From a virus (lineage: Duplodnaviria; Caudoviricetes): a DNA stretch of 44,700 nucleotides. The position numbers were made by a program, and so were the translations under genes. Positions 1-44,700 of this stretch are shown here, piece after piece (positions within the stretch are counted from its first letter, which is position 1; every line of letters begins with the position of its first letter). Location of the stretch: positions 1 to 44,700 of the IMG/VR virus record IMGVR_UViG_3300032069_000208; one strand, given 5' to 3'. The notes under the pieces were generated by a model that worked only from the letters and a program-made list of their open reading frames with translations, was not told the origin of the DNA and made no database searches.

Positions 1-260
1 TGAGCGTGGCCTACCTGAGCGGGGCCAACCTGCGCGGGGCCAACCTGCGCGGGGCCAACCTAAGCGGGGCCAACCTGAGCGAGGCCGACCTGAGCGGGGC
101 CAACCTGCGCGGGGCCAACCTAAGCGGGGCCAACCTGAGCGAGGCCAACCTGAGCGAGGCCAACCTAAGCGGGGCCAACCTGAGCGAGGCCGACCTGCGC
201 CGGGCCAACCTAAGCGAGGCCGACCTGCGCCGGGCCAACCTAAGCGGGGCCAACCTGAGT
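1..260 (+). repeat. 15-bp coding tandem repeats of the pentapeptide gene (also about 44497..44700)
   Basis: Units such as GCCAACCTGAGCGGG and GCCAACCTGCGCGGG, with no unique spacers. Confidence 0.95.
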
Positions 261-596
261 GACGTGAAATATCTACCCGCCTTTCAAATCTGTGAAGGCG
301 ATCTGATCGCGTATAAGAAAGTGAAAGGTAAGATTGTAACCCTATCCGTTCCGAAAGATGCCAAACGTACCGCATCTATTGTCGGTCGGAAATGCCGGGC
401 GGAATACGCAATGGTTCTGGAAATCGAAGGGCACGCACCGGTGACGAGTAATGGTCGCGGAAATGGGATTGCCACGCTGTATGAAGAGGGCAAGGAGGTG
501 CGGGCCGACAGTTATGACCCTGACTGGAGAGTGGAGTGTTCGCACGGTATTCACTTCTGGTTAACACGGAAAGAAGCTGAGGACTTTACGGCATGA
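1..596 (+). CDS. Pentapeptide-repeat protein, C-terminal part with DUF5758-like domain (whole gene about 292 aa)
   Basis: A(N/D)L(S/R)(G/E) repeats, then [42 protein letters not shown]. Confidence 0.88.
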
Positions 597-689
597 CACT
601 TGCAGTTTTGCTTATAGCCGCTGGATGGGCCGCTCTTGTGCTTGCGTTCCTCGGCGTGGATGCGCTGAGGGAGCGCAGGCGCGAGCGCA
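590..689 (+). repeat. 100-bp direct repeat, copy A (copy B at 44260..44359)
   Basis: GGCATGACACTTGCAGTTTTG...GCGAGCGCA, 3 mismatches between copies. Confidence 0.95.
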
Positions 690-727
690 GGGCCCGGGCC
701 GACATGGATTACCGGGAGGATGAGTGA
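593..727 (+). CDS. Small single-TM protein (44 aa), paralogue of 44263..44421
   Basis: [32 protein letters not shown]; ATGA and TGATG overlaps with both neighbours. Confidence 0.7.
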
Positions 728-1203
728 TGCCCATCCTTGCGCACAACCGGGCTCTCTATCCCCCGGACTGGCCTGCGATCCGCGCCCGAATCCTTGCGCG
801 TGATGAGAACCGATGTAAATGGTGCGGGGTGGAGAATTATGCGGTGGGATACCGGGACGCAAAAGGAACATGGCATCGCCTCGCCGGAAATGGACCATGT
901 GACGCCGCTGGAGTGGGACATTCTTGGCCTAACTACCAACAACTTGCTTACGCCGAAGCTAGGGAGATTGCCGATGTCCAGAACGATTGCGTGGGCCATC
1001 GGGATGACGAAGGGCATCATTGGCGTGTGATTGTGCTTACCATCGCGCACCTTGACCACGATCCACGAAATTGCGCGGATGAGAATCTTTCGGCGCTTTG
1101 CCAGCAGTGTCACAACCGCTACGACCGTCCGCACCGGAACCGCACGCGCAGACTCGGAAGCGAGATCGGACAGATGGGATTGGCCGTGGAGTACCGGGAA
1201 TGA
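727..1203 (+). CDS. HNH endonuclease
   Basis: DWPAIRARILARDENRCKWCG...VLTIAHLDHDPRNCADENLSALCQQCHNRYD. Confidence 0.85.
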   Translation: MPILAHNRALYPPDWPAIRARILARDENRCKWCGVENYAVGYRDAKGTWHRLAGNGPCDAAGVGHSWPNYQQLAYAEAREIADVQNDCVGHRDDEGHHWRVIVLTIAHLDHDPRNCADENLSALCQQCHNRYDRPHRNRTRRLGSEIGQMGLAVEYRE

Positions 1204-1237
1204 AGGCCCCCGGGCTTGCGGGGATAAGGGGGGATCA

Positions 1238-1570
1238 GTGATTTTCATACAATTCGCGCAATATCTCGGGACGCACGTTCCCGCCCTCGGAGCATTCCTC
1301 GTTTCGCTATGCGTGGTCGTTGTTCTTTGCCTCGTGTCCTACAAGCTAGGCAGGCACACGACGAACAACCGCTGGCGATGGGACGTTGAGCACATGCCGG
1401 CGGTGATCGGCCAGGACATCCGAGAGCGCAAGGACCGAGAGATCGCCGTGCTGCAAGATCGCGTAGAATTGCTGAGGGAGCGGTTGCGGATATTGGAGCC
1501 GCTGAGCTCCGGGGTGATCGACCTGGTACGCCGTTCGACGGAGCCGCGCGCGGCGGGAGGGAATAAATAA
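1238..1570 (+). CDS. Hypothetical membrane-anchored coiled-coil protein
   Basis: GTG after AAGGGGGG; hydrophobic segment ALGAFLVSLCVVVVLCLVSY, then a helical region. Confidence 0.6.
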   Translation: MIFIQFAQYLGTHVPALGAFLVSLCVVVVLCLVSYKLGRHTTNNRWRWDVEHMPAVIGQDIRERKDREIAVLQDRVELLRERLRILEPLSSGVIDLVRRSTEPRAAGGNK

Positions 1571-1753
1571 ATGAAAGGTAATAAGCGTTTTCTGCGTCAT
1601 TGCGATTTCACATTATCGCACTGTTTCAAGGGATCGATCTGCCCCAAGTGGCGAGCTGATTACGTGACGGAGTACTGTGGTAAAGCTGACATGATGACCG
1701 ACGAGTTCAAGTGCACGCGATTTCCAAAGGAGGCAAGCAATGATAAGCGCTGA
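1571..1753 (+). CDS. Small Cys-rich hypothetical protein
   Basis: GGAGG RBS, 60 aa, five Cys. Confidence 0.55.
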   Translation: MKGNKRFLRHCDFTLSHCFKGSICPKWRADYVTEYCGKADMMTDEFKCTRFPKEASNDKR

Positions 1754-1785
1754 GCACATCGAGGGTTGGAAAAGAGGGGAAAACT

Positions 1786-2370
1786 ATGAGTGATGATTTC
1801 AGACAGAGTTTTGACGCCCGTGACTGGGCAAAGGCATTCTGCGAACGTTTCCCGCAGAATGATGAGGGAACCATGATTGGCTGGTTCGCAAATGCGCTGA
1901 TGAGAGGCTATGACGAACCCCACCATGGAGCGAAGGCACCCGATTTAGGTCCATTGATGTCGAGTGAGCACATGGCCCGCTGCCAGGCGATGCCGGGCGG
2001 GGTGACGGAGAGCGAGAAGGCGATCATTGGTGACCTGAGGGATATGGAGGCCCTACAAGAGCAGAACATTGAGATAGTCAAGCAAGCACTAGGCAGGGCG
2101 GCATCCGCCGAGAAAGGGCACGCCGACTACGTGCAGGAATGCAACGTGCTGCACAATGAGGACAACGCGAAACTCCAGGCCGCCGAGGCCCTGTTGGTGG
2201 AAGCTCGGGAGGCGCTGAAGGAAGCAGAAAGGCGATTGCGTTTCATGGCTGACTTCTTCGACGTGGACAACCTTACTCAGCAATCCTATCAAAGAGAAAC
2301 CATTGCAGCCGCCGACAAGGCCCACGTCTTGCTCGCTCGGCTGGAGCGGAAGGAGGGGGGAACACCATGA
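1786..2370 (+). CDS. Hypothetical protein
   Basis: RBS AGAGGGG; N-terminal FDARDWAKAF..MIGWFANALMRGYD, coiled-coil C-terminus. Confidence 0.7.
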   Translation: MSDDFRQSFDARDWAKAFCERFPQNDEGTMIGWFANALMRGYDEPHHGAKAPDLGPLMSSEHMARCQAMPGGVTESEKAIIGDLRDMEALQEQNIEIVKQALGRAASAEKGHADYVQECNVLHNEDNAKLQAAEALLVEAREALKEAERRLRFMADFFDVDNLTQQSYQRETIAAADKAHVLLARLERKEGGTP

Positions 2371-2528
2371 TGTGCCAAGCTTGTGAGGAAGGACGACACT
2401 GGGATTGCGGAATGCAGATGTGGTGCGAATGTGATTGTCTAGGACCGGAGGGGGAGTACCCGGATTTTCCGGATTACGGCATGAACGATACCTTCGAGCC
2501 TGGGGATGAGGCAAAGGAGACTCGTTGA
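2367..2528 (+). CDS. Small Cys-rich acidic protein (53 aa, not in the ORF track)
   Basis: MMCQACEEGRHWDCGMQMWCECDC...AKETR; strong RBS and overlaps at both ends. Confidence 0.65.
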   Translation: MMCQACEEGRHWDCGMQMWCECDCLGPEGEYPDFPDYGMNDTFEPGDEAKETR

Positions 2529-2848
2529 TGGACCTGATCTATTCAGATGAAAGGAGAAAGGAAATGGGAACCATGGTTGATTCAGGGTCATCTGAGCGGA
2601 AATCCGCTCTCTTGGATGCGATTCATGAACTGGAGTCTGAGATTGATTCCCTCAGTGTCAAGGGGATTCCAGCAATCAGATCGGCATTCAAATCTGTTTT
2701 AATGCCAGAACTACCAAAAGAAAAAGCGGTGATCGAGCTTAAATGTGCTGCTGATTGTGAGGCCGTTGAACGGATTCAGAAAATGACGGAGGGGGTCCGT
2801 GCCATTAGTAACGCAATCAATGATATTCAATCGCGTTCGAGAGCATGA
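2528..2848 (+). CDS. Hypothetical protein with MDL-type start
   Basis: AAGGAG RBS, TGATG coupling. Confidence 0.6.
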   Translation: MDLIYSDERRKEMGTMVDSGSSERKSALLDAIHELESEIDSLSVKGIPAIRSAFKSVLMPELPKEKAVIELKCAADCEAVERIQKMTEGVRAISNAINDIQSRSRA

Positions 2849-2875
2849 TTGGCGTGCGAGGGGAAGGAGATCGCG

Positions 2876-3031
2876 ATGGACCTGAAAGAATCCATCCGGT
2901 GTCTGCTGTGCAATGGTTACGGGCGGCTCCCGCTCGGCTCCGTCTTTGACGGTGTGGTATACGGCTGGACGGAGTGCCCCCGTTGCAAAGGTGCCGGTAA
3001 AATCCCTATCAAAGCAAAGGAGACAAGGTGA
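2876..3031 (+). CDS. Small DnaJ-type zinc-finger protein
   Basis: CLLCNGYG and CPRCKGAG motifs; ends AKETR. Confidence 0.65.
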   Translation: MDLKESIRCLLCNGYGRLPLGSVFDGVVYGWTECPRCKGAGKIPIKAKETR

Positions 3032-3321
3032 TGGACCTGATAACTGAACTGGAAAAGCTGATCGACGAGTTACAGTCCATCATCGCGGAGGGGATGGGTG
3101 GCCCCCATGGATACAACAAGACACATATAGCCGATGCCCTGGGAATGCAGAATAGGCTGCGCGCCATTCTGCTCGCCAAGCCCGAGGAACCTTCTCTGCT
3201 TGTTGATGCCATGAAACTCTTGGACATCGCGGGCCTGTGGAAAGAGCCCGTTGACGAACAGTGGCGACAAAGCTATCTGGACCTGCGAACGAGATATTAC
3301 ACCCAAGAGATCGCCTCGTAG
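3031..3321 (+). CDS. Hypothetical protein, MDLIxELE family
   Basis: Starts MDLITELEK after an AAGGAG RBS. Confidence 0.7.
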   Translation: MDLITELEKLIDELQSIIAEGMGGPHGYNKTHIADALGMQNRLRAILLAKPEEPSLLVDAMKLLDIAGLWKEPVDEQWRQSYLDLRTRYYTQEIAS

Positions 3322-3369
3322 AAGCCAACCCGGCTCTGCGTGCGATGTGGCAGACACAAGGAGGGATCT

Positions 3370-4170
3370 ATGGACCTGATATCTGAACTGGAAGGGGCGA
3401 GAAAAGATTGGCTTACTCTGGCGGCCATGACCGCCACGCATCCGGCGGCAAGCTCGGCATACGGGGAGTGCGCGAAACGGGCCGCTTGCTTGCTGTCCGC
3501 CGCCAAGCAGGAGCCGGGGCTGGACAAGCCGTTCGCCTCGTTCTGCCCGGGCTGCGGGCCCAACGTCTACATCGACGAGGATGGCTGTTGCTCATCGTGC
3601 GGGTCAACGGCTATCGGTGACGGGCTGATCCGGCTCAACGAGCGCATCCAAGCCCTCATCCGCTGTCCCGCTTGTGACGGTACGGGATTGGTAGATGGAG
3701 ATACGCCCGGGGGAGAGGCTACCTGCTATCAGTGCGAAGGCACCGGGAGATCCCGCCCCGCGCCTCCCCCTGACGGCGGCCTGATCTCTCGTCTGGCTGA
3801 CGCGTTGGACAGCGAGCATGCGTCTCGGGAGATGGTGCTTGGCCGTGGTCACCGCGAACCGTGCGAGACGTGCGCGCTGATTGTTGAAGCCAAGGAGGCT
3901 TCCGCCCTCGCCACTTCCAGCGCGGGGGAGAGGCCGGAGCACCCGAAGTTGTCCATCGCCATTCAGGAGGGCTACGAGCCTGATGCCCCGCCCCCCGCGC
4001 CCGCCGAGAAGCGGTGGAGGTGCACGAATTGCGGAGAAGTCGTGGTATTTACCGAACTCTGCATGCACGGCGGGAAATACGAGCATTCGGGCCATCAGAA
4101 AGCGCCGGGAAATCGATGGTTACTGTGGTGCGGCCCCGTGGTCGCAGCAAGTGACGGAGGGGGGGGGTGA
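3370..4170 (+). CDS. Mosaic multi-zinc-finger protein, MDLIxELE family
   Basis: CPGCG/CSSCG, CPACDGTG/CYQCEGTG, CETC, CTNCG; ends VVAASDGGGG. Confidence 0.75.
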   Translation: MDLISELEGARKDWLTLAAMTATHPAASSAYGECAKRAACLLSAAKQEPGLDKPFASFCPGCGPNVYIDEDGCCSSCGSTAIGDGLIRLNERIQALIRCPACDGTGLVDGDTPGGEATCYQCEGTGRSRPAPPPDGGLISRLADALDSEHASREMVLGRGHREPCETCALIVEAKEASALATSSAGERPEHPKLSIAIQEGYEPDAPPPAPAEKRWRCTNCGEVVVFTELCMHGGKYEHSGHQKAPGNRWLLWCGPVVAASDGGGG

Positions 4171-5900
4171 CCTATCTCTCCGTTTGCTCTGGCATTGAGG
4201 CCGCAACCGTGGCGTGGCATCCGCTGGGGTGGGTACCCATTGCATTCTCAGAGATCGAGCCTTTCCCGTGCGCCGTACTGGCTCATCATTACTCCAGCGT
4301 GCCGAATCTCGGCGACATGACCGCATACAAGGAGTGGCAAATTGGAGCAGTTGACCTTCTCGTTGGCGGCACCCCCTGCCAGAGCTTCAGCGTCGCCGGA
4401 CTCAGAAAGGGACTCGACGATCCGCGAGGCAATCTCATGCTCGTCTATCTGGCAATTGCTCGGCGGTTTGCTCCCCGATGGGTGGTATGGGAAAACGTCC
4501 CTGGTGTGATAAGCGACAAGACCGGCGCTCTCCGATGTCTTCTTGACGGGCTTGAAGAATTAGGGTATATAATTGATATTGATATACTTGATGCTCAATT
4601 TCATGGTGTCCCACAGAGACGAAGGAGAGTATTTGTATGCGGAGAACACAGAGACGATTTACTGAAAGCGAAGACAGATTCATCCGCGCTCACTATCGGA
4701 CAATGCTGGCAAGAGATATTGCACAGCATCTTGATAGAGAAATCCAACAGATTCGCAAAAGAGCAGGGAAACTCGGACTCAGCATTCCTCTCAAGAGATG
4801 GCGTGGTGAGGAGGATGCAATTATTCGGGTTGGCTGGGGAACAAAAAAGCTTCGGGAACTTGCGAAAGAACTTAATCGCGGCCTTCCAGAGGTGTCAAAT
4901 CGAGCAAAAAAACTCGGATGTTCGCCGTGGAGAAAGGGAAAAGGAACGCATTCGGGAAGACCAATCGATGGCTTCCGAAACGGGAAGCCTGTATTCACTC
5001 ACAGAAGAGTCATTGAGCAATACCTTGGAAGAAAGCTACGAAGTGATGAAATCATACATCACATCGATTGGAACAAATTCAATAACGTTCCAGCAAATCT
5101 ATATCTGTTCAAGAGCCGTTCTGCTCATCGCAAAGCTCACTGTTCTTTTGAATCCATCATCCCCGTGCTTCTGGAGCGCCGCATTATCGAGTTTGAACGC
5201 GCTGGAGGAGTTTATAGATTATGCGCGATCCGCAAGTAGCGACCTTTTTGGAGACTTGGAGCGGGTTCAGGCGTGGCGTGATTTCATCCGAGAAGCCGAA
5301 CCAACAAACGACGCTCTCGCAGATATTGGAATCGAATGTTTCGGCCAAGTATTTCCTATCCGCGAAAGCCTGCGCGGGTATCCTCCGCCGAGCCGAGAAG
5401 CGGGGGAAAAAGTTGCCCTCCCAGTTACGAGCCGCGTTGACCGAGGCGGCGAGCACGGGAACATCAAAGCAGACCATGCCTGGACGGGCCAACTAATCAG
5501 TAAGGCCGTCAACGCACATGGTGGCAGCGGGCGCATGGACGGGAAGTCGGAGACCTTCATCACCGGTACCTTGAATGCGAACGGCAAAGCGGCAGGTAGC
5601 GCAACGCAACAGGATGCCGAAACTGGGATGCTCATTGCCTCCTCCCTCCCCTCCGTCCGAAGACTTACCCCCACGGAAAGCGAAAGACTCCAAGGATTTC
5701 CGGACGGATACACAAATATCCCGTGGGGACGGAAAAGCATAAGGACATGGGCCACGGGGGACAACTGCGCAGACGGCCCGCGCTACAAGGCGCTGGGTAA
5801 TAGCATGGCCGTACCATGTATGGCGTGGCTCGGGGAACGAATCAAGCGCGTGGTCGAAGCAAGCGAAGGGGGGGGCAGGAATGAGAATAGCCTACGCTGA
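4167..5900 (+). CDS. dcm: DNA (cytosine-5)-methyltransferase with an insertion of about 230 aa
   Basis: Motif I YLSVCSGIEAA, IV GGTPCQSFS, VI WENVPG, VIII PQRRRRVF, IX RRLTPTESERLQGFPD, X RYKALGNSMAVP. Confidence 0.93.
   Translation: MTYLSVCSGIEAATVAWHPLGWVPIAFSEIEPFPCAVLAHHYSSVPNLGDMTAYKEWQIGAVDLLVGGTPCQSFSVAGLRKGLDDPRGNLMLVYLAIARRFAPRWVVWENVPGVISDKTGALRCLLDGLEELGYIIDIDILDAQFHGVPQRRRRVFVCGEHRDDLLKAKTDSSALTIGQCWQEILHSILIEKSNRFAKEQGNSDSAFLSRDGVVRRMQLFGLAGEQKSFGNLRKNLIAAFQRCQIEQKNSDVRRGEREKERIREDQSMASETGSLYSLTEESLSNTLEESYEVMKSYITSIGTNSITFQQIYICSRAVLLIAKLTVLLNPSSPCFWSAALSSLNALEEFIDYARSASSDLFGDLERVQAWRDFIREAEPTNDALADIGIECFGQVFPIRESLRGYPPPSREAGEKVALPVTSRVDRGGEHGNIKADHAWTGQLISKAVNAHGGSGRMDGKSETFITGTLNANGKAAGSATQQDAETGMLIASSLPSVRRLTPTESERLQGFPDGYTNIPWGRKSIRTWATGDNCADGPRYKALGNSMAVPCMAWLGERIKRVVEASEGGGRNENSLR
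4637..5239 (+). CDS. HNH endonuclease with two N-terminal Myb/HTH-like repeats, nested in dcm in another frame
   Basis: Own RBS AAGGAGAG; FTESEDRFI and WRGEEDAII repeats; HRRVIEQYLGRKLRSDEIIHHIDWNKFNNVPANL. Confidence 0.85.
   Translation: MRRTQRRFTESEDRFIRAHYRTMLARDIAQHLDREIQQIRKRAGKLGLSIPLKRWRGEEDAIIRVGWGTKKLRELAKELNRGLPEVSNRAKKLGCSPWRKGKGTHSGRPIDGFRNGKPVFTHRRVIEQYLGRKLRSDEIIHHIDWNKFNNVPANLYLFKSRSAHRKAHCSFESIIPVLLERRIIEFERAGGVYRLCAIRK
5221..5496 (+). CDS. Small ORF overprinted on dcm in the third frame
   Basis: GGAGGAG RBS; LSQILE..KYFLSAKACAGILRRAEKRGKKLP..LRAAL, a peptide I recall from alternate frames of other phage C5-methyltransferase genes. Confidence 0.65.
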   Translation: MRDPQVATFLETWSGFRRGVISSEKPNQQTTLSQILESNVSAKYFLSAKACAGILRRAEKRGKKLPSQLRAALTEAASTGTSKQTMPGRAN

Positions 5901-6360
5901 TCCTCCCTACGTCGGGCAGGGAAAGCGCTACGGATGCGAAGAGATCGACCATTCCGATCTAATAGCCCGTCTTGTGCGTGATTTCCCTGACGGATGGGCT
6001 CTTTCTCTGAGCTCGAACAGCCTCCGCCAAATCCTCGATCTATGTCCTACGAAGGTGCGCGTTGCCGCATGGGTTAAAACGTTCGCTATTTTCAAACCCG
6101 GCATCACGCCAGCCTATGCATGGGAGCCGGTGATTTTTGCGGGCGGGCGAAAGCGAACCCGAAAGGAATTCTCGGGACGCGATTGGTGTGCCGCTAATAT
6201 TGTGCAAAAGGGATTCACCGGGGCGAAGCCGCGCGAGTTCTGTTGGTGGTTATTCGATGATCTCATGGGGATGAAACCCGACGACGAACTGGTAGATCTA
6301 TTCCCCGGCACGGGGGCGGTAACAAGAGCATGGGAGTCATGGAAGAGCTTGCGCGCCTGA
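5881..6360 (+). CDS. Small amino (N6-A/N4-C) DNA methyltransferase-like protein
   Basis: N-terminal YADPPY and C-terminal DLFPGTG. Confidence 0.8.
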   Translation: MRIAYADPPYVGQGKRYGCEEIDHSDLIARLVRDFPDGWALSLSSNSLRQILDLCPTKVRVAAWVKTFAIFKPGITPAYAWEPVIFAGGRKRTRKEFSGRDWCAANIVQKGFTGAKPREFCWWLFDDLMGMKPDDELVDLFPGTGAVTRAWESWKSLRA

Positions 6361-6459
6361 AATGTGCCATAAAACGAGCAAGGGGCCGAGCATCGTCCGC
6401 ATTGGTTGCCTGCCGCTCGACGGGTCTCCATTCTGGCCAGCAAGCGAAGGAGGGAAGGC

Positions 6460-6801
6460 ATGAAGCGCAGATACACGGGATGTCCCGAGCGCGGAGAGGA
6501 AGACGCCGGCCGGCATCTATGTCCTGTCACGCACGGAGCCGAGCGCGAGATGGAGTTGCAGTGGGTTTGCGAGACCTGCGGGCACCGGGAGGCAATCGAT
6601 GAGCATGCCGACGTTGCCGACGAGACTTTCGATGAATTGAACGCCCGATGGTACCGGGAGGACCCACGGATAGTAGCGCTCGTAGCGGCAGCACGGGAAG
6701 GACTCGATTTTTGGGATGATGAGGATGGGGATAATTTAAGAGAGTGGCGGGGCCAAATGAGCGTCGCCCTCGCCCCCTTCGAACACCGGGAGGTGACGTG
6801 A
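6460..6801 (+). CDS. Hypothetical zinc-ribbon protein
   Basis: AAGGAGG RBS; CPVTH..CETCG. Confidence 0.6.
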   Translation: MKRRYTGCPERGEEDAGRHLCPVTHGAEREMELQWVCETCGHREAIDEHADVADETFDELNARWYREDPRIVALVAAAREGLDFWDDEDGDNLREWRGQMSVALAPFEHREVT

Positions 6802-6995
6802 TGGAGTACACGACGAACAATACGAGTGACAAGATTGTCATAACGACGTGGCTGGTAACTATCCCGACGTGTACGCTGCGGCAGAGGCTTCGCCTCCTCT
6901 GGAAGGCGCTCTTGTCGCTGCCTCGCTTCCGTAGGGAGATCAACACCGCCGAGTGGGTGCCGTCATACAGCGTGACCTGGTGGAGGCGGAAATGA
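6801..6995 (+). CDS. Hypothetical protein
   Basis: GGAGGTG RBS, TGATG coupling. Confidence 0.55.
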   Translation: MEYTTNNTSDKIVITTWLVTIPTCTLRQRLRLLWKALLSLPRFRREINTAEWVPSYSVTWWRRK

Positions 6996-6996
6996 G

Positions 6997-7059
6997 GATG
7001 GACCTGATAGCTGAACTGGAAAACCTGGTGGCGGATTGGGCCCGTACCGATCAGGCGGG
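6997..7059 (+). repeat. 63-bp perfect direct repeat (second copy 7602..7664)
   Basis: GATGGACCTGATAGCTGAACTGG...GATCAGGCGGG identical in both copies, offset 605 bp. Confidence 0.95.
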
Positions 7060-7395
7060 GGCCGTCCTGTGGCCCGAGGGTGTAATCAAAAGAGGATTGC
7101 AGAAGTTACTCGTCTTGTCACAAATGGAACGAAGAATGCTTGTTCATTTCTGTACTCGGCAGCTGCACGCGCGGCCCACGCTATGGGGTACGACTCCATA
7201 CAGACCTATATTCTTGACGATGAATCTGGAACGTCGCTCAAGGCGAGTGGTTGGATATTAGATCATGTAACTGCTGGTGGATTGTGGGATACACCATCGA
7301 GGCCGCGTGACGATAAACACCCGACGATGGTCAAGCAATGCTGGGTAAAAAGATTTCGTGTGGTCGAAGCAAGCGAAGGAGGAGGGCAGATATGA
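6998..7395 (+). pseudogene. MDLIAELE leader fused out of frame to a 5'-truncated XF1762-like (GNAT-fold) gene
   Basis: GRPVAR..EVTRL..NACSFLYSAAARAA..GY..IQTYIL..ESGTSLKASGW starts right after the repeat, in the -1 frame relative to the leader. Confidence 0.6.
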
Positions 7396-7619
7396 GCATG
7401 AAGTATGAGGGGAAATATACCGCCTATCGCTGCACCGAATGCGGCGCTGTCCAACTAGTTCTGGAGGGAGAACAGCCGGATGAATGCATGATGTGCAATG
7501 GCAAGGGAAATGCCTTAATCGAGGCCGAGAAGGATAAGCTTCGCCTGGAAGGTGCGGCGTCAGTGTTGTTTCCCAAACCCGGCGTGAAGGGAGGAGATCA
7601 CGATGGACCTGATAGCTGA
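7392..7619 (+). CDS. Small zinc-ribbon protein
   Basis: YRCTECG..ECMMCNG; GGAGG RBS. Confidence 0.65.
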   Translation: MSMKYEGKYTAYRCTECGAVQLVLEGEQPDECMMCNGKGNALIEAEKDKLRLEGAASVLFPKPGVKGGDHDGPDS

Positions 7620-7788
7620 ACTGGAAAACCTGGTGGCGGATTGGGCCCGTACCGATCAGGCGGGTGGTGGATGTCCGGGCTGCCAGAACCGCAGGGCGCA
7701 AGTATCGGAACTACTGTCCGCTATCAAGCAGGAGCCGGGCCCGGAGCCGGGACTACGTTGGTGGGAGCCGGAGGTGAAGGATGGGTGA
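7603..7788 (+). CDS. Small MDLIxELE-family protein
   Basis: MDLIAELE..LLSAIKQEPG, matching the N-terminus of 3370..4170. Confidence 0.65.
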   Translation: MDLIAELENLVADWARTDQAGGGCPGCQNRRAQVSELLSAIKQEPGPEPGLRWWEPEVKDG

Positions 7789-7963
7789 TACATGGCTTGA
7801 ATGGTGTCCTTCGTGTAAGCGAAGACATCGCGTCAAAAATCAGAAATGTCCATCATGCGGAGTCTATGAGGTTCCGCAACCAGTATCAAACAACGTAGCC
7901 AACAATTGCTACGCATCCTATGAGTGCGACGGTTGCGAAGCGTATAGGGGGCACATGGCATGA
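7781..7963 (+). CDS. Small Cys-rich protein
   Basis: CPSC..CPSC..CDGC; GGAGGTG RBS. Confidence 0.6.
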   Translation: MGDTWLEWCPSCKRRHRVKNQKCPSCGVYEVPQPVSNNVANNCYASYECDGCEAYRGHMA

Positions 7964-8436
7964 ACAAGGAACAGCTCCGTGCATATGCGGAGCACATCTA
8001 TCGCGAGGCCCTGCCCCCCTCGCATCCTTCCATGGAGAGCATCATGCTCGGCAATGGCCATCCCGACGAGGGTCCCTGTGTGGTCTGCGGGCATGTGTTC
8101 GATGCGCACGCTGAGGGTTGTGTGTTCGACAAGACCGCGCATCTCGACGGGCTGCGGAAGGCATGGGCGAAATTAAAACCGTGGGTCAAGAATCTTGTGG
8201 ACTCTCTGGATAGAACCGACGTCAAGCGCGACGATGGCGTAAAAGCATCGAAGGTAGTTCGAGATGTAATGGACGCAATCGACGTCGCCCTCGCCGCCAG
8301 TGCAGAGAAGGCTCGCTGTGTTTGCTGTGACAACCCTGCGCGAGAAGGAAAGCTGACCTGCGCTGAGCATGACAGCCAGGAGGAGGCGTCGTGGGATGAG
8401 CATCGGCAGAACTACGGAAAGCACTCCAGATGGTGA
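7960..8436 (+). CDS. Hypothetical protein
   Basis: ATGA coupling; CVVCG and CVCCD..CAEH motifs. Confidence 0.65.
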   Translation: MNKEQLRAYAEHIYREALPPSHPSMESIMLGNGHPDEGPCVVCGHVFDAHAEGCVFDKTAHLDGLRKAWAKLKPWVKNLVDSLDRTDVKRDDGVKASKVVRDVMDAIDVALAASAEKARCVCCDNPAREGKLTCAEHDSQEEASWDEHRQNYGKHSRW

Positions 8437-8463
8437 GATCAAAGCACAGTGAAGGAGGTAGGC

Positions 8464-8727
8464 ATGACCAATCAAGAAAGACGTGAGTGTTTTATACTGG
8501 GCTGGACGAAGGCGTGGTTTCAATTACCAAGTTATGACGAGTCGTTGAGGCTCGCCAAGGCCGAGGCGGAGCGCATCTATCCCGATGTCCCGGAGATAGA
8601 CGCAGAACGCACCACCGTGAAGCCTGCGGGAGTCACGGACGCAGTCCCGGAGGCAGAATCTGTAACCGTTATCGACGTGATGCGTGCAAAGCGGAAGTGG
8701 GCCGCAACGATAAACGCAGAATGGTGA
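8464..8727 (+). CDS. Hypothetical protein
   Basis: AAGGAGGT RBS before ATG 8464. Confidence 0.6.
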   Translation: MTNQERRECFILGWTKAWFQLPSYDESLRLAKAEAERIYPDVPEIDAERTTVKPAGVTDAVPEAESVTVIDVMRAKRKWAATINAEW

Positions 8728-8738
8728 GGTAAGGTTCG

Positions 8739-8942
8739 ATGGGTTATCGTCGCTACACCGTTGAGATGACGCCCGCGCAGCGTGCCGCATGGTGGAGACG
8801 ACAGGCTGCTATAGAGGGCAGCAGTTACGAACGCCTGGGAAAGCAGAAAACAGCAACCGGCATCTCTGCTGATAAGCGACGGGTGACGCACTTGGCCGAC
8901 GAATGGTACAACCAGGCGCACTGCTTCTACTGGTTTCGGTGA
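8739..8942 (+). CDS. Hypothetical protein
   Basis: GAGGT RBS, 67-aa ORF in operon orientation. Confidence 0.5.
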   Translation: MGYRRYTVEMTPAQRAAWWRRQAAIEGSSYERLGKQKTATGISADKRRVTHLADEWYNQAHCFYWFR

Positions 8943-9061
8943 AGTATGAAATGGGGTCTGGGACACCGGGAGGATGAAATACGAAGTTGACAGGATAAGT
9001 TCCAAGAAGTTCTTTCCTTCCGTAGATAGTGGCCCGGAAACCTCATACATGGGGGATAGTC

Positions 9062-9090
9062 TTGACGGACCGCGCTATTCTATCCATAAT
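9062..9090 (+). promoter_or_regulatory. Sigma70-like promoter for sugar block 1
   Basis: TTGACG-N17-CATAAT, 30 nt before ATG 9121. Confidence 0.6.
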
Positions 9091-9120
9091 CCCTTAGTAA
9101 TAACATGCACAGGGGGTGTA

Positions 9121-10452
9121 ATGGAGCTTAGGGACGATGTAAAGAATCTGATAAAAAAGATCCGAAAATTCCCAAATCGGGAAACGATGCTGAACACCTA
9201 CAAATATAACGAGGGCGTGCGAAAAGCTTGGACCCCTATGTGGGTCCGAAATTTAGCAAGAACATATCAAGAAGTTGAGAGACGTTTCGCCGGCGAGGAT
9301 GTCGATATCAAGACACTCCCGAGAGTACAGAATGAACCCATATTGATGTTGGGCTCAGGACCGTCGCTGGACGATTGGATACCGCGTTTAAAATCCTGGA
9401 AGGGCGCGATTGCCTGTTCTACTTCACAACTTCTTTTGCTAGAGTATCTTGAAATTGCTCCCACGTATCTGTTCCTGATTGATTGCGACCCCAATCCTGA
9501 GATCATCAAGCTAGTTGGGGACTATCAAGGGGACCAAAGCAAAACTGTTTTTATCACGCATCCTCAGGTTCCAAGAGAATACTTGGAAATCTGGCGGGGC
9601 CCGGTGAAGTTCTTCCGGATGTTGGACCCTGGGGACGAGTTTTCGACTAAATACGTTCCGATGGCCGTGGGCTGGATAAATCAGAATAAATCCCCGCAGG
9701 ATTCGCATATCGGCTCCTATGTTCTGAATAGCGGCAATGTGGTAAACGCAGCTATCCCGGTTTTGGGCGGGCTAGGATACGCTCCCATTTTCGTTTGCGG
9801 GTACGACTTGGGATATCCGAAGGGCGTCTACAGGGGTTCGTCGGTAAACAGAATCGACGGCAAGTTGGAATTGCAACCTCCGGCGAAAATGCCTTCGCAG
9901 AAAGTGCGACCGATCAAATATGAACGGGGAATCAACGGCGTTCTGTCTGATGAGTTGTGCTATTTTTACAAGTATTCTTTTATGATCCTGTACGGTCTTG
10001 GGAATGTTCCGGTGTTGTCGTGCAGCCGGGGTCTGCTTGGGGAAGTTCCTTATATCGATCCAAGGGCGGTAGTGGCAACGCAAGGGCGAGGATTTGACGA
10101 ATTGCTAAGGACACCCGTGGAAGCGTATGAGATCGGAAAAGAATATTTGCACACTCGGCAGATTTATATCCTGAGAACCGATTTTCAGACGGCGACCGTT
10201 AACATCTTTGCCAAAGGCGGATGGTGGAAGCGGTTAAAGTTCCGCCTGTACTGGCACTGGCAGCAATCCCGGCCCTGGGCATGGAAAGGAGATAGAGTTG
10301 GTCTGTTCACCACGGCATGGAGGACATGGAAGGTTGGGTTGAAGAGGCGGCAACAGGAATTGGCGGCTAAGCCAGTGAGGCCTCAAATAACGCTGGCGAA
10401 GAAACGCAAGAAGGCAAAGCGCAAAATTAAAAAGTCGGTGCCCCATGTTTGA
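9121..10452 (+). CDS. maf: Maf/DUF115-family protein, putative nonulosonic-acid protein glycosyltransferase
   Basis: PILMLGSGPSL..APTYLFLIDCDP and SGNVVNAAI..LGYAPIFVCGYDLGY motifs; directly upstream of pseB; start chosen from promoter and AGGGGG RBS. Confidence 0.72.
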   Translation: MELRDDVKNLIKKIRKFPNRETMLNTYKYNEGVRKAWTPMWVRNLARTYQEVERRFAGEDVDIKTLPRVQNEPILMLGSGPSLDDWIPRLKSWKGAIACSTSQLLLLEYLEIAPTYLFLIDCDPNPEIIKLVGDYQGDQSKTVFITHPQVPREYLEIWRGPVKFFRMLDPGDEFSTKYVPMAVGWINQNKSPQDSHIGSYVLNSGNVVNAAIPVLGGLGYAPIFVCGYDLGYPKGVYRGSSVNRIDGKLELQPPAKMPSQKVRPIKYERGINGVLSDELCYFYKYSFMILYGLGNVPVLSCSRGLLGEVPYIDPRAVVATQGRGFDELLRTPVEAYEIGKEYLHTRQIYILRTDFQTATVNIFAKGGWWKRLKFRLYWHWQQSRPWAWKGDRVGLFTTAWRTWKVGLKRRQQELAAKPVRPQITLAKKRKKAKRKIKKSVPHV

Positions 10453-11443
10453 CGGGGCACGTATTCTTATTACGGGCGGAAGTGGATCATTCGGAACGCA
10501 TTTTGTCGAACATATTTTCTCCGCCTACAATCCCGAGAAGGTTGTCATATTCAGCCGTGGAGAGAAAGCGCAATGTGAAATGGAGGACCGCTTTGGATAC
10601 TATAAGGCGAGGATGCGCTTCATTCTTGGCAGTGTGACGGATCAGGATCGGATTTCACGGGCGTGCGATGGAATTGATATTATCGTACATGCCGCGGCGC
10701 TAAAAGTGGTTCCCAAACTGGAATACAATCCCTTGGAATGCCACGACGTGAACGTAGTGGGTACCCGGAACGTGATTAACGCGGTGATCGAACGCCAGGT
10801 GCCTAACGCGGTGTTCATAGCGACGGACAAGGGTGTAATGCCGGTGAACTACTACGGATATTGTAAAGGGATGGCCGAACGAATGTGGCTGGAAGCCAAC
10901 TATCTCAAACCGTATTTCAAGATAGTCAGGTACGGCAATATCATGGGCTCCCGGGGCTCGGTGATTAACTACTTCATGGATTTGAAGAGGGCGGGGATCA
11001 AAGAGTATCCGTTGACGCATATGGACTGCACGCGCTTCTGGGTGGACTATTCAGAGGCCATAGCGCTTCTGCTTCAAGCGATAGAAAACAAGGCCGGGGT
11101 TACGCTGGCGAGCAAGGCCAAGTCTTTCAAAGTCAAAGACCTGATAAAGGCTATCTACCTACGGGCGGACCTGAAGGTGATCGGCTTGCGAGAAGGTGAG
11201 AAGATCCATGAGACCTTGGTAAGCGAGTATGAGGCAAGAAGGGCAAAAGAACTGCCGACATGCTACCGGATTTTCCCGGCGTACTCGTATGACGATGAAA
11301 TTCTATATCCCAAAGAGGAAGGTTCGGATATGAAGAAAGCCGTGACTTCAAATGACCCCGCGTACCTGATGAACGTAAAAGAGTTGCGTCGGAAGGTTGA
11401 TGCATTAGGGGGACCTCGTGAGAGATCCATACGACATAGTTAG
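10445..11443 (+). CDS. pseB: UDP-GlcNAc 4,6-dehydratase (PseB/FlaA1 type)
   Basis: ITGGSGSFG, HAAALKVVP..EYNP, ATDK..PVNYYG..K, VRYGNIMGSRGSVI, TRFW, GLREGEKIHE. Confidence 0.92.
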   Translation: MFDGARILITGGSGSFGTHFVEHIFSAYNPEKVVIFSRGEKAQCEMEDRFGYYKARMRFILGSVTDQDRISRACDGIDIIVHAAALKVVPKLEYNPLECHDVNVVGTRNVINAVIERQVPNAVFIATDKGVMPVNYYGYCKGMAERMWLEANYLKPYFKIVRYGNIMGSRGSVINYFMDLKRAGIKEYPLTHMDCTRFWVDYSEAIALLLQAIENKAGVTLASKAKSFKVKDLIKAIYLRADLKVIGLREGEKIHETLVSEYEARRAKELPTCYRIFPAYSYDDEILYPKEEGSDMKKAVTSNDPAYLMNVKELRRKVDALGGPRERSIRHS

Positions 11444-12038
11444 GGACTTTGAGAAAGCCTTGTCCGAATACACGGGTGCGGACTACTGTGTCGCGCTAAA
11501 CTCATGCACGGCAGCCTTGAAGCTATGCTATGGGTGGTACGTGCTTCACGGTGGACGCTCTGTGGAGATCCCCTCAAAAACTTATCCCAGTGTATGGATG
11601 CAGGCGGCCATTATAGGGCTTCAGGTCAAGCCTTCGGGGCCATGGGAGGGAGTCTATAATCTCCGCCCTTCCAACATATGGGATTGCGCCAAGCGATTGA
11701 CCGTCGGGATGTACCGGTGCGCCCAATTTCAATGTCTGAGCTTTCACCCCCAGAAACCTCTGGGCTTGGCCAATGGGGGTGGGGCGATTCTCCACGATAA
11801 TGCAGAGGCGGATAGATGGTTTCGCAAGATGAGATTCGACGGTAGAACCGAAGGTGTGCCAACCCGAGATGATGAATATCAACAGCTAGGAGAGCACTGC
11901 TACATGTTTCCGGCAACGGCGGCGGAAGGGCTGCAAAAGCTAAGCATTTATGCGCGCGAAATCCATCACGCCGATCAACCGGCCGAATTGGAGTTATACC
12001 CTAATATGTCAAGGTGGTATTCGACATGGCGCAAGTGA
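11418..12038 (+). CDS. pseC: DegT/DnrJ/EryC1/StrS PLP aminotransferase (PseC-like), short form
   Basis: FEKALSEYTGADYCVALNSCTAAL and SFHPQKPL..GGGAI (PLP lysine); only 206 aa. Confidence 0.8.
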   Translation: MRDPYDIVRDFEKALSEYTGADYCVALNSCTAALKLCYGWYVLHGGRSVEIPSKTYPSVWMQAAIIGLQVKPSGPWEGVYNLRPSNIWDCAKRLTVGMYRCAQFQCLSFHPQKPLGLANGGGAILHDNAEADRWFRKMRFDGRTEGVPTRDDEYQQLGEHCYMFPATAAEGLQKLSIYAREIHHADQPAELELYPNMSRWYSTWRK

Positions 12039-12646
12039 TCTTCGACTTGGGGTCCGGGCTCAGCACGCACAATGATCAGTACTACATCCGCTCCATCATG
12101 GACTCTATCAAGGCGGCGGATACGGGCAAGCATGAAGTTGTGTTGAAGTTCCAGCTATTTTCGGATCAACCTCCCAACATGCCGCTGGATCAATTGATGT
12201 TCAATGCGGCCTATGAGTACGGAGCGAAACTAGGCTACAAAGTGACGGCAAGTGTGTTTGATGCGCCGAGTTTGAAGTTTCTGCTTAACTTCGAGGTTCC
12301 CTTCATCAAGATAGCATGCCGGCCGGAGTTGTATTGGATCATAGGGGAGGTCCCTCGCAAGCTAAGTGTTTACTGTAGCGTGGCGGACTTGGGAGACGCG
12401 GTGCCTGATGGCGTCGAGGTTGCGATGTTGTGTGTGCCCAAATATCCGGCCGACATCGCGGAGTACCGGGCGCTGTATGACAACCGGCTCTCCGGGGCGA
12501 TTTCAGATCATACGGCGGGATTGGCGTTGTTCAACGAGCTAAAGCCGAAAATATGGGAGAAGCACTTTGTCTACGAGCGGGAACCGGCTAATCCCGACGC
12601 GGGGCCGTTTGCCCTCACGGTAGAAGATCTGGAAAGTTTGCTATGA
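12026..12646 (+). CDS. pseI: NeuB/PseI-family nonulosonic acid synthase, barrel domain only
   Basis: LKFQ, ASVFD, PFIKIAC, LCVPKYPA, ISDHTAG, WEKHF, PDAGPFAL. Confidence 0.82.
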   Translation: MAQVIFDLGSGLSTHNDQYYIRSIMDSIKAADTGKHEVVLKFQLFSDQPPNMPLDQLMFNAAYEYGAKLGYKVTASVFDAPSLKFLLNFEVPFIKIACRPELYWIIGEVPRKLSVYCSVADLGDAVPDGVEVAMLCVPKYPADIAEYRALYDNRLSGAISDHTAGLALFNELKPKIWEKHFVYEREPANPDAGPFALTVEDLESLL

Positions 12647-13122
12647 TCGATCTTGTTCCGATCACTGAACAAATAGCGATTATGGCGGCCGATTGGCGTA
12701 ACGCCAATCCTGAGGCTTGCCGGACTCCGGTTTTTTCCACGAAAGATAGTCAAAGAGACTGGTTTCGGAGCCTGAAGTACAAACCTCATAAGTACTGGGC
12801 TGTCATGGCTGGGCCGCAGGCGGTGGGAATTGCTGGGCTAACGCATGTTACAGATTGGTCGGGGGAGATATCTCTGGTGTTGAACCCGGCCAAAAGGGGG
12901 CATGGATACGGACGTGCGGCTGCCGAGGCTTTGATAGGACAGGGCTTTGATATCATGGAACTGTTTGTGATCTATGGAGAAACCTATCTGTGTGCTCCTT
13001 CAAATCCCTTTTGGCACCATATATTGGCCAATTACAATCCCCGCTGGGTGCGATTACCCAACCGAAAGCTTTGGCAGGGCAAGTTGTACGATAGCGATTA
13101 CTTCTCCATTAGGAGAATCTGA
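12643..13122 (+). CDS. GNAT N-acetyltransferase (PseH-like)
   Basis: WRN..QRDWF..GEISLVLNPAKRGHGYGRAA..GFDIMEL; position within the sugar operon. Confidence 0.75.
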   Translation: MIDLVPITEQIAIMAADWRNANPEACRTPVFSTKDSQRDWFRSLKYKPHKYWAVMAGPQAVGIAGLTHVTDWSGEISLVLNPAKRGHGYGRAAAEALIGQGFDIMELFVIYGETYLCAPSNPFWHHILANYNPRWVRLPNRKLWQGKLYDSDYFSIRRI

Positions 13123-13643
13123 TGCGGTGGGTGTGCCTAATTGTTGGCGCAATCTGCGGGGCCATCTTGGGTTCGACAAACGTGTTTGCCCCTTTACACG
13201 AGTTTTACCACGTAGCGGTGGCCGGCAAGCATGGTATCGAGGCGGTCATTACCTCATGGAGTACGGCAGAACTGGCCGAATTCAATTTCCCCGCTATCTT
13301 CGCCGGCTGGTCGGCGCAGATGTGGAGCGGTGCGATAGCGGCTGTTGTGTTCGCGGTCGTCGGCAGGCATACGAGGGCTATGCTGTTCACGGGAGCCGGC
13401 GGGGTAGGCTACGCAGCAGCCGCCTGGGGTCGGGCATTCGGCAGCTATGATTTCAACGAAGCGATAAAGCTTTACCTGGCCAGAGCCCTTTCCTCATCGG
13501 ATCAGTTGCTCGTGTGGGGGTATTTGCACGAGGAGATAACCAGACGGTGGACGGTCATTGGTCTGCTGGTCATAGGGTTGGCGGTGCTTGTTGTGGTGGT
13601 CATGGTATGGCGGGACAAACGCAAGTTCAGTCTCGACTTTTAA
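13122..13643 (+). CDS. Multi-TM protein with HExxH motif (M50-like metallopeptidase?)
   Basis: PLHEFYH next to hydrophobic segments; about four TM helices; TGATG coupling. Confidence 0.55.
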   Translation: MRWVCLIVGAICGAILGSTNVFAPLHEFYHVAVAGKHGIEAVITSWSTAELAEFNFPAIFAGWSAQMWSGAIAAVVFAVVGRHTRAMLFTGAGGVGYAAAAWGRAFGSYDFNEAIKLYLARALSSSDQLLVWGYLHEEITRRWTVIGLLVIGLAVLVVVVMVWRDKRKFSLDF

Positions 13644-13647
13644 GGCA

Positions 13648-13673
13648 AGGCCGGCATTACGCCGGCCTGTTTG
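13648..13673. terminator. Hairpin between convergent genes, probable terminator
   Basis: AGGCCGGC-attac-GCCGGCCT followed by GTTT. Confidence 0.55.
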
Positions 13674-13794
13674 GTCTCTGCTTTTTCGGTCCTCCCTTTT
13701 TCCCATTCTCGCGGGCGGCTCTCCGTTTTGCCTCGCTCTTTGATTTCCCCCCCAGTTTCCCCATGAGGGATGCGGCACGTGATAGGTCGCTCAT
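13657..13794 (-). CDS. Small basic protein (45 aa, not in the ORF track)
   Basis: MSDLSRAASLMGKLGGKSKSEAKRRAARENGKKGGPKK; AGGAG RBS. Confidence 0.7.
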   Translation of the reverse strand: MSDLSRAASLMGKLGGKSKSEAKRRAARENGKKGGPKKQRPNRPA

Positions 13795-13834
13795 TCCCTT
13801 TTCTCCTTTCTCCGAACCGAATGGCGATACCGGC

Positions 13835-14044
13835 CTATGTCAAAACCGTTTGAACGATAGCGTGCCCTTTGCTGATCCGGTAGGCACCGGGTGCCGCGAA
13901 TGCCGCCGAGAACGCTTCGGATTTGGTCGCTTTCCACGTTTTGCCGCAATCATAGGAGAAGTACCATTTGTCCCATGATAGCCGGCCGATCCAGTGGAAA
14001 GACACTCCGTCTACGACGGTGGTTCCGTAGCGTTGTAGTCTCAT
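13835..14044 (-). CDS. Hypothetical protein
   Basis: GAGGAGGT RBS, 69 aa. Confidence 0.65.
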   Translation of the reverse strand: MRLQRYGTTVVDGVSFHWIGRLSWDKWYFSYDCGKTWKATKSEAFSAAFAAPGAYRISKGHAIVQTVLT

Positions 14045-14114
14045 TTTCGTTTACCTCCTCGTCTTTTCGGCTATGGCCGGCCGGGGTTATGGAGCCCCGC
14101 GCCGCTCTGCCGGC

Positions 14115-14318
14115 CTACTCGTCCTCGCGGTCCGGGTCCAGGTACTCGAGGGCCTGGTCGACTTCATCCTCAGTGAGCGTGGCATTGGCTGCAAGCTCTC
14201 GCGTGTACACTGCGAGAGCCGCGTCAAGGGATGCACGCGAGACCAGCCCCCCCTGCGCGTCATTGCCGTACACTGCGTAGGCGAGTGTAACGATTGCGTC
14301 AAACTGTTCCTGGTTCAT
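14115..14318 (-). CDS. Small acidic hypothetical protein
   Basis: GGAGG RBS; MNQEQFDAIV..EDEVDQALEYLDPDREDE. Confidence 0.7.
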   Translation of the reverse strand: MNQEQFDAIVTLAYAVYGNDAQGGLVSRASLDAALAVYTRELAANATLTEDEVDQALEYLDPDREDE

Positions 14319-14339
14319 GCTTGTATCCTCCATGGGCAG

Positions 14340-14368
14340 AGTATGGACCCAATCGTTTGGGTTGTCAA
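14340..14368 (-). promoter_or_regulatory. Leftward sigma70-like promoter with a palindrome in the spacer
   Basis: TTGACA-N17-CATACT; ACCCAA-N4-TTGGGT at 14347..14362. Confidence 0.65.
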
Positions 14369-14459
14369 GGGCGATTTTGTAGAATTTTAATGACATACGG
14401 CTGTATAGTAGTAGGAGAGGACTTGACAAACCGGGCCGATCTATGGTAGGGATGAAGTA

Positions 14460-14714
14460 ATGGCAAAGAGTCCGCAAGTGGCGCGACATTCGAGAGCCCG
14501 GCAAACTACATGCACTACTAAGGGATCTATGATGCGGCCCAGATTCGCTCTGTTGCCGTCAATCTGCGCAGCGTGCGGGGAGACCAGTTGGCTAGAGATG
14601 GGTTGGTGGGTAGACGATACGATCATGGGCATATCATCCGGTGGGCGTTGGAATTGTAAGCGATGCGGCCCGGATGCACTACCATGGAGCAACCATCCGG
14701 GGATGCATGGCTAA
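14460..14714 (+). CDS. Small zinc-binding hypothetical protein (start may be near 14530)
   Basis: CAACG..CKRCG; overlaps the terS start. Confidence 0.45.
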   Translation: MAKSPQVARHSRARQTTCTTKGSMMRPRFALLPSICAACGETSWLEMGWWVDDTIMGISSGGRWNCKRCGPDALPWSNHPGMHG

Positions 14715-15402
14715 GCGCCGTCTATCTATTAAACAGCAGGCATTTGTCGCCGCTATAGCCAATCCAGCCAGCCCCACCTATAGTAACGGTACTCGCTCTA
14801 TCCTCGCTACTCACCCCGGTGTCTCATCCCTAGGCTCAGCAGCAGTAAGCGCTTCCCGTTATCTAACCTCCGATAAGATCCGCTCCGCTATCGATGATAT
14901 CCTCAGACAACAGGGACTAGGGATTGAGGTACGTACTGCTAAAATTCGAAGCATATTGGACGTCGATACCTACGAGATAGAGCAGATAGACCGCAAGGGG
15001 CGGGTAAAGAGCGCTACCAGGCTGCCTAATCACAAAATCCAACTCCAAGCGATTCACTTGCTGAACAAGTTGGACGGCAGCTATGCTAGGGCCGAGGGGA
15101 TCGGTCATGCGCAGGCCAGGGTGTTGGAGCCGCTGATAGAGGAGTACACGAGGAGGTTGCGGGCTGAGCTTAGGGCGGAGGCTGCCTCTGAGGGGGCCGT
15201 AGCGGGTCAAGGTGAGATCCTGGAGGGTCAGGTGGTATCATCCCCTCAGACTGAGCAGGCTAGCGCTGGCGAGCCGCAGTCACGCGCAGGCAGCGCAGCG
15301 CAAGCAGACCAGGTAGATGCTGAGACATCACTAGAGGTTGTAGACAAAAGTAGACAAGATGGCACGCAGCCTCAGGCGGAGGGTCAATGCGGGGCAAGGT
15401 GA
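14707..15402 (+). CDS. terS: Terminase small subunit
   Basis: LSIKQQAFV..NGTRS..SAAVSASRYLTSDKIRSAI HTH pattern; upstream of terL. Confidence 0.75.
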   Translation: MAKRRLSIKQQAFVAAIANPASPTYSNGTRSILATHPGVSSLGSAAVSASRYLTSDKIRSAIDDILRQQGLGIEVRTAKIRSILDVDTYEIEQIDRKGRVKSATRLPNHKIQLQAIHLLNKLDGSYARAEGIGHAQARVLEPLIEEYTRRLRAELRAEAASEGAVAGQGEILEGQVVSSPQTEQASAGEPQSRAGSAAQADQVDAETSLEVVDKSRQDGTQPQAEGQCGAR

Positions 15403-15560
15403 GATTCAGGAGGGTCAATCACCCCCCCCTACCGGCAGCCCGAGCGCTACAGACACGCCAACGAGTGCTGACAGCATGCAAGCATCGGCAGCCTGTGCTG
15501 AGACATCACTAGCAGTTGTCAGCAAAAGTAGACAAGAGGACGGGCAGGAGCAGGTGGAGA
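15205..15560 (+). repeat. Imperfect tandem duplication of about 180 bp at the terS 3' end
   Basis: TGCTGAGACATCACTAG..CAAAAGTAGACAAGA at 15318..15359 and 15496..15537; CAAGGTGAGAT..GGAGGGTCA also occurs twice. Confidence 0.8.
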
Positions 15561-15653
15561 CGCAGACGGGGGTAGGGGGTATCCCCCCCCGTGTTGAGAA
15601 TAATGAATAGTTCACTTCTACACGATAGATTTTTTTCTATAGGGAGTAGGCAG

Positions 15654-15743
15654 ATGATTATACAACTGACGGTAGGGGAGTTGAGCATACTGATAGGGGT
15701 ATGCGTGGTGCTGGGGATGCTATTGGGGAGGCGGGGGATTTGA
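15654..15743 (+). CDS. 29-aa single-TM peptide coupled to terL
   Basis: MIIQLTVGELSILIGVCVVLGMLLGRRGI; GGGAG RBS; stop overlaps TTG at 15740. Confidence 0.5.
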   Translation: MIIQLTVGELSILIGVCVVLGMLLGRRGI

Positions 15744-17302
15744 CCAAAGTAGAGACTGAGAAGTACAAGAAGATTCTGGAGGATGTTGGGGGGGATGAGA
15801 GGTCGGCCACGACTCTATGGCTGAAATGGAAATGTCTGACCGATCTATTTTTTCTGGGCTACGAGATATTGGGATTGAAAGAAGCACGAGACAAGCGAGG
15901 GCGGAAGCTTGTGGACCCCGTGTTTCATTCGTGGTTGGCGGGGGTGTTGAACACCACGGATGACGTGATGGTAATCGTGCCCCGGCGGTTTATGAAGACC
16001 ACGTGGGTGAAGATCAAGTTGCTGCAAAACATCCTACGCGATCCCTTCATTCGTCAGGCTCTATATTCGAGCACGGCCGATTTGGTGGAACAGGAATTGT
16101 TGTCGATCAAGCGCATGGCCTCAAGTCCGAGGTTGATGTCGCTGTTTGGCGAGGTATTGGTGGACCCTGGCCCCAAGGGGATGGGTTGGCAGATCAACCG
16201 GGGCAATCAGTTGACGATTTTCAGGGACCCGAAGTTGGGCACCCCTCCCCAGGAGGCGCAGATTGAAGCATTCGGAATCGGTGGAAACCCTGTGGGAAAA
16301 CACTTCGACCTACACATATATGATGATATCGTTACCGATAAAAACTCTCAGACGATGGAACAACTTAACAAGACCCGAGAGTGGTACGGCTACATACAAG
16401 GTGTCCTGGAACCTGGTGGACAAGAGATATACATTGGAACTCCATACCACTACGAAGACCTCACCAACTTCATCCAGAAAGAAGAAATTTTCGACCACGT
16501 CTACAAGCGAAGTTACCAAGAAGCAGGCAGGATAATCTATTCCTATTACACCGAGGCCATGATCCGAAGGTTGAAGAAAAAATATACCCCCTATCAATTC
16601 TCCTGTCAGATGGAGTGCAACCCTCAGCCGATGGAGGATCAGCTCTTCCCTCCTCCGCAACCGACCTTTGATACCCTGCCTCCGGGGAAGTACAACTACT
16701 ACATCGCCGTGGACCCGGCGGCCACCGTCACGGCCCAATCGGATGAAACGGCAATCGTGGTGGCAGCGGTCAACGAGATCTCCCACGTGTACGTGGTAGA
16801 GGCGCTGCATTTCAAGAAATCAGGCGATGAGATTGCCGAAATATTGCTTCGGTTGAACGAACGCTACAACCCGCGTAAGATTGGAATTGAGTTAGGCCTG
16901 CAAAGCCATCTGAAATCGGTCATAGAGCTTACCAAGTCCAATTGGGAAGCCATGCAGAGAAAACCCATCCATATGCCCATTGAACCCATCCCCATCGGAC
17001 GCGATCGAAGCAAATATCAGAGGATCAATCTGACGGTAGGATCGTTTGTCCGCTCCAATCGTATGCACATCTCAAACAATCTCCTGGACTTGATGAAGCA
17101 AATGGGATTGTACAACAAGAATTACTCAGGTAAAGACGACCTGGTGGACGCACTTTCGATGTTGTTCTCAATTGTGGAGCAGTTCTCATTCCGCTATTGG
17201 CGCGATCCCCTAGGACTCGTAAAGAAGGGTTTCACCTACTTTGAAGACTTCTTCAAACCAAGGAAGAAGTACCTGTCCTACAATGAGAGGTTCAGCCAAT
17301 GA
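15740..17302 (+). CDS. terL: Terminase large subunit (start 15740 or 15701)
   Basis: Walker A-like VPRRFMKTT, Walker B GKHFDLHIYDDIV, IGTPYH, nuclease IAVDPA..SDETAI..DDLVDALS. Confidence 0.93.
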   Translation: MTKVETEKYKKILEDVGGDERSATTLWLKWKCLTDLFFLGYEILGLKEARDKRGRKLVDPVFHSWLAGVLNTTDDVMVIVPRRFMKTTWVKIKLLQNILRDPFIRQALYSSTADLVEQELLSIKRMASSPRLMSLFGEVLVDPGPKGMGWQINRGNQLTIFRDPKLGTPPQEAQIEAFGIGGNPVGKHFDLHIYDDIVTDKNSQTMEQLNKTREWYGYIQGVLEPGGQEIYIGTPYHYEDLTNFIQKEEIFDHVYKRSYQEAGRIIYSYYTEAMIRRLKKKYTPYQFSCQMECNPQPMEDQLFPPPQPTFDTLPPGKYNYYIAVDPAATVTAQSDETAIVVAAVNEISHVYVVEALHFKKSGDEIAEILLRLNERYNPRKIGIELGLQSHLKSVIELTKSNWEAMQRKPIHMPIEPIPIGRDRSKYQRINLTVGSFVRSNRMHISNNLLDLMKQMGLYNKNYSGKDDLVDALSMLFSIVEQFSFRYWRDPLGLVKKGFTYFEDFFKPRKKYLSYNERFSQ

Positions 17303-18414
17303 TTCGCTATTGCCGGCGTTGTCTTCTGCCCTCAACAAAACCGGATCTGTGGATTAACGAAGAGGGAATATGTTCGGCCTGCCTGAACTACGAGGCCCGA
17401 GAGAAGGTGGATTGGGCAGAACGTGAAAAGGAATTGAAAGCACAGTTGGAACTTCACAAAACAAAAGCGGACTACGACGTGATCGTTCCCGTCAGCGGCG
17501 GCAAGGACTCTCATTTCCAGACCATCAAAATGCTGGAGTACGGCATGAGACCTCTGTGCGTAAATGCCTCCACGGATGCTCTTTCTCCTATAGGACGAGC
17601 GAATATCGAGAATCTAAAACATCTGGGCGTGGATCTCATCGAAGTATCGACGAATCCCGTTCTGCGGAGACGGATCAATCGTCTTGCTTTGGAAAGGGTT
17701 GGAGATATATCGTGGCCCGAACATGTTTCTATCTTCACCATCCCTGTGCGAATCGCAACCCAGATGGGAATACCACTGATATGCTGGGGAGAAAATCCGC
17801 AGAATGAATATGGAGGACCGAAAGGTTCTGGAGGCTTTCAGTCTCTTGACAACCGATGGCTTCAGGAGTTCGGCGGACTTCTCGGACTGCGGGTTTCCGA
17901 TCTGTTGGAGGAAGGGTTCACACCTAAAGACTTGATTCAGTACCGCTATCCTCCGAAAGAAAAACTGGAGCAGTTGGGACTGCATAGTTTCTTCCTAGGC
18001 GATTACCTGCCGTGGGACGGGAAGTCCAACGCACAAATCGCAGTCGATCACGGCTTTAGCCTTTACTCGTTCACCGTGGAAGGATCAGTGGTCAACTATG
18101 AAAACTTGGACAACTACCAAACGGGAATCCACGACTTTTTCAAGTTCCTGAAGTTCGGTTTCGGTCGGGCTACCGATATCGCCTCCATGCATATCAGGAG
18201 AGGTTACATTTCGCGTCCTGATGCGCTGGAGGTGGTCCGGACCCGAGATGGTGCATTCCCATGGACTTACTTGGGCAAACGCATAGAAGCTATCCTCGAT
18301 CCGCTTCAAATGAGCGTGGCGGATTTCATAAAGGTGTGTGAGAAGTTCACGAATTGGACGCTGTTCAAAAATCGAGACGTCACACATCTGGAGAAATACG
18401 ATAATGTTGGCTAA
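17299..18414 (+). CDS. N-acetyl sugar amidotransferase (PseA/PtmG/WbpG family)
   Basis: YCRRCLLPSTKP..GICSAC, PP-loop VPVSGGKDS, GDISWPEH, WGENPQNEYGG, KFLKFGFGRAT. Confidence 0.9.
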   Translation: MIRYCRRCLLPSTKPDLWINEEGICSACLNYEAREKVDWAEREKELKAQLELHKTKADYDVIVPVSGGKDSHFQTIKMLEYGMRPLCVNASTDALSPIGRANIENLKHLGVDLIEVSTNPVLRRRINRLALERVGDISWPEHVSIFTIPVRIATQMGIPLICWGENPQNEYGGPKGSGGFQSLDNRWLQEFGGLLGLRVSDLLEEGFTPKDLIQYRYPPKEKLEQLGLHSFFLGDYLPWDGKSNAQIAVDHGFSLYSFTVEGSVVNYENLDNYQTGIHDFFKFLKFGFGRATDIASMHIRRGYISRPDALEVVRTRDGAFPWTYLGKRIEAILDPLQMSVADFIKVCEKFTNWTLFKNRDVTHLEKYDNVG

Positions 18415-19105
18415 ACGAATCATCCCCACGATTCTTTGTAAGGGCGCAAACGTCGTCAAAGGCAAGCAATTTTCGGCCGACCGCATTGTCGGAAACGTCA
18501 TGCAGACCGTGGAAGTTTACAACCTGCGCTGGGTGGATGAACTGGTGGTTTTCGATGTAGAGGCTCGGGCACTCGGAAGATGTATTTCCCCCGATTTCGT
18601 CTCCGAGATAGCCTCGCGGAACTTCGTGCCCTTGACCGTGGGCGGGGGCATTCGCAGCGTAGGGCAGGCAAGACAATTGATCCAGAACGGCGCGGATAAA
18701 GTCAGTGTAGGATACAATTTTGGGAAGTCAAGCCTAGTATCGGAGATAGCCTCCGCGTTGGGGTCGCAGGCAATCGCGGCCTGTATCAACTATGTATCCC
18801 CTCGGGATGCACTCATGTTTGCCAAGAGCGCCCAGAAAGCAGGAGCAGGAGAAATAATTCTCCAGTGCATCGCCCGGGACGGAATGATGGAGGGATATGA
18901 TCTTGAAACAGCCTTCTTTGTGGCTTCATCTGTTGACATTCCCGTTGTCTTATCAGGGGGCGCTGGTACTTACGAGCACCTATGGCAGGGCCTCCAACTC
19001 TGTGACGCGGTGGCTGCCGCCGCCATGTGGACATTTACAGATTCCACGCCCCAGGAAGCCAAGAAATATCTGAAAGACAAAGGAATAGAGGTGAGAATCG
19101 TATGA
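18404..19105 (+). CDS. HisF-like cyclase subunit associated with the sugar amidotransferase (WbuZ/HisF2 type)
   Basis: MLAKRIIPTIL..VVKG, PLTVGGGIRS, GADKVS, GAGEIIL..RDGMMEGYDL, IPVVLSGGAG. Confidence 0.9.
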   Translation: MLAKRIIPTILCKGANVVKGKQFSADRIVGNVMQTVEVYNLRWVDELVVFDVEARALGRCISPDFVSEIASRNFVPLTVGGGIRSVGQARQLIQNGADKVSVGYNFGKSSLVSEIASALGSQAIAACINYVSPRDALMFAKSAQKAGAGEIILQCIARDGMMEGYDLETAFFVASSVDIPVVLSGGAGTYEHLWQGLQLCDAVAAAAMWTFTDSTPQEAKKYLKDKGIEVRIV

Positions 19106-19686
19106 GCGAGGTATGGTCGGAAAGTTTCGGAGATGAATACACGGTCAGAAATGACCGAGATTTCCAACCCAGGCGGACGTTCTTTCTTCAACTGTTCGCC
19201 AAATACCGCATAGAAAGCATCCTGGAAATAGGATGCAATAACGGGATGAACCTCGACATCATATCCCAGACCATGACATCGGCTAAGAACGCATGGGGCT
19301 GCGACATCAATCAGAAGGCGTTGAACCTTCTTCACGTCCGGCATAAGGAAATCAACGCCGTGTGGGCCTCGGGATACGATACACCCTTCAAGGACGAATG
19401 CTTTCAGTGCGTAATGACCGCAGGAGTCCTGATTCATCAGCGACCGCAGGACGTGGAACGCATGATGCAGGAAATCATCCGTGTCTCAAACAAATACGTG
19501 CTGGCCATGGAATACTACGCCCCGATTTTCCAGGAAATCCCCTACCGGGGGAACGAGGGAGCGCTGTTCAAGGGTCCATACGGAGAAATCTATGAGAAGC
19601 GATACGGACTGAAGCTTTTGGAATCGGGATTTCTGAGCAAGCACCAGGGTTTTGATGACGTTACGTTTTGGATGCTGAGAAAATAA
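19102..19686 (+). CDS. Pseudaminic-acid-biosynthesis-associated SAM methyltransferase
   Basis: WSESFGDEYTVRN, ILEIGCNNGMNL, GVLIHQ, EYYAP..IPYRG..ALFK. Confidence 0.85.
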   Translation: MSEVWSESFGDEYTVRNDRDFQPRRTFFLQLFAKYRIESILEIGCNNGMNLDIISQTMTSAKNAWGCDINQKALNLLHVRHKEINAVWASGYDTPFKDECFQCVMTAGVLIHQRPQDVERMMQEIIRVSNKYVLAMEYYAPIFQEIPYRGNEGALFKGPYGEIYEKRYGLKLLESGFLSKHQGFDDVTFWMLRK

Positions 19687-20399
19687 TGATCAGACCGTAT
19701 CCATTCGTAGTTGCGATCATTCAGGCCCGTATGGGATCTCACCGGTTTCCCGGGAAGATGATGGCCGATCTTGGCGGACGGCCGCTCATCAACTGGTCCA
19801 TCGAACGATTGAAGATGTGCAAACGGGTCCATGAAATAGTGGTGGCAAGTCCAAATAAAGAACTCGTGGAGGCCGCCTACGACGCCGGAGTGCTTGGATT
19901 CCACGATACGGGAGACGAAAATAACGTTCTTGGACGGTATTTGCGCTGTTCCAACTGGTGTTCGGCTGATGTGGTGGTGAGAATAACAGGAGATTGCCCC
20001 TTCATCGACCCTGAGATAGCGGATAATGTCGTAAAAGGCTTTCTGGAAAATCATGTCGACATTTCCACTAACGTTTTGCACCGGACTTTTCCGAGAGGAT
20101 TCGATTCCGAGGTTTTACATATTAACGTCCTGAAACGCATATTCCACCTTACCCAGGACCGCGGATACAGGGAGCATGTAACATTATTCGCCTACGAGCA
20201 TCCCGAATTATTCGTCTTTCATAGCATATTGGATTCCGAGGATAATTCACGATTTAACGTCTCAGTAGATACCCCTGCCGATCTTGACAAATTGAATATT
20301 TTGGTGGCCTCCTTGAAGAAGGATATCTCCTGCACTTGGCGGGAGATAACGGAGGCACTGAAGAATGGCGAATTGGATCGCAGGGGCCATCCAGCATAA
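19686..20399 (+). CDS. spsF: SpsF-type acylneuraminate cytidylyltransferase (probable PseF equivalent)
   Basis: AIIQARMGSHRFPGK, VRITGDCPFIDP, TFPRGFDSEV, REHVT, VDTPADL. Confidence 0.88.
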   Translation: MIRPYPFVVAIIQARMGSHRFPGKMMADLGGRPLINWSIERLKMCKRVHEIVVASPNKELVEAAYDAGVLGFHDTGDENNVLGRYLRCSNWCSADVVVRITGDCPFIDPEIADNVVKGFLENHVDISTNVLHRTFPRGFDSEVLHINVLKRIFHLTQDRGYREHVTLFAYEHPELFVFHSILDSEDNSRFNVSVDTPADLDKLNILVASLKKDISCTWREITEALKNGELDRRGHPA

Positions 20400-20541
20400 A
20401 GGTGCATTGCACCGAGACCTCAAAGTACCGCAAGGGGAAAAAATCCCCGTCTCAAAGATCCAGGAAGCAGCCAAGGGCATTGGCAAAACAGCCCAACGCG
20501 CCAGACTCGCCTTGACCCTGAGACATTTGAATGGCCGATAA
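20365..20541 (+). CDS. Small basic phage protein (58 aa, not in the ORF track)
   Basis: MANWIAGAIQHKGALHRDLKVPQGEKIP..RARLALTL; GGAGG RBS. Confidence 0.7.
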   Translation: MANWIAGAIQHKGALHRDLKVPQGEKIPVSKIQEAAKGIGKTAQRARLALTLRHLNGR

Positions 20542-20731
20542 CATCTATTCCCTCCTTCTGTCGATGGGCGCTCCCGCCGAGACAATCCAAAGGCTTATGA
20601 ACCAGATCCGTTCGGGTCAGTCCTCCCTTTTCGAGAACCGTGCAGTTGGTTTTAGGGGCAACTTGGCTTCTCGTCCTCCTCTTTCTCAACCGCAGAGGGG
20701 TTTACCTCCTTCCCCTCATGGATTGCGTTGA
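20531..20731 (+). CDS. Hypothetical protein
   Basis: Fills the gap with overlaps at both ends. Confidence 0.5.
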   Translation: MADNIYSLLLSMGAPAETIQRLMNQIRSGQSSLFENRAVGFRGNLASRPPLSQPQRGLPPSPHGLR

Positions 20732-20976
20732 TGCCATACTTCGATGTGTTCTGTGAGTCCCACGGGAACCAGGAAGTACAGGCCAAAGATTCCTCCCAGC
20801 TAAGTTGCCCCGTTGTTGGTTGCAGACGTGAAGTCAAACGAATGTGGAGCGCTCCCCCAACCCATCGGATGGAGTTTAGGTCCGGTTTCGACATGGGGGC
20901 CGGAGAGTATTTCAATTCCAGACGTGATCGGGAAAACTGGATCGCTGCCAGTGATTCAAAAAGGATGAGGGACTGA
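20731..20976 (+). CDS. FmdB-like zinc-ribbon protein
   Basis: MPYFDVFCESHG..SCPVVGC..KRMWSAP; coupled to the portal gene. Confidence 0.65.
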   Translation: MPYFDVFCESHGNQEVQAKDSSQLSCPVVGCRREVKRMWSAPPTHRMEFRSGFDMGAGEYFNSRRDRENWIAASDSKRMRD

Positions 20977-22838
20977 TGGCGTTGAAAGACACTCTGAAGG
21001 AAATATTCAACAAATCCGAAAAAAACGATCCCTTCGATTACAAAAAATTGAAAGCCGTCGTAGACAAGATATACTCAAGCCCCGAAAACCAGAAGATCCG
21101 AGAAACGCAGGACCGCTTTATGAAGCGGTTCAAGGGCGAGTGGTGGGACAAAAGCAAACTGAAAGACACCGACTCCACGGTGCAGGCCAACCTTTTTTTC
21201 TCAACGGTGATGACCATCGCGCCCCTGATTACGGATAACCGGCCGATCTGGGGCGTGAGGGCACGCAAACCTTACCTCCAGAATTACATGGAAGGATTTT
21301 CCCTCGCCCTTGAATATCTCTGGGATAAACTAGATCTGGATAGCAAGTCTTTCTTGTGGATTTTGGATGCTCTAATTATGAAGATCGGGATTCTCAAATG
21401 CTACTACGATCCTTCGGCCGAGTTCGGCGGGGAAATCGAAATAGGACTTGTGGACCCCCGTACCTTCTTTTGCGCCCCAGGATATGACGACCTATGGAAG
21501 GCTCCGTTGATGGGAACAAAAACTCCCATGCCCCTCTCATGGATTAGAATGCACTATCCCCAGACGGGCAAAGAGGTGAAACCGGATTCCAAGGATGAAA
21601 GTTTCACGGGCAACGAGCAAATGTGGGAGTTGGATACGAAGTTCGCAACCGTCTACGAGGTCTGGATGAAGGACTCGGAGATGGAAGAATATTTCCTGAA
21701 GGAAGAGGGCCAGACAGACAACAAAGATCCCAAGGGGACCAAGGCGAACCGCCCCAAATATCCATTCGGCAGAATAGTTACTTTCACTTCCGATGCGCTT
21801 TTGGATGACAAATCTTCGATCTACCGGCACGGCAAACCGATGTATGTGGCGCTATACGACTACCAAACACCCCATGAACTTGTGGGAATGGGCGAGGGAG
21901 ATCAGATCGAGGAGATGAACAAATCCTTTAACCGCAACCTTCAACTGATCGACGCATGGACCCGTGACTATCTGGACGGCCCGTGGCTGGTTGACACAAA
22001 CGCCAACCTGGATTTCGAGCACGTCAAGGATGAGCTTATGGCGGGCCACTCGGCGTTTGAAGTCAACATGAGCGTCAATCCCGAGCCGATCAAGAAAGTC
22101 CGGGGCGCTCCCTTGGATCAATCGGTTCCCATGTACATGTCCATGCTCCAGAAGCTTCACGAGGAGATCACCGGGGTCACCGATGTGACCAAGGGGATGG
22201 TTGCCAAGAGCCAACGGCAAAGCGCAACCGAGATTTCCACGCTTGCCGAATCCGCTTACACAAGAACGCGCCAAAGGGTCAGGAACTATGAGTGGTCGGT
22301 GAAACGACTGTTGTATCTACAACTTTCCATGATGCAACAGTTCTACACTGAGGGGCGCGACTTTTCCCTCACCTCCGACAATACCGTGAACTACTACACC
22401 GTGGGAAGCTCCAACGCGCAGGCTCAACAGTCAATCGGCAACATTGGCCCCGAGGGACCGAAACCAACCGGCGATGAAGAGGCGGACAAGCGCATACAAG
22501 CCGATTATGAGAAGTTCATATCGGAGTGGGGAACCGAAGATCCCATTTATGCCGACTTCGATCTTGAAGTGCAGACCAACTCTTCCCTTCCCATGGACAA
22601 ACAATCCCTTGCCAACCTGTACTTGAGACTCCTGGAGATGGCCGGGGGAAATCCCGTGACTGGGATGCCGATGTGGGAGGCCGTCCTTCAGGCCCTTCGA
22701 ATCCCCCGGTACAAAGAGATCATCGGGAAGATGGACGAACTTTTCAAAGCACAAACGCAAGGCCCGCCGCAGCAACAGCCGGAAATCCAGGGTCCTCCCG
22801 GGATGATGAGTGTGCTTCAGCGGGCAGGAGGACAGTAG
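20976..22838 (+). CDS. Portal protein
   Basis: 620 aa; NLFFSTV..IAP, DALIMKIGILK, VDPRTFFCAP, EITGV..G..SATE; position in the head module. Confidence 0.88.
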   Translation: MALKDTLKEIFNKSEKNDPFDYKKLKAVVDKIYSSPENQKIRETQDRFMKRFKGEWWDKSKLKDTDSTVQANLFFSTVMTIAPLITDNRPIWGVRARKPYLQNYMEGFSLALEYLWDKLDLDSKSFLWILDALIMKIGILKCYYDPSAEFGGEIEIGLVDPRTFFCAPGYDDLWKAPLMGTKTPMPLSWIRMHYPQTGKEVKPDSKDESFTGNEQMWELDTKFATVYEVWMKDSEMEEYFLKEEGQTDNKDPKGTKANRPKYPFGRIVTFTSDALLDDKSSIYRHGKPMYVALYDYQTPHELVGMGEGDQIEEMNKSFNRNLQLIDAWTRDYLDGPWLVDTNANLDFEHVKDELMAGHSAFEVNMSVNPEPIKKVRGAPLDQSVPMYMSMLQKLHEEITGVTDVTKGMVAKSQRQSATEISTLAESAYTRTRQRVRNYEWSVKRLLYLQLSMMQQFYTEGRDFSLTSDNTVNYYTVGSSNAQAQQSIGNIGPEGPKPTGDEEADKRIQADYEKFISEWGTEDPIYADFDLEVQTNSSLPMDKQSLANLYLRLLEMAGGNPVTGMPMWEAVLQALRIPRYKEIIGKMDELFKAQTQGPPQQQPEIQGPPGMMSVLQRAGGQ

Positions 22839-23234
22839 ATGAGTGACATGATGCAATCCCCTCCTGGGATGCCTCAACAACGTCCGGGTGGAGGAATGCC
22901 TTCTCCTGTAATGAAGAACCTTTCTCCAATGAACCCAGCCGATCTCTCCCTCATGGCCGCCTCGGGAAACTTCTTACCGAATACCACGATCAGGGAAGCA
23001 TTTTCCAAAGTCGGGATCGACGTGGACGGTCCCCTGAGCCAGTTGACCGACTACATGCAGAAGATGAAACAGAATGCGAATCCGATTGACAAGGTTCGCA
23101 ATATTGCCGCTGATACTGCGTTGCAGAGAGGCGGCCAGCCCCAACAAATGCCCGGCGTCAAGCCCATGGTTACACCCCCTGGACAACCAGCGCCCGCCGG
23201 CATGGAGGGGTTAATCAACAGACTGGGAGGATAA
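22839..23234 (+). CDS. Pro/Gln/Met-rich hypothetical head-module protein
   Basis: AGGAGG RBS; between portal and scaffold. Confidence 0.7.
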   Translation: MSDMMQSPPGMPQQRPGGGMPSPVMKNLSPMNPADLSLMAASGNFLPNTTIREAFSKVGIDVDGPLSQLTDYMQKMKQNANPIDKVRNIAADTALQRGGQPQQMPGVKPMVTPPGQPAPAGMEGLINRLGG

Positions 23235-23237
23235 GAC

Positions 23238-24038
23238 ATGCCGGATGAGAAAATCGCCCCCCTGCCGGGACAAGGCGTAAATACTGCGGAGGCGGCCGCG
23301 CAAGCACAAGCCGCTGGTACGGAGCCGGAAGCCCCGTTCTTTGAATATCAGCTTCCGACCGGCGAGAAGGAGACCTACAGGACTCGGGATTCTCTGACCC
23401 AGGCGCACCGGGATTCTTACCTGAGACGGGCGGACTACACCCGAAAAACCCAGGAAGTGGCCGAGATGCGAAAGGCCATTGAGGAAGAGAAAAAGAAGTT
23501 TGCCGAAGAGCAGAAGGCTTTTCTGCAAGCCAAGCAGCGCTATGACGGGTACGACCAGAAACTCAAGGAACGGCCGGACCTCCAAAGACGACTGGAAGAG
23601 GCTTTTTCCCAACCCATGGAACCGGCGGCGGCATTCGAGAAAGCGCAGGGTTACGTCGATGAGAAAACCCAGACCCTTCTTGAACGGCTGGACGCACTGG
23701 AGAAACAGAACCAGGAAGCGACTACCAAGCATGAAATTGATGAGGCGTTCTCTGAACTGAAGGGTAAATACCCCGATGTCGATGAGACGGCTATCATGGA
23801 AACCTTGGAAGCCATCGCGGATGGAAAGATCGCCCCGATGATCGAGCAGTTATACTGGGCACACAAGGGACGAATGACCCCCGCGGCGATGGAGCAGAAG
23901 ATCGTGGATGGTCTCAAAAAGAAAGAAGGGGCAGCCCTTGTGCCCCCGTCGCCCTCGGGCAAGGGCGTTCCTCCTAAGTTTAAGAGCACGAAAGATGCCA
24001 GAGAAGCAGCCTTCGAGGAGGCGGGCATATCTGGCTAG
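23238..24038 (+). CDS. Capsid scaffolding protein
   Basis: YLRRADYTRKTQEVAEMRK motif, coiled-coil, immediately before the capsid gene. Confidence 0.85.
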   Translation: MPDEKIAPLPGQGVNTAEAAAQAQAAGTEPEAPFFEYQLPTGEKETYRTRDSLTQAHRDSYLRRADYTRKTQEVAEMRKAIEEEKKKFAEEQKAFLQAKQRYDGYDQKLKERPDLQRRLEEAFSQPMEPAAAFEKAQGYVDEKTQTLLERLDALEKQNQEATTKHEIDEAFSELKGKYPDVDETAIMETLEAIADGKIAPMIEQLYWAHKGRMTPAAMEQKIVDGLKKKEGAALVPPSPSGKGVPPKFKSTKDAREAAFEEAGISG

Positions 24039-24049
24039 GGAGGCCATAA

Positions 24050-24997
24050 ATGGCACTCGGCGTTGATGAGGCAAATACTGTATCCAGTCGATACTTCGAC
24101 CAGACCATCACGTCACAGGTCTACGAGGAATCGGCCTACTACAGCAAACTGAAAATTGACGGAAAAGTCACGTGGAACGGCGGAACGCAGATCCAGTGGC
24201 CGATCCGTTATGTGGAACTGGGGACCACGAAAGCTACCGGAGCACGAGCGCAGCTTGTGTATTCCCAGAAGGAAACCCGCACCTCGGCGGTCCTCGACTA
24301 TGCCTTTTACTACGGGCATGGGATGATCTCCTGGGATGAGCGGGTCAAGAACACGGGCAAGGCGCAGATCATCGATCTTTTGAAGGACAAGACGGACGAG
24401 GTGAACCAGGACATCTACGAGAAGTTCGCCGATGACCTGTTTGCTACCACGCAGGGCGCGGATACGATCCAGTCCCTTGTGACAATCATCTCCGCGGGGA
24501 CGTTCGCGGGGATTACTACGACCGACGCTCCGTTGTGGACCTCCAACGTAGTGGACTCCACGACCACGCAGCTCACGCTGTACGGAGCAAGCACCTCGCT
24601 TGCTCACTCGATCAACCTCTGCACCTTCGGGAAAAATCACCCTACGATCATCGTTACCTCGCGTGACCTGTTCAACAAGGCGGAATCCCTGATCGAGCCG
24701 CAGATGCGCTATCAGGATACCAAGATGGGAGACATCGGCTTCACCACGGTGAAGTTCCATGGAATCCCCATCGTGGGCGATGCCAAGTGTCCTGCGAAGT
24801 ATATGTTCCTGATCGACACCAACCAGTTCGAACTCCGTTACCATCCGGACTTCAACTTCAAGGTGACTCCATGGACGGAACTGTTGCAGGCGGGATATCC
24901 CAACGCGATGGTCAAAGTAGTGAGTTGGGCGGGTAATCATCTCTGCCGTATGCGCCAGACCTCGGGTGTGTATAGCGCACTCGACTATACCAAGTAA
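24050..24997 (+). CDS. Major capsid protein
   Basis: 315 aa after the scaffold; GGTQIQWPIRY, GFTTVKFHGIPIVGD..CP..MFLIDT; strong RBS. Confidence 0.88.
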   Translation: MALGVDEANTVSSRYFDQTITSQVYEESAYYSKLKIDGKVTWNGGTQIQWPIRYVELGTTKATGARAQLVYSQKETRTSAVLDYAFYYGHGMISWDERVKNTGKAQIIDLLKDKTDEVNQDIYEKFADDLFATTQGADTIQSLVTIISAGTFAGITTTDAPLWTSNVVDSTTTQLTLYGASTSLAHSINLCTFGKNHPTIIVTSRDLFNKAESLIEPQMRYQDTKMGDIGFTTVKFHGIPIVGDAKCPAKYMFLIDTNQFELRYHPDFNFKVTPWTELLQAGYPNAMVKVVSWAGNHLCRMRQTSGVYSALDYTK

Positions 24998-25008
24998 AGG
25001 AGATCGAA

Positions 25009-25548
25009 ATGCCGTTCGGTGATTATGGTACTTACAAGACTCGTCCGTTGATCCAGCGTCAGGACACGGACAACAAGATCTTCATGTGGGCGCGGGCGCT
25101 CTCAGGGGCAACATACAAGAGTTACTACATTCTTGCTCCCACCGCAGGCACAACGGTAATGGGCACGAGCGGTACGGGATGCGGGTATGTGGCAACCGCG
25201 GCGTTCGCCACGGGAAAAGCCTCGGCCACGGCCGCCGCAGGGGTGGGTTCGTATTTCGTAGGATTCTCCAACGAGACCCTTGCTTCGGGAAACGACGGAT
25301 GGTTCCAGGTCGGAGGCCCCTTGGTCTCGGCCACCCTTGGAACGCAGTCGGCTACCACGGGCAATATGTATTGCTGGGCTTCGGCAACCGTTAGCAACTT
25401 CACCGCTAGCCCTGACCTGGCATGGGTGAATTGTTTCGGGATCGCCATGACCTCCAATACCGGCGGGCTTCCCGCAGGGGCCACCGCTGCTACGTTTACC
25501 AGCCATGACATCTACCTCCTGAACAAACCGGTCTGCGGGATCGGATAA
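25009..25548 (+). CDS. Ser/Thr/Ala/Gly-rich virion protein (capsid decoration candidate)
   Basis: Directly after the capsid gene; about 38/179 Ser+Thr by hand count. Confidence 0.7.
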   Translation: MPFGDYGTYKTRPLIQRQDTDNKIFMWARALSGATYKSYYILAPTAGTTVMGTSGTGCGYVATAAFATGKASATAAAGVGSYFVGFSNETLASGNDGWFQVGGPLVSATLGTQSATTGNMYCWASATVSNFTASPDLAWVNCFGIAMTSNTGGLPAGATAATFTSHDIYLLNKPVCGIG

Positions 25549-25557
25549 GGAGGGGAT

Positions 25558-25905
25558 ATGGCGGTAACGTATACACCGGATGCCAGATTCAATAAGAACT
25601 ACGAGTTTGCATCGTTCCAGGCTAGGGGTGGAGGGTTTGTAGCCGGCATTCTTGCGGTTACCTTCAGCGGCACGGGTGGTATGACGGTAACAGGGTTGGG
25701 TTTCTCAACCCCGTTCTATGTCTACGCCTCCCCCGCAAGCGGGTATATCTTCGAATGGAAGGCGACGACCAGCCAGTTGAAAGGATACACCACCGTGGTC
25801 ACTACCACGGCGCTGGCCTCGGTGTTGATCGAGGCGGCAAGTGATACCGATCTGACAACCCTTGCCGATGGGGGGGTTCGGTTCTTCGCGTTCGGGTGGG
25901 GTTAA
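25558..25905 (+). CDS. Thr-rich virion protein
   Basis: AAGGAGG RBS; about 25/115 Ser+Thr. Confidence 0.7.
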   Translation: MAVTYTPDARFNKNYEFASFQARGGGFVAGILAVTFSGTGGMTVTGLGFSTPFYVYASPASGYIFEWKATTSQLKGYTTVVTTTALASVLIEAASDTDLTTLADGGVRFFAFGWG

Positions 25906-25906
25906 A

Positions 25907-26254
25907 ATGGGAGTCTGGCAGCAACTTCCTGCTCGGGCAAGAGTAAAGATCGATGGAGCGGCCTCGGCCACGGCGTTTTCCGCTGTGTCCGGGGCCTGTT
26001 GGGTTCTCCAAGCCTTCGCGCTGGGATGGTCGAATGCGGTCAATAGCTGCACGATCTCCCTGTATGAGATAGATACGACAAACTCCGCCCCGTTCTTCGT
26101 CATGCAGACATCGACCACTAACGGGGCGTTGTCGATCTTCCTTGGAGAACATGGAATACAAGCCTCTTCATCGTACTCCTCGCGGATGGTATTCAACACG
26201 GGCGCTACGGGTACGTGGAGCGGATTGTTCAGCGGATATTACACCGGAGTTTGA
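25907..26254 (+). CDS. Ser/Thr-rich virion protein
   Basis: ATG just after the previous stop; about 27/115 Ser+Thr. Confidence 0.65.
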   Translation: MGVWQQLPARARVKIDGAASATAFSAVSGACWVLQAFALGWSNAVNSCTISLYEIDTTNSAPFFVMQTSTTNGALSIFLGEHGIQASSSYSSRMVFNTGATGTWSGLFSGYYTGV

Positions 26255-26269
26255 CCTGGGGGGACCTGA

Positions 26270-26449
26270 ATGCCATTTGCGAGTCGGGCTCAAGCAAGAG
26301 CCGCCTTCGGAGGGTACCTTGGCGAAGAGATGAAACGCAAGGCTCTGGAGTGGGCGCATGAGACTTCCAACATGAAGCGCCTGCCCGAGCACGTAAAGAA
26401 AGCCTCGAAGACGGCCCAGCGGATACTGAAACATAGGAGGCGCGAATGA
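26270..26449 (+). CDS. Small basic phage protein (59 aa, not in the ORF track)
   Basis: MPFASRAQARA..EWAHET..KRLPEHVKK; ATGA overlap with the next gene. Confidence 0.65.
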   Translation: MPFASRAQARAAFGGYLGEEMKRKALEWAHETSNMKRLPEHVKKASKTAQRILKHRRRE

Positions 26450-27432
26450 CACTTGGATCGCAGACCTCATTCGCCGAACGTATTTCCCGCTCGGCCGGGG
26501 CCAACACTATTTCGACTACCTCCGATGCCACTAAGCAGTACATCAATGAAGGAGTGCGGGAGTTTGCGACGAAAGTGCACGGGATCGCCACTTCTTCATT
26601 TCTGACGCTGGCACCCCAGATCGACATCGATACCAGTTTTGCGGCCCGCTACAGGATCACGGGGGGGAACTCGGCCCTGACTTCCACGGACGTAGTCCTT
26701 GTTTCCTCCACGCTTAACAACGCAACGCCGACCACGGTGGCAGCCCATGTAGCTTCCAACTTGAATGCGGCTCTTGCGGGCGTAGGGGCCAGTGCGTGCA
26801 TCACCATGGCGTGGTCGGCTTCAACCTGGACGTATTCTTTATGCGCTCCCGGGGCCACGCAGATCGTCATCGACTCTCCCGATGATATCCGCTGGGCAGA
26901 CGGAACGGATCTGGTGTTCGGCGGACAAATTACCAAGGCCAGCGCAACACTCACCTCGGGTATCCCCCAGGACTGCACGGTGGAGACTTCCCTTCCTACG
27001 GGATTCTTGGAGATGGATTTCGTCTACTACAACACGCAAAGAATCTATGCCGCCCCGTTCGACGTCTTCCTTCGTCCCAAGGCCTGGGGAACCCCGCAGT
27101 ACTACGGGGTGAAGAACAAGAAGATTCGCCTTTACCCCTCCCCCGACAACCAGGACTACTTCAAGATCGAATACTCCTGCCTGCCGGCGGACCTCGGGGT
27201 GGACGGAAGCTCCGATAGCGTCTCCTGCCCCCTTCCCGAAGAGACGCACATGGCACCCGTGTACTACGCCGCCGCCTGCCTCCTGGAGGAGTCTCACGAG
27301 TTTGACAAGGCCAGTTATTTCCAAGGGAAGTTTTTCCGGATGGCAAACGACTACAAGATGAGAGAGCATAACAATAACACAACCTTGCTCCCGGCGCAGA
27401 ATCCCTACGTCCTGCCAAAGGTGGTAATATGA
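26446..27432 (+). CDS. Head-tail adaptor protein with a Ser/Thr-rich inserted domain
   Basis: YINEGVREF..GTPQYY..IRLYPSPD..IEY..LPEETHMAPVYYAA. Confidence 0.72.
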   Translation: MTLGSQTSFAERISRSAGANTISTTSDATKQYINEGVREFATKVHGIATSSFLTLAPQIDIDTSFAARYRITGGNSALTSTDVVLVSSTLNNATPTTVAAHVASNLNAALAGVGASACITMAWSASTWTYSLCAPGATQIVIDSPDDIRWADGTDLVFGGQITKASATLTSGIPQDCTVETSLPTGFLEMDFVYYNTQRIYAAPFDVFLRPKAWGTPQYYGVKNKKIRLYPSPDNQDYFKIEYSCLPADLGVDGSSDSVSCPLPEETHMAPVYYAAACLLEESHEFDKASYFQGKFFRMANDYKMREHNNNTTLLPAQNPYVLPKVVI

Positions 27433-27461
27433 TGCTCCTTTCAGTTGTATACGAGTAGTCG

Positions 27462-29420
27462 ATGAGCGTCTTTGACTTTAACGACTTCCGGGGCGGGTAC
27501 ATGACCGATGTTCCCACCGACTTGATGAAGGACAACGAACTCCTCCAGGCCGACAACTGCTACTGGCGTAATGGTTTGAAGCAGAGACTCGGCAAAGCAT
27601 CGGTGGTCTCATTGACGGGAAGCGCGATCCGGGGCGGCATCCGGACTAAGGTTGCCGGTAACTGGTATACTTTTCTCGGCGTAGATACCACAGCGGCCGG
27701 GGCTGTTGAACTTAAGTACGGGACGGCAACGGCCTTCACCACCCTGACCATGCCCTCGGGGACCGCCTATACTTTGCAGACGGGCTACGATGTGCAGTTC
27801 GCCGTCCTCGATGAGCGGGTGGTGGCGGTCAACGGCTACGATAAGCCCACGGTGATATGGAACTCTGCCACGACGGCTTTCCAAACCGAAACGCTAGAAC
27901 GGTACGACTTGCGTACCATGGCCTCAGCGGACTGGAACGCAGGCCAGTATTACCCCTCTCTCAGCGCCACCATGTACATGACCGATACCTCGGATGCGCA
28001 GAGTGCCGCTTCCCAGGATTTCGCTTTCGCCACCTACTCGGTGACAAGCGGATTCTGGGTTGCCTGCGCTCATACATTCAACAAGGTCACACTTTACGAT
28101 GCCAAGGCGAACGCCACGGGCTCCATGACTTTCGAATATTACGGCCGGGCTTCCAGCGGAGCGGCCACGGGGTGGACCTCATTCACGCCGATCAATACTC
28201 CGACGTGGACCGCCGCCGAAAATAAAGAAATCGAGATGAACTTTCCCATTGACGCGAACACGAACGAACTTCTCATGGAGAAAGTAGCTTCGCTTAATTC
28301 CTCCATCGGCGGCGTCTTTGCCATGCGGTTCACGAACGCCAACACCATTGACTCCACCACGGCATGGGCGTGCGCCAACATCAAACTCGAACACTCCCAG
28401 TACCTCACGCAGATTCTCTTGAACGACCGGCCCGATACCGTGGCTACCCACAAAAGCCATTTGATCCTCGGGGCCGGTAACTGGATGCATATCTCCCCCT
28501 ATTCGACGGTGAAAGGATGGCGAGAAGCCGATAAGGAGTATTTCTCCGAGGGGGGCCTGGTGCAACAGATGGTACCCCAGCTCGACTATCTCGCCATCCT
28601 CCTTGATAACGCCATCTACGGATTGTACGGAAACTCCTGGCAGAATTGGTCTACCAAGCTCCTTGTCTCCAGGGGAACTATCGGCAAACGAACAGCCGCC
28701 GTGGTCAACGAGGAAGTGTATTTCGTCTCCCGGGATGGCATCTACGGGTGGAATGGAAGCCGGCTCCTGAAACTTTCCAAGCATATCAAGAGCGACATCG
28801 ACTCCTATACGAAAACCAACGCCGCCGCGGCCCAGATCAACGGAGAATACTGGGTCTCGTTCCCCAGCAACGCAATAACCGAAACTTTCGACCCCGACAC
28901 CCTTCGGATTGACGACGTAGGCGACGGGCGGGTGAGCTTCTACAAGTTCACCGGTTATCAGGTAGATCAGTTCATCCCCTACACCGGAGCCCTTGATACC
29001 GGGGCGCTCATGGCCATCGTCAACACCGGTTCCCAGGCCCGGCTGGATCAACTGGAAACGGCCAACTATGATAAGATCAGCGCTTCGGCCACGATCCCCT
29101 ACGTCTTTCGGACCCGTGATATCCCCTTCGAGAAATCACAACAGGCCAAGGTTTTCCGTCGCCTGAAAATCCAGGCCGCGCAGGCCACGGCCACGGCAGG
29201 GGCAGGCTATAGACTCGTTCATCATGCTTTCAGAAGCGACGGGGCGGCCACCTATTCCGCGAGCTTTGCCGTCTCCGTAGGTTCTGATATCTACACCACG
29301 TATCTCGGGATACCGCCGGGAATCGAAGGATATACCTATGGGCTTTCCGTATCGCACGACACGCAGTACGACGCCAATTTCTTCGGGTTCTCCGTGGATG
29401 TAGAAAAGAGGAGTTACTAA
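27462..29420 (+). CDS. Tail nozzle / DNA-stabilisation protein (P22 gp10/T7 gp12-like)
   Basis: N-terminal DFRGGYMTD..ADNC; VYFVSRDGIYGWNG..LSKHI beta-propeller pattern; follows the adaptor. Confidence 0.75.
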   Translation: MSVFDFNDFRGGYMTDVPTDLMKDNELLQADNCYWRNGLKQRLGKASVVSLTGSAIRGGIRTKVAGNWYTFLGVDTTAAGAVELKYGTATAFTTLTMPSGTAYTLQTGYDVQFAVLDERVVAVNGYDKPTVIWNSATTAFQTETLERYDLRTMASADWNAGQYYPSLSATMYMTDTSDAQSAASQDFAFATYSVTSGFWVACAHTFNKVTLYDAKANATGSMTFEYYGRASSGAATGWTSFTPINTPTWTAAENKEIEMNFPIDANTNELLMEKVASLNSSIGGVFAMRFTNANTIDSTTAWACANIKLEHSQYLTQILLNDRPDTVATHKSHLILGAGNWMHISPYSTVKGWREADKEYFSEGGLVQQMVPQLDYLAILLDNAIYGLYGNSWQNWSTKLLVSRGTIGKRTAAVVNEEVYFVSRDGIYGWNGSRLLKLSKHIKSDIDSYTKTNAAAAQINGEYWVSFPSNAITETFDPDTLRIDDVGDGRVSFYKFTGYQVDQFIPYTGALDTGALMAIVNTGSQARLDQLETANYDKISASATIPYVFRTRDIPFEKSQQAKVFRRLKIQAAQATATAGAGYRLVHHAFRSDGAATYSASFAVSVGSDIYTTYLGIPPGIEGYTYGLSVSHDTQYDANFFGFSVDVEKRSY

Positions 29421-29422
29421 AG

Positions 29423-30532
29423 ATGGCTTACGAAGTTCCAAATTGGGGAGGGTTGGCCTCTTTCACAGAATGGTGGAAATCCAACGCCGCGGGTCTGGCC
29501 TCTCAACAGGGAGCCTACTACAAGACGAAGTATATTGACCCCCTCAATAAACTGCTGGGATATAATGAAGGCACGGGCCAGTGGGGAACTTCTCCGTGGT
29601 CGAAGTACGGATGGGGGGATACCACAGATCCCAACTCATACGCCAGCAAGTACGCCGGATACCAAAGCGGGATGGATGCGTTGCTTGCGCGTCTCGGGGC
29701 GGGGCCGCAGGCCTCTGACATGCAGGATGCGGCCGCGCAGGTGGCGCAGTCCTATGGCTATTCTCCTGCTTCGTGGGCAATCATTCAGCAAAACATGGAA
29801 GCCCGGTTGAATGCTTCAAATGTCATGGGGACGGCTTCCGATCTGGCTTTGGCCCAACAACAGTCTCCGTTCGGTCAGGAACAGGCAAGGGCGAATGAAG
29901 TAGCTCTACGGCAAGCGGAAGCGGCGGTCGGGAAACAATTGGAGGCCATTTTCGGAGAACGCGGAGGACTGGCGGGCTTCCAGGCCGCCTATGATCTGAC
30001 AAGTCAATTGCAGAACACCTATCTCCAGCAGGTGACTCAACAGAACCTTGCGATGCTCGACCGCTCCATGGCGGCAGTTAACGGAGAGAACCAATATTAC
30101 CAGGAATTAGTTAACAAGGGAGCCATCCAGGCGCAGGATTATCTGCGGTTCCGATGGGATGCGTTTCAGACCAGTTATGCGGATTACGCGATGTCCATGG
30201 ACCAGGTTTTGAAGCAGTACACCACGGTCAATGCCACGGAATCGGAAAACCTTAAAAACCAGATCAATTCCATCACTAACGCCATGGCGCAGGAGATGGG
30301 GTTGAGCGACTGGACGCTGCAAAATGTCCAGGGATGGTACAACTTCTGGTCTCAGCTAATGCAGGACTACGATGCGGCGGCAGGAACACAGATCCCCCCG
30401 CAGAGCAACCGAGCGGATCTGGGCCCTCCGGAACCTGAGAGAACGGAGAGAACGGGCGGGGGTAGAGAACGAGATCGCGGAGGCGGGGGAAACACCTATG
30501 GCGACCTCCGAGGCGGGGGCGGCCCCTTGTAG
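29423..30532 (+). CDS. Putative internal virion/ejection protein
   Basis: Gln/Ala-rich helical protein after the nozzle. Confidence 0.6.
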   Translation: MAYEVPNWGGLASFTEWWKSNAAGLASQQGAYYKTKYIDPLNKLLGYNEGTGQWGTSPWSKYGWGDTTDPNSYASKYAGYQSGMDALLARLGAGPQASDMQDAAAQVAQSYGYSPASWAIIQQNMEARLNASNVMGTASDLALAQQQSPFGQEQARANEVALRQAEAAVGKQLEAIFGERGGLAGFQAAYDLTSQLQNTYLQQVTQQNLAMLDRSMAAVNGENQYYQELVNKGAIQAQDYLRFRWDAFQTSYADYAMSMDQVLKQYTTVNATESENLKNQINSITNAMAQEMGLSDWTLQNVQGWYNFWSQLMQDYDAAAGTQIPPQSNRADLGPPEPERTERTGGGRERDRGGGGNTYGDLRGGGGPL

Positions 30533-30541
30533 GAGGACAAT

Positions 30542-30868
30542 ATGCAGTCATATCCAAATGAGTCTATAAAAGAGTACTTGGATGCCAAGAAAGCCCGGTC
30601 CGAACAGGGCCTTGGAATGCTGTTCAGGATTCTGGGCGGAGGGGCCATCGGTCTGTTGACCGGCGGCCCGCTCGGGGCGATTGCCGGAGCCGGCTCGGGG
30701 CTTTTGGGCTCAATGGGCGTACAGGCTCCTGCAAAAGACATCCAGTCAGCCATGGACAAGTTTCTCCAGTGGAAGCAGGGCTATCAGTCGCCCCAGACCC
30801 TCATGGGGGGCCATAGAGCAAGTTCTTATGGAGACCCTGGAGCATGGGGTCGTTCAACGTGGGAGTAG
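30542..30868 (+). CDS. Putative ejection protein with glycine-zipper segment
   Basis: LGGGAIGLLTGGPLGAIAGAGSGLLG. Confidence 0.6.
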   Translation: MQSYPNESIKEYLDAKKARSEQGLGMLFRILGGGAIGLLTGGPLGAIAGAGSGLLGSMGVQAPAKDIQSAMDKFLQWKQGYQSPQTLMGGHRASSYGDPGAWGRSTWE

Positions 30869-30871
30869 AGA

Positions 30872-31969
30872 ATGAGTAGCATCGCCGATTACCTTTTCAA
30901 GAAGGAAGAGGTCAAGCGCCAGAAGCAGCAGGACTTCTTCAACAACATCCTGAATGCCGTCAAGACGGGCACCGATGTGTGGACAGCGCTCCAAGAATCG
31001 GGAAAGTACAATCCCGGCTCCTCATACATGAAGGCTCAGGAACTCATATCCAAGACCTGGCCCGAGGAGAACGCGGCATTCCAAGCGGCTCAAGAGAAGG
31101 GACTCTATGATTACAAGCGGCAGAATCCCGAGAAACCCGCTCAACAGGTAGCAAATGAATGGTTGATGAGCGAGCCGGGTCAGGCTTTTCTTAAAATGGG
31201 ATACACACGGGAAGATGCTGTACGCGCGGCGGAACAAGCTAATGCTATGGCAAGGATTGATGCTTCCCAAGGCGGCAAGGGGATGCAGGACAGCACGTGG
31301 GAAGCCTATAAACAGGGACTTGGCGGAGCCCAAGATGCATTCCTGATGCGGGATGAAATGGGGAATTCCGTATGGAAACCGGGCGTGAATAAGGAACAGG
31401 TCAGACAATTTCTCTACAGGTTTGTTGCCATGGCCGATTCCAGAGATCAGGATAAGCTGAGGCAGTTGTTTGACGCCTGGGTGGATTTTCCCACGATGTC
31501 GGGGCCGCCCACAACCTTGGGTGCGAAGACTCCTGCTATCGATTTGGGGCCAATTATGAAAACGATTCAGGAAATTTTGGCTGCTTCCAGGAATGCAAAT
31601 CCAAATATCGACCTGACTCCGCCACCGAACAAACAGAATCCGACCATGGGAGAGCCCCCCGCTACGATATGGCCCTTCGGAAGCATGGGTTTGACCGGGG
31701 CAGGGCAACCGTATGGTACAGCTTCCAATCTTGCAGCACGTGAACAGGATAAAATGGAGAATGCTGCTGCCGACCAACTTGCTAACCTTAAAAATCGCGG
31801 GATAACTCAGGAAGAACGATCGGTGATCGAATGGGCGATTCCGGAATTGAGAAAACCTGGGCCGAGCGAGCAGTGGGAGAAAATTGCCGCGATTGTCAAA
31901 GCTCTCTCAGCAAAGTATAAGGCTCTCGGCGCACCTACGGAGGTCCCGAAAGGTAGCGGATTATATTGA
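30872..31969 (+). CDS. Putative internal virion/ejection protein
   Basis: 365-aa helical protein in the ejection block. Confidence 0.6.
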   Translation: MSSIADYLFKKEEVKRQKQQDFFNNILNAVKTGTDVWTALQESGKYNPGSSYMKAQELISKTWPEENAAFQAAQEKGLYDYKRQNPEKPAQQVANEWLMSEPGQAFLKMGYTREDAVRAAEQANAMARIDASQGGKGMQDSTWEAYKQGLGGAQDAFLMRDEMGNSVWKPGVNKEQVRQFLYRFVAMADSRDQDKLRQLFDAWVDFPTMSGPPTTLGAKTPAIDLGPIMKTIQEILAASRNANPNIDLTPPPNKQNPTMGEPPATIWPFGSMGLTGAGQPYGTASNLAAREQDKMENAAADQLANLKNRGITQEERSVIEWAIPELRKPGPSEQWEKIAAIVKALSAKYKALGAPTEVPKGSGLY

Positions 31970-34900
31970 ACCTGAGTCCCTTGCGTTCCACCCTTTCCCG
32001 GTTCTCCTCTCCACTTTCCCGGCAAGCACGCGGGGGGCTTGATCCCTCTGTTCTTCCCTATGTTCCCAAGGTCATACAGGAGGAACAACAGAAAGCGCGC
32101 GGCCTCCAGCCGCTTCAACTTGTACTAGACGTTCTCCAGCGGGGCCAGTATCTAACGGCGAACATGGCCGATGAAATCCAACAATCCCTCCAGAACGGAA
32201 CTCCGCTTACGGAGGCCACGGCCAATGTCTTGAAGGCCGCATTCCAGGGGATCAGCGGCAAACGCAAGGGAGATTGGGAGACCCTTCTTTTCGGAGGGAA
32301 CATCGAAGGCGGGGGAGAGCGGCCCGGGTGGTTGCCGCAAAGCTTGAAGGCGGGAGCCAACGAACCTCTTATTCGCTGGGGACAGGAAGGAAGCACAGGA
32401 CTTGCTGAGGGGATTTTGCGGCCCCGAAAACTCGTGGGGCTGGCGGCAAATATCGCACTGGACCCTACTACCTATCTCACCTTTGGAGCCTCGAAGCTTG
32501 CCACCGCGACAGCGGGTAAATACGCCGAAGATGTTTTGAAACTCACTGTAGCTACCATGGGGCCGGAGGACTTTGCCAAACTTGGTCTCAATTTTTCGCA
32601 AAAGGTGGGCAAGAACGTCGAAAATGTACTCAAAGCGGTCGGAAGCAACGACGTAGCCAGACGCTACTTCGCCGACGTGTACAATAAGGCATACCAGAAC
32701 GCGCTCAGAAACCCGGCAGAGAAAGTCGTGCAGGACATCGCCCCCCAACTGGAAGTCGCCGGGCAGAGGGCAGCGGAAACGCCGGGTCTTGCCAACCTGA
32801 TTGAGAAAATGAAGCCAGCCGAGTATGCGGGAGCAGGCGAACGGTCCATGGGTTTCCTCGGGAAGCAGTTTGCAACGGGCGTCCGCCAACCGTGGTTGCC
32901 TTCCCGGGCGTGGGACACGATCAAAGCTCACCTGGACACCACGGCTCCGGGCCGGGGGAAACTCGCCGATGCCTGGTATGCGATAATGAACACCGGCCCC
33001 ATCGGAGGCATCAAGCAAGCCTTCGGGATCAGGAACCCCTACGAGCAAATGCTTCACCTGAAAGCCCACCGGATATCGGAGCTTGGCATTCATACCATCG
33101 CGGAGCAGGAAACGCAGATGGCACACCAGGTGCTTTCCAAATACGACCAGCAGACCGTCGATGCTGCCAGGAATGCTACGATCAAAGCCGAAGCGGATGC
33201 GGCGGCAGCCGGGCTGTATAAACCTGATTTCGCTGGGGATGTGGCGCCTTTCCAGGTTACGAACAAACTCGATACCCCTATTTTCCAGCAATACCTTGGG
33301 CTTAAACCCGAACAAGTGGGAAAGGTCAAGGAACTGTTGGGGGATATCGAACGCATAAAGAGCCGCTGGCGCAATGAGGAAAACGCGATAGTCCAGAAGG
33401 TGGGGATGCCCGAGAACGCGGTATCGGATCGAATCAATTACTTTCCGCAGGGCGGCGTCGGCTCTGGCGAGATGGGCGGGAATGTCGTCTCCGCTGTCAG
33501 GCCCGGTGGGGGTACGGGAATTGCCAAGCACAAGCACATAACGGTTGAACAGCGTGTCCAGAATAATGCCGAGATGTTGAAGTTCCTGATGGGAGATCAA
33601 TTGAAGGCGGCCTGGACAAAAGCCGGCGAACTTCAGCCCTACGATGAGTTTGTGCGGCAGTTTGTCATAGACCACAATCTCGCCGATACCTCCTTGGACC
33701 TGGCCGAGGCGTATAAGCTGCGGGCTATCGCACACGCCAAGTTCATGGCGAAGTACAACCTCATAGACGAGTTTCGTCAGTTCGGCGTACCGATTCAGGA
33801 TGCCATTCAAGCCGTCCCCGGCCTTCAGGGTGCTTTGGTTACCTACGGGCAGGGGACCTCCAAGATCGGGCTGTACAAGGTGAACGCACCCGGCTTCGAG
33901 CAATATCTTTTCGATGCTCCCACCGCGCAGGCTATAACCAACGTCTCTATCCCGCTCTCTTCAGATCAGGGCACCCGAACCCTGGCCCGGGCATTCAACT
34001 ACTTCACCACGATGTGGAAGGGCTTTGTCACGATGACCCCCGGCTTCCATATCCGAAACTGGATACAGAATAACCTTACAGGGTTCATCAAGTTCGGCCC
34101 CCGCTGGTTCGATCTTCGCCAGACTTTTGGTCCCGTGGCCGCAGGAGTCGCTTACGCCCTTCACCCCGAGAAGTACGCCGATCTTCTAAAAGGATCGTTG
34201 AAGGTAAGCGACGGATGGATCGCTCAGCAACTCAATAAGCGCGTCGGGGATTTCTCGGTCAAAGAACTTGCCGACTGGGCCAGGCAGGCGGGAACCATCG
34301 GGAGTCGCACTCAGATAGCCGAAGAGGGAATAGGGATCGGTACCAAGGTCAACCCCTTCTCGAAGGGATTTGTCGGATTCCGCTACTCCAAGGAAGTCGG
34401 GGATGTGGTGGAAAACTCCGCCAAGTTCCAGTCCTTCCTCATGGACTACATGGACATCGCTCGCAGCGCTCGGCCAGAGGAGGATCTTGCAAGTCGCCTT
34501 GCTTCTCAGAAACAATTCCTGGAGTACGCCGATGGGGAAACCAAAAAGTGGTTCCTCGAATATTCCGACCTCACCCCCTTCGAGCAGAAGGTGATGAGGA
34601 AGATCATCCCATTCTATGCCTGGTTGAGGAAGAACGCAGCCAACCAGCTTTCCGGTCTCGTTCTCTATCCTGAGACATACTCGGTAATTCCGAAGGTTCG
34701 GGGTGCGCTTACGAATGATGAGGATTTCAACTATTCCCTCATGCCCGACTACATGAAGAACATGGGCTACTATCCCGTGGGCAAGACGGCGGCGGGGACG
34801 AACATCATGCGGTGGGCGAATATTGCGCTGGAAGACTTGAACAAGATTCCCGTGCTGTTCAACGAGGGGCGCTTGACGGGGGCTACGTTCACGGGCGATG

Positions 34901-35529
34901 AGATGCTTTCGGATATCATGGCCAACGCGCACCCGCTGATAAAGACGTTTGTGGAAATGGTGGCGGGAAAGGACTTGTACCACAAGAGAGACATCCGGCC
35001 GTTCGAGCGGGCCGCTCCCGTTTTCCAGTATTTGAACAACGCCCCTGGGGTGATCCAGTTTCTGGATGGAGCGATGCGCACGGCGGGTTTCGAGAACGGT
35101 ATCCGAATCCAAGTGCATCGAGACGGCAAGCAGATAGAGATGGACGGCAAGGTCCAGCGGGTGCTGGATACCAACCTGCCAGCCCTCCGCACGCTGGACA
35201 TGATGATATCCACGCCGGAGGTGCTGGCCGAGCAGATCGCCCCATCCGTTCAGACGTGGATCGAGCGGGTATTTGGAAAGACCGATTACTACACGGGGCT
35301 ACAGGAATTGTTCCAGGTAATAAGCAGGGTAGGAGGGATGAAGTTTGCCGAGGTATCGCAAGAGGAGCAAGCGAAACTCAAGGAAGCGCAGATGAAGGGA
35401 AGGCTTTCGCAATTGAAAGCGCAGGCGGAAAAAGACCAACTGGCCAACGAGGCCCGCTACTTGAGGTCGAGAAAGACTTCGGAATCCCGCAACAAGCGGC
35501 TGTTCGGTCAGTATACGAGGGGGCGGTAG
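31966..35529 (+). CDS. Large DNA-ejection protein
   Basis: 1187 aa; NIALDPTTYL, WKGFVT..PGFHIRN, YSDLTPFEQKVMRKIIPFYAWLRKN motifs typical of podoviral ejection proteins. Confidence 0.75.
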   Translation: MNLSPLRSTLSRFSSPLSRQARGGLDPSVLPYVPKVIQEEQQKARGLQPLQLVLDVLQRGQYLTANMADEIQQSLQNGTPLTEATANVLKAAFQGISGKRKGDWETLLFGGNIEGGGERPGWLPQSLKAGANEPLIRWGQEGSTGLAEGILRPRKLVGLAANIALDPTTYLTFGASKLATATAGKYAEDVLKLTVATMGPEDFAKLGLNFSQKVGKNVENVLKAVGSNDVARRYFADVYNKAYQNALRNPAEKVVQDIAPQLEVAGQRAAETPGLANLIEKMKPAEYAGAGERSMGFLGKQFATGVRQPWLPSRAWDTIKAHLDTTAPGRGKLADAWYAIMNTGPIGGIKQAFGIRNPYEQMLHLKAHRISELGIHTIAEQETQMAHQVLSKYDQQTVDAARNATIKAEADAAAAGLYKPDFAGDVAPFQVTNKLDTPIFQQYLGLKPEQVGKVKELLGDIERIKSRWRNEENAIVQKVGMPENAVSDRINYFPQGGVGSGEMGGNVVSAVRPGGGTGIAKHKHITVEQRVQNNAEMLKFLMGDQLKAAWTKAGELQPYDEFVRQFVIDHNLADTSLDLAEAYKLRAIAHAKFMAKYNLIDEFRQFGVPIQDAIQAVPGLQGALVTYGQGTSKIGLYKVNAPGFEQYLFDAPTAQAITNVSIPLSSDQGTRTLARAFNYFTTMWKGFVTMTPGFHIRNWIQNNLTGFIKFGPRWFDLRQTFGPVAAGVAYALHPEKYADLLKGSLKVSDGWIAQQLNKRVGDFSVKELADWARQAGTIGSRTQIAEEGIGIGTKVNPFSKGFVGFRYSKEVGDVVENSAKFQSFLMDYMDIARSARPEEDLASRLASQKQFLEYADGETKKWFLEYSDLTPFEQKVMRKIIPFYAWLRKNAANQLSGLVLYPETYSVIPKVRGALTNDEDFNYSLMPDYMKNMGYYPVGKTAAGTNIMRWANIALEDLNKIPVLFNEGRLTGATFTGDEMLSDIMANAHPLIKTFVEMVAGKDLYHKRDIRPFERAAPVFQYLNNAPGVIQFLDGAMRTAGFENGIRIQVHRDGKQIEMDGKVQRVLDTNLPALRTLDMMISTPEVLAEQIAPSVQTWIERVFGKTDYYTGLQELFQVISRVGGMKFAEVSQEEQAKLKEAQMKGRLSQLKAQAEKDQLANEARYLRSRKTSESRNKRLFGQYTRGR

Positions 35530-35530
35530 T

Positions 35531-37216
35531 ATGGCGCGAGACTTTGCACAAATTGAAGCGGCGGCCAAGGCTTCCGCAGACGCCGTGGCGCAGGCCAATA
35601 CACTGGCCCTGCCGCCGGGCTACATCAACGGCTTCGGGGTTACGCTGAAGAAAGACTATACCGTGACGGTCAGCGGCGGGGCGGCCAACGTCAGAGGCAA
35701 GCAGGTAAAGCTGGAAGATGCGCACTTGCTGACTTTGCAGGATTGGGTTGCCCCCCGCATGGATACGCCCCAGCACTACTACATCTACCTCTCGCTGGAA
35801 GGAAACATCTACGTCGATATCGTGAAGCCGGTCTTCAACGACTTCTACGGCTACTACGAGCAGCCCGATTACGGCTGGCGCGTGTTGGGAAAGTTGTTTG
35901 TGAAATCCAACAATATCATCTACGCGATCAAAGACGTGGAGCGCTCTGGCAGGACGGTGACCGTAGGTGCCTCCGATTACGTCGGATATGCGGACTACTA
36001 TTGCGACGGTACAGCCGATCAAGTCCTAATTAACATGGCGATCCAATATGTTTCGAGCGCTTATGGTGGAGGAACAGTTCTGCTTTCAGAGGGCAATTTC
36101 AACATTGCTTGTGATGCGAGTACCGGGATTGCCATTTCCATGCTTTCTAACGTAGTTCTTCGAGGAGCGGGAAATGGTACCAATCTTCATATAGATACAG
36201 ATAGTGCAACCAATGCTTTCGGTATATATGCAAGTGGGATTAGCAACATTAATATATCGTTTTTCCAGATTGCATCTGTTAACGGCGCAACCAGCTATGG
36301 TATATATGCAGCGAACATAAGCAATGTAGTAATAACCGCAATAAGAAGTTCATGCGCATTACGGTCACATATAACGCTAAGCGGGACGGGAAATGGCGCA
36401 ATTACGGACTGTGTCATTGATTGTTCCTCGGTAGTGGGAGGGCTAACGGATGGCATTATCTGTGCAGTTCCAAGGGCACTCATAACAGGGAACCAAATAC
36501 GGTCGCTTAGGGGTTCAATGGCCGAAGGTATATACGTTTTTGGAGATGGAGCTATAGTAAGTGATAATCTTATCTATGACTTATCGGGTTCTCTCGCAGC
36601 CGGATACAATTCTGGCATCCGCGTAACTTCAAACTACGCCTCTATTACGGGAAACAGAATTGAAAAAGTCAAAAACAGTGGTACGGCGACTAATGCTGGA
36701 GGTATATCCGTGGCCGCTGTAAACAACAATGCTTTGGATCATAACTATTGCTACAACAACGGCCTTGACACTGGTATCGCCAACACTAACGGCAATAACT
36801 TCTCCGACGCTGGCACCGACACACAGACGTACTCCAACTCCTGGCAGTCCCCCGTCTCCGGCGAGCCGAGCCTCGGGACGGCGCATAAACATCATGCGGC
36901 TCTTGTAGCGGCGGGTTCCATAAATGCTGGTAATACCGTTGATGTTAATGCAAATACCTTGGCGGGGATTCCCATAGGATCGAAGGCGATCAATATACGC
37001 GGATATTGTGTTGTGTCTTTGGCGGACGGTTATCCGACACTGGAGGATTCGTCCAGCAATATCAATATCTATGGAGTTGAAGTTTACGCAAATGGAAAGG
37101 TTTCCGTTTTTAATGGTCTGGTGATTTTCGCTCCCGGAGACTACTTTTTGAGAATTCGTGCCAACGTCGGAAACATTACCGCCCTTAATATATGGACTAC
37201 AGCTTACTATATTTGA
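35531..37216 (+). CDS. Tailspike with right-handed beta-helix (pectate-lyase-like)
   Basis: DYYCDGTADQVLINMAI..GGGTVLLSEGNF..SNVVLRGAG, then ITGNxI/VSDNxI repeats. Confidence 0.82.
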   Translation: MARDFAQIEAAAKASADAVAQANTLALPPGYINGFGVTLKKDYTVTVSGGAANVRGKQVKLEDAHLLTLQDWVAPRMDTPQHYYIYLSLEGNIYVDIVKPVFNDFYGYYEQPDYGWRVLGKLFVKSNNIIYAIKDVERSGRTVTVGASDYVGYADYYCDGTADQVLINMAIQYVSSAYGGGTVLLSEGNFNIACDASTGIAISMLSNVVLRGAGNGTNLHIDTDSATNAFGIYASGISNINISFFQIASVNGATSYGIYAANISNVVITAIRSSCALRSHITLSGTGNGAITDCVIDCSSVVGGLTDGIICAVPRALITGNQIRSLRGSMAEGIYVFGDGAIVSDNLIYDLSGSLAAGYNSGIRVTSNYASITGNRIEKVKNSGTATNAGGISVAAVNNNALDHNYCYNNGLDTGIANTNGNNFSDAGTDTQTYSNSWQSPVSGEPSLGTAHKHHAALVAAGSINAGNTVDVNANTLAGIPIGSKAINIRGYCVVSLADGYPTLEDSSSNINIYGVEVYANGKVSVFNGLVIFAPGDYFLRIRANVGNITALNIWTTAYYI

Positions 37217-37276
37217 CCGGGGGACCATGATGGAAACGAGATGTGGCGGTCCGGCAACCATGGAGGAGAGTGGCGA

Positions 37277-37540
37277 ATGACGGACGGCATCCTGGTAGGC
37301 ATCGGAGGCACGGTCGGGGCGATCATCGTCGTGGGCCTCGCCTCGCTTGTAGCCCGGCAGTGGAGAAGCCCCAAGCGGATCGACCGCATCGAGCGGGTGC
37401 TTCCCGCGTTCGCCCGGGCCCTGCTTGCCCTGCTACAGGTTCACGTGGCCGAGGAGACTAATGGAGCCATCAAAGAGGCCGAGGATGAGCTTCGGCACAT
37501 ACTCACGGAGAGCGTGATCAGCCAAAGGGAGAGGAAATGA
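37277..37540 (+). CDS. Holin/antiholin-like membrane protein
   Basis: N-terminal TM ILVGIGGTVGAIIVVGLASLV; ATGA overlap with the endolysin. Confidence 0.55.
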   Translation: MTDGILVGIGGTVGAIIVVGLASLVARQWRSPKRIDRIERVLPAFARALLALLQVHVAEETNGAIKEAEDELRHILTESVISQRERK

Positions 37541-37971
37541 GCAAACGAATCGAGGACCTTGACCCGCTTGTCCAACCGAAGGCCCGGACGTTTCTTTCGC
37601 TGATCCCCATCCCCTACGTGGTAACCTCCACGCTGCGAACGCTGGAGGAACAGACGGCGCTGTACGCACAGGGGCGAAAACCCCTTGATGAGGTAAACGC
37701 GCTGCGCTCCCGGGCGGGGATGTATCTTTTGTCGGCCCCAGATAATACCTATACCGTCACCAATTGCGACGGGGTGCGATACAAAAGCAACCATCAGGGC
37801 GGGCGGGCGCTGGACGTAGTTCCCGCAAACGTGGCGGGAAACCCCATCTGGCCGCCGGCTACGGACCCACGTTGGGAGATCCTTGGCAAGTACGGCGAGG
37901 CGGCGGGCTTCTCATGGGGAGGCCGGTGGAACCCGCCAGATCTCCCCCACTACGAAATGGAGGGCATATGA
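37537..37971 (+). CDS. Endolysin, M15 family (L-Ala-D-Glu peptidase type)
   Basis: RTLEEQTALYAQGR..SNHQGGRALD..WGGRW..DLPHYE. Confidence 0.9.
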   Translation: MSKRIEDLDPLVQPKARTFLSLIPIPYVVTSTLRTLEEQTALYAQGRKPLDEVNALRSRAGMYLLSAPDNTYTVTNCDGVRYKSNHQGGRALDVVPANVAGNPIWPPATDPRWEILGKYGEAAGFSWGGRWNPPDLPHYEMEGI

Positions 37972-38198
37972 GGAGGACCGGTACGAAGTTCTGGCTCGCG
38001 GTCGGGGTCGAGGTGGCACTCCTTCTTGTCCTGCTTTTGATCGTGCTGGCGCTGCCGGACAAGTTCTCCGACGGCCTTTTCATCGCATGGCTGGGTGCGT
38101 TCGTAGCCGTTCCGACGCAGTTCGGCCTGACGAACGTCATCGCCAGCGGGCAGGCTGCCAAGAGTAACAGCAATGGCGCGGGTCTGCCGGGGAGCTAA
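37968..38198 (+). CDS. Two-TM holin candidate
   Basis: KFWLAVGVEVALLLVLLLIVLAL..GLFIAWLGAFVAV; coupled to the endolysin. Confidence 0.65.
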   Translation: MRRTGTKFWLAVGVEVALLLVLLLIVLALPDKFSDGLFIAWLGAFVAVPTQFGLTNVIASGQAAKSNSNGAGLPGS

Positions 38199-38335
38199 GG
38201 ATGAAAAGTTGGCGAGTCCGCATCAAAGCGGGTGATGGGCGTCCCCGGGTCTCTCGCCATGGCCCCTCCCGGTCGCGGGGAGCAGCGGTAGTCCTTCAGA
38301 TCGCCGAACTACTAGCATCATCAAGTGTAGTATAG

Positions 38336-38743
38336 ATGAGAGGGGTTGTCAAATATGCGGTTGTTTTCCTCGCGGGTGCTCTGTTTTGTGGCGTTCTTGT
38401 CTATCTCGCCCTTCAGTCTTCAAGCTCAAGACTCGCCTCTGAGCTTGCCACCGCTCGAACCGCTCTGGCAGACGCTATTGAAAGCAACAAGCGACTTGCC
38501 GACGCTAATCGACAGCTACACAGCGAACTGGACACTGCAAGTAGTCTCGCTTCAAAGCAACGTGTCACAATTGCAGACCTCAAACGACAGCTTGACGCAG
38601 CAGAACGCGGACTTAGAGATCTCGCTGCTTCGCTCTCGGGCGGACTTGGCGATCTCAGAGCAAGAGCAGAAGTTATCCGAGATATTGCTCAACGACTCTA
38701 TGCTGCATACAGAGGTAGCACAAAGGGAAGTCAAACGCCTTGA
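38336..38743 (+). CDS. i-spanin-like protein (N-terminal TM plus coiled coil)
   Basis: YAVVFLAGALFCGVLVYLAL then heptad repeats; in the lysis cassette. Confidence 0.6.
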   Translation: MRGVVKYAVVFLAGALFCGVLVYLALQSSSSRLASELATARTALADAIESNKRLADANRQLHSELDTASSLASKQRVTIADLKRQLDAAERGLRDLAASLSGGLGDLRARAEVIRDIAQRLYAAYRGSTKGSQTP

Positions 38744-38828
38744 AGCGCAGAATGCCTTGCTGAGATACGGTATGATCGGAGCGGTAGCCGTGACCGTGGT
38801 GTCGGTAGTGATCGCGGCTGTGAAGTGA
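38355..38828 (+). CDS. Overprinted spanin-partner-like protein (signal peptide, coiled coil, C-terminal TM)
   Basis: GAGAGGGG RBS; MRLFSSRVLCFVAFLSISPFSLQA|QD; LQSNVSQLQTSNDSLTQQN; YGMIGAVAVTVVSVVIAAVK. Confidence 0.6.
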   Translation: MRLFSSRVLCFVAFLSISPFSLQAQDSPLSLPPLEPLWQTLLKATSDLPTLIDSYTANWTLQVVSLQSNVSQLQTSNDSLTQQNADLEISLLRSRADLAISEQEQKLSEILLNDSMLHTEVAQREVKRLEAQNALLRYGMIGAVAVTVVSVVIAAVK

Positions 38829-38854
38829 CAGCCGTCCCCGGCGGCCCATCTTCG

Positions 38855-38896
38855 AGAAGGGCCAAGTCTCCCTGCGCGGGGCTTGGCCCTTCTTTC
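38855..38896. terminator. Hairpin between the convergent late and replication operons
   Basis: AGAAGGGCCAAG..CTTGGCCCTTCT 12-bp stem. Confidence 0.55.
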
Positions 38897-38984
38897 CCAG
38901 CCCGGGCTCTCGCCCCTATGGGATGGACCTAAAATAGAACATTTGGGAGATTGCGGTCAACCCCAGATTGGCCTAGGAGGCCCC

Positions 38985-39227
38985 TTAAAAACGGGGCACG
39001 GCATTATCCCCATTTTCCATGTGTTGAATACCGGCTTTGATCTTTTTGGGCCTTCCACGAGGCTTTCCAGTTGTCGGATGATGTGCTCCGAAGCTGTACT
39101 TTTCCTTCACCGAGAAGGCCGCGAACTTGACAAACTGTGAGAGTGTCAGCCCCCGGGATCTGGCATAGGCTTCAAACTCGGCTTTTTGCTCGGCGCTGTC
39201 AAAGGAAAACCTAACGGAGTTAGTCAT
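38985..39227 (-). CDS. Ribbon-helix-helix-like DNA-binding protein with AT-hook
   Basis: VRFSFDSAEQKAEFEAYARSRGLTLSQFVKFA; KPRGRPKK. Confidence 0.6.
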   Translation of the reverse strand: MTNSVRFSFDSAEQKAEFEAYARSRGLTLSQFVKFAAFSVKEKYSFGAHHPTTGKPRGRPKKIKAGIQHMENGDNAVPRF

Positions 39228-39675
39228 ACTTGGACGTCCGCTGCGCCCGGTCGGGTCTGGCGTGCCGCGGCCCCGTCTTCTGCACCTCCTTTTTCGCTGG
39301 CTCTCGGTAGCAGCGGATGCACTGGTGGACTTCAAGCAACCTCTCGGCCACCATGAACCGGGGAACCCCAGACCTCACCACCCTGCCATCCTCGTCAAGC
39401 TGGTCAGGTATCGAACACACCGGGCATTTCTTGTAGCAATAGCACCCCGGCTCGAAGTAGTCGAAGGTGGCGAACTGGTTCCTCACCTCCACCCTCTTGA
39501 AAGGCACGTCGCAGATCGGGCACTGGCCTCCCTTTCTCTCTAGTTCGAGCGCCAAGAGCTTCTGTACGTTGTTTCCCGCCTCCGCAAGGCACTTTCGATA
39601 ACCTGCCTCTACGTCTTCATCCGTGACGTGCGCGGATCTGGTCACCGCCTGGGCCGCTTTCGCGATCTCTTGCAC
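39220..39675 (-). CDS. Cys-rich replication-associated hypothetical protein
   Basis: CPIC, CYC, CPVC, CIRC; overlaps the initiator gene end. Confidence 0.65.
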   Translation of the reverse strand: MQEIAKAAQAVTRSAHVTDEDVEAGYRKCLAEAGNNVQKLLALELERKGGQCPICDVPFKRVEVRNQFATFDYFEPGCYCYKKCPVCSIPDQLDEDGRVVRSGVPRFMVAERLLEVHQCIRCYREPAKKEVQKTGPRHARPDRAQRTSKYD

Positions 39676-40447
39676 CGTCGAACCTCCGTTTCTTCTCCAA
39701 CAGCGAGTCCAGTACGCTGTGGAAAATGTTGTATCCCATGCCTGTTGCCCGCTCCTCCACGAAGGCCGGTGGGTACTCGAAGAACAGCCACGTCAGCTCT
39801 TTGAGGAGCGTTCCGCCCAGGCGGGCAATGTCCGCCTTGACGAGTTTCATAATCTTCCCGTCCCACGTGGGCTTCGCGCCCCCATAGTCGGTTTGGAACA
39901 AGCTTTGGTAGTAGTCGGTGAACGACCGAATCTCGGACTGCTTGGCAACCCGCTTTTCGGCTTTCTGAGCACTTTCCACGAGCTTTAGAATTGGGGGGGC
40001 GTCAGCCCCCAATGTATTATCTGTGTAATTAGTTGGAAGAGAAGATGGTATAGGTTCCCCATTTTCGGGCAATCCATTTCCCTTTTTTGTCAAATGGACT
40101 TCCGAATCCTGGAGAATCCATCTCTGCTCGTCGCAGAAGGCATACCAGAGAGTCCTGTCGTACCCCGCTTCGTTGAAGATCCCCGTCTGAATCACCTTCT
40201 GCTCGGTCAACTTTCCCAAGATGTATGCGATTTGTTTCTCCGTCCAGAAGGGAAGAAGCTCCGACCATGCCCGCACGCTGTTAAAGGTCCACCACCGGCC
40301 CTCTTTGTAGTGGCGTGAAGTTTTCTTCTCGACGAGATCCTCTGCCCTGTTCTTCCTGATCCAGTAGCGCAGGTGCTCAATGATAATTGCCTGTGGCACA
40401 CCGTACTGCTTGGCCACGTCCTCGTCGAAATGGTGCGTCCAACTCAT
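39617..40447 (-). CDS. Phage replication initiator (N-terminal winged helix)
   Basis: HHFDEDVAKQYGV..YWIRKN..GRWWTFNS..W..LPFW..KQI..FNEAGYDRTLWY; AGGAGG RBS. Confidence 0.8.
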   Translation of the reverse strand: MSWTHHFDEDVAKQYGVPQAIIIEHLRYWIRKNRAEDLVEKKTSRHYKEGRWWTFNSVRAWSELLPFWTEKQIAYILGKLTEQKVIQTGIFNEAGYDRTLWYAFCDEQRWILQDSEVHLTKKGNGLPENGEPIPSSLPTNYTDNTLGADAPPILKLVESAQKAEKRVAKQSEIRSFTDYYQSLFQTDYGGAKPTWDGKIMKLVKADIARLGGTLLKELTWLFFEYPPAFVEERATGMGYNIFHSVLDSLLEKKRRFDGARDRESGPGGDQIRARHG

Positions 40448-40451
40448 AATA

Positions 40452-40532
40452 AGGCCCCTCCTTGCTCGGGCTGGAGCGGCCGGAATGTGCCCTGGAAAGA
40501 CAGCACACCGGCCCCCGAGCAAGTTGGGGCCT
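40452..40532 (-). promoter_or_regulatory. Long 5'-UTR hairpin covering the initiator Shine-Dalgarno
   Basis: Nested pairs AGGCCCC/GGGGCCT, CTTGCTCGGG/CCCGAGCAAG, GGCCGG/CCGGCC, TGTGC/GCACA. Confidence 0.7.
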
Positions 40533-40543
40533 GTCACCTTTCC

Positions 40544-40614
40544 AGTCTACCGTGTCGCGCTCCAGCGCGTCAAGTGCAAGAGCGAATCTATCACGCCTGC
40601 ACCAGCTCTGTCAA
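40544..40614 (-). promoter_or_regulatory. Two tandem leftward sigma70-like promoters
   Basis: TTGACG-N18-TAGACT (40573..40544) and TTGACA-N18-TAGATT with TGn extension (40614..40585). Confidence 0.55.
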
Positions 40615-40686
40615 CCGGGGATGGCGAGCTACAAAAATGTAGGATGTCTACTTTTGTTTGTCATAAAAATTCTACACGCGAACAGA

Positions 40687-40714
40687 TTGACAGGCTGTAT
40701 ATTCTGTGAATAAT
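40687..40714 (+). promoter_or_regulatory. Rightward early promoter
   Basis: TTGACA-N16-AATAAT followed by a GGGAGGTG RBS. Confidence 0.6.
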
Positions 40715-40734
40715 ACGGGGAGGTGAGGATAAAG

Positions 40735-40893
40735 ATGACAGAGATACAGATGGCGCGGGTTCCGGTGCAGTGCATAGCGGACCCCAAGGAGTGGGAGATC
40801 ATCAAGGCGCGGTGCTTCCGACGTCGGCAGACAATAGGCAGGTTTTTGGTCGAGGCGGCGCTGGAAGCTATCCGGCGGGAGGAAAAGAAGTGA
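40735..40893 (+). CDS. Small ribbon-helix-helix-like regulator (52 aa, not in the ORF track)
   Basis: MTEIQMARVPVQCIADPKEWEIIKARCFRRRQTIGRFLVEAALEAIRREEKK; first gene after the promoter. Confidence 0.6.
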   Translation: MTEIQMARVPVQCIADPKEWEIIKARCFRRRQTIGRFLVEAALEAIRREEKK

Positions 40894-41066
40894 CCGACCG
40901 GCAGAAGCTCCTCGCGATGATTGAAGTTTTCGCGCACGACTACGAGGACAAGCCGCGCTCGACCACGATCCTGGAGAGCGGGATCAAGATCTTGTGGACC
41001 GAGGACGGGCAGATCAAGAGCATCGTGCGGAATGGCAGGTCGTATGGACCGGACGGACAGAGATGA
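40890..41066 (+). CDS. Hypothetical protein
   Basis: GTGA overlap, GGAGG RBS. Confidence 0.55.
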   Translation: MTDRQKLLAMIEVFAHDYEDKPRSTTILESGIKILWTEDGQIKSIVRNGRSYGPDGQR

Positions 41067-41116
41067 TGCCCTATTGGGAGACCCGCTCGTTTCGAGTGGG
41101 CAAAGAGGTAATCCGA

Positions 41117-41301
41117 TGAAGGTTTGTCAGTCGTCTGACTACGATGCCATGTATCCCGAGACGTTCCCGTGGAAGAGATGCACAGGCCAGATGAGAATCC
41201 TCGGCAAACTGATCGCCGAGGAGATCAAGCAGAGAGCGGAGCGCATCGAGAAATTGAGAGCCGTGCTGGCATACATCGCCGGTCTGGCGGAGGTGAAATG
41301 A
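41117..41301 (+). CDS. Hypothetical protein (start approximate)
   Basis: AGAGGT RBS; MKVCQSSDY..AEVK. Confidence 0.5.
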
Positions 41302-41477
41302 TGAAACCCGTATGTCCCGATTGCGGTGCCGACATGAGCGGCTACGTGGTATGCCCCTTGTGCGGCGGATACTCTGCGGTCATGGTTCCTGACAGGTGCT
41401 ACGGGTTCGACGGCTCGACGCATGTGCCCGGTGTCAAGGAGAGGAGGGTAGGCGAGTATGGCCGATTCATCGACTGA
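41298..41477 (+). CDS. Small zinc-finger protein (start approximate)
   Basis: GGAGGTG RBS; CPDCG..CPLCG. Confidence 0.55.
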   Translation: MMKPVCPDCGADMSGYVVCPLCGGYSAVMVPDRCYGFDGSTHVPGVKERRVGEYGRFID

Positions 41478-41742
41478 ACATACAGTGATCAAACGCATCT
41501 GCGCCAAGTGCAACAAAACTTTGGGGTACACTGATGGCCACGGGCAGAGTGGCATATCGCATGGCCTGTGCCCGGTGTGCAGGGATGAGACGCTGAGGGA
41601 TGCCGGCCTGGAGCCCGACGATTTGGAGCCCTCGCACTGGCCCGAGGACTGCACCAATCCCATGTGCGATGAGCCCATGTGCGTGCAGGTCCGTCAGTAT
41701 CGAACGATGGAGCGAATGTTCATGGAGGAGGACAAGCGATGA
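41458..41742 (+). CDS. Cys-rich hypothetical protein
   Basis: ICAKC..ISHGLCPVC. Confidence 0.65.
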   Translation: MADSSTEHTVIKRICAKCNKTLGYTDGHGQSGISHGLCPVCRDETLRDAGLEPDDLEPSHWPEDCTNPMCDEPMCVQVRQYRTMERMFMEEDKR

Positions 41743-42623
41743 AAACCAAGGCTAAGCGTGGCAGACCGCCGAAAGCGGCGGCTTTGATTGCTAAACCCAT
41801 AGCGGCTCCATCTAGGATCAGCGGAGAGACACTTTCAAAACTGGTCATTAAAGGAGACCTCTCAGGTCTCACTCCGCAAGAGACCATGGAATATTATCTG
41901 CGGTTTTGCGAACATCTCGGCCTCGATCCTGTTACCCGGCCGTTTGACCTACTGGTACTCAACGATAAGCGCATATTGTATGCTCACAAGGGATGTACTG
42001 ACCAACTACGGATGAAATACGGAGTGAGCGTCACTGATCTCAAAGGAGAAATGCTGAATGATTGCTACCGGGTAACCGCGATGGGCAGAGATCATAAGGG
42101 GCGCACCGATGCCGCGACCGGTGTTGTCAAGGTAAAGGGATTGACAGGAGACCAGTTTGCTAATGCCGTGATGAAAGCGGAGACCAAAGCCAAACGGCGT
42201 TTGACCCTATCGTTGTGCGGATTAGGGATGCTGGATGAAAGCGAGATCGAGACCATTCCTGGGGCAATAACGGTGGACTTGGGCGGAGAAGTGAAATCTG
42301 ATCCACCCGTGTATGATGTCGGTGATTCTGTTGACTCTGTTGTACAGCACGATCCCAACGATGCCGAGACCTGGCGATGGGTGAAGGTCGGAAAGGCTCC
42401 GCAAAGTTACTGGGCGAAGAAAGGAAACCGGGAGGCCCAGCAACTTGCTCTTGTTGCGGCTTTCGGGCCTGCGGTAGAATACAAGGTAGAGAAGACTGAC
42501 GAGGGATGGATGACATTCCGAAAACTCGGGGTGCCTGCGGAAGAAGGGCAGAAGGAATTGGACGCCATCGCAGAGAAGGCGTGGACGCCGGAAGTCGAAG
42601 GCCGCCAGCCGGGGCAGGACTGA
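41739..42623 (+). CDS. Single-strand annealing protein (Bet/RecT superfamily)
   Basis: GDLSGLT..CEHLGLDPVTRPF..NAVMKAETKAKRRLTLSLCGLGMLDESE. Confidence 0.75.
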   Translation: MKTKAKRGRPPKAAALIAKPIAAPSRISGETLSKLVIKGDLSGLTPQETMEYYLRFCEHLGLDPVTRPFDLLVLNDKRILYAHKGCTDQLRMKYGVSVTDLKGEMLNDCYRVTAMGRDHKGRTDAATGVVKVKGLTGDQFANAVMKAETKAKRRLTLSLCGLGMLDESEIETIPGAITVDLGGEVKSDPPVYDVGDSVDSVVQHDPNDAETWRWVKVGKAPQSYWAKKGNREAQQLALVAAFGPAVEYKVEKTDEGWMTFRKLGVPAEEGQKELDAIAEKAWTPEVEGRQPGQD

Positions 42624-43051
42624 TGTACATCATCCCCAACGCCGAGGTAATCTCTCTGAGCGACCGGTTGCTGTCGATCAGACTCCCCGCATTTGCCGTG
42701 GCATCGGTCGCTCTGCTTGTTGACAAGTGCAGACAACGGCATGGCGGGTTTGTAGCGCTTCGGATGGAGACGCCTCGCAAACCGCGAACTACGGGCCCGG
42801 GCTCACAATCGAATCACCTTCACGGCCATCTACAACAACTGGCCGAGCATACCGGTTACACCATGGGCGAGATCAAAGACGTAATGAAGGCAGATTTACC
42901 AGGATGGCCCTCTCATACGGTGATGCTCGGTGCGCGAGCCCATAGAGTCTACATGAGCGAGGCTGAGGCTGACACGGTGCTGGAGGCTTCGGCAATCGAG
43001 TGGACTCATATGCGTGCTGCGGAAATGGGCATTGTATTACTGGAGGAATGA
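42623..43051 (+). CDS. Hypothetical protein, possibly NinB/Orf-like
   Basis: KPRTT..QSNHLHG..QLAEHTGYT..IKDVMK; between the annealing protein and ninG. Confidence 0.5.
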   Translation: MYIIPNAEVISLSDRLLSIRLPAFAVASVALLVDKCRQRHGGFVALRMETPRKPRTTGPGSQSNHLHGHLQQLAEHTGYTMGEIKDVMKADLPGWPSHTVMLGARAHRVYMSEAEADTVLEASAIEWTHMRAAEMGIVLLEE

Positions 43052-43053
43052 GC

Positions 43054-43521
43054 ATGACTCCTATCGAGCGATCTATCCGTCGCAGCACCGGCTACGGAGA
43101 TGTATTCCGTCCTCAGCCGAAGTCCGTCAAGGGTGCTCACTGGAATCGCTCCATCCGCGCGGCTAGGTTGTATGCCAATCAGTGGGCGCGTGAATGGGTG
43201 AAGAGCCGGTATCCTCGCTGCGTGCCCTGCGGGAGCGACGTCAACCTTGAGTGGGCGCACGTGTTGTCCGGCAAAGGCGATGCGGTCCGGTGGGAGGAGC
43301 GCAATATGACCCGCCAGTGCACGCGATGCAATCAACTCCATGAAAGCCATCCCGAACATTTGGTTGCATGGTTCGTTCAGACGTATGGGCAATCTGCCTT
43401 AGCGGAACTCGTGGCAAAAGCGGAGACATTGCCGAAGTACACGTATTCTCAAATCATGGAGATCGGTGACAAGTATCGCAAGTTGTGCAAGCAGACCCCG
43501 GCCCGTATGGGCTCGGGATAG
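43054..43521 (+). CDS. ninG: NinG/Rap-like HNH recombination nuclease
   Basis: CVPCG..EWAH..AVRWEERNMTRQCTRCN. Confidence 0.75.
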   Translation: MTPIERSIRRSTGYGDVFRPQPKSVKGAHWNRSIRAARLYANQWAREWVKSRYPRCVPCGSDVNLEWAHVLSGKGDAVRWEERNMTRQCTRCNQLHESHPEHLVAWFVQTYGQSALAELVAKAETLPKYTYSQIMEIGDKYRKLCKQTPARMGSG

Positions 43522-43640
43522 ATCGGGGCAAGGAGGCCTGCGGGAAAGACAGGTACATGGTCGGGCTTAGGGCTCGGCGGTCTACTTCTTGCGCGGGCGG
43601 TCCGCTGGACTGGGCCGCCCGATTCCATGAGGAGGTGCAA

Positions 43641-43901
43641 ATGATTGCATGGCTTAGATATCTGTGGCGCGTGTTCCATTGGTGGTTTCGTTGCCTCTGG
43701 GAGGGGAAGATTGTCCCGAGAAAGTTGCCGGGCGCTCCATATTCTCGCGGCTACATGCGCAAGGCATGGAGGGATCGGTTGCGAAGTCTTGACCGTGATG
43801 TGAATGCGCGGAAAACATCCCATCCCCAGCGTGATGTCGCGTATCTTCTCTTGGACAGGCGAATGATGGTGATGAAACGTCGCCATTTCAGATTCGAGTA
43901 G
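43641..43901 (+). CDS. Basic Trp/Arg-rich hypothetical protein
   Basis: GAGGAGGT RBS. Confidence 0.55.
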   Translation: MIAWLRYLWRVFHWWFRCLWEGKIVPRKLPGAPYSRGYMRKAWRDRLRSLDRDVNARKTSHPQRDVAYLLLDRRMMVMKRRHFRFE

Positions 43902-43948
43902 AACCATGGCCATGACGCTATGGCGCGTAAGAATCCATAGGAGGTGAT

Positions 43949-44266
43949 ATGATGAGTAATGTGAATAGCATCATCATTGAGGGAACGGTGGATGACACGC
44001 CGGAAGTCCTCAGCGCAACGGAAGACAATCCCGCCGTCTGCAATTTCCGCTTGACCAGTCAGGGCACCAAACATACGACCATCCGTGTAGAAACCACAGG
44101 GCGCCTGGCCGAACTCTGTGGGGAATACTTAAAGAAGGGACGAGCGGTGCGCGTCGTGGGCCAAATTGCCAGTGCGGCGGACGGGATCTACATCGAAGGA
44201 GTGCACATGGAGTTCAGGCCGCAGCTTCCAAAGCCGGCGGAGGACAAGCAGACATGGGAGGCATGA
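43949..44266 (+). CDS. ssb: Single-stranded DNA-binding protein (short)
   Basis: NSIIIEG..PE..VCNFRL..LAELCGEYLKKGRAVRVVG. Confidence 0.85.
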   Translation: MMSNVNSIIIEGTVDDTPEVLSATEDNPAVCNFRLTSQGTKHTTIRVETTGRLAELCGEYLKKGRAVRVVGQIASAADGIYIEGVHMEFRPQLPKPAEDKQTWEA

Positions 44267-44421
44267 CACTTGCAGTTTTGCTTATAGCCGCTGGATGGGC
44301 CGCTCTTGTGCTTGCGTTCCTCGCCGTGGATGTGTTGAGGGAGCGCAGGCGCGAGCGCAAAGCCATGGGTAACTCGGTGACTCGGGATGTTCACACCATT
44401 TCAGGAGGGGGAAGCAATTGA
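44263..44421 (+). CDS. Small single-TM protein, paralogue of 593..727
   Basis: Nearly identical first 32 codons, different tail; stop overlaps the TTG of the pentapeptide gene. Confidence 0.65.
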   Translation: MTLAVLLIAAGWAALVLAFLAVDVLRERRRERKAMGNSVTRDVHTISGGGSN

Positions 44422-44700
44422 AAACATATACGGTCGACGAGATGAAGGAGATGTTGGCGGAACATGCGAAATGGATTCGCGGTGAGGGTGGATCCCGGGC
44501 CGACCTGCGCGAGGCCAACCTGAGCGAGGCCAACCTGAGCGAGGCCAACCTGAGCGAGGCCGACCTGAGCGAGGCCTACCTGAGCGGGGCCAACCTGCGC
44601 GGGGCCGACCTAAGCGGGGCCAACCTGAGCGAGGCCTACCTGAGCGGGGCCAACCTGCGCGGGGCCAACCTGCGCGGGGCCAACCTAAGCGGGGCCAACC
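44418..44700 (+). CDS. Pentapeptide-repeat protein, N-terminal part (continues into 1..596)
   Basis: TTG start after GGAGGGG; [40 protein letters not shown]. 283 nt to the end leaves one base (C) that forms CTG with bases 1-2. Confidence 0.88.
   Translation, partial: MKTYTVDEMKEMLAEHAKWIRGEGGSRADLREANLSEANLSEANLSEADLSEAYLSGANLRGADLSGANLSEAYLSGANLRGANLRGANLSGAN

Follow-up and report, generated by a model that had tools for sequence, protein, structure and literature searches.

The closest described counterpart of the arrangement reported here is the ShiLan domain, a 202-codon insert of the mycobacteriophage methylase gp65 that hides an out-of-frame HNH gene while the host frame stays open (PMC11855218; PMC9957025). 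Another hidden HNH gene has been described in phage Applejack (PMC12613952). Among other endonuclease genes lodged in host genes, Aeh1 mobE lies in nrdA and creates genes in pieces (PMC3045599), and a cyanobacterial dnaX intein carries an out-of-frame endonuclease, with purifying selection reported mainly on the endonuclease frame (bioRxiv 10.64898/2026.09.14.751524). Nesting of another kind is known from M.EcoHK31I, the beta polypeptide of which is encoded in another frame of the alpha gene and has a dispensable stretch of 42 N-terminal residues (PMC2836561, PMC3404938).

We analyzed IMGVR_UViG_3300032069_000208, a 44.7-kb virus record (Caudoviricetes) with terminase, portal, and NinG genes; "the window" designates the whole record of 44,700 nt, and all features given below lie on its plus strand. 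A dcm gene for a C5 cytosine methyltransferase (MTase), termed alpha, extends from a GTG start at 4167 to 5900 (577 aa; PF00145, E 7e-45; TIGR00675) and contains motifs I to X in a single frame, with the catalytic PC at aa 70-71, ENV at 109, motif VIII at 150, motif IX at 498, and motif X at 544. Two ORFs are nested in it, an HNH endonuclease gene of 200 aa (4637 to 5239; PF13392, HNH_3) and an ORF of 91 aa, termed beta (5221 to 5496). The preliminary description had put the three starts at 4167, 4637, and 5221 in different frames, and had assigned each nested ORF its own ribosome-binding site, that of the HNH gene being made of motif VIII codons. We confirmed the coordinates and the three different forward frames, and found Shine-Dalgarno (SD)-like sites ahead of both ORFs: AAGGAGAG at 4622 to 4629, spelled by motif VIII Arg codons, and GGAGGAG at 5204 to 5210, upstream of beta. 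As had also been claimed, the dcm frame remains open and resumes with motifs IX (5658) and X (5796), which occupy positions 5658 to 5820. The use of three frames holds in that there are three ORFs, but alpha, the end of HNH, and the start of beta code together only over the 19 nt from 5221 to 5239.

The alpha-frame read-through insert covers approximately aa 158 to 382 (4638 to 5313), and the third frame across HNH contains 12 stops in the window. The 91-aa beta ORF consists of an insert-derived N terminus (to ∼5313) followed by a conserved host core, while a 55-aa remnant of a beta N terminus, present in the ORF list at 4342 to 4509, stops right after motif VI. The segment directly ahead of HNH (4500 to 4636, left end approximate), which encodes motifs VII and VIII, is a 5' flank linked to the element, with low GC and a dead beta frame. 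No sigma-70-like promoter was found in positions 4000 to 6000. Contigs of the probable source run have even depth and identical letters across the insert, and they are not independent of the record. A contig joint connecting 4018 to 5849 (side 25) was considered as a splice and rejected, as it ends on a repeated gene-end motif, D4.

The locus shares a nested HNH gene, an open host frame, and a patchy distribution with hidden out-of-frame HNH insertions of the ShiLan kind. The general arrangement has thus already been published (ShiLan, 2025; PMC11855218), whereas the three-product version apparently has not. The locus falls outside the strict ShiLan domain family: the HNH proteins match only over their core (residues 98 to 168, at 39%), the ShiLan protein being of the zinc-finger type and ours having Myb-like repeats, and the methylase class differs, since gp65 has a DPPY motif and the host here belongs to the C5 MTases and contains beta as a nested ORF. 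From the DPPY-type gp65 and the core-limited HNH match, we infer that the two lineages are independent. An SD-like site is present here, whereas the accessible text of the ShiLan paper reports none (PMC11855218). The host-frame product also differs, being predicted as helical and constrained here and modeled with low confidence, except for a small helical bundle, in ShiLan (PMC11855218). In addition, the cassette described here restarts a third gene, unlike ShiLan.

As in mobE/nrdA and the free-standing endonucleases of T4, an endonuclease, here probably unspliced, sits in a host gene, with insertion-born sequence joining the host protein and co-conversion of a flank (PMC3045599, PMC2988022). 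MobE splits NrdA into two chains (PMC3045599), in contrast to the host chain here, which continues through the nuclease gene. The dnaX case likewise has an endonuclease lying over an open host frame, but there, according to the accessible text, an intein removes the product; we saw no intein here, and both frames are constrained. The literature searched contains no account of this family of Myb-HNH genes in C5 MTases, nor of a restarted beta, although supplements and the repository of the ShiLan paper may list it; the accessible texts of bioRxiv 10.1101/2025.01.02.630785 and PMC3706429 do not describe the element.

We then looked into the identity of beta, which has 584 relatives in viral contigs and a core motif of the form LSxxLE...YFLS...ACxGILRRA. 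In 78 of the 80 loci retrieved with beta, the dcm is insert-free and the beta frame, +1 relative to it, crosses motif VIII; ahead of this motif, the median stop-free run of such alleles in the beta frame is 88 codons. At least 6495 longer proteins contain the beta module. Among the best 120 of these longer homologues, the module is fused behind a motif-IV half in 35 and placed ahead of motif IX and/or X in 51 (fused to motif IX in 49), some of which may be assembly indels. Since it is nested in insert-free dcm and fused in longer homologues, beta is likely a piece of the MTase made as a separate chain. The segment weakly matches positions 294 to 341 of E. coli-type Dcm (E 0.009), at the start of the variable region, and the beta profile had no sequence match in the PDB. 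The small ORF nested in a large-subunit gene in 78/80 beta loci resembles EcoHK31I, and the dispensable 42 residues of that system fit a shortened beta; the EcoHK31I beta is described as carrying motif IX, whereas here alpha holds motif IX and beta corresponds to the first part of the variable region. By this analogy, the host is likely a two-subunit C5 MTase of the EcoHK31I type, with beta as its small subunit. A Sinorhizobium prophage paper was considered as a precedent for nested MTase subunits and discarded, as its accessible text did not bear this out.

In alleles with the insert, stops occur in the beta frame within the last 45 codons before motif VIII in 19 of 21 clusters, and a new beta ATG is found 16 nt ahead of the HNH stop in 12/21. 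In the restarted beta, the conserved core is preceded by ∼30 residues that are similar to the original beta segment. The possibility that the 91-aa ORF is a novelty of the insert was ruled out, the ORF being the pre-existing beta-type ORF of the host with a new start. Because the upstream beta frame is dead and the downstream one restarted, the DNA of motifs VII and VIII appears to have been, in effect, duplicated around HNH. The beta ORF was unannotated under most of the matches examined and HNH was absent from some of the records of cluster J mycobacteriophages, which exposes an annotation gap for both.

We next analyzed the HNH protein and its family. The protein consists of two Myb-like HTH repeats, an HNH_3 core, and a short C-terminal helix plus hairpin, without zinc fingers. 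Its structure model has a pLDDT of 89.7, and fold searches ranked Myb domains first, at E values above 0.001 throughout. Locus searches with the single protein returned no family loci, which were recovered by alignment and pattern searches. The protein has 33 homologues at 45 to 69% identity, and an HMM built from the 34 HNH proteins retrieved at least 260 loci, of which we retained the best 34 (≥127 bits, the next scoring 102). These at least 34 loci, which include the window and one contig present twice, form 21 clusters at 90%, with pairwise identities of 30 to 75%. Residues H122, H141, H142, N150, N154, H164, and H168 are invariant in 34/34 proteins. The protein thus combines the His/Asn residues of a beta-beta-alpha-metal site with DNA-binding modules, as an HNH homing endonuclease does.

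These loci had been retrieved through the HNH frame and not through the alpha frame, and in all 34 the HNH gene lies directly after motif VIII, with 0 stops in the alpha frame and 7 to 29 in the third frame. Other dual-open alleles, which the preliminary description had proposed to look for, are therefore the rule in the family, none of the loci having an alpha-frame stop. In comparison, among 190 other HNH ORFs the matching frame was open over 150 codons in just 2, both of them hidden insertions in their own right, ShiLan and L097. When the window was recoded synonymously with the HNH protein fixed, alpha was open in 0/2000 cases with the codon usage of the locus, in 0/2000 with uniform codons, and in 0.2% with a shuffle of its own codons; the highest value over the 21 clusters was 8.6%. 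The read-through, which had been called probably selected on the basis of its length, is supported as such by these comparisons. Forty-one other long Dcm proteins bear a read-through insert, in a set biased to open frames by construction.

Comparison with insert-free alleles, another of the checks proposed at the outset, delimited the element. Of the 38 dereplicated insert-free alleles, 31 have the beta core 58 to 61 nt after motif VIII; in the window this distance is 736 nt, which corresponds to a net insert of ∼675 to 678 nt. Cluster J phages show a sharp 3' junction and a net insert of exactly 684 nt. Several marks accompany the insert on its 5' side. The GC content of the 5' flank is 0.45, versus 0.57 to 0.68 upstream, and an acidic strand signature ahead of DAQ, replacing A-W/Y-R, is present in 20/20 insert rows and 0/38 insert-free rows. 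Runs of at least five SD-matching positions occur at motif VIII in 11/21 insert clusters and in none of the 38 insert-free alleles, and AGR codons number 53 of 74 in insert alleles against 18 of 147 in insert-free ones. The view that the ribosome-binding site of HNH was recoded in insert alleles is supported by these comparisons of alleles.

An open frame across the insert raises the question of whether the insert is removed from the RNA or from the protein. The ends of the insert resemble a short target duplication, as noted for ShiLan (PMC11855218), a point in favor of an RNA intron of unrecognized type. We consider such an intron very unlikely: Rfam gave no intron match (a single chance snoRNA match, E 3.9), the RNA of 15 insert sequences has no conserved fold (consensus of -1.08 kcal/mol, 0 compensatory pairs), and no catalytic structure of a group I or group II intron was found. 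HNH also occupies nearly the whole insert, splicing does not require an open and constrained alpha frame, and removal of the insert would leave the upstream beta frame dead. Excision of the alpha-frame insert as a non-canonical intein would be suggested by C158, which opens the insert and is invariant in 39 proteins, most alleles having a Cys at this place. Here too the probability is very low, as this Cys is missing in Bacillota and in the L082/L166 alleles, and neither an intein family match nor conserved intein termini, including a His-Asn end, were found. Furthermore, the insert model is all helical, unlike the Hint fold, which is beta-rich. The lack of splicing or intein signs asserted in the preliminary description was thus borne out in these searches.

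In the reading that we favor, the insert would be part of the alpha polypeptide, and we evaluated the constraint on its sequence. In the geometry of the two frames, the third base of HNH codons is the second base of alpha codons. Identity is 0.49 at those HNH four-fold sites that cannot produce an alpha stop with any base, versus 0.27 expected at saturation and 0.27 to 0.37 at the four-fold sites of the alpha N terminus. Conservation was detected in 35 of 118 testable columns in the insert (p ≤ 0.01) and in 8/104 columns of a control region, and the third base is more conserved than the second in 19/197 columns, compared to 1/157 in the control, these columns not being phylogenetically independent. 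For example, alpha residue 222 is L, I, or M in 21/21 clusters, while the overlapping HNH position takes V, N, S, D, A, or T. Computed per sequence, the alpha insert is lower in proline than stop-free resampling yields (2.6% versus 4.6 ± 0.3%) and higher in helical moment (0.92 versus 0.82 ± 0.01). These sequence comparisons indicate selection of the alpha frame as a protein and not only for freedom from stops. Near-identical copies nevertheless differ in ways that favor HNH, as all 6 of the 6 changes between phages Bombitas and Constella are synonymous for HNH and nonsynonymous for alpha; the constraint on alpha is therefore the weaker one.

Structure prediction by AlphaFold2 (39 sequences) gave a helical insert with pLDDT of 71 to 93 in most 10-residue blocks and below 65 around residues 191 to 210 and 251 to 280; this confidence may be partly borrowed from covariation imposed by HNH. 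The alpha model has a complete catalytic core, which matches M.HhaI with Z 21.4 and an rmsd of 2.7 over 223 residues. The whole-protein model of alpha from the ESM Atlas is poor (pLDDT 0.53), and the search of this atlas with the insert returned no named match (feature scores of 0.86 to 0.87, TM <0.4 by query); in fold searches with the full model, the matches were filled by the MTase core. The neutral, tolerated loop proposed at first is not what we found, as conservation and AlphaFold2 both point to a constrained, mostly helical domain.

Thirty loci have a contig long enough to follow alpha downstream, and in 23 of them it extends to motif X: 21 were recognized by pattern, and in the other two, L337 and L328, only motif X was matched. 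In the remaining seven (L330, L241, L082, and four cluster J phages), alpha breaks between the insert and motif X; insert-free relatives in cluster J break in the same region. These breaks would be accounted for if the long alpha were inactive as an MTase, its open frame serving only to avoid polarity or to feed ribosomes to beta and the downstream genes, and a large phage m5C MTase, possibly unrelated to this family, is reported as inactive in E. coli (PMC5537653). We regard such a role as improbable, because avoidance of stops leaves the residue-level conservation and the proline depletion unexplained, motifs I to X are retained in 23/30 loci, and the beta restart is conserved.

We then investigated whether the cassette moves. 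On a quick tree of motifs I to VI, which has long branches, insert alleles (20 rows) do not form one clade relative to insert-free ones (38 rows; p-AU 2e-10), and 12 changes of state are seen, at least 3 of them forced by well-supported branches. The 38 rows were dereplicated from 62, and the tree omits L164 and 18/80 beta loci, which had no usable N terminus or motif. The window and L165 are 71% identical in alpha-N but 37% in HNH. Over the family, identities in HNH go together with those in alpha-N (Spearman 0.68), so that the two have much of their history in common.

More recent events are visible in nine cluster J mycobacteriophage records with an HNH protein 50% identical to that of the window. 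The Constella/Thibault and Bombitas/Yeet alleles are 99.1 to 99.7% identical over the insert and a tract from ∼+90 to motif VIII, whereas their flanks are 70% identical. The insert-free phages Dove/Beem match Constella at 99% downstream and 85% upstream, and the insert-free Porcelain is 98% identical to Bombitas on either side; over the tract, Dove/Beem and Porcelain both differ from the insert alleles (55 to 57% identity). That a cassette 99% identical throughout occurs in two backgrounds of only 70% identity, for both of which insert-free counterparts exist, indicates lateral spread. The sharp 3' junction and the one-sided 5' tract agree with a recent transfer in which a single flank was co-converted, a pattern known from free-standing phage endonucleases whose cleavage sites are distant from the place of insertion (PMC2988022). 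Movement of the cassette could also result from ordinary recombination. Of the homing-type element initially proposed, the patchy distribution (AU test) and the lateral movement (cluster J pairs) stand, and the neutral loop does not.

The same data bear on whether the cassette has been domesticated, the Myb-HNH protein serving the phage in regulation or in attack on competing phages and the patchiness resulting from recombination and loss. The best PHROG match of HNH is a D5-like transcriptional regulator, and the deep divergence with an intact frame, together with the correlated HNH and alpha-N distances, would agree with such a role. It has a small probability in our estimation, slightly above that of an inactive alpha, given the one fixed site in 34/34 loci, the invariant catalytic His and Asn, and the near-identical cassette of cluster J in two 70%-alike backgrounds with its sharp 3' junction and one-sided 5' tract.

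We propose that the element is likely a homing-type HNH cassette located after motif VIII of a dual-coded phage dcm, and that it is read through without splicing. The HNH protein, translated from the SD-like site in motif VIII, would nick or cut the 5' half of dcm in alleles that lack the insert, and repair would copy the cassette together with a long upstream tract, probably making the allele resistant. The DNA of motifs VII and VIII, which serves both alpha and beta in insert-free alleles, would be effectively duplicated, so that alpha is retained by the upstream copy and beta by the downstream one. The cassette would bring its own ribosome-binding site and a new beta start, and the MTase would be translated through it as an extra domain, predicted to be helical. 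Selection on the MTase would keep the frame open and the 225 extra residues amphipathic and proline-poor, with the alpha-plus-beta enzyme still active.

A further reading, which we hold only tentatively and think less probable than its converse, is that this helical module of 225 residues is a genuine new, folded MTase domain that arose by overprinting of an active HNH gene, in an element that both homes and rewires a two-subunit gene. The module would dock on the co-traveling acidic strand, and it would be needed for the enzyme activity or change it. If so, two folded proteins unrelated to each other are encoded by one stretch of DNA, which at the same time homes from phage to phage.

The questions raised in the ShiLan paper on splicing, homing, and enzyme activity are testable here, because cultured phages of Mycobacterium smegmatis carry both states in matched backgrounds, namely, Constella/Thibault versus Dove/Beem and Bombitas/Yeet versus Porcelain. 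What this family adds to the published arrangement is a host gene that was dual-coded, a recoded ribosome-binding site, the restart of beta, and a selected read-through domain. The cassette would represent a means by which a homing nuclease can inhabit an already dual-coded gene without splicing, and a natural case of domain origin by overprinting, in which the sequence evidence indicates that the read-through is selected as a protein.

Another phage cytosine methyltransferase gene (dcm; locus L097, 1703 to 3320) carries a different HNH gene, which lies out of frame between motifs IX and X. The host frame remains open across this HNH gene, the relative frame of the two is the same as in the window family, and a beta-like ORF (beta being the small ORF at 5221 to 5496 in the window dcm) is nested in the L097 dcm as well. 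We consider that the L097 HNH gene likely represents a separate hidden insertion, independent of the window family and at a different dcm site.

We also found the beta ORF in other settings. In some alleles (L330, L021, and other loci), its frame continues into the TRD and motifs IX and X, an arrangement that resembles the split of M.AquI, and some of these extensions may be assembly indels. The core of the beta ORF was matched at 59 to 65% in about 500 P1-like plasmids (hits H67 to H94), mostly from E. coli; in the plasmid rows listed, it lies beneath a Dam-family methyltransferase annotation or beneath no gene, and none of these rows has a separate beta annotation.

In the dcm of cluster J mycobacteriophages (L320 to L323 and L340 to L342), a G run 3' of beta varies in length and causes a frameshift within the TRD region of insert-bearing and insert-free alleles alike, and motifs IX and X are annotated as a gene of their own. 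These features could reflect phase variation, a gene that is naturally split, or one in decay.

G runs are located at both ends of the window dcm (4159 to 4167 and 5868 to 5876), the second with one extra G in a minor contig. Elsewhere in the window, an ORF at 6 to 596 has an N terminus with a pentapeptide-like repeat, and a sugar-modification-like cluster (8974 to 20399) surrounds the terminase, with genes for MptE-like, epimerase/dehydratase, DegT aminotransferase, NeuB, GNAT, His-biosynthesis-like, methyltransferase, and cytidylyltransferase proteins.

Between 2511 and 7745, gene-start modules, each composed of an RBS and MDLI-ELE, are repeated, with 95% similarity between the 75-nt copies at 6985 and 7590. 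In the same interval, a gene-end module of 29 nt (4135, 5847, and 7357) flanks dcm. Positions 4018 and 5849 are joined in one contig. The repeats in this region possibly form a recombination scaffold that shuffles small accessory genes.
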